Below are positions 1 to 64,000 of a stretch of 64,000 nucleotides of DNA, piece after piece. A program made the position numbers and the translations under genes. The notes beneath the pieces are model-generated. The model saw nothing but the letters and a program-made list of their open reading frames with translations, was not told the DNA's origin and did no database searches. This stretch comes from Laetmonice hystrix (Eukaryota), in contig OZ249436.1 of the NCBI GenBank assembly GCA_965235115.1, forward strand, positions 28,646,001 through 28,710,000. The letters are read 5' to 3'. The stretch's first letter is position 1. The number at the start of each line of letters is the position of its first letter.

Positions 1-2775
1 ATAGCGAATTGAAAAGATTTGTATGTACGTATACAAGTTATTAATTAGGAGGAGATTTATGTATGGCGTAAATAGTTTAATACCTTTTAAATGGGAAATT
101 TTATCATTACTCCAGCAATATTTATCAAGTGAAAACGCTTTAGATCATGAAGTAACGGTTTGGGTTTTCATGGGCACACACCGGAGTGATGGTTGTAATG
201 AGGACCAACACTGAAATATTAACCTCGCCTGATGTTTTAGTATGATATATTATTTACATTTTTGCAATTTGTTCTCTAATAATTACCCTGAGGCGCTGTG
301 GGAAATTGAAGCCAGCGGTGAAGTTACCATCTAATGGCGGGACTAAGTTTATGGAAGGAACCAGCTGTAATGTGATGTAATAAGCGCGACCATGTTTGAA
401 TCAGTCATTGGAGGGGAATTAGGGATAAGCGGATTGCTATAGATGAGAAGTAACAGGAGGTATGGGCGAATGGACCTTTTGTATAGGATGCACTATAATA
501 ATAATGGACTATTTTTAGGATGGACATGAGTATAGGATCTCTGCATATGGCTTCTCCCATGTCCTTTGTATTTGTAATAGTATTATGTGTATTACTGAAG
601 AAAGGCCCCATCATTGGCATATATATACGACTATAACAAAAGGTTTCTCTCCGCAGTCAGACTGGCCAAACCAATAAAATGGTATGAGCCTACTCGATTT
701 TACAGCCCTTCATTGATTGGACTGACTTGAATCGTCCTCTCGCCCTGCTAACCCGTTCACACACGTGTGGTCGAGCAAAATCTGCTGATCGATGAACATA
801 TTTAAATAATGCTGTCCAGACCTTGACCGACCTGCATTAAAGGCCAACCTCTTCCCGAAAATAATACATCTTCTAATGGTGTAATATAGTTTGCTTGTAT
901 CATGTACATTTATTCTCCCAATGCTAATACGGCTCTGTGACAAAAAGGCCTTGCAGGGCTTTCAGGACTCGCAACATGGGTAATTCCACTCCTTATTTGT
1001 CTATTTGTCATCACATCGAGGTAAAGTCCTGAGTCCACTCTACTAACCTTTACAAAATCGTGCCTGTCACATCAGTGAACGTTGAACTATCAAGCTTGCA
1101 TAGATGGGTATTATACCAGGCGTGTTCCTTTGCGGGTTTATATAACAATGCTGTGAAAGGGGCCTGGAACGTCACTTCAACCGATTCCTCACATTCCACT
1201 TCTAAGCCTGAACGCTGTAGAAGCTCTAAGTTACTACATCTCAGAGTGTTTTTGGAGGACATAGATTGCTAGCAATAATATTCATGTTGCACCTCTCCTA
1301 CAAAGGCTCTGGTAAAATGGCTTCCAATTCTCTCCATTTTGATGACTAAGCACATTATTGTCATTGGATATTGATCCATGACGGTTCTTAATGGGGCTCG
1401 ATTTCATGAAGTATTGCCATGCACATGCGCCAGTTTTCAACAGAGTGTCATCCAAAATGGCTTACACGTCCTAAATGATTGGGGAATCCATATCGAAATT
1501 GAAGCTCTGGCCGTTTGGCAGCATTCTCGGTTCACAAACTAGTTGTCCCGCGCTGCACTTGGTTCAGTTGCGTGCAACTTGTCCTTCGATTAAAAGTCGT
1601 AGTAACAGCGGCGACAGCCATTTATTGACCTTCGTAAGTGCCAAGTTACGTGCCAATATTATGACGAACTGTTTTTATGTCCCTTGGCTTTGAGGAAACG
1701 CAATAATTTACGGCATATACGATCCTATATGTAAGGCCTACGATCCGGCCAACGGCCATGAAATGTAGTAGTGTCGGGATATCTTTCGTAGCAAGGCTTT
1801 CGGACACCATAGATTACATGTGTACAACACACCGAACGGCCTATTTTATACGAGAGATAATTATCACACAGGATCATAACGCCGACTCCTTGTTCATTTG
1901 AGCACTCTTTAACGTTCACAGATCTGTGAACGTACCCGAATCTCATGAAGCGTCGGTACCACCACCGACAAGGTATATAGAAAGCAATTTGAGTGTTCAA
2001 CTTCGGGCTTAGGCCTACTTATACTTACTGAACATCGAGGTTATATTTGGCCATTTTCTTGAATATCTCAAATGTTGTATATGCCTAATAATATTATTGA
2101 CACCGATTTGTATGAATTCATTCGTCCTGGAAGTGCTCACAAATGCACCTAACTTGTGTTTAGCACGATTGTCAATTGGAAAATCGGTATAATTAGATAT
2201 ATTAGACCAATACTGCTTCTATATAGGCCAAACAATAGAACTATAGATCTATCCTTTGATAGGATATTCACTCGATTAGAAATGTTATGACATGATATCA
2301 ATATTGAAAATAAATGTGATCATTCTAAAATAATGATGACAACGTAAACACATCAACATCTCTTTTTCCGTTACATAAATCTTTGGCGATGAAAGCCGCT
2401 TTGCCGTGTTATTAGTTTGCCCTGCGGTAGACTATTAAAAGGCAGCCCTGTCCGTGGCACGAACCGACAACCTTTAGCACTCAGTGGGGCAGAAGTGTAG
2501 CACGCGTTGCGGTTCCATGCTGGGCACGTCAAACGGCTGTGAGCCGTGGAACGTCCTCGCGAGCCAATCGTGTCCACACGCTGCCATCGACTGTGGCATG
2601 CATGTGCCATCGACAGCATGTGCCATCGACTGTGGGCTGTCGGGTTTGGGGCCACCGGGGGGTTACGACTGAGTCCCCGACCCGACACGTCGAGTACACT
2701 GTTTGGTGTTATAAATGGAATGCCACATTCTGGGCTGGTCATGCAACGGTAGCCGGAACCCTGGGGTGTTTAGAT

Positions 2776-5700
2776 CTACCGAGAAGAGCGAACTGCTATT
2801 ATCACGCCGACGACGGCAGCTACGATGACGACAGCGATGATGACGGTAACGGCGGCACAGATAAGACGCCGTCTCCGGACCCGTTCGGCATCAAACACCT
2901 GCAAGAGGTAGTGATAGTACACGTTTAGGTAAAAATAACGATTACTGGTCCTCAAAGACCAACACTTATGCTCTCCATAAAGTGACCCACTCCGGGTAGG
3001 TGTATCTCAGTAGAGAAAGGATAGGTAGGCCTCGAACCCAGGACATAAGCTATAAGGGCTATGTGCGTTTCTATGATATTTTCACTTAAAGGGAACACAG
3101 ATATTTTGCCTGCAGAATGATCGTAAAACTGCCACTACTCCCTCTTTCGGGTCTCCACAAATTATCGATGTGGACATAATTATCTCAATCACAGTCCCAG
3201 GTGGGCCTATCAGTCCCCATGCTTTACGAACGCCCGTAGGCCTACATACTAGACGCATCTGAATTAAAACTTACACTTAAAAACAACCTAATGTCGGTTC
3301 TCTGAATGCTGATTTGTTTTTACGCATATCGCACACCAGCGAGACTCTTATGTAAATAAATTGTATTTGTTTTCGCCCTGGGTGTCATGCTAAGCAACTC
3401 TTATTTGTATTTACACAGGCATTAGATTTCCCAGGGTTCTGCCGAGGCGATTGAATAACACTTTTTTTCAAATATGGTGCACTACAGACCACTTAGAAAT
3501 TCATCCGCGTTTGTATTGACTTAAATTCACTTCCTTTACTATTTTCTTGGTGTACTTACAGCGATTTCCATCATGGAGACATCGATAGATATCAACGACT
3601 TCTTACTTTCTGTAAGGAATAAAACAAACATACGCCATGTTACGGATAGGTTTCTCTAGGCAAGACAAGTCTGCATGGTGGTTCCTTAATACCATTGGTT
3701 AAATCAATCATTTTATTGTCACGTTATCCTAAAGTTGACAAAGATTGAAGACTGACCATACAATGGCTCCCTAAAATTTAGTCGTGAACAGACTTTTATT
3801 TGGTAAATTTTGATAAGGTTCTTTTGATAAGGTAAGGAAAGTTGAGTATAGGAAATCCACGTCACAATTAGAAACAACTCATATGACGTAATAAGATACA
3901 TGAGCCTTTAAGTTGATATTAGATGCCCTAAAAAGCTCTTCACAAATCCACCTAACTTACATGTACGCTGGGGTTCTAATTGATCTTTTAAATTGATTTA
4001 ATATCAAATACCTGGCCGATGCGTAGAAAGAGTCTCTACCGACATATCCAATCAAGTACATGGCTTCCCATCCACATCTGAGCTAAGGTTCTCTGTTGTT
4101 CGAGAGTATTTCTTTAAAGGTAATTGGCTTCCCTTTGGCAGTTTTAATCTCAAAGCTCCCTCCTCTTCCATTGAAAACATTTGGACTTACTTGTATAGTC
4201 ACAGGGACGTGCCTGGGACCAGCATAATTACGTCAGGGGGGGAGCTGTTTGCTGATTCCCTATTTTCATTACGCACCAACTTCTCTCCATCAATTTATAT
4301 GCATAAAATGTTGTCCCTGGCATTCTTAACATTTCCATTAGGGATTGTCTTACTTGGAAGGTTAACGTCAAAACATTAGCTTGGAATCAAAAGGAGGATG
4401 AAGATGGAGAGAGTTGGGAAGTATTCGTAGAGAAAATAACCAACCGAAATACGGAGACCTATAACCTTCCCCTCTATCGACCGCCCCTCTTTCAGGCACA
4501 TTATATCCATCATCATTTCCTCTCCTTCGCATGACAGTTTTCTACTAAAAATAATCTACATGGTGCCGTCCATTAAGCAATTATTACGTTTTTTTTATCA
4601 ACTATTTCCCCGGGACACACCCTTAATCTTCCAGCACACCTCCTAGCTCCTGAGACACTGGCAATGTCAACCTAAACCAAAGGAATGGAGAACGAGAGAC
4701 TGAAAAGCATACACAAAGAATGTGGAAATAAAATGTGACTATTCCTTTTTTAAATGTTTCCATATTCCACCTGGGAACTCCTTAATCATATTTTCTGTAA
4801 AATGGTTTTGACTGGAACAAAAGACAGCCTCAACTTTACCAGACGGGCTGTGTCCAAGGCCGAGCCGATAGACCAATTAACATTCATTTTAGAAAATGAA
4901 TGAACTTCATGCAACACGTATACATGTACCCTTCAGTAGTCTGGAGGGGACGAAATTGCCTTTCTGACATTCTACTGCATTATGATCATTTTTTCCTCTC
5001 CCATTCTGCATGCGAAGCTCATTTTCCCTGCCCGTATATTAGCTTAGATTGCCCGCTTGCTTATTGGACGTTCGACTGCAGCCATCATGCCCCCGTGAAA
5101 CTAACCAAGGTTGGCAAGGTCAAACTCAGGCTCGATGGTCCATGGCTGCACGCTGACCGCCTGGTTGGCATCCTCGACCATCTGTCTGACCTCGGCCACC
5201 TCCCGGCTGAGCGTGTCGCAGTCGGCCGTCTCCCGGCGGGCTCGGTCCTCCTGGCCGTCGGCGCCCAGCACCGCTGCACTACTCGCCTTGCGCCCGGTCA
5301 CCGCCTCCGAGACACCCGTGTGGATCAAGACGGACACCCCTACGAGCACCAGGAACGTTATGGTTTGAGCATATAAAAGACGGAATACAAGTCACAAGAA
5401 ATGTCGTCTGCGGTCGAGGGTGTATACGAAACATGGGCTAGCGGGGTTGTGGCGTTAAAAAGGGACGGGCGACTCGGCACTGAGCAAATCAATAACGTGT
5501 TCCTCCTGTGTGCCTAATCAAGGACACTTGGCAATATCGGATGTCTACCGGCGGCGTCTTGCCCTGGAGACATCCTCCAGCACATCCCATAAGTCACGTC
5601 TGCTTGCTGGTGGGGTGTCCAGACAAAGCCGTATGCCAAAGGAAGTTGCTTAAGCATAGAAATAACATATACATACAGTGATTTTTTGTTGCTTGTTTTG

Positions 5701-8700
5701 GTGATCTTACGATGCGAAATGCCGTATTTGTTTACGACATGTAAACAGTGGAGTTGGGCACTCCACTGTGCGCGATACCGAAGCCGTGTAAATATAATAT
5801 TCTGCCATGATTTCAGTGTAAACAAAAGATTTAGTCGAGGCATACGTGGAACCGAATATTGGTACGATAATTAACTGGAGGCTCACGTGTACTTTAAGAC
5901 ATTGATCTTTTTAAGCCACAGTGGTAAACTATCCATGGATCCTTATTAGAATGAAATCTACTGGACAACCTAATTTCCTCGCTGCAACCTCCACTTAACC
6001 ATAGCTACAGATGACCACGGCCTGAGATCCTATTACTGTAGTCCTTTATTACATGTATCGACCTAGAGACACTCAGTGTTTCCCTACAGTATTTCACTGG
6101 AAGGATAACTATTTACCAGGAAAATATTGGTGGGGTATGCGTCCAGTCGACTTTTGAATCTCTGCTGTTCTGTGCGCCAGTCTAATTCTGCCCTTCAATG
6201 TCCGACTCCTGACTCGACAAAGTCCCGCATAGATTGCTAGAAACGAGACTTTACTGTCAGCTTTGAATTTACGGCGAAAGAACGAGCACACAAAAATATG
6301 AGAAGATTGCGCGTCCGCAACCTAAAATAACCTCCAGGTCAACAGTGCATTTTTCCGGTGGCGCCCGCCGAAGCACAACTAAATTGTGTCTGTGTCCTTT
6401 GCCACTATTGCTTATTAAGCAGCAAGGGTCAACCCGAGGCCATCCGTCGAGCCCAGGAACTAAACTGGCAGAACACCAACAGGCAAGTTCCCCAAGGTTC
6501 GACTGATTTCACGGTGCATATTTTCATGGCGGGAAACGTGCTAACCAGCCTCATCCGGCCTACGGCAGAGTACTGGGTCAATGCAGGCCTTTATGAAAAG
6601 AGTTAGGTCCACTACAATGGTTTAAAATCTTCTGAAAGGCTCGTTCCTGTTGTCGCCCGTATTTTCGCGTTGTCGCCCTATTTTCCACAGCTGTGCAAGC
6701 AGTATATATAGAAAGTGGCGTTTTACTCGGGTAAATCGGAACACTAAAGCACTTAGTATAATAGGAACTGGTGGCAGCTATCGTGGTCTTTCATCAATTG
6801 GAGTTATAGATTGTTACGGCCTCTTTACATGTTATTTTATTTTCTTACTCTGTCTAATTCAAATTTCTCGGTCAGAATTTAGGGGCACAGACGCCTAGGG
6901 ACACTAACTCGTGAGTCTGAAGAGAGTGTGAGCTTCCAAAGCAGTCACATCAGCACTATAATGGCATGGATAGTTGTTTTCTAAGTGTGCACTCTTATTT
7001 GTTGATGAGGGTTTCGAAAGACAGACTTACTTGTATGTAAGGGGAACGTTCGCTGTAGACTAAGAGTCCGCTCCAGTTCGATGGCAAGCAACTCCAAACA
7101 ACACGTAAACGTATGCCACAACTTTTCGTACTGTTCGTCGTCATCGCGTCCCCGGGATCCTCTGAAGTACAGGAATGTGGAAGATATCTTCAGAACAAAA
7201 ACATCAACAAAAACCATTAATACTGCTTACATTATGGTCAAATAGTATTAACCCCTTATTTTCCCCTCTCACCCTCGCCTACTAGTAAGGAGGATTGACC
7301 TGTAAAAGTGCTCTAAAATGGATTTCGCTCAACCCGAGAGAGCCGAAACAACCACCATATTAACATCGTTCTAGATCTAGCGATGTATTCATGTTTGGAT
7401 CAGGCCAAATACGGATACTAATGCAATTTTCAGTATTTGAACGTTGACCTTGACTCAAGGTCAAGGTCGTAAAATATTTGTGTCGTTGCCACAGAGAGGT
7501 GTTTTTGACAAAATAATCAAGGGCGACTTTGACATTTTCCAAAGTTTGTAAATGATTGCATTTCTAACATCCCGTTTAGAAGTGATAAAGCTTTCGTCGA
7601 TCGTGATGATACTGATGTTTCGCTTACTATGATAGCAGTTACTATGATTGTCAAAGTTACATATCAAATTATAGCCAATAGGATGAGCAAATGAGTGTTA
7701 TGAAAACATTAGGTATGCTGTCTTTGAGCCAATATCAATGTCAGTGAGTTGACAGCGAGTCAAAATGGTATTTATGACCATTGTCAACACTCGATCTTGG
7801 ATTATGTGGCCTTGACCTTTAGCCAAGGTCAAGTCCACAATATTTCTGGGTGTCGCCTACAATGAAGAATGTTTGACCGAAGAGGAATGCATTAGATTGA
7901 TTCAAAGTTATTGGCAGTTCCATGGGTGGTTTTTAGTTGATCCATACAAACACTGTTTCTATGGAAACCATTCAAGAAAGAGTGTTTTACGCAAGTGCTA
8001 AGACGAAAACATCGAAGGTTCATGTAATTTCCTCCTCGAAGATTGGGGCTTTAATTTGTTCTACCCTGGTAGGGATCATTTCGTGACCTGATCACCACCG
8101 TACAGCTTGACCACCACCATAGCAGGACGCAGGGCACTATGTAGAATTAGGTGATTGCTTTCGTTCTCTCGGGTTGAATGAACTCCTTATTTTCAGTGCT
8201 CGCTACTATATCAGGAAAGTAGTGATAATGAACTGTTGTAATTCACTTCTCCGCGGGTCTGCTTCTATTTCTACTCCACTACTACAAACCGTTACGACTT
8301 CTAAACTACAACGTACTAATAGGAATACTGATAGTAAGTGTGGGGGGAAGGCTTGAGCCTCAGATTGTAGAATCATCTGCGTAGTACAAAAACACTTTGG
8401 TATGTTCTACCGTATTGTTACGAATGGGGATATAAAAAAAACTTGCCATTTTTCGAAAAGAGTATGCGATTTTTCCTAGTGGCAGACTTCGTTCCCACTT
8501 CGTCCTCGGGGGTCTAATGAGAAACACGTTCTAAAAGTTGTATTCTCGCCCTGAATGTTGCAGAAATATTGCCGACACGGCAATCTCCCAAATCAGTAAC
8601 CCATTTACTTACTCTACTTCTGCTGTTGTATAATTGCTACTACTGCTACCGCTGCTCCTACTCTAGTCCTGCTGCTTCTCCTATAAATACTGAACAGAAG

Positions 8701-10859
8701 AGGTCAACCCCCCACATGTGCTAGCCGTGGAGACACGCGATACGTACCCTCTGAGGTGAGGAAGGATACTGAGCCGAGTTGTGTTCACCAACTGGTGCGC
8801 TCTCTGCTGTGACCGGCGTAGTTCCATCCTCAGAACGTCACCGTCCCTCCAACTACCGAGTCCCAGAGAGAGTCCCGTGTGGCGGGCCAGCTCACGGTTC
8901 AACTCTCGCACGCACTGCACAGGGACAGGAGAGGACCAACAGTCAGGCGGGGGACACCTCTCCTGGACAGCTCTCGAACGGGTAGGATGGGGCACCTCCT
9001 GAACGGTTATGATGGGGCACCTCCTGAACGGTTATGATGGGGCACCTTCTGAACGGTTATGATGGGGCACCTCCTGAACGGTTATGATGGGGCACCTTCT
9101 GAACGGTTATGATGGGGCACCTTCTGAACGGTTATGATGGGGCACCTCCTGAACGGTTATGATGGGGCACCTTCTGAACGGTTAGGATGGGGCACCTCAA
9201 TCTGAACGGTTATGATGGGGCACCTTCTGAACGGTTATGATGGGGCACCTCCTGAACGGTTATGATGGGGCACCTTCTGAACGGTTAAGATGGGACACCT
9301 CCTGAACGGTTAAGATGGGGCACCTTCTGAACGGTTATGATGGGGCACCTTCTGAACGGCTAAGATGGGACACCTCCTGAACGGTTATGATGGGACACCT
9401 TCTGAACGGTTATGATGGGACACCTTCTGAACGGTTATGATGGGACACCTTCTGAACGGTTAGGATGGGGCACCTCCTGAACGGTTATGATGGGACACCT
9501 TCTGAACGGTTATGATGGGACACCTCCTGAACGGTTATGATGGGACACCTTCTGAACGGTTATGATGGGGCACCTTCTGAACGGCTAAGATGGGACACCT
9601 CCTGAACGGTTATGATGGGACACCTTCTGAACGGTTATGATGGGACACCTTCTGAACGGTTAGGATGGGGCACCTTCTGAACGGTTAGGATGGGGCACCT
9701 TCTGAACGGTTATGATGGGACACCTTCTGAACGGGTAGGATGGGGCACCTCCTGAACGGGTAGGATGGGCCGGGCACATCCTAAACAGTTAGGATGGGGC
9801 GCGACACAATCTAATTAAAATTAGGTCTTAGTTATTTCGCATGCGCTCCATACTAGGATCTAACGGCATCGCGTATGGGGTCACCTCAGGCTGACCTTTG
9901 ACCCAGATTCAAGTGTGCCGTTGAAAATGCCTACGAGCGCACACCGAAGATTTCGTAGGCGACTCGCTGATTGGCTGAATCCAGAGGTCAACCTGAGGTG
10001 ACCCCTAATGGGGTTTCCTTAGATCTAGGTATGGAGCGCAGCCAGCACAGACTCAGCCGAGAGAGACGCGGAATACCAAGATCTAATTTTAATTAGATTG
10101 GGGCGCGACATAAACGGTTGCTTAGGTAGGACCCCTCCTAAACGATTGGGATGTGACATATCGTAAACGGGTAGTTGGGATATATCGTTTAAATGGGCAC
10201 GTATGCAGGTAGGCCTAGTTGGGGCATATCGTAAACGGGTAGGATGGAACATATTGTCCTGCAAACGGGTAGGATGGTCCAAACACTGACGGGTTTAATA
10301 TTTTAGTTCAAGGTGTGTCCAACGACAACATAAGATGATAACCTTCAAGAGACCTTCCTTAACCGTCAGTGGATAGCAGCTCCTGAAGAGTCAGGTTAGG
10401 ACAAGGTGTGCAAAATCACATGGTCAGTTTCCAGTAGCGTACCCAGGGGGGAGGGTGCTTGGGGTGCTCAAGCACCCCCCTCAATTTGCCAATTTTTTGT
10501 TTGTTTGTTTATTTTTTTGGTGCGCTTGGGGCCAATTTGCAGCACCTACGACGTTGATTATTTCCAGCACCCCCCCCCCCTGGGTCCAGTTTCTGGGTAC
10601 GCCACTGGTTTCCAAACATAAATTTAATTTGCCTTCTATGGCAAAGACACCTGCACAGGTGTGCTAGTTCATTTTAATGGTACCTGGTGTTCATTCCCTG
10701 TCCCATCCTGTTACTGACGTATATCAGTGACAATACCTTGACACAGTCGGCCCGACTTGCCAACTGTGAGGCGGCGCTGCTGTGACGTTGGTTCTCGTGA
10801 CTGTGTCCTGACGTTGACGACAGCTGACGTCGCCTCGTGTCTGTTCGTGACGGCGCCAT
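2776..10859 (-). CDS. RGS9BP: RGS9-binding protein (R9AP)/R7BP-family membrane anchor for R7 RGS proteins; 6 coding exons, 275 aa
   Basis: Exons (minus): 10859-10737, 8914-8748, 7161-7031, 5339-5106, 3609-3560, 2898-2776. All introns are GT-AG with compatible phases, 828 nt in total, and the start is gccATGG. Translation includes ADCVK|CVRELNRELARHTGLSLGLGSWRDGDVLRMELRR, QYEKLWHTFTCCLELLAIELERTLSLQRTFPLHTRVSVLIHTGV and ADCDTLSREVAEVRQMVEDANQAVSVQPWTIE, and ends in a hydrophobic tail RVRRRRLICAAVTVIIAVVIVAAVVGVIIAVRSSR*. These align by eye with vertebrate R9AP (FERLWVAFSGCLDLLEAD..AFPLH..LVRTGV; LRELEREV..VNVPRWTV; C-terminal TM). Confidence 0.88.
7250..8060. mobile_element. Probable non-autonomous Helitron/Helentron-like repeat in RGS9BP intron 2
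   Basis: Non-coding, with recurrent tgaccttga/tcaaggtca hairpin motifs of the kind also seen at 48900-51900 and 63600-63880. Family assignment is inference and the boundaries are approximate. Confidence 0.3.
8976..9770. repeat. 25-bp minisatellite (about 32 copies) in RGS9BP intron 1
   Basis: Tandem unit GAACGGTTATGATGGGGCACCT(C/T)CT. Degenerate copies continue at 9770-9806 and 10110-10280. Confidence 0.97.
9807..10100. mobile_element. MITE with 10-bp TSD (Mutator/MULE-like)
   Basis: Perfect 18-bp TIR CAATCTAATTAAAATTAG, longer imperfect internal symmetry, and TSD GGGCGCGACA at 9797-9806 and 10101-10110. Confidence 0.85.
10432..10607. mobile_element. Short CAG...CTG MITE with 5-bp TSD (hAT5-like)
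   Basis: Termini CAGTAGCGTACCCAG / CTGGGTACGCCACTG; TSD GTTTC on both sides. Confidence 0.75.
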
Positions 10860-10991
10860 GGCCACCGTCACGACCCTACCCGCTGTCTGGTCACGACGTT
10901 CATCACAGATTTACATTTCTTTGCCGCATTTTTACCTCCGACGTTTCACCGCACCCTGACGAAACATGCACAACGTTGTTGTTCAGCGTTA

Positions 10992-11202
10992 AGTGCTGAA
11001 CCCACCAAGGCGATTCCCCTTGCGACGCCCATGCGATTTTGACATCACCCTTTTATTTTACTGTAATTTTGAGATTAAAGGATGGAACCCATTTCCTGAA
11101 ACGGAGAAGGCCAGCCAGGAAAAATTTCAGAGAGAAATTCCACCATTAAATCAAAAACCGCATGGCCGTCGCAAGGGGAATCGCCTTGGTGGGTTCAGCA
11201 CT
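10992..11202. mobile_element. PIF/Harbinger (Tourist-like) MITE
   Basis: About 45-bp near-perfect TIRs starting AGTGCTGAACCCACCAAGGCGATTCCCCTTGCGACG; TSD TTA on both sides. Confidence 0.85.
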
Positions 11203-12073
11203 TTAGGCATAATAATATGTATACAGGGCATGATCCTACTAGATCTTTGTAAGCTAAGCTCTTTCTTTGAAGGTCTATCCAAATTGAGCATTATTAAACC
11301 CCCCTTCCTGGGAGGTTTCCCTTGAATTTTGAATTTAAGGGAGAACCCACGTTTTCCACAACCATAGATGACCAGCCAGCAAGGTTTAATACATTTAATT
11401 GATAACAGTAGAGTAAGCGTGTATTAACTAATTTTTAGGTTGGTCGGCTACCAGTTGGTTTATTGTCATACTACATCCAGGCTTATTCCTCTTAGCCGAC
11501 GTTAACTCGGAAAGCTAAACGGATGTGGAGACAGGTGAATGTCTCTCACAGATGTATGGACCCAGACTTAATGTGCCACCGGCAAGGTAACCTGTATGGA
11601 CGAGGCTACTCACCACAAGCAATAATAAAACCAGTGATGTATGCATGTTTACACATGTAATATGTGTAGGCCCCTATGCATGTATGTAAGCCTATTGATG
11701 GTGGAGTGAACGCCATAGTGTCCAAAATGTGGCCTACAGGGCCGCTCAAATTTAATATCCTCTCGTCTTCAGCTTTCATTAGACACTTTGCACTAGTATG
11801 TGGTATGTCAATCCATCAGCCGTAGGCTGGTTTCTACCCTACCCATCCCCCACCCTACCTTTCATGTAATTATCATTGCAAATTGCCTACAGAGGTAAAA
11901 AGACTTAACTTCGCAGAACTAATCCATTTTTGGCAAGCCTCATCCCCTGGAGACCAGAATATATGGACCTACTATCTATGGTTGGTTGGAATTCTAAATA
12001 TAGAGCAATTTAGGGTCAGGATCCACGAGGCTTTTGCGACTAGTGACATCCAAATCGCAAGCCACATGACAAT

Positions 12074-15000
12074 GGGGCCGTTGCATAATCTTGACGACAG
12101 TCTGATGACTCTCGCCAGACTCTCGCCAGCTCCAATCGGATTGCATAAACCATAAGAATCGCCAGCTGTCATCATAAGGCCCTCGTTAGACCCTCGTCAG
12201 AGCTGAAATCTGGCGATAGCGAAAAACACTGTTTCAGGCCCTCGTTAGCCCCTCCTGATGCCCTCGTTAGGGCTCTCACATTGCACTGACACATGTCGCC
12301 CCCTGGAATACTAAAAATTTTTGGTAAAAGAATAGCCCTTTACAAAAAAAATCAAGGTACCCATTACAAAAAGTCATGGCAGAGCCCCGGAAGAGGAGAG
12401 TTTTTTATCCTCGTGTAAATCCAATGATAAGGTTTGAAAGTGACCACAAGTTCAGGAAACGATATCGTCTCGATAAAGTCAGTGTTAGACAGCTTGCTAT
12501 AGAATTCGGGAGATCCGATTTTCCATATAGGCCTATAGCTTAAGTATAGGCAAAACTTTGGTTCATTATTTTTAATATGACTCACATCTTTTAGTTTTGG
12601 CGTTGAGTATCCACTTAGTCCCTTAGAATAGAACTAGATTTTATAAAAAGGCTAAAGTATGCATTCGTAAAAACATATTGCCTGATCAACCACGCCAAAG
12701 GCAATGATTTAATCTCAACTCAGTACATGTATTTATAATTACATCTGGGGGTTTGTTCTTTTCTTTTGTTTGCCCTTCTCTCTTTTACAATTATATTAGG
12801 CCTATATACATTTCTAAGTTCTAGGGCATCGACCAGTTTTAAGCCTTGGTTGGGGCGCGAGGGGAGTGGGTGAAAGACTTGTTTTGGCCAGACAATTGAT
12901 TTGCCCTTTTTTTGGCCTAATATTAATAACAGCCAGAAGAGTTTTTTAGACCTGCCATTTCAGAAAATACCACGTAACACCTGGTTTTTGTTTCTGTCCT
13001 TTTATGGACCCCCCCCCCAATGGAAGTTAAAATAGTCGATCGCTCGGACTGCTGGGTGTAGGCATTGGACACTACAGGTGTGCCATGAAATATTGCAGTA
13101 ATGCGTAAAAATGCTGCAATATTTCATGACTGCAATTTTTCATAGCAATTGGCTATGAAATATTGCAGTCATGAAATATTGCCGCATATAGCTATAGCTA
13201 TAGCTATGAAATATTGCAGTCCGTAGAATATTGCAGCATCTCATAACTGCAATATTTCATAGCTATAGCTATGGAATAATGCCGCCTATAAAATATTGCA
13301 GTCTTGAAAAAGGCTAGTAGGCTACTGCAATATTCCACGGACTGGAATATTTCATAGCTATAGCTATGGAGTAATGCCGCCTATGAAATATTGCAGTCTT
13401 GAAAAAGCCTAGTGGGCTACTGCAATATTCCACGGACTGCAATATTTCATAGCTATAGCTATGGAAAAATGCCGCCTATAAAAAATTGCAGTCTTGAAAA
13501 AGCCTAGTAGGCTACTGCAATATTCCACGGACTACAATATTTCATAGCTATAGCTATGGAGTAATGCCGCCTATGAAATATTGCAGTCTTGAAAAAGCCT
13601 AGTAGGCCTGCAATATTCCACGGACTGCAATATTTCATAGCTATAGCTATGGAAAAATGCCGCCTATGAAATATTGCAGTCTTGAAAAAGCCTAGTAGGC
13701 TACTGCAATATTCCACGGACTGCAATATTTCATAGCTATAGCTATGGAATAATGCCGCCTATGAAATATTGCAGTCTTGAAAAAGCCTAGTAGGCTACTG
13801 CAATATTCCACGGACTGCAATATTTTATAGCTAGGCCTATAGCTATGGAATAATGCCGCCTATGAAATATTGCAGTCTTGAAAAAGCCTAGTAGGCTACT
13901 GCAATATTCCACGGACTGCAATATTTCATAGCTATAGCTATGAAGTAATGCCGCCTATGAAATATTGCAGTCTTGAAAAAGCCTAGTAGGCAATATTCCA
14001 CGGACTGCAATATTTCATAGCTATAGCTATGGAATAATGCCGCCTATGAAATATTGCAGTCTTGAAAAAGCCTAGTAGGCTACTGCAATATTCCACGGAC
14101 TGCCATATTTCATAGCTACAGGCTATGACATATTGCTGCCTATGAAATAATGCAGTGATGCAATACTGCAATATTTCATAGGCAGTAATATTTCATAGCC
14201 TGTACCTATGAAATATTGCAGGCTATGAAATATTGCAGTATTGCGTCACTGCAATATTTCATAGGCAGCAATATTTCATATGCAATGCTGCAATATTTCA
14301 TAGGCAACAACATTTCATAGTAGGCCTACACCGGCAAAACTTCTTGTTGTCGAGAGTCGGCTCACTGAGCCGTGGTTGCTTTGAATCCAAGGAGTCATGC
14401 ATGCCATGATATGTGTAAAAAGATACTATACAAAACGATTAAGGTGTTCAAAATAATGACAGCTTAGTTTGAGTAATGATGAGCCCTGCAAAGAAGAATT
14501 AAATCTAGTCTACATGCAGGCGTAGATTATACCTCACAATAGATCAAACTGTCTTGAGATTGAGACGTCAAACATTGGCGGTGTTCTCAACTCAGTTTCA
14601 GTTTAACTGTTTTGTTTCTCTGCAAGGCCTCGGTAAATATTCCTTTAATGTTTGGGGTTTTTTTGTAGCCACTAATCAAAATAAAAGATGACACTTCATC
14701 GATGCACACTCGATGTTCACATCTCAAGTAAAGTCGAGACTTCAAACTCAAAACAGAACCTCTGTTCTGGCTGTCACTGTGCCTGCTGGTGACAGGCCTG
14801 CTTCCTGGGGCGGCTTCAAGTTCTGGCATTATAAACAATGATAGGCCTATATTATATATGTAAAACTTATAACTAGGCCTATAACCAATTATATCTTCCA
14901 TGTATATTGGCAATAACTATTTACATGGGCCATTTACATTAGGAGGTCGAAAAAAGCAAAATAACAGTGATCATGTGAGACGTCAATCATGCTCCAGCTC

Positions 15001-15418
15001 TCCGCGGCACCGTTTCTCCGCCAGCGAGTGGGCGATAATAGGTGAAAAGAGGGTGAAAATTCGAATATTTTCATAATTATTAATTCTTTCCACAAAATTA
15101 CATTTGCACATTGATGTTATGTGAGAATACATTCATTTTATACCGTGTAATGAAATATATCTCGCGAATTTGTCATTCAGTAGCCATCCAAACAAGTTTC
15201 CGGTTTATGGGGGCGCCACCTATAGCCTCTCACTTGCGAGTCATCACCGTGCGGTCTGGCGAGGGTCTGACGACGTCGCTAGTGCCTGACGACACTACTT
15301 ATGCAATGCGCGAGCTCACGATGGTGTCGCAGTCGTGAGGGTGTCGTTAGCAAAATTTTTCGCGAGAGTGTAATGAGGGCCTAAGGATATTCTTGCGACA
15401 AAATTATGCAACGGGGGC
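12074..15418. mobile_element. Harbinger-like non-autonomous element with nested insertions
   Basis: Termini GGGGCCGTTGCATAAT / ATTATGCAACGGGGGC, 3-bp TSD AAT, and subterminal AGGCCCTCGTTAG-type repeats mirrored at both ends. Confidence 0.6.
13086..14320. repeat. About 95-bp tandem satellite (about 9 units) built of palindromes, with shorter related units at the flanks
   Basis: Unit CTGCAATATTCCACGGACTGCAATATTTCATAGCTATAGCTATGGAATAATGCCGCCTATGAAATATTGCAGTCTTGAAAAAGCCTAGTAGGCTA recurs at 89-101 bp spacing. The array is bounded by GGTGTAGGC (13055) and GCCTACACC (about 14332). Confidence 0.95.
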
Positions 15419-15849
15419 AATGACAGATAATGCAATGTTCTGTAGCAGATTTCAGAAATGGAAAGAAATTGAGATTAGAGATTACCAACAACCATTTTAA
15501 TCCTCCTTGTGTATATTGGAGATCCACCTTGCGAATGTATAGGGTAGGGTCTAACATCTTATAACATGCCTATGTGATGCATAATATGGTATGGTTTAGA
15601 CCGTGACGTAGAAACGTGCAAGTCTGACGTTCATTGACTAGCCTGACTATCAGATATCGCTATTGGCTTCACTGACGTCATGACCAATCTCATGCTGATC
15701 TGGATAGCCCCCCCCCTCCTCATTTGAGCACGTAATCGTCCCGTGTTGGGGGTGGGGGATTTCCGTAAAACGTAGGGCCACATCTCAAGCCAGCTGACGG
15801 CTTGCGTCAATGACGCACATTAAGGGAACGCAGACTTCCCCATCTCACC

Positions 15850-18800
15850 TCAATGCTTCCCGTTCACCATGAGTACAATCTCCTTCTCAGACAGGAATGA
15901 AAAATGAAACTCGGCTGGCTGTGGCCCCGCTCTCTCGGTATTCAGGCTGACTGCCGACCAGCCCGCACTACCCCACATATTGAGGGCTATTTTTAGACAC
16001 TGGCTTTGAACGGCTAAGGGGTGAGAAATATGTAAGCAATATGTAGTAATTAAGTGGTAACTATATGCAGTGTGTAGGCTAAAAGCCCACATTTGATACC
16101 AACCCGCGCATATAAAAAAGGCGAGAATGAAACCAAAGCACCTACTCCTCGCTGTGCATATAGGTTGGGTGGGATACGTTCGTTCTCTTAGCACCATGTG
16201 TTAATGAAGTAATTGAACTAGAGAGGACATAGGCCACAGTCTTGCGGGTCACCATCAACAAAAATGTCTTCCTTAGGTGAGGCATTTTCGCTTGCTCCAT
16301 GTAGTAGACATTTTGGGCGGGAATTACTCTATCGTAACCATGGATGACAGAAGGCTCGCCTATTGAATATTTGCAGCCGCATGCAGCGCATGCAATGGCC
16401 AACAAGAAGACACTTTGTCCGTGTAAATCGGGTGCTGATATGGAGACTGGAACCAGGATTCTGCAGGAAACCATTGATGGATACGGATATTAGAAATTCC
16501 AATTTCATGGGGCTTAGACGACCAGAGATGGATTCCAAGCTTGCCTGGCGCTGTAGTCGGAAGGTTGATCAGTAAGGAAAGCGCTTCCAAGAAGAGGTGC
16601 ATGATACAGAATACAGGAACATATCATTTTAAAATGATGCACCCAAAATGGCAAGAGATTTAACCCCATGGACCCCCCCCCCCCGAACACCACCAAATAA
16701 ACAAAATCATTCTGAGTTATGGAATATTTTAAACATCCAGCCAATTGTAAATATACTAGGCATCCTACAATATTATATTGCCGGACTAGAAATACGTTAG
16801 AATATAGGTCTCTGCTCACCTACAAGGCTGGAAGCAGCGCTGGCTTTCCGGTAGACGTTCCTTTAACAGGTTTATAACTACAGTAGCACCGCGAGGAGGA
16901 GAAGCCGCTTCGCACCGTCGCACTCTGGAAAATGCTGGCAAAGGCTACGACTGGGGATGGCGCCTGGTCCCGGAAAGGTGTCCAGTTGATAACGCCACAA
17001 TGTGTTGACCTCTAGGGGCCTACTGACACGGCAGGCGCTTCGTCATCATCAATAGAACTAGAGGCTATCCTACCTCGCAGCTAAGCGACAGACCCACATA
17101 CCCACACCACCACTGGCTCACATGTCTGTAAATCACAGGGCCAGCAACCCCTAGTAGTAATTTATACAACGAGGACCGCTCCTCGATCGGACGTCTCCTC
17201 GGCCGTCTGGGTGCTGTAAGAGTGAGGTAGCCAGGAGAAGCTCTCATAGGGCTCGCAAATCCTGTCTATGACGAATTAACACGGTCTCGCACGCTCCAAA
17301 CGAGACGGCTATAAATATAGAAGCTCATCCAGCGGATTAGGCCTGGAGGAAATTGGCCGTCGGGTTTTTATCTTGTGAATCACTGATGGAAGGGGGGCTC
17401 AAAGAAGTGTTTCCCATACAGTGCAGCTATGCCATTGTGTTCCATCGTGGCCAGTAATGATTTTTGTACAAGTAAAACGAAAGGATGCGGATGCTGTCAG
17501 CACGGCCGACCCGCAGTTCCCCACGTGGCGTGTCGATTCGCGTGGACTTCAAACTGTGCCATTCGAACGGGAAGAGAAAACGCTCTGCTTGGTGTAGACT
17601 CTGCATGGTGTAGAGCTCCTTGGTCCGTCAGCCTAAACTGTGGGATGGCTGATTGTAGGATGGCATTACAGCTCGCCAGACAGCAGTAATGCAATAAAGC
17701 AATACTCATTGTCCTTGGTTGAACGTGTACAGCCCTCCCAAACTGATACCGATAAGCTCCGTCTTTCTTTTTAGTTGAGTCTAGCATCGATGTCGTGCTG
17801 GGGGGCTGCAGGGAAGGCGGCGATCATTCTGGGCGGAATATGCGACCCATTCGGAGGTACCCGCTCTCGGCGCTGCCCGAACCTCGTGGCTCGGATGTAG
17901 GCATTGGCGACATGGACTTCCCGCCTCCCGACCTCGGTTGGTAAACATACCTTCGATCAATACCGGGTGGGAAGATAAAGCATGTGTATGGCCCACAAGG
18001 CACCTGACGTCGGGGCTCTATGCCCTGGGGCTTCCCGGGACGCATACGACGGAGGGAAGTATCCAAACCGCGTGACTCAACAACCGCTGGTCTTGACCCC
18101 CGTTTTATAGATCAACAATCCCGCCGCCGCCGCTACAGACCGATTCGCTCCTCCGGAGTCGACACCGAATCCTCCGACCCGAAACCGGGCGCGCGCCACC
18201 GCTGTAATTAAAAGTCAATGACGGCGTTTACTAATCCATACTTCGGAGGGAGTCCATTAAATCAGAGTTCCGACCCTGTTTGTCAGGTGTTGGCCAGACA
18301 CAAGGAGCCAGGATTGGCGCGTACTGAGGTTTACACAACTAAGTCCTTGTTGGTATTGACCCTCTCCCAAACATCACTTTCATGAGCCAACATTGGTGAC
18401 GTGCCATGCATCAAGGGCTTGGGTCGTACTGTGCTTGGCCTCGAACGTCTGTCGTGACGTCGCGTCATCTTGTCCGCACGAGAGTCCCTCCTGCCTCCCA
18501 AAGGACGTCATGCGAGCTGTTCCCGTACCATAAACCGAGGGTGTAGATGACATGCTCCTCCAGTAATTACGAGATTGTTGCATTACCACAGGCCGCATCT
18601 CCTCATATCTGAAGGACAGGTAAGGCCACATGCAGCAGGCTTCGTTATCATCGGAGCCCATTTGGCGGCTCGGCGTCAATGCCTGCTCTGCTAATGGGAA
18701 ACGGTACCGAGGTTGGAATTCATTTTCGAATAATCGATAACGCGGCCAGATGTACCGACGACGTTTTGGTATCAAAAATAAAAGTCCATCACATCTTCCA

Positions 18801-19000
18801 AATGCTGCTATGTTGTCCTTTGAAGTATAGGCAGGCCTTTTTCAGCAGGCCTGCATTAGCATACAAAGCGCTATCGTCGAGCGTATATGGGCCAGAACAA
18901 TAACGGCATGTAGGCCTACTCTGCCCCAATCCTCTTGTATTGAAAAAGGTAATTGTCTACATCTGGACGAAACAGACGCTTGGGGTTTCTGTTGGTATTT
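15850..19000 (-). pseudogene. Heavily decayed DIRS1-like retroelement (RT / RNase H-MT / tyrosine recombinase remnants)
   Basis: Broken-frame motifs occur in DIRS order on the minus strand: FLIPK..GTSGRVIDYSKMN (about 18780-18700, RT N-terminus), PYLSFRYE, ATWGT (about 17520), PSVIHKI, SVFLLAIACA (about 16400, YR) and AGWS (about 15960). There are many stops and frameshifts. Confidence 0.5.
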
Positions 19001-19796
19001 CAGACTGCATGGAGCGGGATAGCCGTTAATATGGCGTTGTTTCTTAAGAGGTCGTATTTCCATATTGCCGTGCGAACATTACATAGACCTATAAGCTTAG
19101 GACATAATCATGTGTGGTATGTCTGCGAATATATCTGGAAGCCACAATTATATTACGTGCCGCTCCACAAATCCGGGCGTGCAATTTACATTACACGACG
19201 AACATGATTCTGTCTATATGTCCTGACTCCTGCCCGCCCCTGTGCACCCGCGGGGGTCGAGATAAAGCGACTTAGAAGTCTACACAACATGCCATCTGTC
19301 CTAGCAGCGGTCAAAACAAGGGAGGGGCGCTTTGATCCTAGCCAAGCTGCTTGATGTAATTAGACGTGGAATTAAGCGATCCCCAGGGTGGCAGCAGCGA
19401 GGCGACGCGTGCGAGTTCCGAGACGGGAACAATAGCTCGGTGCCCGTATAATGCAGCACCCATTGGGAAGACGGATAAAGCAAAAAGGTCGGTCGACCCA
19501 TAGCTCCGTGGATGGCGCTCGGGGATTCGTGGCACGTAACACCTCTGTAACGTAAGCCACCCGTGGGACGAGTATAGATCTAAGGAAGTGCTGGGGCGGG
19601 CCATGCTCTAGCTGCGGCCGGCCAGTCTCTCGGCCAGTGCCGAAATGCGACCGCGTGGACAGGTTGAGGTGAAATCGATTTCGAACAAATTGCAGGGGCG
19701 ACGACCGTTAAACATAAATTGGACACCAAGTTCCAATTCAGTGGGTCCTCTTCGCTCTCGCAGGAAACGATGAGCAGGGAAATGTGCGGAGAGGTC

Positions 19797-19799
<3 letters not shown>

Positions 19800-19868
<69 letters not shown>
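19800..19868. repeat. (GA)n microsatellite
   Basis: Perfect GA dinucleotide run. Confidence 0.99.
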
Positions 19869-19870
<2 letters not shown>

Positions 19871-20799
19871 CACAAATAGGCATATAGATGCCCATTATAG
19901 GCTATTATATACATAGGCCTATACGTATTGGTAGGGTTCGTTATACTATAGGGAGGTCAATTAAAGGGTCCACTACCCGCGATGGTATTTATATTATAAT
20001 ATTTTGGTACCTGCAGCGGACGAATCTTCGGTCTATTTGTTGACCCTAACCCCCTCCCAACCCCCTTTTATAAAATTGTACATTTTTTTTTATATCTTTG
20101 GCTGCACCATCAAAAAACAGCATTACACAATAAACTATACTGCAGCCAGTCATACATTTTCAAAAGCGGTGCATAGGCCTATACAGGACCTTTTCAATTA
20201 GATTAATAGATGACTATAAACAAATAGATTTACCATGCGCAAAATGCGAATTCATGATTTTAAACTCAAAGTTATATGTCTCAAAATGCCTATATATTGT
20301 CGCCATTCATGCTAAGTTTCCTTGAATGCTGGGAAGCTTTTTTCAAAGATGATAGTTCTAGGACGCCGGATATTGGGGGGGGGGGGCTGTTGGACCAGGG
20401 CCGTATAGTCGGGGGGGGGGGTCTCTATCCCCCTGGGAGCCAAAGCCAAAGAAAAAAAGACCTGTGGACAGTCCATGGCCCAAGATAGGCAAAGGACTTG
20501 ACCAACGACTGAGAAACCGGTGTGAGATCGATATTGGACCCCCATTTGGAATGGACCCGGGGGTCCATTCTCTTTTTTGCCACATTTAATGTACAATGAC
20601 TTGCTAATTCGTGACATTGTACAAACTCAAGTTTTTGTTATTTTTCATAAAAGAAAGGTTACTAATTATTAAAATTTAAGCATAAACTACCAATGATACA
20701 CTATACCGTATGTCTAATCTTCTATTTTAAAGGTATATTATATTATATACATTAAAGAATATGCTGCCCCCATAATCAGTAGTTATCTACGATGAATAT

Positions 20800-21235
20800 G
20801 CCCCTGATCCACCGGTGGCGATTGGGCTTCGTGATGGGTTGGCGACATGTTCGTGACATCTTCGCGACAGCCCGATCATCTAAAAATTGCTCGGCAATCG
20901 CGAAACACAATTTCGGTGGATCAGCTTTGGAGACGGATTGGTGAAAGCTTCGCGACACACCTGGCTTTGTGACAGCTTCGCGACAGGTGTCGCCAATATC
21001 AAACAAGTTTGATATTCGCGACTGGCAACGGACGCAGTTCGCGAGGGTGTTGTTGTCGCAACCGGTGGATCAGGTATGTGATTTTCGTGACACCTTGGCG
21101 CGTGCTTCGAGACAGCTTGGCGACTTACTAATCATGTCGCCAAGCTGTCTCAACAAAATGACAACTACGGCTTCGCGATCGAGCATCTCCATCGCGTAGC
21201 TGTTACGAACGTGTCGCCACCGGTGGATCAGGGCC
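20800..21235. mobile_element. MITE (TIR CCCTGATCCACCGGTGGCGA)
   Basis: Terminal inverted repeats of about 20 bp with an internal copy of CCGGTGGATCAG; no clean TSD seen. Confidence 0.7.
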
Positions 21236-22475
21236 ATCACGACTAGAAAAGCCTGTGACATTATGTATTGACAAGTGATTGGGACAGAGCATCTATGGTC
21301 AGAGCAACAGTAGGCCGGGGGTGGTAATTCGGTCAGCATGATATGGCCTTTGAGTCCCTGTATCCTCCTCTGCCTGAATTGCTGACATCTAGTAAGTTAA
21401 ATGGAAGAAAGATGCCACGATACAATGCCATGATCAAATTGTCACAGTTTCTAATGATTTACCCAGTACAGACTCCATGTATATCTTGTAATATTCCTCT
21501 AGTCCTCAGAGACCCGGGCCCAATTTCACTAGGGGAATATTGACCCCCCCCCCCCAAGTATCTGTTCCTGGTACCCCCACTGGCTAACGAGAACAGGTAT
21601 CACAGCTCGGGTCAAATTTCGATTTGGAAGAATACCCCCCCCCCCCATCAACTGCCCCTATTACTTCCTCTGGCTAAAGTGCTTACATCTTCTAAGATAA
21701 ATCGAAGAAAGATGCCATGGTGGTCACAATTTCATCGTTTAAATGGGGGTTCCCTACGAGCATCTTACTTTCTCCGATAAGTATTTAACCTAAAGCTAAC
21801 ACATTTCCCATACAGGGGGTCCATTTTCAATTATTGAAAAAGGACCCCCGTGTCCAATTTCCCCTATAAAAAATGGACCCTGGGTCCCTGATCAAGGGGG
21901 GTGCGTCCAATCTCGATATCGCCCCTGCATGTGTCGCGAGCCAATACTCGCGAGCATGACCCGCTTTGATTGGTTAATCTCTATATCAATATAGGCCCAT
22001 TATGTACGTTGCATTCGTTTAATGGTATAACAACACATTAACATTAACAGGTATAATATGGACACCTGTCGGCACAGGGAAAATTGGCCCCAAAAAGGGG
22101 GAAAGGGGGGAAACACAGGGAATTACACGCAAGGAAAAAATTGACAGCCAAGAAAATAATTAGGCGAGTAATAAAATGACTATTTGATTACCGGTCATTA
22201 TGGCAGGAGTCGGCCCCGGTTCCTAAATCCCTCTCGTTCCTCTCTCACTCCCACATACGTCACCTGCCCGATATCCGGGCACCAACACTTCAATTCTGAA
22301 CTGACTGCGGAGGGAACCGGACGTTTTCTTTTACGGACTCCCGACTCCATAAGGATTATTAACTCGCATTTTAGCACGCATAGGCCTACTGCATACTCAT
22401 ACGCTCACGCGATACACTCAAATGGACATTTACAAAGCGTGAAGATCTACAGTCACCCACATAATTGACTAAGAC

Positions 22476-23789
22476 ATGGCACCAAAGTCAACCCGAAAAC
22501 GCCGGGCAGCGAGGGCGAGAGCGACGCCACACCACCCGCCGGTGCAATTAGCCGAGTCACCTGATCCAGAGGACCAGCTAAATGACGAGCCCCAGAACCA
22601 GGCAAACGACTCCGACGTGCCTTCTACACCAGCTCAACGCCCAAAGAAGCTAACCGCAGCGCAGCAACGACAGGCGGAAATGGACGAACGCATGCACCGC
22701 ATGGAAAAAACCCTCGGAGAAATTATGGAAAATCTTGCAACCACAAGTCGAGTCAGCCGAGACGACCACGACCGGGCCGGGCAGCGGTCCCGCCCCGCCA
22801 GTCAGGGGCAACATGGTAGAAGGGACAGCGACGACCACAGCACGGACCGCCTCCACAGCAGGCCCCCGTCGCACCCACCGAGGACCGACATACAACGACG
22901 CACCCAGCACACAAAGAAGAAACTTACGTCCCGCCGCCGCCGCACAAGGCCGTCTGAATCACCCTCATGGACAGACTCTTTCGAATATACGTCCGAGGAA
23001 ACTGACGCCACAATATCGCCACGCCGACTTACCAACAATGTGCACGCACGAGCCGCTGCGGACGAAGCACTGGCTAATGCGTACGGGCCAGCTGAACACC
23101 ATAAAGGTAGGAAGTCATTCAGAGCTCGCATCTCACGCCCATATGACTGTCTACCCCCAGATATGCGAAAAAGGGTCAAGGCCAGCAACAAAGTAATGTC
23201 ATTTGAACAATATGTCTGTGGCTCTGCCAGAATGTTGACTGACGTAGTTCCCGATGGCAGTGAACCCCAGGCCATGCTCTATCATCTTGGCCAGGTGGCA
23301 GAGGACGCAGATCAGCTGGTGTGGCAGAGTGTGCAGGAATGGACCTCCAATTGCTTTGACTACGTAAAGTCAGGAGAAGCTACGTGGTTTGACCACAACC
23401 TATTTGCATCTGAGAGAATGCGAACATCGTGGCTCAAAGGTTGTGCGCCGTCCCAATTATTGACCCCATGTCCTCAATACAATGATGAAAGCTGTGGGCA
23501 TGAGGACGAGCACCGGGTGGCTGGCATGGCCATGAAACATGTATGTGCCGTATGTTGGTATGGGCTGAAGGCTGAAAACTCGCACCCAGCAAAACTGTGC
23601 AACAAGAAGAAACGACTCCTTCATAAGGTGGACGACATAACTGACGGTCACCAGATCAACACCATTGCAAGGGGAAACATCAGCAACACGTGGCTGAGCA
23701 ACCGGATGCCCCGATCAAGAGAACTACATCAGCAGAAGTCAGACGCCCAGGCCCCAGGCAACAATAATCGATCGACTCCAAAAAACTAG
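22476..23789 (+). CDS. Ngaro ORF1, Gag-like protein with C-terminal Cys/His zinc-finger motifs
   Basis: Intact 437-aa ORF: basic low-complexity N-terminus, short coiled coil, and CPQYNDESC..H..HVCAVC..HPAKLC near the C-terminus. It is the first ORF inside the split repeats. Confidence 0.8.
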   Translation: MAPKSTRKRRAARARATPHHPPVQLAESPDPEDQLNDEPQNQANDSDVPSTPAQRPKKLTAAQQRQAEMDERMHRMEKTLGEIMENLATTSRVSRDDHDRAGQRSRPASQGQHGRRDSDDHSTDRLHSRPPSHPPRTDIQRRTQHTKKKLTSRRRRTRPSESPSWTDSFEYTSEETDATISPRRLTNNVHARAAADEALANAYGPAEHHKGRKSFRARISRPYDCLPPDMRKRVKASNKVMSFEQYVCGSARMLTDVVPDGSEPQAMLYHLGQVAEDADQLVWQSVQEWTSNCFDYVKSGEATWFDHNLFASERMRTSWLKGCAPSQLLTPCPQYNDESCGHEDEHRVAGMAMKHVCAVCWYGLKAENSHPAKLCNKKKRLLHKVDDITDGHQINTIARGNISNTWLSNRMPRSRELHQQKSDAQAPGNNNRSTPKN

Positions 23790-23827
23790 GCAGTGGCCCC
23801 TTACCCTCCAATGAATACTTACCAAGG

Positions 23828-25714
23828 GTGGGGGCGAAGTCAAACACCCTCCAGATAATTGCAACGGATGACGGTGACGATACACCCGAATTAATAAATA
23901 CAAGTGTTAACGGGTCCGACGCCGAGATCACAAACAGTTCTGATGCGTGTGCCGCAGGGGTTGATCTGCCGTCAACAAAAGCACACCCATCAGCGGTCCC
24001 CGACGCCAACCAGCATACCTGCTATGTAGACCGTCGTGGCCACCAAGTAGACGGGGAAAACAGTCACGAAAATAACACTCAATCAATGAGTACGGGCGAC
24101 AACCGACTCAAGGCGGGCCTCAGCCACAATGAGGTCAACTACAGTGCGCCAGCACAAAATGGCTCAAGCCAATCACAACAAACGGACCTCACAACACAAG
24201 TGAGCAGTGCCCACCTGGCAGTCTACCGGTTAGACGACAGCCACCCGATGACCCCGCGTCATGACCCCCTGAGGTCAAACATTACACATAAGCAAAGCAA
24301 CATCGAACATCACAATCTCCCAGCGTTCATGCAACGCATCGGATACCCATACATGGCTCTCCCACCAGTAGAGCACGAAGACAATCGGCCTTGGGAGGTA
24401 GATGCGTCATACAGTCCTACAGCTGACGGTGACCCATACGATCACCCTGCAGTCCCGGACTTCTCCAAATGGCCCTTCCCCGCGAAAGACTTACCTCACG
24501 ACCTGGCATACATATATGACCTAGTCAAGGCTCGGGGATGTCGCAACTATGCTGGCGCACAATTGGAACTACCAACATGCCTCAACATAAAGAAATGGGA
24601 GGAAAACTGCACGGGACATCCAGACGACCTCATGGTCATCAACGGAACAAAACATGGATTTTCCCTACAATTTCATGGCTCTCCGAAGTACAACTACAAA
24701 CCGGACAACTATCCGTCAGCTAACCGGTACACAAAACAAGTACACGACTACATGGACACGGACGTCGGCCACCAGGCAATTGGTGGTTCCTATTCGACGC
24801 CACCGTTCACCCCCTGGTGTGTTGTAAGCCCACTAATGACGAAAGAGAAGTCAGAACAAGGAAAACGCCGCACAAAAGTCGACCTCTCCTTTGCTGATGG
24901 TGGCATCAACAAGGACATCACATCACATCGGTTCAACGGCCAAGCAGTAGAGCATACGCTCCCTACCATAGATGACGCCATCAAGATCATCACTGCCATC
25001 GGCAGACAACGCGCATACCTGTCAGTGACGGATCTCCGACGCGCGTACAGACACTTTAACGTTTGTCCACTAGACTGGCCACTCCTAGTGATCCACACGA
25101 ACAAGGGATACTATTTTGACAGGTCACTCCCGTTTGGGGCCAGAATGTCTAGCTATGTAATGCAAACGGCATCACAATTCATTGTTAGAGCCCTGGCCAT
25201 CCGTGGCATCACCGCTCGCATCTACCTCGATGACAGCTTATGTATCTCAGTAGGTGGGAGAATGGCCAATGCACAATACACTGAGATCTGCGAATTTCTC
25301 ATAACACTGGGATTAACGCCAGCCCCCAACAAAGCTCAGCCACCGGCTCGTAACATCACATGGCTCGGCATTAACATTGACCTTGATGCCAATATTCTCT
25401 CAATACCGCAACAAAAGCTTAACCAAATTAAAGACTCTTTGGCCCAAAAATCAAAACAAAAAACTTTGTCCCGGAATGACCTGCAATCGGTTGCTGGCCT
25501 AGTTAACCATCTGGCCAAGGTGGTCAGGCCGGTCCGTACGTTCATGGGCAGACTGCTCGCAGCTCTACGACGAACACATGACGGCCCTATAGAAGCAGAT
25601 GCCAGCACACAGGCAGACCTTTCGTGGTTCAGCAGATATCTAGTGGACTACAATGGCAAGCACATCATTCCAGACGTGAAGGTCAGCAAGGTCATCGCAG
25701 CCGACGCAGAATGA
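23828..25714 (+). CDS. Ngaro reverse transcriptase, truncated at the start of RNase H
   Basis: Motifs SPLMTKEK..RRTKVDLS, DLRRAYRH, LPFG, YLDD and WLGI. The frame ends immediately after VIAADA, the first RNase H Asp motif. Confidence 0.9.
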   Translation: MGAKSNTLQIIATDDGDDTPELINTSVNGSDAEITNSSDACAAGVDLPSTKAHPSAVPDANQHTCYVDRRGHQVDGENSHENNTQSMSTGDNRLKAGLSHNEVNYSAPAQNGSSQSQQTDLTTQVSSAHLAVYRLDDSHPMTPRHDPLRSNITHKQSNIEHHNLPAFMQRIGYPYMALPPVEHEDNRPWEVDASYSPTADGDPYDHPAVPDFSKWPFPAKDLPHDLAYIYDLVKARGCRNYAGAQLELPTCLNIKKWEENCTGHPDDLMVINGTKHGFSLQFHGSPKYNYKPDNYPSANRYTKQVHDYMDTDVGHQAIGGSYSTPPFTPWCVVSPLMTKEKSEQGKRRTKVDLSFADGGINKDITSHRFNGQAVEHTLPTIDDAIKIITAIGRQRAYLSVTDLRRAYRHFNVCPLDWPLLVIHTNKGYYFDRSLPFGARMSSYVMQTASQFIVRALAIRGITARIYLDDSLCISVGGRMANAQYTEICEFLITLGLTPAPNKAQPPARNITWLGINIDLDANILSIPQQKLNQIKDSLAQKSKQKTLSRNDLQSVAGLVNHLAKVVRPVRTFMGRLLAALRRTHDGPIEADASTQADLSWFSRYLVDYNGKHIIPDVKVSKVIAADAE

Positions 25715-26155
25715 CGTCATGGTGACCCGGGCGGGGCTGCCCCTGCTCAAATGGACTAAGACGATGCAGAAGTCCTCACAACCACAGGTGATCCTGCTCC
25801 CGGACACGGCTACATCGGTGCTGTGCCCACGCTACGCCTATGAGGATCTCATAAAGGCTGACCCCCCGGCCTCGGTCTGCCTCCCATTACTCCGTCTCCA
25901 GGATGGGAACCCTATCCCAGTCAACCACATCGCCCGACAGTGGGCCGTCCTCCTCCGCGCCGTGGGGGCGGCTCCAGACGCCCTCTCTTCAGACGTCTTC
26001 GACGGGGAAGAGCGTCGTATGCACACCACACTGGGGGAGCCGCCCTCCCAGACATAATGGCCCATGGCACTTGGGCGTCGAGTGCTGTCTGCACCTACCT
26101 CACCCCCGCCAACTTCCAGCTCACCTCCGCCCATAAGGCCATCAAGACCATGTAA
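25709..26155 (+). pseudogene. Tyrosine recombinase C-terminal half, frameshifted
   Basis: DVMV..LLKWTKTMQ and LCPRYAY, then after a frameshift near 25985 RRLRRGRAS..DIMAHGTWASSAVCTYL (H-x-x-R-like box, H/W, catalytic Tyr). The N-terminal half is absent. Confidence 0.8.
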
Positions 26156-27536
26156 TAAATAAGTTTTGGCCTCATCAACGATTTCTTTTAACACCCATCA
26201 TGGGCCAATATACCATCCCTTTTTATCGTTGTAATGCCATCATGGCCCTCTTACCCCGGTCCACCTGGACATGGTTTTTGTATTTTATTATTTTACCCAA
26301 CCATATACAATAAACATTTATTTTAAAGCCGCCTCCACTTATTAATGAGGCGAGTAATAAAATGACTATTTGATTACCGGTCATTATGGCAGGAGTCGGC
26401 CCCGGTTCCTAAATCCCTCTCGTTCCTCTCTCACTCCCACATACGTCACCTGCCCGATATCCGGGCACCAACACTTCAATTCTGAACTGACTGCGGAGGG
26501 AACCGGACGTTTTCCCACCCGCCCACTCCTGCCTCATCAACGATTTCTTTTAACACCCATCATGGGCCAATATACCATCCCTTTTTATCGTTGTAATGCC
26601 ATCATGGCCCTCTTACCCCGGTCCACCTGGACATGGTTTTTGTATTTTATTATTTTACCCAACCATATACAATAAACATTTATTTTAAAGCCGCCTCCAC
26701 TTATTAATGAGGCAGATACGTGCTCCATGACATCTCATGTTGCATTTAACATGATTGCGATCAGTGGATGACTGCCTGGTCGCTATATTTAATTAAAACA
26801 CTGATTAGCAGGTATATCGCATTACAGAAAAACCATTGACGGGGCATTGAAAACACAGGGGATTTGAAAATGAAATTTGTGTGGTCACCCTGAATATGAA
26901 TTCATGATAACGTATTAATCATCAAATTGCTTGGACCCCAAACCTTCTATGCGGGTATTCGGCTAATAATAATAATTAATATATACCAACATTGCAAAAG
27001 ACATTTCGTAATTTATATATTGTGTGAACGGCATCGTTTCGATATATAGGTTAATATGGAAGAATCCTTATAAAGCTGACAGGATTACCAATTCCAATGC
27101 ATAGATTCGCTGACATTTTACAAGCGCCAGTGCCCGCCTTTGTATTCGGTAGTATTGCGTTCGTTTGAGGCAGTCGGGTTATTCCAGCTGGGCCCATTGT
27201 TTACCATCTTAAGGATTCTCATCAAAGCGCCAATGAATTGGAATCGGGGGCGTTTCTAGCGACGCTTTCTGTTCGCCTTCACCAAGCGGGGGTCCCCATC
27301 AATGGGTGGACCAAGATGGTATGGCGCGGGAGGTAGCTATAACCTTCCTGACGGCGAATGAATGCGTGTCATTCATCAGGTTGGAATATCCTGATAGAGC
27401 ACTCACACTTCTGAGATGTTTGGAGAAGCACGGCATAGAGGCAGTGTGTATTGTGGTGTATAGTGAGAGAAGCAAACAAATTTGCATTTTGACGTATAAT
27501 GATTGTTTAAACAAAAGATTATAAATAGGCCTACAT

Positions 27537-28167
27537 CTAAGGCCGTGTTCACACTAGGGAAATCTGCCGGCAAATACCCGCTATAGCGGGGGCGCTTCAG
27601 GTGTGAACGCGCTTACCCGAGGTAAATTACCCGCGGTAAGCTGCCGAGATATCTCGGTTGGAGGGAAGGAATAGCTCTGCCGGCAGAAATCTTACCTCGG
27701 GTAGCTGTAATGTGAACGCGGGATTCGCCGAGAGCAGCCACCGGGGGGCATTACGAGCGCATGGTTATCGCTGAAACTCTAGCGCAAGGAGTATTTCATA
27801 AAATTCTTACACCCTACACCTTCACTGAACACCTCAATTTTATTTATAGGCCCCCTATTGCATTTCTCTAAAAGTAGAGGCCCCCAAGCAACCTCACACT
27901 CCCCGCTGGATTAAATTACCATGTGTGTAAAATAAGTCTGTTTTCAAGTGACGTATTTAGTTCTAATGAATTTGATGAAATTCCACTTTTTTCCAAAACA
28001 TATCATGTGTAGGTTCCTCGGGAGCTCACTGCGCTATATGATACCGGCAGGAAAGTTCCCGCGGCAAAACGTGGGTAGTCTGAACTCTGATCTTTATCAG
28101 ACCTTAGATCTATCATTTCTGCCGGCAGAAGCTCTCCCGGCAACTATAGGTGTGAACACGGCCTTAG
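27537..28167. mobile_element. Harbinger-like MITE
   Basis: Inverted termini CTAAGGCCGTGTTCACAC / GTGTGAACACGGCCTTAG; internal TGTGAAC and TGCCGGCA repeats. Confidence 0.75.
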
Positions 28168-28369
28168 TAAGAAGCGTTATTTATGGGCGACATTAATGCC
28201 CTCAATTCTAATACCTTTTCCTTTTATGCCTATAAATGAAGTATGCTATATCATTTTCATCAATGACGGCTTACTGTACATTCAGACGATGGGAGCATAT
28301 TTCAGACACACTAACAAGATCTTGGGGACGGTCTCAAAGGCCCCTTTAACGCGGCCCCAACGCCCACGT

Positions 28370-28700
28370 GAGTGAGTGAGTAGTTGGTGTTTAACGCCCA
28401 GTCAGCAGTATTTCAGCTATTTCAGGGCGAGAACAAGGTAACTAACTCAGTCGGTGAAATCCATTGGGTGATAATGAGATGATAGGAGGAAACCTGGCAT
28501 CGGGGCGAACCCCTACTCTTATCGATAGGTGCCAAGGGATCTTTAACGTGCCCCTCCACATAGACGTATCGTGACACGGCCGGCCTTTGATAAAGCAGTC
28601 GGCAGCACTGCTTATGCAGGAAAGTCCGGCGCGGCCGCGGATCGAACCCAGGACCCTTGGATCAAAGGTCCCGTGCTCTAACCACTGCGCCACCCCGGTC
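28370..28700 (-). mobile_element. tRNA-derived SINE, full length
   Basis: Minus-strand head with Pol III A box TGGCGCAGTGG and B box GGTTCGATCC, an (ACTC)n tail, and a 15-bp TSD CCCCAACGCCCACGT at 28355-28369 and 28701-28715. Confidence 0.9.
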
Positions 28701-29407
28701 CCCCAACGCCCACGTCTGCCTATAATAGATCGTGGGTCACCATCACCCTGTGGAATCGAAAGTCTGAAATCGATAGGGGTCATTATAAAGGTATTTGATC
28801 TCTGAAAGGGCCTTGACTGCATGTTTCAGATGTGTTACATTCTTTAGGCTAACTGTCACTGAGGCCTATATGCCTATTGTAGGACCTATATAGGTAAAAT
28901 AAATTTACAATAAGGGTTAAGGTGTAACCCTTATACAAATGTAATGTAAATCCTTTTACGTGAGTAAGAATACGAGTTTTCAAGTCCAGAATGTAGGCCT
29001 AGCTCGTACAGAAGGCATTTGTTGCGGCTTTCTCGCGCGTGGACAGACAGTTTGTCGTAAAGGACATGTACACACACGGTATAGCGCGCACATCATGTCT
29101 ACACTTTGATCCCCGTCATGAATAATTCCCGGGCGATTTCACTGGTAGGGGCAAGACGATCAGGTTCGGGATAACAGCCCTTCTACTTGACTAACGAAGT
29201 GCTTCGTCGCTCCGTCTCTGCCGAGCTATAGCCTTGCACGGCCGGGAGTCGGAGGGCGAGGCAATCAGCACCGCAAATAGACGCCGCATCTATAAGATAG
29301 TGATCACATCTATACCATTAACACCAGATCCGTCTCAATTATTCAACAGAAACTGTCAAGGCACAAACTTTACAACTTTACATTTCGAGTTGCTGAAAGG
29401 TTCTGTG

Positions 29408-29508
29408 TCCCTCCCTCCCTCCCTCCCTCCCTTCCTCCCTCCCTCCCTCCCTCCCTCCCTCCCTCTCTGTCTCTCTCTATATATATATCTCTATCTCCCT
29501 CTCTCTCT
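29408..29508. repeat. (TCCC)n / CT / TA compound microsatellite
   Basis: Seen directly. Confidence 0.9.
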
Positions 29509-32500
29509 TTCAGGTGAGAGATACCTGGTATGTATAGACCCATAATTATCACTATCAAGTAGGAAAAACTTCGTGAGGTCCTGTACACTTTATGTAGAGG
29601 AGGCTAGTCCCTAGTGACTCGTATCGTAATTCCGCGTGAGACAGATGGGTCCCAGTCATGTCGCCTATTAAGCTGTCAGAGATTAGGCCTATAGAAAACA
29701 TGGCAATTATTTTAAGAGAGCCGGAACATTCGCATGAAACTGTAGCTTGAAGCTTATAATCCTACCCTATAATTATAATGCATAGCAGGGCCGTATCCAG
29801 AAATTGGTTGGGGGGGGGGGGGGGCTAAGTTTAGGTAGCTCAGAGATGGCCTTATGCCATGCTCCTCGGGGAATTAAAAAAAAACAACAATAATTAATGC
29901 AATCTCAGAACGTTGCTGTTTGGAACTATGACGATTTCCTTTAGTTTGGTTAAAATTATGCGCTTTTTATACACTCCTGTTTTACAAAAATGTCCTTAAA
30001 AGAAACGTTCACCGCCAGTGTGTACAGGCCAGGCACACAGGCCGTGATATTCTAAGCAATTTAAAAAAGATTTGAACACAATATTGGGGCTCTAATAGTT
30101 AAGATATAAGCACTTTAGTGCCGGAGCCTGCTTATAGCCTGCTCCGCTGGTGTTGGCCGCCATAGCGTCTGCTCCTTGGGCTAATCTCAAACTGCGCATA
30201 CTCGACTACTGGCTGCTCTCCAGTTTGGGAGGAACGAAAAACTGACGCACCTAGTACCCATGTCAGGGGATATATCCGGGTGGACACGGATCTGGGCAGC
30301 CGTGGGTTTCGGCCACCTGCATTCAATTCGTCCCGGTCGGAGGTGTGATGTTGATGGAGCTCAGCACCACTGGGGCCGGGCCCGACTCTGACTACCACCG
30401 CGGGTAGTTGCAATGTCAGCACCACCGTCAGGGTACCAATCAGAAAAAAAAGCAAAATTTTGCTTTCTCAGAATGCAGGAAATTTCAGGAAATGACATTT
30501 CAGAGACTTTAGATGTTCAAAATATTATTGTCCGGGGGCATGCCCCCAGACAGCCTACCAGGGCTCGGCCCCCCTTATAATTCCAACCGCCCCCCCCCCC
30601 CCTTCCAAAATCCTGGATCCGCCCATGTGACCCCCGTCGATTTGCCCACCTGCCTCGGCTGCCTTTACTTTAGTCTATAATCTAGCCTAGCCCCGGCATG
30701 CAATAGATGGGCACAAGAACGTCACTTACTTCCGGCCAAATGGCTGCGCCGTTGAAGCCAGTGATTTTGACACGGTTGTCATTTTCAACATAATGACTTC
30801 TTGGAATGGGGGGGGGGACATTTATTTCCAACCACTACTCTGAATAGAGGCCTTGCAGCTGTCCAAATGTGATTTTTGACTGGACTTCTCCTTTAATAGG
30901 CCTATAGTAATATTTTTTAAGGGGGCGGATTTCCTGAATAGGCTACTTGGAAACCTACGTCATAGTGGGGACTATCGGTATAGGCTTATGGGCCTCGCCG
31001 CGAGCAGGGTTCCCATGCAGCCACTCTGGAATTGGGAAACCCTTGAAAGTGCGGTTCCATTTTTCCAGTAGTCAGGGAAACTCAGGGAATCAGGGAAAAA
31101 CATAAAAAATCAAGGGAAACTCAGGGAATTTGACAGTGCCCCAGAAGGGGAAGGTTTTCGTCAGTTAATTCAATTTGGCGTGCACGTGCATCTGCAGTGT
31201 GTCCTTTTTGAGGTTTCACGCTGACGTCACTGCTGTTTATTCTGCTGGTCAAATGACAATCTACATCCCCATGGCTGGCAAAACGTCAGCATCTCAGTGA
31301 TAAAGCATTATTTTTGCTTATTTTTCAGAATATTTTGTCGATTTATGTGTACATGCTACCAACAAAAAACGGAATGTATAGGCCTACCTGCGAAATAAAC
31401 CAGCGCGGTGGTAATTATTACTATAAATCAGGTATTTTTCGCGTGTGTTTTAGTTTCGCGATTTCGCGTTTTCCAAAAAAAAAAAAAAACAAACAAAAAA
31501 AAAAAAACGCGAAATTAATTAAGAAACGCCAAATAAGCAGGAAAAAAGAAAAATTATCTAACCCCAGTAACTCCCCCTAAATCCGCCACTGATAGGCCTA
31601 CTAGGCCTATATCTTTTACATAGGCCTAGGCCTATTTTGATGAACAAACAACAAGGAAAAGAACAACAAGGAAAAGAACAAGGAGAAAAATTACTTCGTA
31701 ACGGGGGGGGGGGGGGGTGGATTTCCAGGATTTCACTAAAAGCTACTAAAGGGGGGGGGGGGGGCACAGAAAAGCAATTCATGATTCTTTGCATTACTAA
31801 TTAAAGCTCATGCTCTTGAATAACCAGATGATATCATGTTCCAAATATTATGACATTGGCATAGGCCTAAATATTATAGTAATTAGGCCTACAGTCAAGA
31901 AAAGAGTGTTCTTTCTTGAGTGTTTTTTTGGCCCACCCGATATAGGCCTAGATTCTAGGCCCTATCTATGCCAGATACATAGGCCTAGAGATCTATCGGG
32001 GTTTCCCTGCATGAGATACACCGTCAGTGTTAAAATTAATTTAAAATGAGTAGGCTATATAGCCGTGTAGGCTATAGGCCTAATTAGTGAAGCTAAAGGG
32101 GGGCACGTGCCCCCTCTACCCCCCTCTGGATCCGCCTTTGGGGTGCAGCCCGAGTAGGCCTAACTCTCCCTAAATCCGCCATTGATAGGCCTAGGCTACT
32201 AGGCCTAGGCCTATGATATTTTTTTTTTACATAGGCCTAAACAACAAACAATTTTTTTACTAGAGGCCTAGTTTGATGAACAAACTAGGCCTAGGGCCTA
32301 CGACAATTAGGGCCTAACAACAACAAGAAAAAGAACAAGAAGGAAAAGAACAAGAAGAAAAAGAAAAAGGAGAACTGTCCCGATCTATTGGTCGTCCATG
32401 AAGTAGGACCAAATGAGTGTTGGTAGGACGCTCTGGTACCCCTCTAGCGGCATCTGTGGGAAACGTGTTCAAACGGTGATGGGGTAGTTTTAACCGGTCT

Positions 32501-32613
32501 ATGTTTCACCTTGTTTGAAAGCGTATTACTACATCCGGTTGAAGTTTGATGGAGGAAATTGTTTTATTTCTCGGTCGTCTTGTAGGCCTAATGTTTGGCG
32601 AGTAGTGACTTGG

Positions 32614-35600
32614 ATGATGGATATCACCATCAGGATCCTAAAGGGCAATGACGGGGCCGTGGACTGGACCGTCAATTCAAAAAATGCCACCTTTCGGGAA
32701 GCTGTGGTGAGTGAAATTTTCTGTGAAACTAATTATGATAAATTACTTACTGCAATACTGGTCAGCAATATGATTATCAATAGCAGTGGGCCGATATCAG
32801 TGGCTACCAGACTCCAGAGCCTAGTTTATACCTAGTAGATAGGCTCTGGTGCTACCCAGGGGCAGGGCAGAGGGGACTAGTCTACAGTGATCTGGAAAAA
32901 ACTAGCAAGCCACTTTGCCTGATTTTCAGAAAATTGGGAAAACAAAACAAACCATTCCTGGGATTTAAAGGTGCTGCAAACAAGCGACAACTAGTTTTTT
33001 TCAGGTCAAGAACTATATCTAGATGGACTGTTAATATTATGACGATCATGGGCATGGTCGATGGTGATATTGTCACGTCACAGTAGACTTTGGGAAAAGC
33101 ATGTTGTGACAGTGATAATATTGTGACATCACGGGCACGGCAGTCTTTATCAACAGATCGGGTTCTAATCTATTGTAGGCTGTGTTTATGGTGTCTGGAC
33201 GTTTCAAGCGCGAACCAGTTCGAGCGCCAACCGCTTTCGAGTGCCGACGCCGACCACTTCGAGCGCGACTATTTCACAACTCGGCCTGTATTTCACAACT
33301 TCCGTTCTCAGAAGTCGGCAAGAATTGTATCCCTATCTTTCGTATGATGATACTAGGCTATTATTCATATTGCGACACTGACAGGGCCCTCCCTACGCAC
33401 ACTCAAACGGGGCCGCGCTCAACTGTCTCAATTGAAATCTACCCCCGATCGAAATCAGCCGTGGACAAGAGGGCATAGGATGCAGGCGGCTCCGCCGGCG
33501 GAGCCCCGCTCAACTCGTTGCCGCTCGAACTGGCAACGGACCAGCGCTCGAACTAGTCCGCGCTCGAAACGTCCTGGGACCGTGTTTATCACCATTTTCA
33601 CTTTGGTCAAGCGGCCATAAACTGCATTGATTGGAGGTTACGTTTCTGACAGGTGATTTCACGTGAATAGTAGATATAGGTAGAATCAAACAGAAAAGTC
33701 ACTAAATGTTTGGAATCTGCTTATAAGAGTGGCAGATAAGGAAGCGGTTTGTACAATTGTAGATTCTCATGTGTTCAGAAAATTTGAATTTCGATGCAGT
33801 GCAATTTAAGCCAAACAGATTGCTCTGATTTTCTGGCTCCGTAATAGTAGCTAAACCTCCATGGATTTCTGGGTCCAGTTTATGCAACTTTCTCACAATC
33901 TTCCATAATGCAGAGGGGCTCGCTGCACTACCCCTCTGCCACACATGACTTTTTACGGGCAAAATTGGGCTCCTACGTTTAACCCCGTTTTTGTAAAGTC
34001 GGCCTTCCTGTTTGGTCAGGGGTCGAAAATCTTTTCTGAAGGCTTGGTGCCCTGTCGGGCACCTAGTTTCCACCCATATTAGAAATCTTGGTGCCCGGCA
34101 ATTCTGAGTTGGTGCCCAGCCATATCTGTGTTCAATGGCATTTTGTTAAAGTGTCAATTTCTAAGGTTTATATTTTATTGAAAAGTAGAAAATAAGGGTA
34201 AAGAGCATATTAGTAATTAGATAATAGGGCCAAGTCACCCATTTATAACTTCATATTGTCATACTGTCGACATGAGTACATGCATGATTGTAATGATGTC
34301 GTGCACTGGCCTGAGTCATTTGAATGTGCCCAACCGGGCACTTTCTTTTGTGACAAAATCCTTTTTTAGGTGCCCTGATAAAAATTTTGGTGCCCATGGG
34401 CACGTGGGCACGTGATTTTTCTAGCCCTGGTGGTATCTGTAAAATTTAACGTACCTCTAAATCCCAAAACCGAGATTATACCAAGTGACATTCAGGGGTC
34501 CCTCAAACAGCAGTACCCAGCGTGTGACAGATTAAATAAAGTGAACGATCTCTGTCCGGAGAGTGACGTTCTCGATTCCTTGGGTATAGAGTTCCCTTCG
34601 CAGCTCGCTGTGCTAGCTATAAACTAGTAAAAGTTTAGCCAGTGTCAGCTGCCAAATTCTATTCCTATCAGGGGTAGATTTCGCGCGGGATTTTTTAAGA
34701 CTTAGGAGTCAGCAGAATGTGGGAGTCCACTATCCTATAGGAAATACAATTAGGTGGCTGGATGTAAAAAAAAAAACAATTACAGACGGTGTTATGCCAT
34801 AATAGTTTGGCATAAACAATCGAGTAATCAAGCCATGAATGGGGGGGGGGGCTGATTGAAACGTATCAGCCTTGTGTTGTGACCCCTGCTGAGTAGCAGA
34901 TATTCAGTTCACCCTGACTCAGACGATCATCACCTGGTCCTGGGTTAAAATCTGCCTCAGTCTGTGTGTAAATATCTAGGAGACAGCCGGACTCATGGTC
35001 AGGTGGCTGCCAGGAGTCCGTCCCAATTTTTGAGAGTCTCGGACTCACGGACTGCACTTTTTTTTACACATCTATGATGAGGCATTCACAGGCCTCGAAT
35101 TAAAAGTTAAGAGGGGCACGGCAAAAATTGCCATAGAGGGCCTTGTTAAAAGGAGGGCACCACAGCATTTTCAAAAAGTTTTGAAGGGCACCAGGGCAAA
35201 TTTACTTTTGCTAGGGAGGGGCACTAAGGCATTCACAATTAGATCTGAAAATATCAATGTCAATGTCTTTGAAAGTGATCCTGAAGAATAGCTAGAGGAA
35301 TTTAACGAGGTTGAATATAGAATAAACTTTGCTAAGGTTGTAAGTTTGTAGAAAGTCGGGTTATTAAGATTGTTAGAGAGTGGGTTGTTATCTGGCCTGC
35401 CTCCACATAAGGGCACACAACAGCAAAGGAAAAGGGCATCACGGCACTGGACTCCCGTCGATGAGGCAAAAAGAAGGAGGGCACCATGGCAAATGGAAAG
35501 GGGACGACAGCAATTGACATCGAAGCCGTCGTGTAATTCGAGGCCTGCATTCATGAAAAGAATAATCAAGCTTGTGCAGTGCATGAACATAAGCTCTTGT

Positions 35601-38600
35601 AAAATAATTTGATGACAGAGTTTCCCCCTAGGGGGGAGACTGGGGGGGTTCAACCCCCCCCCCCCACTCAGGATCTGTGGAGGGGATATCCCCCCACTAA
35701 TTTTCAGTGATACAGAAATTTGAAATACAAGTTGAATGTGTACGTCTGCTATCTTACAGCCATATATTGTAACACTAGCCTGCAAATTATCCTGAGTGGG
35801 GGTGGGGGGTCATTTTAGACAATTTTTATCATTAGGAGAAATTTGGAGTAATTTCTTGCAATGCTTGCTGAGTTATGAAGGAGAAAAACAGACCTGTGGT
35901 TATTGTAGGCAGGAGAACAAACTATACTGCATAATCTCCCCCCCCCCCTTCGAGTGATGTGGGTGGCTGCTGCTGATTTATCTGTGTCCTGCTCCTGCTG
36001 ATCTCCCTCAGTTCGAAAATCCTGGGGGAAACCCTGTGATGGGTTTTTGAGTTTTTTTCTATAATGCCCTCAATTTTGACATCGGTATAAAAGTTGATAA
36101 ATTGACAGCAAAGCTCTTCACAATTTAGGGACAGTTTATGCAAGGCATTTCACACAGATCTATCCTCATCTTCAGGGGTGGCTGATTTTCTCAAATTGAT
36201 CACTTGCCACAGGATAAGTGGACTACAAAATTCCACTTGCCTGGCTCTGACATCCACATGCCCTCCATACTTGTTATTAATATTAAGTCTATGTTGGTCT
36301 ATTGTCTTTGGTTTGTTGGACTAGCCAGACCATTCTATCAAGTATGTCTATAAGCGACAATTTTAAAATGCTTTATTAGCGTATATGATTAGACTATGGG
36401 TAAGTAAGTTTCATTTATCACTCATAATTAGCTTTCCTTTTACAGGAGGTGATCAGACGTGTTTTTCGTCATTGCACAATGGACACTGCATTTGAATGTA
36501 AGAACTGCTCAGTACTCTTTTCAAAGTTTGATCTTCTTTAAGAAAGTATGTGTTGTAAATTGTAATTCAAGGAAAGTCCTAATTCGTTAGTTTTTTTTAC
36601 CAAGGTTTAATAAAAGTAACTGTATCGGTCTTTTTGCAGAAAAAATATTTAATCCCTGTGGTAATCATGTAGTTTTCTAAATTGGATTGAAAAAAGTATG
36701 GAAGTGAAGGCTATTTGTTTTGGGAATCAAGAACACATTTTTCAGGTTTCCACTAGTGAAATCTGTCAGACAATATTATAATTTTCAGATGAAGATGAAG
36801 AAGGTGACAGGGTCACTGTCCGTAGTGAAGAAGAGATGATGAATATGCTTAACTTTGTAAGTCAGTTAAATCTTCTTTTTATAGAAAGTAAGTTTTGTTT
36901 TGATTAAAATCAAATTTTTAATCACACATAGCATTACCCATAGAGGAAATATTAATTGTCTTTACATTCATTTAAATAACAAATTGTAACATTTTTAGTA
37001 CTGTTTGGACATTCTCCTTTTACAAAAAAGTAGATTATATTTAAATAAGATCTAAAGCACAGTCTGACAACTGTTTTTTTAAACTGCTTACAGCACACTG
37101 AATCAAGACTGCAGGGTGGGGCACAGTATCTTGTAATTTATCCTCGAGGTAAGTACCACCAAAAAAATCATTATCTGAATGGATACAAGATAATGTTGTG
37201 TAAAGTCTGGTTTTTAGGCTTCTGGTCATTTCGTCATGTTTTGTCAGTTGTAAAGCATGTTAACTTTCATTGGAACATATTTTGCTTGATTTATAGCTAG
37301 TAAACCACCTTCAAAAAGGAACCTACATGGATTACGGGTAGGATATTCATTTTTACTCTAAACCCACATTCTAAAATTTTAAGGCAAAATGAAGTGCAAT
37401 GCATGAAGCATCACTAATTAGTTTCGAAATTTACTGATAATATCATAAGCCATGTTTTTTCATGAAGGGGAGTTGGTACAGAATGAGTTGGCTTTCTTCA
37501 TTTCTCTCTGAAATTTTCCCTGAATCTTTTTGTTTAACTTGAACTGAAAAATTATACATTGTGTGTATTATGGTGAGACTGCACTTTATCATCTGTTGGC
37601 ACAACAGTAGCTTTGAAAGTTAGGAAAATTACACCATGGACATCAATAATTATGATGCCACATTGACTTAATTTCCTAGGTGGAGACATCTGCAAGCATA
37701 GAAGAAGACATGGACTTTACAAACCATGGTTCTGGCAGCAGGTACGTCTACATGCAAAATGTTGGCACCTCATATAAAGTAAAAGCAGAGATGTAATTTA
37801 AAAGCAGACCATGGTTGATGTTTACCAAAAGTAAATGTCATGGGCATCTTAAATAATACAGATGCGATGAGTGCAGGGATCCTATTCGTCCGCTATTTAG
37901 GAGATTTCTGAGATATACTTTCAGCTATTTTTTTTAATTGGCTGGGATCCCTGCGAATGGCCACTCCCAGAATTTGAGTTGAGTAGAAGTAGAAGTGAGT
38001 CCTTGTTTTATTTTGCAGGAAACAGCAGTCCCAAGACCTCCAAGAAATCCTTGCTGTTGGTACCAACATTTCGGAAAGTGATCTTCAATGTTTGGATTTA
38101 TTAGGTGAAGGCAATATTGGAAGAGTTTATAGGTAAGTGTTCACTTACTCTCTATGGTAGCAGTCACAGGTGATTTAATAAATGAGTTTCACAAAGATAT
38201 TCAAATCCAATGATTGGCATTAGTTGTACAAGAGACATATTAAAGTACGATTCATTGCAACACTAATAATTTGCTATAATCAGCCATTATGTGTACTTAC
38301 TGGTATATAATTACCTCTATAATAATATACAACTATAGTCGTGACCCCCCCTTTTTCAAAGGTCATAAAACGGTGACAACTGTTCTGTACGTTAATTACA
38401 GAGCTTTCCATCGTAAGAGTGGAACAGCAATGGCAGTAAAGGTAATAGTAGATTGTCACAGAAAATCTTATTTAATCAGAAAAATATAAGAATATGGGAC
38501 ATACTTTATGTGAATACTGCATAGCATTTAGGAGATGCTGATAACTCCTCATGTCTAATGGCAGTCCATTGTATTATTATTGTTAAAAGACAAAGCCAAA

Positions 38601-41600
38601 GGATTTCACCTACCTTTTTAAATCTGCAGAATACCACAATAAACTTTGACCAAAAATGTCGAGATCCCTTCCCAGATTTATTATATCGGGTGGATTAAAA
38701 AAAACGCCCCGAACTTTAAACTCCAATATTTCAAAAAGTATTGATTGTAATTCATTGAAATTTTTCTTACTATCACTTCATGATGTTGTCTCTTAGTTGT
38801 TAATGTTACAACTCAATAGCTTGGATAGTATTTCCGTAGCGCTAAAAATAAAAATCATTGTACAAAAGCGCAATGCCGGGCTAAAGCGAGTGGTAGTCGC
38901 ACCAGAGTCCCTGGCCTCACACTAGAGTAGGTGGTCAATCGGTCCCCCGTTTTCTCTCCATACTGCTCTCAGTCTCTTTTTACATGTGCCAATGCACTTC
39001 CTGATCTCTGATAGGGAATTATCTTCCCATTATTGGGAAATGCGCAACGTTCTGAATGTGTTGTTAAACGTGATAATGATACGATTTCCCTTAAACTTCT
39101 GGTTACAGTCATATCGTCCTAATGTTGCAGTTTCTCTGTAGGGTTTAGCAAATTAAACATCTGGGTTTCTCTAGAAGTACTAGGAATAGCACATAATTTA
39201 TTATAGCTAGTGGTTCACAACATTATACATATTGTAAACCATGCAAAAACTAAATATTGAAAACTTCTTTACCCAAGTTACAATGCGGTGCATCAAATAA
39301 GTGTCAAATTGGACAACTGGCAGCTGCATGATATTTGACCTAATTCCGGCATTGTGTTTTTAGACACTGATTTTTGTTTTTAGCGCCACGGGATTAATAT
39401 CAAAGCTATTGAGCTGAAACTTTAACATACAAGAGATAATATCACGAAGTTATATTAAGAGAAATTTTATTGAATTATAATGGATAGTTTTTGGGATATT
39501 AAAGTTTAAAGTTCTGGGCGTTTTTTTTATCCACCCGATATAAACAATTATGTATTATGTAAACAATCTCATAAACATAGACATTCAGTGTGGTGACATC
39601 AGACACACAACCCGCCTGCCTCGTTCCCCTGTGCTGTTGCCATTGAGTTGATAGACGTTCACACCTCTGCAGGGTACTAACCAGAAATTTTCGACAGCGT
39701 AGCGGTCAAACCAAGGGCAGGCCCTGGTTCGGGGCACAGGAGGAGCAAAGACTTTCCCTCCCAAGCTCTGTTAATTTAGGCTATTTTAGAACCTTACCTT
39801 GCAGTTTAGATAGCCTGATGAGAAAGGTTTGCTAAACTGGACAGTAAATGATCGACATTTTACTGGTATTCTCGTGGGTTCTGTACACTGTTTAAGAGAC
39901 AGTGTAGCAGCCTAAAAGACAGTGTAGCAGTCTAAATACACTAGGTAGCATCCTGCTACTTAGAAAATGGCTGGCGAGAATGCTGCTCCGTGTAATTTTT
40001 TTTGGCATGGGCATCAGGCTGATCCCAGTTACTTTCAGAATGTCCGGAAAGAGAAAAGTTGTATAGTCCCCTACTGGAATTGAACCATGTCTTGCATGTC
40101 TGCATTATAATTCGGCAAAACTCGGAAATGTGCACACTCGGAAAACCTACGGATTTGTCCTTTAATGAGAGGGACTGTACACCAACCCAGCTAGGGGGAC
40201 GATACTTTTGAATTTTTTTTGTAAATGGCTGACGTTTCGAAACAGCCATGATTCTTCATCTGGGCTGATTATATTGTTAGTACCAGAATTATTTCATTAA
40301 TTATTTTTTTTCAAACTACTGGTACATGTATGTGATAATCACAAATTATTAGGAAATGCAAGTATCAGCAAGGCAAATCATATTTGATATGACATTGAAA
40401 TTAAAACATTATGAATTTATATCAGTATGTTTTTACGCCTGTAGGTGATAAGACTTGAAGTGACTACAGATTTCTCAGAGAAACAGAAACAAATTGAATC
40501 AGAACTTCAAGTTCTTCACAAGGTAAGTGTGAAGCTCCCTGTCTTCTACTCTGTATTAAACTTTGTGATTTGTGGCTAACTAAAGATACATCAGAACATG
40601 ACAAACAGAGAATGTAAGACGGAATAAAAATTTATATACAATGCATTCCAAAATATGAACAGTAATCTTATCAATGATTTATGATTTCTGTAAAATTCTG
40701 AGAATCAGTGCTAGAAAAGTGAGTAGGTACACGGTTCAAAATTCTGCCTACCGTCATCTGGGGTGGCTTTGGACAAATTATGTATATTTGATAATCATTG
40801 CAATTCTAGAATTGTTGTGTGCGCTTGATATAACAAGGAAAGATCGAGTCATATCGTGTCGGGTCAACTCTGGCTTATTTTATTTTTAATTTTTTTTCCC
40901 AAAAGCAATAAACAAACTGCTTTTCCAAAGTAATACTCTAAGGCAGTATTGGGCAACGAAAAAGTTTTTAAAAAGAAGAAAACAACTTCAAACTCAAGTT
41001 TGTCCATGTGAAGCCAAACCCCTGTGTCCAAAGTCGCCCCAGATAATGGTACTGTATCTAAAAATCATTTTCTAAAAGTTTTTTCTGTTTGTGGTTTTTT
41101 CAGTGCCGATCTCCAGTTATAATTGGCTACTATGGAGCATTCTTTGTTGAAAACAAAATCTCCATCTGCACAGAATACATGGACGGTATGTACCGTGCAC
41201 CATTCAGTTCAAACATTATACATGCAAAATGAGTCACCGTCTTGAAGAAACAGTGCAACAGAAGCAGCAGAAAGTGGGAGAGCAGTTACCTACTGAAGGC
41301 CACCCCAGAAGTGTGGTTAAATATGTTGTGACTGAAATAATTTATGTTGTCTTGGCTCTCCTGAACTATTCTCTTAGCTGTGATACCATAACTTTGGATA
41401 TATTCCCCGAGGATGTTGTTTGTTTCATGCACATTGATCATTGTTGCACTGTATTATCTTGTATTTCTGCAGGCGGATCACTAGATAAATATGGAAAAAT
41501 TGTGGAGCAGGTGCTAGGGAGAATGGCCGTTGCTGTCATCAAAGGATTAGATTATTTGTGGGGCCTCAAGATACTGCACAGAGGTATGTATAAATACCAC

Positions 41601-44600
41601 AGCGATAGTTTTCAATGATTTCACAGGGAATGGTGTTCTCTTTACTTGTATGTTTGTATGTTTATGTTAAAAATATTTCTTAATCTGAGACATCAAACAT
41701 ATTCTGACACTTTATCACCAACGGCACATAGAGAACTAGCAGTGATTGTCTTTTTTTAACAGATGTGAAACCATCAAACATATTAGTGAATACCTGTGGC
41801 CAGGTGAAGTTATGTGACTTTAATGTCAGTGTACAGGTAAGATAAGATTCTAAATACTTTGTTATTTTACTGAAGGTTACACAATGTTTATAATAATTCA
41901 TTATCCCTCTCTAAAGTCAAGAAGTTATACTGTAAATGTTTAAATGTTTCATTTTTTCACAGTAAAATGTGAACCAAGATTTGCCAAGAATAGCCTTGGC
42001 ATCATACCTGATTTCTGTCAGTGCAGGGAAAGAAACCTTCACAGACTGAACACCCTGAAATTCAATATTTTTGTAATGGTTTTTTTCCTGTTGCCACAAA
42101 TTTATTTTAAAACGCATCTGTTATAAATGTGTCATCTGATTATTCTTTTATAGCACTCAGTGAAAAATCTTATTGCACTATGCAGGATATGCATATTTGT
42201 TGTTACTATAACATTGTGAAAAAAGGATTACCCCGTAGTCGTTAAATTTATGCTAAATCATGTTTAGTTATGCTGTATTGGATGTTTTCATAAATATTTC
42301 CAAATCTTTATGGTATGGCCTTTTTTCAGCTTCTCACTTTAACGTTCAATGCAAAAACAGTCATTGGAACCCATGCTTACATGTCTGTAAGTATATTAAC
42401 ATATAACCTACTTACTATATATTATAGTGTGAAATGCACCCATGCTACTTGCTAGTGTAGAGTAGACTGAGATGTATTTTGAAATCTTGAATTATTTTAA
42501 CATTGTTCAAAACATATTTGTTGAAAGAACTATCAATTTCTAGTTTTTGGTGGTGATTATCTTTAAAATGATGTTCCAGCAGGATATATTTATATTGAAA
42601 AGTTACGGGGTATTCAAAAGTTGGAATTCTAAATTACATGTATGTTCGTTAAAGAGAAAGAATGGGAATCGGGTTGTACTCTGTGTTGGACTACTTGGAA
42701 TACTTTAACAGCTGAATGTTATTTCTGATGATGTTTCCCACACTTTTTTCTTTATCTGTCAGCCTGAGAGACTTCGTGGGGAGGACTACACTGTTCATTC
42801 TGATGTTTGGAGCCTAGGCGTTTCTCTCTTTGAGGTAGGATGAGATGTATTGTGCCTAGATTACGTAGTGCATTTTAAGGTTCATCTTCAAATGCCATCA
42901 TAGTAGGTAGGATCTGTGCTGAATCGATAAAGAAACGTTGATGAATAGAATATGTTGTCGGGAAAAGGGAACAAATCTTTCAGAATTTCTTGATCGACAG
43001 GCTTATGATGTACCACTTTTATTAAAAGTTTGAATTGGAATGGTGATGTAACAGTGGATTTTCTTTTGTTACAGCTTGCTGAAGGTGTATTTCCATATGA
43101 TATTGTAAGTTTTCCTCAATCAGTTAAACTATAACTACTCAAGTAATTTGTACTTGTATATACATGTATACTCTACCTAATTGTTATCACCTTTATAATT
43201 ATAAAGTAAATATAATGTGAGTTATCTGAGAACCATATAGTTACCAGCATTTTTAATTGGAGCCTTCCTAAATTTCATATAGATTTTCACAGATATTGGG
43301 GACGGGATACAGACTTTACCAGTATACAGTTAGACCTCATTTATCCGAACAGCTTGGTGCCCATTAAAATGTGATCAGATCAAAACATATGGACAGGGAT
43401 GTGCCCACGCCAGGACCGATTTTAGCTGCCTGGCACAAAACTAAAAAGGTTTAAGTGCCGCCTGGCAGGAATTTTATTAGGCCTATCATCTGGTAAATGT
43501 GTGTACATATGAACTTCTCATACCGTCTCTTATGCAAAATTACAGCCCGGAAATAGAAATTGGTAGAAAAGGTTACCAGAAAGTGTGTTTGGATTGTGAG
43601 GTATACGGATTAAAGAGATCTGACTAGATATATATGTATTTTGAAGATAGATAAATTTCCTTTTGACTTAAGGTTCCAGATCCAGGGCGCAAGGTAAGAG
43701 AAGAGCATTTGTTATTACAGGCTGACCAGATTCATTTGATTCTATTCTACAGTTGCATAGGGGAAAATTGTTTAGTATACGTTAAATAGCAGCAAAAAAC
43801 AACCCTCATAAAAAATTGGGAGGATGTAAAAACCACCATATTTGTTAACTTTGTGACACCAACCTCTGGATATTTCAACATTTGAATAATTATGTCTGAA
43901 TATTTCACATTCAAAATTATCCAGTGATTATAAGTAGGTTTATCGGTGCCTGGTTACATGGAGATGGTAGCAGCCACTGTATACAGTGACAGGTGACAGT
44001 TGTTGATATTTCTCTCTTGTTATAATTAGGCAAGAGGTGTTATATATACATAGCATGAATTGACATTTTATGATTATTGCGGGGAACTGTCTGGCAGAGT
44101 AGTTCTGCATTGGAGCCTCATGTGGTACCTGCTCCGCAGCCAGTGTCGGTGGGTCAAGTCAGCGCACAGGTACAATAAACCAACCTGTCAAGTTCAGGAC
44201 TCACAGAACGGTTACAAGTTCCATGAAAGGCAGCAGCCATTCTTGGTGGTTCGGGAAACACAAAACATTTTTGAGGGGAAACGTAGCCATTGCTGTGCAT
44301 GGAGAAATGTGCTTCGGGATTGTATGGAATCCTAAATAGACACTTTTCATGACATCTGACACATTTCTATATCAGCATCAGTCTATTGATATGCTTGAGA
44401 TCACTGCCGTCACCTGCCCATCACAGGCATTGTGGAAGAAAACAAAATGTACATCAGTGTATGCTTATAAATGAAAGCTTGCTGTCAAATCCATTTTATA
44501 ACGACCATATTCTGATTAGGTGCAGACGGCTATTAGAAGTCTGACTTCATTGCAGATATCAGCACCTTTGCCTTTGTTCTAGGGGACACATCTTCATGTC

Positions 44601-46027
44601 ACTGTTAATTAATCCTTGATGAACCACATTGTAAAGAGCAAAATAACTTCTGGCATTCGATGCTATAGTTAAATGAGGATCGCCAGTACATGTATATCAT
44701 AAAAGTACACTGTTCTGTTGTAAAAAATCATGTCATTATTTTGGGTTTAAAACGTGATGTTCATAGTAAAGTTCAAAGGATAACATCTCCTAATAATGCA
44801 TCGCGTGTATATATTCCATTTTAGAAGACTACTACACTTACCAGTACAGGAGATTATTAGTTTATTCTGGTCACGTTTTCCATCTACCGGTACTTGATTT
44901 CTCAGAACGTAGAGGACTTCATTATTTTGATTTTTAAGGAATCACTATTCTTTTGTTTTTCAGACAACAACGGTGGCTTTGATGCATTCCATAGTGTACA
45001 AAGTAGGTGCTCTTTCTGGTTAACAGCTATTCCACTGCTCTGGTATATACACTGAATATAATAGGGCATGATGGTAGCTATTGAAGTATTCACGTAGAAT
45101 TCTGATATCATGAAGCTTAGTATAACCTGAATATAAATTTGGTTTCCTTTTCAGGAAGCGCCCCAGCTTATGTATGGCAATTTTTCTCATGAGCTTGTGG
45201 ATTTTATTAACAGTTGGTACGGCTATTTTTCTAATCATATGGAAATGTTGCCTTAACAGCCTAGGTGTTTTAAATAACGGTTGGTTCAAAAGTCAAATGA
45301 CAGACTTATCTTTAAACAGGAATTCTCAAATGTTAATTTTTAAACATTTTTCCGGTTTCTCTGGGAAACGCATTGATGAAGATCATGTAATAATGCACAT
45401 AGGAAACTGAAAGAACAGTCAAACATGAATCTGAAAATTTCTTGATTTTTTTCGCGTTCCATAACAAATCCATGATATTCCAACCATCTTGTTGTCATTT
45501 AGCTTGAAAAAGGACGCCAATTTGAGACCCTTGCCAGAAGATCTCATGGTGAGTTGTCAGTATTCTCCTATGTCGTGGTCCGTTAATGACACTTCTTAAT
45601 GCCATGTACTCCAGAATAGCTCGACCTTTGATAGGTAGCGTTATAGACTGAGAAACCTCATATTTCGTTGGGTATCAAATAGGTACTATAAAGATACAAT
45701 CACACTAACAACTATTTCAGTCTCTTCAAAATTGATCTTTGAACTCAAAATAAATTCAGAACCGTACTTCAGTCCTTAGCAGTAAAAGGACTAATTCCTG
45801 GAACCGAGTAGTTCATGTGTTTCTTTATCAAAAGCTATGTTCTAGAAGTCTTCTAAGTTCTTTCACAGACACTTACATTTCAGTGTACCCAATGTTAGTA
45901 TTTTGACAATCATTTTCAGCGCCACCCTCTCACCAAGTTGTATGATGACGGAAATATGGAGATAGTTGCCAAGTGGGTCTGTGTGAAGTTAGAAGAGCTC
46001 AGGTCCCGGGAAAAGGATGCTGCATGA
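32614..46027 (+). CDS. MAP2K5: Dual-specificity MAP kinase kinase 5 (MEK5): N-terminal PB1 domain plus kinase domain; 20 coding exons, 434 aa
   Basis: Exons: 32614-32706, 36446-36497, 36789-36856, 37094-37148, 37297-37337, 37680-37741, 38019-38132, 38402-38441, 40445-40522, 41104-41185, 41473-41583, 41763-41836, 42330-42386, 42763-42834, 43075-43104, 43673-43693, 44964-45002, 45155-45216, 45503-45548, 45920-46027. All introns GT-AG, phases compatible, 1305 nt. Motifs: IRI..GAVDWTV and [20 protein letters not shown] (PB1/OPCA), [54 protein letters not shown], and the MEK5-type tail [14 protein letters not shown]. Confidence 0.95.
33197..33576. mobile_element. MITE in MAP2K5 intron 1
   Basis: Inverted ends GGACGTTTC(A/G)AGCGCG..AGTTCGAGCGC / GCGCTCGAACTAGTCCGCGCTCGAAACGTCC. 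Confidence 0.7.
34017..34429. mobile_element. hAT-like MITE (CAGGG...CCCTG)
   Basis: Imperfect TIRs, internal GGTGCCC/GGGCAC repeats, flanks TTGGT / GTGGT. Confidence 0.55.
35089..35547. mobile_element. hAT-like MITE with 6-bp TSD
   Basis: Perfect 14-bp TIR CAGGCCTCGAATTA, TSD CATTCA on both sides, internal GGGCA repeats. Confidence 0.85.
38684..39540. mobile_element. Tc1/mariner-type non-autonomous element in MAP2K5 intron 8
   Basis: Long imperfect TIRs beginning TATCGGGTGGAT..AAAAAAACGCCC.GAACTTTAAAC; TA TSD on both sides. Confidence 0.85.
43328..43627. mobile_element. Degenerate pogo/Tigger-like MITE
   Basis: TA-CAGTTAGACCTC..TATCCG pairs imperfectly with CGGATTAAAGAGATCTGACT. Confidence 0.5.
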
Positions 46028-48879
46028 CATTCTATGATGGTATAGTGGTATGCCATGAACTTGTCATGAAATAACCCCCTCGAATGGATACAGGTCACCT
46101 CAAAGGAATAAGTTCTCCAGGAAAGTGTCACAAGTGATGTGATATTTTCTCAAACATTAATATTTTGAAGTAGGACATGAACTGATTATTCTGTTGTGTT
46201 CAGTTTTTTGTCTAATGTTCTGCAGAATCAAGGTTTATAGGTCTTAAGATTGCCAGGGACATTGAAAGCGCCTTTTTTAAAGAAAGAGGCATTTAAGAAA
46301 AATATCTATTTAAGTCTCATGGGGCTGTGGATGAAAATGCCTACAAAATGCAAATGTGCCAATAATTTCAAAATGCATGTAATTTTACATTTTGAGAGTG
46401 GCATAAAGTTTTCCATGAAAATATAATGTGTGTACAAGTGTGTATCATAGAACCCATATACTAGTGTTTGAAAAATGAAGATATTTCGGTGCCAAAATAT
46501 CTTTCCTACACTACCTTAAAAGGTGGAAAATTACTACTGTTGGAAAAAGGCCTAGAATAATGCCTTTTAAACGTAGCCAAGATGTGGAGAAAAACGTTAT
46601 GTTTACACATCAAACTGACATTCAGGAAATGAATTCAGCATTCTCTGTTACTGACACAGATATTTCCAGTGAATATCGCCTACCTTGTAAACATAAATAC
46701 AAGGAGCAGTAAATTGCTTTCTGAAACTAGCGCATGCAGGTATGTAGAAAGCAGTTAGAGGAAAAGCATAGGAAATGCCTCATAATTCACACTCTGTCAA
46801 AAAAGAAATCCTATTATCAAATTTTTATTCGAGATTCATGGTGGCCCTTCAGCATTTTATACATTTGATGAGCTGGTGAACTTGTAGGAAGAGTACATTA
46901 CACAGAACTGTTTAATAGAAGTTATGTACCTTTGGCTTCTCTTTGTGAAGTACCGATAGGTTCCCAGAATCATTCACTTTTTTTGGTGTGTGTTTTCTTC
47001 CAGTACCGGTAGAGAGTAGATCTGACTATTTGACGTCACCGTTACTGTACATTGTGATGGGTTATTTTTATAGATAATTTATTCAATACTCTAATATCGG
47101 GCCAGTGAAATGGCATGTCATACCTGTACATAAAGTTGCCACATTACCCACTGATTGCTTGAATGTCTCGAAGAGGCACTATTCATACCAGCAGAATATA
47201 ATATAGACATAGAATAATAAGCCATCGTTGTGATTTAGACGTTAAAGCAATGTTTTGGGGAGTGCTGTAACCTAGTATCAGGTAAAAATAGGTGTCATAT
47301 GTAATTATTGAAACTATTGAAAATTGCCCAATGTTTGCAGTTTCACTTGCAGAGAATGCTAATGGTGCTACACAGAATTTGCTCTATAAAATACGTTTGT
47401 CGTTACAGGTGTATGAAGTGTCACGGCTATGATATTCTGTGATGGGGAATTCTTCAGATATATAGGCATCGTGTCTTGTTAATGCAGTGTCCCAGGACCC
47501 ATGCTACACTATGATTGGCTTTGCCATGTTGGCTACATAATTATATAAGAGAGCTTGCTAAGATTAATTTGTCCTGGCAATAACGCTACACAGTAAAAAT
47601 GGTTGCCAGTGTCTGCTGGTAACTAATTTCAACTTGAATTGGACATCTGAAATCGTCAACTCTGAAGAACTCGTTTTTGGAAAATCACTTAAAATGATAT
47701 AATAGTCTCGTAGATGTAGATGTAGATGTAGATACCAATATTGAATTAAATATAATGGAAAACGCATATTGTTTGAAAGAAATTGATAATAATTTCAGAT
47801 GAAAATCTATAAAGATTATAGAACATACTGGTAGTGAATTATAGTCATGTATTTTTAGGCAGAGAACTTGCATTCGGTAAGATAAACGTCTATCCATCTT
47901 TAATTAAAAACACCCGAAGCCATACTCCACCAATATTGTACAAATGTTATCCCATAGGCTTGCACACAAAAGGTCTTATGCTTCTGCAAGTGCTTCGATA
48001 AATTGAAACAACAAAAAATACTTGTACATAATATAAAGATGCTTGTGTGCTCTGATAAAGATCATGAATGCTACATTTTATAAGCAGTGATATTATACCG
48101 TAAAGTGCCATTCCACCAAATAGAACTGTTGGTGACCTTGTATTGATTTTCCTGTTTTCTAGCAGATTGTGATTCTTGTCTGCTAAGGCTTAGTAAGGAC
48201 CATGCATGGAATTGCAGTTGCTGGTGTATGAAATTATGTCAAAGAAATCCTAATGGATACAAATATGATTGCTTGCAACATGAATGGTTAAACACCAGTA
48301 CAGACACTTCCATGCATAGTAAAATCTATAAAGGTTGCATTTAAATGTTTTAAAGCGGCGGAGAAAAAGGATCTGTCTCATGCTATCTTTGTTACTCATT
48401 GGTCTATTTATTTTCTAATATTCCTCCTGCTTTAAGTAGTGTTTAGTTACTTGGGTTTTTTTTATTCATTAGAATTTGATGCTTTTTTAAGCTTCGCCAA
48501 ATGCTCGGTCCAAGTTTTTTCTGGATGTTCTGTATGCAAGGAGTCTGATATATGACCTGCCAGCAACTCTCCACCATATAAATTTGCATGCTTTTGTTGG
48601 CTTTCACGTCAAGGATGGATGAATATTTACAATGCATCGTTGGCAAGGTCTGGAGCAAAAAAAAAAATCTTTGCAATGTCAAGAAAAGTTTCACGTTTTA
48701 TAAGATGTGTGGAAAGTTATCATAAATATTATTAGGATCTATTATTGATGAAACTATGAAAAGAAAACATAAGTACGGTAATAGAAAACATGTATTTGTC
48801 TTGGTTACCAGAAAATAGGTTATCCGAGAGCTGAGTCAAACGCATTAATTGTAGATTGATATTTTCCAATGTAATTTAC

Positions 48880-51800
48880 TCAGAATTATTCGAGGATGCT
48901 ATTGATTTACATTGAATCTGGGTGGAGGTTTCTAATGTGACTTCCATCCGTCCGTCTACAGACAGTGATTTCTCAGAAGTATATGTCAAATTGTATGAAA
49001 CTTTGCACAATTATCTCGAATGGCCTCAGGATGATCCACCGCAAATAGATTTTTGATATCATTCAAAATGGCCACTTGACAGCCATCTGAGATGTAAACA
49101 CGTTTCGAGCAATAACTCAGACAAAACGACCCCGACTTCTGTCAAAGTTGGTGCAAAGAAGAGACATAGGAGGGGCAATAAGGATGCCAATGTATTCGGT
49201 TAAGAGTAAATATGGCGACATGGCGGCCATATTTGTTTTTTGATCCCCAAAACAACACTGTTTGGCTCATATCTCGAAAACGGTGCAAGATAACCCAAGT
49301 ACCAAATTCCATGACCTTGAAAAGTCAGTCAAGGTCATATGTATTTTCAATGGCCTGTATAGTTGAAGATAACGCCATAATCTTGTGTGAAACGTGACAC
49401 AATGATCGGGTACAGTATACATGTGATGCAGAGTAAACAAATTTCTGATATTCTTCGAAATGGCCATCTTGGATGTAAACACATTTGGAGCAATAACTCG
49501 GACAAAACGATTCCAATTTCTTTCAGATTTGTTGTAAAGAAGAAGCATATGAGTGTCATTGTGTATGTCAATCTATTTTCTGTTCAGATCCAATATTGGC
49601 GACATGGTGGCCATACTATTTTGACCCCATGATAACACTATTTCGGCTTGTGTCTTGAAAACGGTGAAGGGAACGTAGGACCTTTCATTTCACACCATTG
49701 TTCTTGACGTAGCATGACGTAATATGACGTCATCGAAAGATCTGTATGGGTATATCTTGAAGACAGAGGAAGAAAAGGTCTAGTTGCTATTAAACATGTA
49801 GAGGAAGCCGTATGCCCTTTCTTTTCGCACCTTTGACAGTGACGTAGTGGGACGTATTCTTTGACCTTTTCTGACCTTACAAGGTCAATTGGGGTCGTGC
49901 ATCTTTTCAGTGGCTTGTACCTTCAAAGCTATAAGCCCATTACTACTCTTTGTAGTGGATAGAAAGTCAATTTCATTTGAGATTATCTCTTCAACCTCGA
50001 GTCCCCTTCCAATACATCGCAACCATCATATTATGTTCAAGACGGAATAGGTCTTGTTAGGGGCTGTAAGCCTCACAAGCTTGTTAATTTTAAATTAAGG
50101 CAAATGTTAATAAACCGTTGTATATATTTACCGCATGCTGAGACACACTCCTGTTTTTATCTCGTGTGGTCTTTACACCAACAAGTTTTCGAATAAATGG
50201 TTATTGTAACTGTTAAACTATCAAACTACACAATTTGTATATTTGAAGAAGATATTCATTTATATAGCATATATTTTGTAATTGTTAAATAAATTGTGTC
50301 AAGAACTAATACTTTCTAATTTTCTTTTCTTTTTTTCAAATCCTCATTTGAACGAAATGGCACTGCAAGTAGGCAAATCCCTCCTTAGCACTAAGATGAT
50401 TTTGATCTCCGACATTGAACCACTTACCTAGACCAACCCTCACCCCATTCGTTGCTGGTCATGGTCATGGAACTTTTCAGGTCATTTTTGCCGAAGTTCT
50501 GATATGTCCCCCCAAAGATAAATTTGGTAAAAGTCATATTTTAAGAGAGTAGGGCTATATTCAGGCTGTTTTTTGCATCCTGTCCCTAACCTTTGTTTAG
50601 ACTATTGAACTAATTTATTGAACACACTTAATTGGCGTACCCGGTAACAAGAATGACACACAATAGAAAATCTATATAGTACTTAATGCAATTCTTTTGC
50701 TTAATAAATCACAACTACCCGTAGGTGTCCTATGGAGTGTTAGGTACTTAGTGCCTGTAGGTATATCCCAGAAGAGGCAGCTATTCTGTGGGTATATCTT
50801 GAAAACAGAGGAAGAGAAGGCTATAGTTTCTATTCAGCGGAAGTCATATGCCCTCTCGTTTCGCACCACTGACGACGTAGCGGGACCTATGGCCAATTTT
50901 TCTGACCTTAAAAGGTCAATCAGGGTCATGCATCCTTTCAGTGGCTTTAACACCTTAACTACTCTTTGTGATGGATAGAAAGTATTATGTAATTATCCCA
51001 TTGACCCTCAAGGTGAATGGGATTTTGAAATTGTGTGGTTTCATCTTCCTTTTTATTATCCCATCCCCACGGAGGGGAGGAGATTTTGAAATTGTAGTTG
51101 TGGACTTGTAGTAGATACTATGTCTATCTCAGTCATTTTTCAAGATATCTCAACCAAACTTGGTACGCATCTTGACCATGACGAAGTCTGGTCAGACAAT
51201 GAGTCATGACGTCACGTGACGTCACGTCATGACGTCAAATTTTTGGGACATTGGGGGCCATTTTTAAAGTTCATATTGGGAATTTACAATCATCTACATT
51301 TATCTATCATGGCGTTTTGATCAGGCAAGGGTCTTGCCTAAGACTGACCCTTCCTTTGACCTTTGACCTTTGACCTGGGTACTAGGTCGTAAATCGGTTA
51401 AGTCACTACTCCTTCCTCATTTTTTCGTAAAATTAGACAATATTCGGCAGAAACACTCTCTAAGGAAAGGTCCACAAGATGATTGCAGGGATTAGCGATT
51501 TGACCTTTTTTCGCCAAACCACGTGACTTTGAAGTTTGTCATAAAGGGCCATGTTTACTATTGTACACAAATAGGAAGTGATATGCTCTTTCATTTGGCA
51601 CCATCATTTTTAAGGATTTGGCCTATTTTCGCTGAACCACGTGACCTGCAAGTTTTAAAGTTAGCTCATTTGGAAGATTCCTGGCTGTAACTCTTGAAAG
51701 ATTTAAGATAGAGTCTTATATGAACTTTATAAAGGTGTATGTCCTCTTTAATTAGGTACCATAATTTTTGTATCGCGTGACTTGTGACGTCATCTATGAC

Positions 51801-51930
51801 GTCATTTTTCTGATTTATGTAACCGAACTTCTATGGGCTGTATCTTGAAACGTATTACACATATCCATATGCAAGTACATCTCAATTCTTTTTCTCAAAA
51901 GGCAATATAGCCACAATCACAAGTTTTTAT
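48880..51930. mobile_element. Cluster of Helentron/HINE-like non-autonomous repeats
   Basis: CCATCCGTCCGTCT and TGACCTTTGACC motifs, a T-rich start with short hairpin at about 51050, and two similar segments of about 200 bp (about 49745-49965 and 50790-50985). Classification is inference. Confidence 0.4.
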
Positions 51931-52018
51931 GGGTATAGTCTTCATATGTTTGCCACTAGGATGGTTGTGGTCACTGTATGTACACATACCGCCCACTGTG
52001 CTGCCGCAAAGGGTTATG

Positions 52019-52471
52019 TAATAGACCGTTTCCAAGTAACTCCCAAGACGCCCGGTGGTGGCGCTGTTGTTGCTAGGTCTGGGAAGCGCACCCTAGCAAC
52101 GCGTTCTTACTGGGTGTGTCAGTTAGACTTATTGTCCAGATTAAGTACAGATTTTGGTGTTTTTTTTGGCATTGTGAGATACAATCTTAAGCCAAATAGA
52201 TAAGTTCGATAAATGGACTATCCCTGGGTTGAAAAAGTACCTACAGGAGCGTGGAGTTGCCGTCACAAGGCACAAAAACTTGAAGAAGGGAACTTAAATA
52301 GTTTCTCTTTGCAAGAATTTTTCAGAACAGAACTTGGACGTGCATGGCCGTGCCTAAGGGGGGGGGGGGGGTTTGGGTGTCTGTAACCCCCCTGGATGCC
52401 AAAGATTTTTTCTTTTTGTTTGTTAGGTCCTAACTAACACTTGGATCCGTCCACTGTAACCCCCCTGCACG
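52019..52471 (+). mobile_element. DNA transposon end (TAATAGACC terminus) with start of a SAP-domain ORF; inverted copy of 58997-59438
   Basis: About 450 bp matches the reverse complement of 58997-59438 with a few percent divergence; the ATG has become ATA. Confidence 0.85.
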
Positions 52472-52982
52472 TGCTGATAAGGCCTGCTGGTGTCGACTCC
52501 CCCGGTCCTCCCAGTCAGCGTGCGGTTGGCGGAATCTGTATGTCCAGAACAACCCCAACTGAATTAGCGGTGCTTTGGAGTTTTATACATACTGTCTAAT
52601 CATTTATTCCACGCAAATCGGGACATGAACATCAGATTTGAGAATTCCAGGCACATGCTTGCATATACATGTAGTATCATTCTGTTCCTTACGACCTTTC
52701 TGTTACGTCTACGTCAATGTCAATTTTGCAAGTGCCCCACCCACTGCGCATGCGCAAAGTGACCTACCCAAGAAGGAATGTGGCGCCAAATTCAAGGTTC
52801 AGTTTTTGCTGATGTCAACCGTTCCTACATCGCAACCATATCTGGATACCTGACATATATTATATATCCTTTTTAAGATAAACTCCTGTAGATTACAGAG
52901 TGACGTTTATTTTTGCTTAGATTGGGTGTATTTAACGGACGACGGTCTGACCTTTGAAGAATAACAAGTACAAGTGGTCAAT

Positions 52983-55365
52983 GTAATTCCGTCACAATAT
53001 TTTCAATCTCGTTCACATGGCACTGTTATTTTTTCGTGATATTTCATAAAATTCCGTTTTTAACAAAGTTTTTTAATGCTGTTTCTGAAAATAATCATGA
53101 TATATTGTTTTAGTGTGGTTTATATTTAAAAGCAAGCCGTGGCGGAATTACAATTAACGTCGTGACGGAATTACACGTGAATGTAATTCCGTCATATCGC
53201 CCCCCCCCCCCCATGATTCCAAAAGTTTCTTGGGCCCTGCTCTGCTTACGTGCAGAATCTTGGGCGACCCTGGGGGAAATAGCAACGGAGCGTCAACGTG
53301 AGCGAAGGACTCAAACAGAATCCAAGGGTAGCCTGTAGAGCTGGGGGGGGGGGGGGGGGGTAGTCGGGGGAAGGGGGATGGCAGTTGCCCATCCCTAAGA
53401 TTTTGTTTTACCCTTTAGGTTACCATATACCGAGCAGTTACCATAACCCAGCCACTGTATTCCATATTGGAAATAAAATAAATAAAATGACCCATGGCCA
53501 TGACCCACCACTTTGAAATGGGGGGGGGGGGGCAGTGTATCTTTTGCCCCCCCCCCCCAACGTTTTACTCGAAACTTGAACGTCGCTGCCATACCTTATT
53601 TTGTGTTCTAAAATGCACCAGATGTCACCAAAATAACCTGAAATTTGTTCGGCCCTCGTGATGGACTCATTTGGCCCATCTAAATCCCCCACCCCCACTC
53701 AACCCACCTGGAAGGCTAAGGGTATGGTATAGATCTAGGCCTAATATGAAAGGTAGGCCTACAAAGCTCTTCAATCAACAGTTTAGAGATCAGGTAATAG
53801 AAGACTGTGTCTTCAGTTGGTGGCAATGGACTGAAAAAGACGGCTTTGTCAAAAAAAAAACCCATCAAAGCACGGCTCGACAACCGACGCATTTCAAGAC
53901 CTAGCAAGTCAGCTACCCCTATTCTTCTGACATTCTTTTATTAAAGAGAATCAGGCTTCCTCCTATAACCAATCAGAAACCAACGTCATGGAACTAGGCA
54001 GCAACACGTGTCTACTGCAAATGGACCTTGCAGAAAACTTTACTTGCGTATGACAAAATCAAATCCAGAGCGTACATTGGCGGCAAAGGCAGGTTTTAAT
54101 ATGCACTGTTGGTCCACCATCGTGAACATACCATGTCATTGTGTTATAGTCAGCGACTGCCGTGATCATGAAAAGTCGGCAGCGGTGGCGTACACCAGTC
54201 CTTTGAGATCCTATAGGCCTAGATGAAACAAAACCTCCGAATGTTGAGGTGATCCGACATCCCGGACAGATGGTCCATCAAGTCAAATTAAGAAGATATA
54301 TATTTGCCTTGTTGTCGAAGCTAGAGAAATAGGGCCTACCGATCATTCAAAATCACGTGAAGCTTTTTCGCAACGTCCCACGGAAAAGGGCCAAACTATG
54401 GTCCTGGCGGGAATGTGAAACGCATGGCTCATCGTTTGATCATGTCCGGAGCGAAGATGACGAGTAATGCTGAAACATTTGCCGATGTGATCAGATCGTG
54501 TGAGACAGACATTCATGGCATTGTTATGAATGAGGACGTCATTGAACAGCAATGTCAAGATTTGGGCACCTTTGTCTTGTGGAATGGACTGCAGACATTC
54601 CCCCCGGGACAATTATAGGCCCTACTATCCTACAGACGGAAGGAAGCGAGACTGCCGTTGCCTCTTGTAAACCTCCAGCCAAATGCTGTGATCGAGTATC
54701 AGCTAGGCCTGCATATCGAAACAAGACATTGCAGGGCAAGCAAAAGAAGACAAAGCAGGACGACTCTGAATGTGCAAGCTGCTGCTTTGTCTCTCGTGAC
54801 CTATCCGATCCTAAATCAACTGAGGACTGGCTTATGTGTAGGATATGCCACCTTTGGTTTCACGAGTCCTGTGGGGAAGATTATGGCATTATCGACGATG
54901 ATTTTTCGACTTAGCAAAGCTTTTTCTGCTCTTTATAAATGGAACACCCTCCCAGCTTTTAGCCCAAGTAACTCTGTCGTCTTGAAATCACCTCATAGAT
55001 TTTCACATATGACGGTGGTATGGAAGTAGACTATAGCCTATATTTGTTCGGCCAATTCGTTATCAGCCTTCACTTTCTGCCTGTTCCGGCTCATAATTTA
55101 GCCTACTTTTTATATCACTTACGTTGCCATTGCGTTAGTTGACCTTTGTTCCACATGTTCAATAGGCCTACAGCTTGTTTCCTGCGATTAGGCCTCGTTA
55201 CAGTGATATGAATTTTAAAAATAAATTCTATAGAATCATAAATCTATATACCTATAGAAGCCTATCATATGCCTATAGAAGCCTATAACTCTGGTTTTTA
55301 ATGCGATCTGTCATTAGTGTGACGGAATTACAACAACTGTAATTCCGTAACGTGACGGAATTTCA
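52983..55365 (+). pseudogene. Decayed pogo/Fot1-like transposon with C-terminal PHD finger
   Basis: GTGACGGAATTAC repeats in both orientations at about 52983-53194 and 55318-55365. ORF fragment 54552-54914 encodes CASC..EDWLMCRICHLWFHESC (PHD finger) after a basic stretch. Confidence 0.45.
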
Positions 55366-57572
55366 AGGCACATTTATGAGCTTTTTTTAATGAGTAAAAC
55401 TCATTTTGACGTGAAGATATGGCCAGAATAGCTCGAGTTCTGGCTAACATAACGGCCATATTTAATTTGTGCAAATGAGGGAGCGAGCCAATCACTCGTT
55501 TTCTTCTAGTAACCGATTCCTCCGTCCCAGAACCTCCTAAAAATAATTAGAATATGTATCACTGCAAAAAGATTGAGTATTTCATTTATCCCCTGAACAG
55601 TACTTTATAAAGAGTAAAATTCCATTTTGACGTTGAGATATAGCCAGAATAGCTCAAATTCGTGTTAAGATGGCGGCTATATTTAATTTATGCAAATGAG
55701 TGAGCGGCCAATCACTTTTTTTTTTGTAACAGATTCCTCTGTCCCAGAACCTCCTAGGAAAAAAATTAAAATGAAAAAAGTCAATTCACGGGTGGAGATA
55801 ATGCCAAAAGTGAATCGCCATGGGTAAGATGGCGGCCATATTGGATTTATGCAAATTAGAAAAAATGCTCCAGGGTGCCAAGCTGGCATCAGGCGGATTC
55901 TCACTCAGGACGACCTTAGCACCTTAAATCCATCAAAAAATAAAAGTTATAGATACCACATTTCTAGGTTCAGCCCTTTGACTGCCGGACTAATAGGCCT
56001 GTTTTGGCCTATAGGGTGATAGGCATACTTTTTTCCTGGGGCCTATCGATCTTGGATCTAGGCTCCCACCCCCAACATAATTATAGTAGCAGATAATAGC
56101 TTCATAGCAACTTTATCTGCCTTGTCCCATTTCTCCCAAGGTGGTGTCCCATTTCTCCCTGGAGGTGTCCCATTTCTCCCCATGTTATGTAAAAAGAAAA
56201 ATACGGCAATGCGCAAAACTGAATCAAATTGTGGTATTAATGAATAGTACAAAGCAAGGGGCTATCATTATTCTTCCTTCAGAAAACAGAAACATTTGAT
56301 TACACATGTTTAGAGCTGATCCTAGTGTCCCATGTCTCCCCGGTTCTCCCCTAATGATTATTTCAAATAGAGTAATAGAGTAATGATTATTTCATATAGA
56401 GTAAATGCAGGGTCAAATTCATATGCTTCCACGAGCAGGACATTATACTAAAGATGGACAATGACTTTATCATTTAAAAGAAAAAAGGAAGGATGTTACA
56501 GTATGACAGTAGTTTGATGTTAATAAAATCCACTAGATGGCGGCACGCTAGACGAGGAAGCGCGGCATAGCAGAGGACACGCCATTCGGAAAACCTCGGC
56601 CCAACTTCCGGTCGCTTCGCTAGTTGTGGACCGGACAGTCCCGAGGTGGGCCGAATGAGGACACGCACGCGGACTATTTCCAAGAATGGCCGCCGTCCCC
56701 AGCAACGCCTAGCAACCAGCCGTAGTCTGGGAAGCGAGCAGCCTATGCCCATTAACTAGCATTACACGCTATGGCACGGACAACCTTAAAATTGTATAAG
56801 GTAGCTTCTGTATAAAACACAACCACTATCACCAACAGGTCAAGGATTACTCTATAGGGACACGTACAATTTGTTAGAACAGTGGTTTGCATAGGCCTAC
56901 AGCCGAGGAGAAAATTACCACATTTTGTCGACCGTATGAGACAAACAGCGGGCGACCGAGCCGAGCAACGGGTTGTGGGGACTTTGCAACAGTAACTCAC
57001 AATATGGGCCGGAAGAAAAGCGGCTATGTGCAAGAAATAAATAATAACAGAATGCCCCCCAAAAGAAGGATTTTTCTCTGTTCTGGGACTGTTCGCTGTG
57101 TTGAGTCAATCTTGTGACACATCTCAATGTGTCATTGTGTGCGCCACACTTAGATCTAACACTTAGATCTAGGCCTAGATCAGGCAAAGGTTGCAGCGAC
57201 GAAGCATGTCGTGAACAGCTCTTCTAACCTCCAGAGAGGGGGTGGACATGTTGAAGGGGTTGGTCCGTGAATGATGGTGCAAGATTGTACCCGCATCAAA
57301 TCTGGTTTAGGGCCTACGTAAAACTGGCACGCCTATGGCTGTTACATGTGTTACTGGCCGGATAACAGTTGGGCCGGAACTTGCCGTGGCGCTACCTAGC
57401 GGTGGGTTAAAGAACTTTGGCGCTACCTGGCGGGGAAGGGGAGAACATGAAGCCACGAGACGGCTCACCGACCAACAATCACAAGCACAGGCGGCTGCAC
57501 GAATGCGTAGGAAACACCAGGATTAGGCCACTTAAATGGATGACAGGCCCTGGATCCGAAACCAGAGTTGAC

Positions 57573-57809
57573 TGTAACGGGCCGGGGGGACAAATGACAT
57601 GACACTTCCTTTAGCCTCGTTGTCACTTTAATGCCTGTCACCGTGTGTCACAATACCACCGTGCCACTATGCCACTACCCGGTATGCCACTACCCGGTAT
57701 GCCACGTCAACTGAAACAGGAGTTGACCCACAACCTTACTGGAGTTACTCGACAATTAAAACCGAGGCTAAAGGAAGTGTCATGTCATTTGTCCCCCCGG
57801 CCCGTTACA
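57573..57809. mobile_element. MITE with TGT...ACA termini
   Basis: About 46-bp perfect TIR TGTAACGGGCCGGGGGGACAAATGACATGACACTTCCTTTAGCCTCG; internal 15-bp tandem duplication ATGCCACTACCCGGT. Confidence 0.85.
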
Positions 57810-58212
57810 ACATGTTCTGTAAATAAAATCTCTGACGATTCTTTGGCGTTGTTTTGGTGTCAATTTCAACCATATCCCAAGTTGTAAATTTTGGATTCTG
57901 ATGTCCCATTTTTAAAACCCCACAGTTCGGCAATGCGCGACCACAGGAAGGTCAGGATGGTGTCACTGGAAAGCTCATGAACAGTACTTTATGATTCAGC
58001 CATTTATCTTCTCTAAATTTACCTATAGCTGGTCACAAAAGCCCTTTGTTTTTGGATTACCATTTTTTTGAGACACCCTGTATAGACGCCACACCCTGCC
58101 TCAACAGAACGAAGTGTTGTTACTATGATAACTTTAAAGGTCTGCTTCCAGTGCCTCTCTGGGTTGATCTGTCTCCCCTCTAGACATCAAGCATGACTGG
58201 GATATCTGAATG

Positions 58213-58597
58213 CAGGGGCGTAGGAAAAGGGGGGCCAGGGGGGGGGCCATGGCCCCCCCAATTTGCAATGAGGGGGGCCAGAGTATCTTTTGCCCCCCCC
58301 CCACTTTCTCCCTCCCCTTGACTTTTGCCATTGGAAGTGTATGGAAGTCTATGGGGGAGGGTATTTTCTCATATTTCAGACCTTATTTTGTGCTCTAAGA
58401 TGCACCAAATGTCACCAAATTACACTATAAATTTCAAAATTTTTCGGGGGGGGGGGGGCATGCCCCGGACCCCCTAGCATGGCTTCACGCCTTCGGCGCT
58501 CGACCAGTCCCCCCGCCAAACTGTAATCCCCCTCGAAAAGTCCTGCGCATGGCCCTGTTGCCCCCCCCCCACTTTTAAAGTGCTTCCTACGCCTCTG
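58213..58597. mobile_element. CAG...CTG MITE with 5-bp TSD (hAT5-like)
   Basis: Termini CAGGGGCGTAGGAA / TTCCTACGCCTCTG; TSD GAATG. Confidence 0.8.
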
Positions 58598-58679
58598 GAA
58601 TGCAACTAGTATACAGTTTCTCTGATTCATCTGTTATTTTCTTTAAATACCATGAATGAGTAGGCCCCCTACCATTACT

Positions 58680-59262
58680 CTAGTCCGCAAACGTGCCATC
58701 AACTGTCAGACAGCGATCACCGAAGCTCTTTTGATAGGCATTCAAGTTCTCTCCATCATAGTGATCAGCCAGACTGCAGATCAGATAGTTAAAAATATCA
58801 CGAACTGTGAGTAGGGGCCTAGTGGCGTACTACTGAGGTCATCCGTGAATCCTTGAATCCTTGTAGAGTTAACAAATCACCTTGATCTCCATTGAACTCA
58901 ACCTTTTGGAGATCATCAGCCACATTCCAAGTAGCCTACTGAAGTCTGGATCCACGTCAGGGCCGTGCCCAGAGATTGGTGCAGGGGGTGTTATTCGTGC
59001 AGGGGGGTTACAGTGGACGGATCCAAGTGTTAGTTAGGACCTAAAAGACAAAAAGAAAAAAATCTTTGGCACCCAGGGGGGTTACAGACACCCAAAACCC
59101 CCCTTGGGCACGGCCATGCACGTCCAAGTTCTGTTCTGAAAAACTCTTGCAAAGAGAAACTAATGTTCCCTTTTTCACGTTCTTGTGCACTGTGACGGCA
59201 ACTCCACGCTCCTGTAGGTACTTTTTCAGCCCAGGGATAGTCCATTTATCGAACTTATCCAT
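58680..59262 (-). pseudogene. SAP-domain N-terminus of a transposon accessory protein, interrupted by a 161-bp MITE
   Basis: MDKFDKWTIPGLKKYLQERGVAVT..KKGTLVSLC is SAP-like. After the insertion at 58958-59118 (TSD CACGT) it continues ..FTDDLSS..TVRDIFNYLI..YD..LNAYQKS, resembling N-termini of SWIM/YqaJ-type transposon proteins (inference). Confidence 0.55.
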
Positions 59263-59812
59263 TTGGCTTAAGATTGTATCTCACAATGCACAAAACCCAA
59301 CAAAATCTGTACTTAATCTGGACAATAAGTCTAACTGACACACACAGTAAGAACGCGTTGCTAGGGGGCGCTTCACAGACCTAGCAACAACAGCGCCACC
59401 ACCGGGCGTCTTGGGAGTTACTTGGAAACGGTCTATTAGGGGGTGATTACGAAACACGTGTGTTGCGTGGCGGGAGACGGAAGGAGGAAATATCAAGGAA
59501 AAAGCGGGATTTTACGTTCTAAAGTACACCTACTGTTGTCCAAAGATACCAAGAAACGGAAGGCATGCCAAATAGGAAAGCCGAAAAGCCAAGGACAAAA
59601 ACAAGCAGGTTTTCCAAGAGGTAACCATAACACAACCCGACGACACCACCAATATGGCCGAGGTTGCTAACGTCAACAATGGCACACCAAACAAGGCAAC
59701 AGGTAGACCTAGATATGATTTACTCTAAGCTGTAAGACCTTACTCAGGACGCAAAGAGACTATCAATCATGTTCGCCGGAAAACATTGAAGTAATGAGAA
59801 TTGAGAACTATA

Positions 59813-60477
59813 CACACTAAAAACAGATTGGTTGAAATAACTACCAATCTCATTGGTTTAGCCTAAATTGGTTAAATTTGCTTAAATCACAACCAATACG
59901 TTGGTTATTGGGTAACCAATCTCATTGATTGAGCCTAAATTGGTTGATTTAACCACCAATTTAGTTACAACCAATATGTTGTGCGATTAACAACCAATGT
60001 GGTTACTGGACAACCGGCACGGTGGTCACATGATGACTCTCACCTGCCCATTTCTTTGTCTATACCCCGAAGTGTCTTATACCTGTGAGAGTCGGCTAAT
60101 GAAACCGTGGGCATAAATGAACAATAATATGAGGAGTCTTTGTTATAGTGAGTAGAGTGTTATGGCCTAATTAAGTAGGATTTGTTGACATTGCTGATGA
60201 AAACACCATCTTTGGATGCTAGAGAACATAATTATTAACTTCTTGGTAAAAGTAGTCGACATTATCATGCAGAGTAGCATCTTAGGTTACAGACGTTTGA
60301 ATTTTCTTCGAATGGACCTGTCTGAAATCATCAGGCCATGCGAATCTAAACTAAAAAAGCCAGATATTTGTTTCTCGTTTATCATAATTGTATGAGATCG
60401 ATTGGACACATCCATGCAGAAGATTGGTTGATTTTAACCAGGATCCTGGTTGTTTTAACCAATTTGTTTTTAAAGTG
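59813..60477. mobile_element. CAC...GTG (EnSpm/CACTA-like) MITE inserted in LINE ORF1
   Basis: Imperfect TIR CAC(AC/TT)TAAAAACA.ATTGGTT; many internal AACCAAT/ATTGGTT repeats. Confidence 0.7.
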
Positions 60478-61066
60478 AGGCTGGAAAGCGACATTGAAGA
60501 CACACGTGTCAGTTTACTGGACGAACTCACAAACAAGTTAACCATGGAAAGGGCGAACAATGTTAAAATCGTGAATGAGCTACAGGAAGCAAACAAAAAA
60601 ATTCTCCAGCTAGAGACATATAGCAGAAAACATAACCTTGTTATTGAAGGCCTGTCCGAAAATCGGGGGGAAAACACCAAGCGACTCGTCCTACAACTAA
60701 TACGAGAGAAGCTAGAATTGCCCATTGAAAGTACAGAAGTGGACAAGTGCGACAGGTATGGGAGTAAGTAGTCAAGCCGACCACGTCCAATACTAGCTAG
60801 ATTCGTAAGAATAACCTGTAAGACTGCGGGACACAACCACTAAGATATATATAAATGAGGATTTACCCGCCCAAATCAAAATGGAGAGAGCGGCGCTAAG
60901 ATCAGTAGAGCTCTACGTATGCGAGGCACATAGAGCCCCCATCTCTGCAAAGGTTGTTGTTGACATGTTACACCTCAATAACCAAACCTACAAGTATGAA
61001 GACCTTGAACTATTGCCACCGAAATTTTTACTAGCTGCTGCCAGAACCCCCAAAGTGTCAGAGAAT

Positions 61067-61478
61067 CATGTAGGATTTGCCTCAGAACACTCCCCCTTAA
61101 GTAATTTCTATCCATGTGACATTATAATTGACGGCCGTAAGTGGAATTCAACCGAACAGTATTTTCAAAGTAAGAAAGCTGAAAAGGCACAAAGTGAAAA
61201 AAAAATCAAACACTTGGAGAACCAAATCAAAATAACATCAACATCAGAGTGGCCAAGAATCGAGGCGAGGGTCATGGGTGACGCTAACAATGCCAAGTTT
61301 TCACAGCACAGAGAACTTTTGCATAACCGGCGACCGCACTATGGTCGAGGCTACTCGAGATTGGAAGTGGGGCGGTGCATGCAGTCTATGGTCAACTGAA
61401 CTCAAAACACTGTGCTTCAAAGGTCAAAACAAACACGGCAAAATCCTAATGGATCTTAGGCGCCAGATGAAAGACTAA
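61067..61478 (+). pseudogene. NADAR (YbiA-like) domain at the C-terminus of LINE ORF1, frameshifted near 61320
   Basis: F..HSPLSNFYPC..IDG..WNSTEQYFQSKKA..W..VM..ANNAKFSQHREL / TGDRTMVEATRDWKWG..GQNKHGKILMDLR: the full series of NADAR motifs in order. Confidence 0.88.
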
Positions 61479-61592
61479 AACTTTTTCGTTAATTCCACCC
61501 TCTCCCGTCCAATCGCATGTAATTTTGATTAGGCATGACTACCAACGTATTATTTACGGTTCACCTCGGCCTATGCCTTGTCTTAGTGATGC

Positions 61593-62094
61593 CACTGGGT
61601 AAGGTCAAATCTAAAAGTTAAATGGGTGTTAACGCTAGGTATTAAGAAAGTGTTCTATAAATCGGAAATTTGACCTCGTCCTGGGTGTTTGCTTAACACT
61701 GAGTTAACACTGTCTCAACAACGTGTTAACACCTAAAACACACCTTGGAAACACCTAGATAACTCAGGTGTCTCATTAATCTCAGTAAGGTCCCAGGTGT
61801 CTTTGGAATACCATAGAAAACCTATACCTAAAGTGTTAACCGCCTGTGGGTTAACACCTGAGACAGGTCAAAACTCAGAGTCAAGCTTATTCCTTATGCC
61901 ACTGGTAGGAGTGGCGACCAGGTGTGGCTGATGTGTCAGGAAAGTGTTACCTGAGTTTTTCAAAGTATTAACAAGGTGTTGTCAAAATGTTAACTGGAGC
62001 CTAGTGTTAAAGGTCCAGGTTAACACTTTTTCCTGAGATAACACCTGGATAATCCAGGCATATAGTTAACTCTCATATTTGACCTCACCCACTG
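61593..62094. mobile_element. MITE in the LINE ORF1-ORF2 spacer
   Basis: Imperfect TIR CA(C/G)TGGGT(A/G)AGGTCAAAT; internal GTTAACAC/GTGTTAAC repeats. Confidence 0.7.
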
Positions 62095-62799
62095 TATTAG
62101 CTTGTGACCAGTGGAAAACATCTTTTGTGTCTTTGACATGTGTTTCTATTAGATATATTGTAAATGCCTGTTGGTTTACGCATGAGTGTCGGGATAAATG
62201 CAAATATACATTTATATGTATGTACATACCACCGCTGCTCAACTATGAACTCACATGATATCGGGTGTACTTTCCCATATGCATCACTCGAGGACGATGA
62301 CCTCAGAGAACTCATGACTGTTAATTCTACTATTAACAACATATCACCGGAGACTGAACTAGCTGAACTAGCCACAGGTGATCTGAATGACCTTTTTCAA
62401 GATGTCGATCCTGAGATTATTTCCCAAAGAATACCCCCACTAAAGAAGCCCAGTATGTTACTGAAACCATATTTAGATCTAAAATGCAAAATTTCTCCAA
62501 ACAGAGCAATACACCATCCATTATATACATGTACATGAATACGCGAAGTCTCACAAAACATATAGATAAAATTGAACTTTTATTTCTTAATGAAGACTTC
62601 AAACCTATGTTCTTATGCTTTTGCATTAGGTAAATGATCAGAATTAGCAGCTTGTTCGCGGAATTTTTTTGCACGGGAAGTGGTTTGTCTTTCACTCGTA
62701 ACCAATCAGAAGACGTAATTTGATCACGTGCGTTTGTTTACCGGCCAAGCATGTGTTTTTGCCTCACTAAATCAAATGTTTCATCAATTCTTTGGATGG

Positions 62800-63190
62800 G
62801 TACAAACTGCGGTGACTTAACTGCATTTAAACCTCGGTAGTCTATGTCTAATCCTGTGACTTGCCATCCGCCTTTGCTATCAGAAAGGATGGCGAGGCCC
62901 ATGCACCTGATGTACATGGCTCTAATACACCAAGATCAATTTGTTCCTGGGCCGGTTTGTCTAATTTATCCCTCATTTTGGGAGACAAGCAATATGGAAG
63001 TTTATGGTTTGTGGGAACCACTGGAACTGTCTCAATTTCATGTTCAACCAAATCAGTGCATCCCAGTCTCCCATCTGGTCTCAAAAAGGCGTCCGAATTT
63101 TGTGCTGAAATATCTTGTAAAGCTTTCGTTTGTTCTGGTGTTAGGTTAGCTTTTGATAGATCAACCTGAGGTATATGTGAGGAATGCTCT
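62800..63190 (-). pseudogene. Ty3/Gypsy pol fragment (pre-RT linker and RT N-terminus)
   Basis: LTPEQ..L..N.DAF....LGCTDLVEHEIET....LPY.LSP......LGVLEPC.S.WASP.FLIAK.DG. Confidence 0.85.
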
Positions 63191-64000
63191 GTCTGATGTA
63201 TGCTAAATATTAGTCCATGGGCCAAGGGTTGAAACCCTCCCCCCCCCCGGGGGATTTTTGCAGACTACCATTTTTAGATACCCTGTGATATGCCATTCAA
63301 GAATCTGCTTGTCTGCACGAAAACTGTTGGTGGGTGAAGGCACTAGAGCAGATCAAAGTCGAAGTGGACATGCACATTTCACACGGCCAATTACAGGGTA
63401 GGGGAATAGTCGGGTAGCCAACCCAGGTAACCCGGAAATTTTTAGACCCGCAAGAGATTATGATTGATTTGTGTCCCTATAGGCTCTGTGAAGATTTTCA
63501 GCTTTGTTGGCCGAAGTTGGCTGTTGAGGAATTTTTTTTATAAGCTAATTTGCATAAATTAGCATAATTAATAACAAATCGTCATAAGCTCAGGTAACTT
63601 GAAAACCATTTGGCCTAGAATCATATGTAATAGCACTTTTCCATACAATATCAACACGGGGAATCCATTTGTGACATTTGTTTTGTGAATTAAGGTCAAG
63701 ATCAAGGTCAAATATCAAGGTCAAGGCCAAAAATGGCAAAAAAAACTGGGGTTTCCAGGACAGTTGGCCTAAAATCACATTTAATGGAGTGTTTCCTTAC
63801 AATATAGAGGCAGGCAATCCAATTATGGCATACGTCTTGTGATTCGACATTAAAGTCAAGGTCAAATGTCAAGGTCAAGGCCACAAGTGGCACAAATAGT
63901 CGGTTCGAAGTCCTTCTTTCCTGTAGTATCAGGGACATTTCAGCAGGAAACAAGCTCAAATTACGGACTACATGACTGGGGGCGGGGTGTGGGTGGGACT

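What the first reader, a model, noticed from the sequence alone, without database searches (positions are those of the whole stretch)
59654..62630. LINE retrotransposon whose ORF1 carries a NADAR (DNA ADP-ribosyl/N-glycohydrolase) domain
Seen: a LINE ORF1 (coiled coil, LE.YSR..NL.I.GL.E, RPRPIL.RF, YINEDLP) runs into a complete NADAR motif series. The stretch from YINEDLP to AKFSQHREL is one open frame, and the rest (TG...VEA..D..WG..GQN..G.ILM.LR) follows one frameshift. An APE-type ORF2 start comes next. Established: NADAR/YbiA proteins are N-glycosidases; some act as antitoxins that remove ADP-ribose from guanine in DNA (DarT1-NADAR), and the family also occurs in phages and eukaryotic viruses. 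LINE ORF1s are known to capture accessory domains such as esterase and PHD. Inference: the retrotransposon RNP may carry an enzyme that erases host ADP-ribosylation of its RNA/cDNA or of TPRT intermediates, a counter-defence against PARP-type or pierisin/CARP-like ADP-ribosyltransferases. I know of no description of NADAR as LINE cargo but cannot confirm novelty. This copy is dead (MITE insertion, stop, frameshifts).
Basis: partly seen in the sequence, partly recalled or inferred. Interest (0 to 1): 0.85.

Follow-up and report, generated by a model that had tools for sequence, protein, structure and literature searches.

The report
LINE coat protein with NADAR enzyme
This is a dead copy of a jumping gene whose RNA-coating protein ends in an enzyme domain that elsewhere strips ADP-ribose from DNA and RNA bases; dozens of live relatives in the same genome keep that domain and trade it between unrelated lineages, although a 2025 paper already noted the fusion briefly in oyster elements.

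Summary
The window has a decayed LINE with an L1-type ORF1 (coiled coil, RRM, CTD) ending in a YbiA-type NADAR. It is not a one-off. The genome has 741 NADAR candidates. Fetched loci gave 52 families, many with intact ORFs and recent copies, under purifying selection. The residues on the catalytic side are nearly invariant, but the contacts for the adenosine half of ADP-ribose are mostly lost.

The ORF1-NADAR module sits on CR1/L2-group LINEs (the window's kind) and L1/Tx1 LINEs, and has been swapped between them (AU p=2e-45). A Gypsy-type pol also carries NADAR. Other ORF1s carry an IMPACT domain in the same position.

Best reading: an active N-glycosidase carried on the element's ribonucleoprotein that removes base-linked ADP-ribose or a related adduct from its RNA or cDNA. 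No host writer enzyme was found.

NADAR in LINE ORF1 is already in print for oyster Tx1 elements (PMC12477816). The scan also saw it before (e1-7275890, e1-7880514). New here: the scale, the superfamily range, the swapping and the altered pocket.

The parts
59435..59564 (+). 5' end and 5' UTR of the LINE
   Evidence: Homology of nine other copies begins at 59426-59440 and of a tenth at 59467; four 5' junctions shown
59565..59810 (+). ORF1 N-terminal disordered part and start of the coiled coil (frameshifted); second Met at 59654
   Evidence: Sequence resembles the intact sister L031 start MPSRKSE...MADVANVN; continuous in the uninterrupted copy L018
59811..60477 (.). MITE-like insertion 1 in ORF1, with imperfect inverted ends; shared by the 98%-identical copies
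   Evidence: 548 candidates, 40 scored, 55 matches in the genome; absent from L018
60478..61063 (+). ORF1 coiled-coil end, RRM, CTD and linker (type II, L1-like); stop at 60769-60771, 26-nt deletion after 60815, compensating +4/-1 shift at 60909-60939
   Evidence: tblastn 52-55% to intact L031 ORF1; copy alignment; L031 model matches human L1 ORF1p 2YKO at E 2e-7
61064..61478 (+). NADAR (YbiA-type) domain, the C-terminus of ORF1; net 36-nt loss after 61203, 11-nt deletion after 61325; stop at 61476-61478
   Evidence: Pfam PF08719; 2B3W and 8BAU; lesions
61598..62089 (.). MITE-like insertion 2 in the inter-ORF spacer, 5-bp target duplication (61593-61597, 62090-62094); seen only in this copy
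   Evidence: Inverted arms; empty site in L077 and L078
62245..62621 (+). ORF2 start (DPE/DPD-type leader, start of the APE endonuclease), frameshifted and truncated
   Evidence: 85% nt identity to L076, whose 750-aa ORF has APE and RT
62624..63211 (-). Gypsy-type RT fragment joined to the truncated LINE; the same junction is in L077 and L078
   Evidence: 34% identity to L103 pol, E 2e-15; shared junction

Best explanation
The window holds a dead member of a large, active set of CR1/L2-group LINEs whose ORF1p is coiled coil-RRM-CTD-NADAR. SHOWN: the architecture, purifying selection on the domain, its catalytic residues, and its exchange between lineages. INFERRED: ORF1p trimers coat the element's own RNA, as L1 ORF1p does (established, recalled), so many NADAR copies travel with the RNA to the insertion site. 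Each acts as a ribosyl N-glycosidase. It removes ADP-ribose, or a closely related phosphoribosyl adduct, from guanine or cytidine bases of the RNA template or new single-stranded cDNA. Such adducts would block translation or reverse transcription. The loss of the adenosine-side contacts is read as relaxed or shifted specificity, with the RRM-CTD supplying the binding. The adduct is most plausibly written by a host ADP-ribosyltransferase, which was not identified.
For: In-frame fusion in intact ORF1s followed by APE-RT ORF2. Residues equivalent to 8BAU, in 52 families: E43 52/52, K50 K or R 49/52, W89 52/52, E125 E 47/52 (H 4), D130 48/52, W133 51/52. In 147 database ORF1 domains: E43 147, E125 145. 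Synonymous sites saturated (pS 0.70-1.01) with pN 0.15-0.34 in the 32 closest of 1176 family pairs; dN/dS 0.09-0.13 in the 3 estimable pairs; NADAR more conserved than RRM-CTD in 869 of 1176 pairs. Model pLDDT 87.5 matches 8BAU, 2B3W and L1 ORF1p. All tested NADAR subtypes remove guanosine-ADPr from DNA (PMC11125620) and RNA (PMC11833690); a sponge NADAR removes cytidine-ADPr (PMC12945103). Phage NADAR AdfN is a proven counter-defence (PMC11825919 abstract). RNA viruses of invertebrates carry NADAR in their polyproteins (PMC9503650 passages). NADAR also occurs in a Gypsy-type pol here and in Ectocarpus (PMC12477816).
Against: No activity measured. Adenosine-side contacts of 8BAU are lost: R79 is R in 3/52 genome families and 6/147 database ORF1 domains, against 92/104 stand-alone proteins; Y84 is aromatic in 4/52, 22/147 and 101/104. 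No Scabin-like or DarT gene was found (controls silent, introns not handled). In vitro guanosine-ADPr hydrolysis is general to NADARs and does not predict the in vivo target (PMC11125620). Some ORF1s do without NADAR: 4 of 20 control loci carry IMPACT instead. Earlier scan notes describe ORF1 NADAR-fold domains with the catalytic residues replaced (e1-7350017/18, untested here).
Confidence: 0.45

Rival explanations
1. Active N-glycosidase on a substrate other than nucleic-acid-linked ADP-ribose: a phosphoribosyl adduct without the adenosine, a damaged or reactive ribonucleotide, or a soluble NAD-derived signal or RNA-repair by-product near the particle.
For: Residues for the distal ribose and phosphate are invariant while R79, Y84 and partly R93 drift. 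YbiA cleaves phosphoribosyl riboflavin intermediates (PMC11543638 passages). Soluble ADPr derivatives are proposed substrates for phage NADARs (PMC9503650 passages).
Against: E. coli YbiA also lacks the Y84 aromatic (alignment) and still removes guanosine-ADPr (PMC11125620). Fusion to an RNA-coating protein points to a polymer substrate (inference). Animals do not make riboflavin (recalled).
Confidence: 0.25
2. Non-catalytic module: NADAR adds an RNA- or protein-binding surface to ORF1p, for particle assembly, localisation or processing, as suggested for the NADAR repeats of nematode SNA-3.
For: Net basic charge, mean +3.5 against +1.3 for stand-alone proteins, with wide spread. The same slot can hold IMPACT. 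SNA-3 role in trans-splicing (PMC11125620 introduction). Degenerate versions noted elsewhere (e1-7350017, untested).
Against: Both active-site glutamates and the Lys/Trp/Asp set are kept across families only about 39% identical. The four His substitutions match the residue used by active phage NADARs (PMC11543638).
Confidence: 0.17
3. NADAR removes N-linked ADP-ribose from proteins (ORF1p, ORF2p) placed by host PARP-type enzymes, in the role macrodomains play in RNA viruses.
For: Macro and NADAR are largely mutually exclusive in animal RNA viruses (PMC9503650 passage).
Against: The passages I read report no NADAR activity on protein. NADARs are inactive on PARP14- or TRPT1-type phosphate-end ADPr (PMC11833690).
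Confidence: 0.1
4. Neutral passenger or one-off chimera.
For: The window's own family is dead, and its 98%-identical copies share the same lesions.
Against: 52 families, purifying selection, and 146 of the top 150 database hits with the same two-domain order.
Confidence: 0.03

Closest known systems
NADAR in ORF1 of Tx1 LINEs of Crassostrea gigas (Repbase), noted in PMC12477816 (passage and Fig. S2 legend; the figure itself not seen)
   Same: YbiA-family NADAR inside a LINE ORF1; 7 of the 52 families here also have L1/Tx1-type ORF2
   Different: The window's element and 39 of 52 families are CR1/L2-type. The passages read give no selection test, residue analysis, scale or ORF1 exchange.
[quoted passage not shown]
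   Same: A Gypsy-type pol in this genome (L103, L104) has NADAR ahead of RT
   Different: Here it lies between protease and RT, has His for the second Glu, and falls among the LINE domains in the tree without support. The algal ones hit bacterial proteins.
Type II LINE ORF1p (human L1 ORF1p, 2YKO; Tnp22 ORF1 of the L2 and CR1 lineages, PMC4120745)
   Same: Coiled coil-RRM-CTD fold; ORF1 exchange between lineages is described there
   Different: An extra enzyme domain at the C-terminus. The paper's Table 1 lists PHD, RRM, CCHC, Tnp22 and esterase but no NADAR. The exchange here crosses the Jockey/L1 superfamily line.
YbiA-subfamily NADARs: Phytophthora NADAR 8BAU, E. coli YbiA 2B3W
   Same: Fold, and the E43, K50, W89, E125, D130, W133 equivalents
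   Different: R79 and Y84 are mostly lost; fused to ORF1 rather than free-standing
DarG1 antitoxin and phage AdfN/gp30.3 (PMC11543638, PMC11825919)
   Same: Works like: a mobile element carrying an eraser
   Different: DarG1 has Asp and phage NADARs His at the E125 position, whereas 47 of 52 here have Glu; no linked toxin

Membership tests
NADAR superfamily | Profile match above the Pfam PF08719 cut-off | tested here: met
   Window N-part 37.3 bits against cut-off 35.1; intact sister 107 bits
NADAR superfamily | YbiA fold | tested here: met
   Predicted model of the intact sister; Foldseek 8BAU E 2.7e-10, 2B3W E 9.1e-10
YbiA subfamily | Glu in the last strand (E125 of 8BAU), not Asp or His | tested here: met
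   E 47, H 4, K 1 of 52 families; the window copy has VEAT
DarG1/BC4488 antitoxin NADAR | Asp at that position and a linked DarT1 gene | tested here: not met
   No Asp in 52 families; no DarT match in the genome, control silent
ADP-ribose-binding NADAR (8BAU type) | Distal-ribose and phosphate contacts E43, K50, W89, E125, D130, W133 | tested here: met
   47-52 of 52 each
ADP-ribose-binding NADAR (8BAU type) | Adenosine-side contacts R79 and Y84 | tested here: not met
   R 3/52 and aromatic 4/52, against 92/104 and 101/104 in stand-alone proteins
ADP-ribose-binding NADAR (8BAU type) | Hydrolysis of base-linked ADP-ribose | not testable with these tools
   Needs an assay
Type II LINE ORF1 | Coiled coil, one RRM, CTD | tested here: met
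   Secondary structure and Foldseek match to 2YKO/2YKP; sequence E 0.007
Type II LINE ORF1 | Trimer that coats its own RNA | not tested
   Recalled for human L1; no complex job was run
Jockey superfamily, CR1/L2 group | APE-RT ORF2 of about 950-1100 aa without a C-terminal zinc knuckle; RT apart from L1/Tx1 | tested here: met
   RT tree split at SH-aLRT 100. The group name rests on recalled RT motifs, not on reference sequences.
Jockey superfamily, CR1/L2 group | Clade (L2, Crack, Daphne, Kiri, CR1) by reference RT phylogeny | not testable with these tools
   No Repbase or RTclass1 references held
L1/Tx1 LINE (for the window's element) | ORF2 of about 1250 aa with zf-RVT and L1-type RT motifs | tested here: not met
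   The sister family L031 lacks them; L068 has them

The most novel reading that the evidence does not exclude
The C-terminus of type II ORF1p is an exchangeable counter-defence slot (NADAR, or IMPACT, with an esterase-like ORF beside it in some families). Whole ORF1 modules move between LINE superfamilies because an undescribed invertebrate anti-transposon pathway ribosylates bases of retroelement RNA or cDNA. The transposon NADARs, with their remodelled adenosine pocket, would be a separate enzyme class tuned to that mark.
Probability: 0.3. Interest if true: 0.85.

Novelty: new variant of a known kind. Interest (0 to 1): 0.55.

Why it matters
The physiological substrate of animal NADARs is unknown (PMC11125620 discussion), and no base-ADP-ribosylation defence against transposons appeared in my searches. 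An eraser kept by dozens of active LINE families, shared across two superfamilies and also present in a Gypsy-type pol, predicts a writer or a lesion that limits retrotransposition. It also supplies natural test pairs: families with nearly the same ORF2 but different ORF1 (L050/L067), and ORF1s with NADAR versus IMPACT tails. It adds an ORF1 subtype not listed in the Jockey-superfamily survey (PMC4120745, Table 1), and shows ORF1 exchange across the L1/Jockey divide.

Tried and rejected
Searches that gave nothing:
- The broken window frame against longer proteins: none among 591 candidates.
- Host writers: no Scabin-like or DarT match. Controls were silent in both, so absence is not shown.
- Host range: 1 of 10 clusters carried names in each of two look-ups, both Haliotis multi-NADAR proteins without an ORF1 core. 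The Atlas gives Annelida as commonest for two clusters, on 3 and 1 members with a known phylum.
- No LTR pair in L103 or L104, so 'Gypsy-type' rests on domain order and RT likeness.
- The extra ORF is esterase-like below the Pfam cut-off in L085 and L119, with no hit in L105.
- The NADAR tree is unrooted: 53 of 60 sampled stand-alone proteins form one group (SH-aLRT 94). Donor and direction cannot be read, and the Gypsy domain is unplaced.
- De Souza and Aravind 2012 was not held and may bear on priority.
- Literature searches for NADAR+retrotransposon, NADAR+LINE+ORF1, DUF1768+transposon, YbiA+non-LTR retrotransposon and UPF0029+retrotransposon found only PMC12477816 as relevant. Repbase Reports and subscription journals are not covered.

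Rejected: riboflavin metabolism (animals lack the pathway, recalled); one-off chimera; Tx1 identity of the window's element; chance adjacency of ORF1 and ORF2 (second copies with other flanks confirm the units).
Full report
OBSERVATION. Pfam NADAR matches the frame 60815-61396 above its cut-off (profile 8-107, E 4e-9) and the shifted frame 61236-61475 below it (profile 111-162, E 2.5e-5). YbiA 2B3W and Phytophthora NADAR 8BAU are the PDB hits. The copy is more broken than described. It has a stop at 60769, a 26-nt deletion after 60815, a compensating +4/-1 shift at 60909-60939, a net 36-nt loss after 61203 and an 11-nt deletion after 61325. It also has two MITE-like insertions, and ORF2 is cut at about 62621 against a Gypsy-type fragment. 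The 5' end is near 59435. A DNA search of the 627-Mb genome gave 40 matches. Four other copies are 98% identical and share the first MITE; the one aligned in detail, L002, also shares the lesions. Two share the Gypsy junction and a downstream minisatellite. A dead derivative was therefore multiplied after it broke. No intact member of this family was found. The nearest intact sister, L030/L031 (64% nt), has one 436-aa ORF1 and a 1052-aa APE-RT frame.

ARCHITECTURE. The AlphaFold model of the sister ORF1 (34-row alignment, pLDDT 87.5, pTM 0.72) shows a disordered N-terminus, a long helix, an RRM, a CTD and NADAR. Foldseek finds 8BAU (E 2.7e-10), 2B3W (9.1e-10) and human L1 ORF1p (1.8e-7). This is a type II ORF1 (PMC4120745, parts 1-2 of 6 read) with an added C-terminal enzyme domain.

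SCALE. The sister ORF1 gave 97 scored matches of 957 candidates, 81 of them without an internal stop. Pfam NADAR gave 741 candidates; the 150 scored all passed the cut-off. The fetched loci L031-L122 were picked for diversity, not at random. Among them, 81 frames held a near-complete NADAR and collapsed to 52 families at under 90% identity: 39 with CR1/L2-type RT, 7 L1/Tx1-type, 1 Gypsy-type and 5 untyped. The RT type names rest on recalled motifs, ORF2 length and zf-RVT; no reference set was available. Second copies 98-100% identical over 5-7 kb, with different flanks and poly(A) or short-repeat tails, show whole and recently active elements. As a control I searched with a NADAR-less ORF1 and fetched 20 loci not on the earlier lists: 14 had NADAR, 4 an IMPACT-like tail and 2 were truncated. 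Pfam UPF0029 was confirmed on the two tested. Outside this genome, a profile search found 3,070 clusters at E<=1e-30, a count that includes single-domain proteins. Of the best 150, 146 have the ORF1 core followed by NADAR. A few may come from this species, and their hosts are mostly unnamed.

SELECTION. In the 32 closest of 1176 family pairs, synonymous sites are saturated (pS 0.70-1.01) while pN is 0.15-0.34. The three estimable pairs give dN/dS 0.09-0.13. Mean identity is 38.7% for NADAR and 35.4% for RRM-CTD. Pooled within-family differences, which are not independent, give pN/pS 0.24.

ACTIVE SITE. Numbering follows 8BAU (PMC11543638 passages; alignments). In 52 families: E43 52, K50 K/R 49, W89 52, E125 E 47/H 4/K 1, D130 48, W133 51. 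The 147 database ORF1 domains agree: E43 147, E125 145. The adenosine side differs. R79 is Arg in 3/52 and 6/147, against 92/104 stand-alone NADARs; the Y84 aromatic is present in 4/52, 22/147 and 101/104. The 104 are the 120 proteins listed less 14 with an ORF1 core and 2 too short; some may still be LINE fragments. E. coli YbiA also lacks the aromatic yet removes guanosine-ADPr (PMC11125620, parts 1-3 read), so the change lowers but does not exclude ADP-ribose as substrate.

EXCHANGE. Forty families had both ORF1 and a readable RT; 9 of 49 were left out for lack of one. In the RT tree the 5 Tx1-type elements form one side of a branch (SH-aLRT 100; the tool warned of long branches meeting). 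In the ORF1 tree they sit in three places in all 200 bootstrap trees, and holding them together is rejected (AU p 2.1e-45). There are two direct cases. L110 (CR1/L2-type, second copy 99.8%) and L112 (Tx1-type, two more copies) share 64% nt identity over ORF1 and nothing in ORF2. L050 and L067 share 94.6% over 3,285 bp of ORF2 and nothing detectable by blastn in ORF1, and each is confirmed by a second copy. Two Gypsy-type copies (96.6% over 8 kb) carry NADAR between protease and RT; no LTR pair was seen. An unrooted tree of 171 domains (45 of 147 database and 60 of 104 stand-alone rows sampled; multi-repeat proteins left out) separates 53 stand-alone proteins from the transposon domains at SH-aLRT 94, but gives no donor.

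MECHANISM. Shown: a conserved domain with an intact catalytic set on a protein of the type that coats element RNA. Inferred: it removes a base-linked ribosyl adduct from that RNA or the cDNA. NADARs reverse guanosine-ADPr on RNA but not phosphate-end or 2'-OH ADPr (PMC11833690 passages), and some, including a sponge enzyme, reverse cytidine-ADPr (PMC12945103 abstract and section 2.5). Phage AdfN is a proven counter-defence (PMC11825919 abstract), and invertebrate RNA viruses carry NADAR (PMC9503650 passages, which do not mention transposons). This fits a base-modifying writer and argues against the PARP-at-the-nick idea. No Scabin-like or DarT gene was found, with silent controls. Odds: base-adduct eraser 0.45, other N-glycoside substrate 0.25, non-catalytic 0.17, protein ADPr 0.10, passenger 0.03.

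PRIOR ART. PMC12477816 (three passages, the Fig. S2 legend and Table S1 rows read; the figure itself not seen) reports YbiA-family NADAR in Ectocarpus Gypsy pol and in ORF1 of several oyster Tx1 families, and suggests RNA processing. Five searches found nothing else relevant. De Souza and Aravind 2012 was not held. Earlier scan notes, read after my analysis, saw the fusion in another genome and in this one, degenerate versions elsewhere, and the IMPACT tail.

VERDICT. Real, conserved and widespread. Known in outline, new in superfamily range, exchange and pocket. New variant of a known kind; interest 0.55.

Noticed in passing
L134, L135, L137, L139 (G000:C3:6744600, C8:21681000, C3:6561700, C18:11042300): Type II ORF1 ends in an IMPACT/YigZ (UPF0029) domain in the position NADAR takes elsewhere; followed by a PHD-led ORF2 start in at least three of them. 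Pfam E about 1e-24 on L135 and L137; 25 UPF0029 matches in the genome; no paper found.
   Followed up: partly
L103 2815-7794 + and L104 1755-6701 -: Gypsy-type pol with NADAR between protease and RT, His in place of the second Glu; no LTR pair detected in 9.5 kb.
   Followed up: partly
L085 7014-7676 -, L086 2245-3021 +, L105 2480-3175 +, L119 4473-5198 -: A third ORF between ORF1 and ORF2 with SGNH-esterase-like motifs (DSRG...DGxHP), in both Tx1-type and CR1/L2-type elements; Pfam GDSL below cut-off in two of three tested.
   Followed up: partly
window 59435-63211 with L077, L078, L082: The dead LINE piece, the Gypsy fragment and a downstream 72-bp-period minisatellite recur together at 96-98% identity, which suggests a composite non-autonomous unit or a segmental duplication.
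   Followed up: partly
P0005, P0129 (Haliotis rufescens); P0010, P0099 (unnamed): Proteins with 3-7 tandem NADAR domains and no ORF1 core score high against the LINE profile; many repeats have lost catalytic residues. Possibly host genes derived from transposon domains.
   Followed up: no
L056, L070, L083 families: His replaces the second catalytic Glu, as in phage NADARs.
   Followed up: partly
L048 2034-5339 -: ORF2 begins with a PHD-like finger (Pfam E 0.005).
   Followed up: no
window 57573-57809: Inverted repeat with 56-nt arms, 93% complementary, probably another MITE.
   Followed up: no
window 63607-63896: Two 136-nt copies spaced 154 nt apart, in an element inserted after 63211.
   Followed up: no
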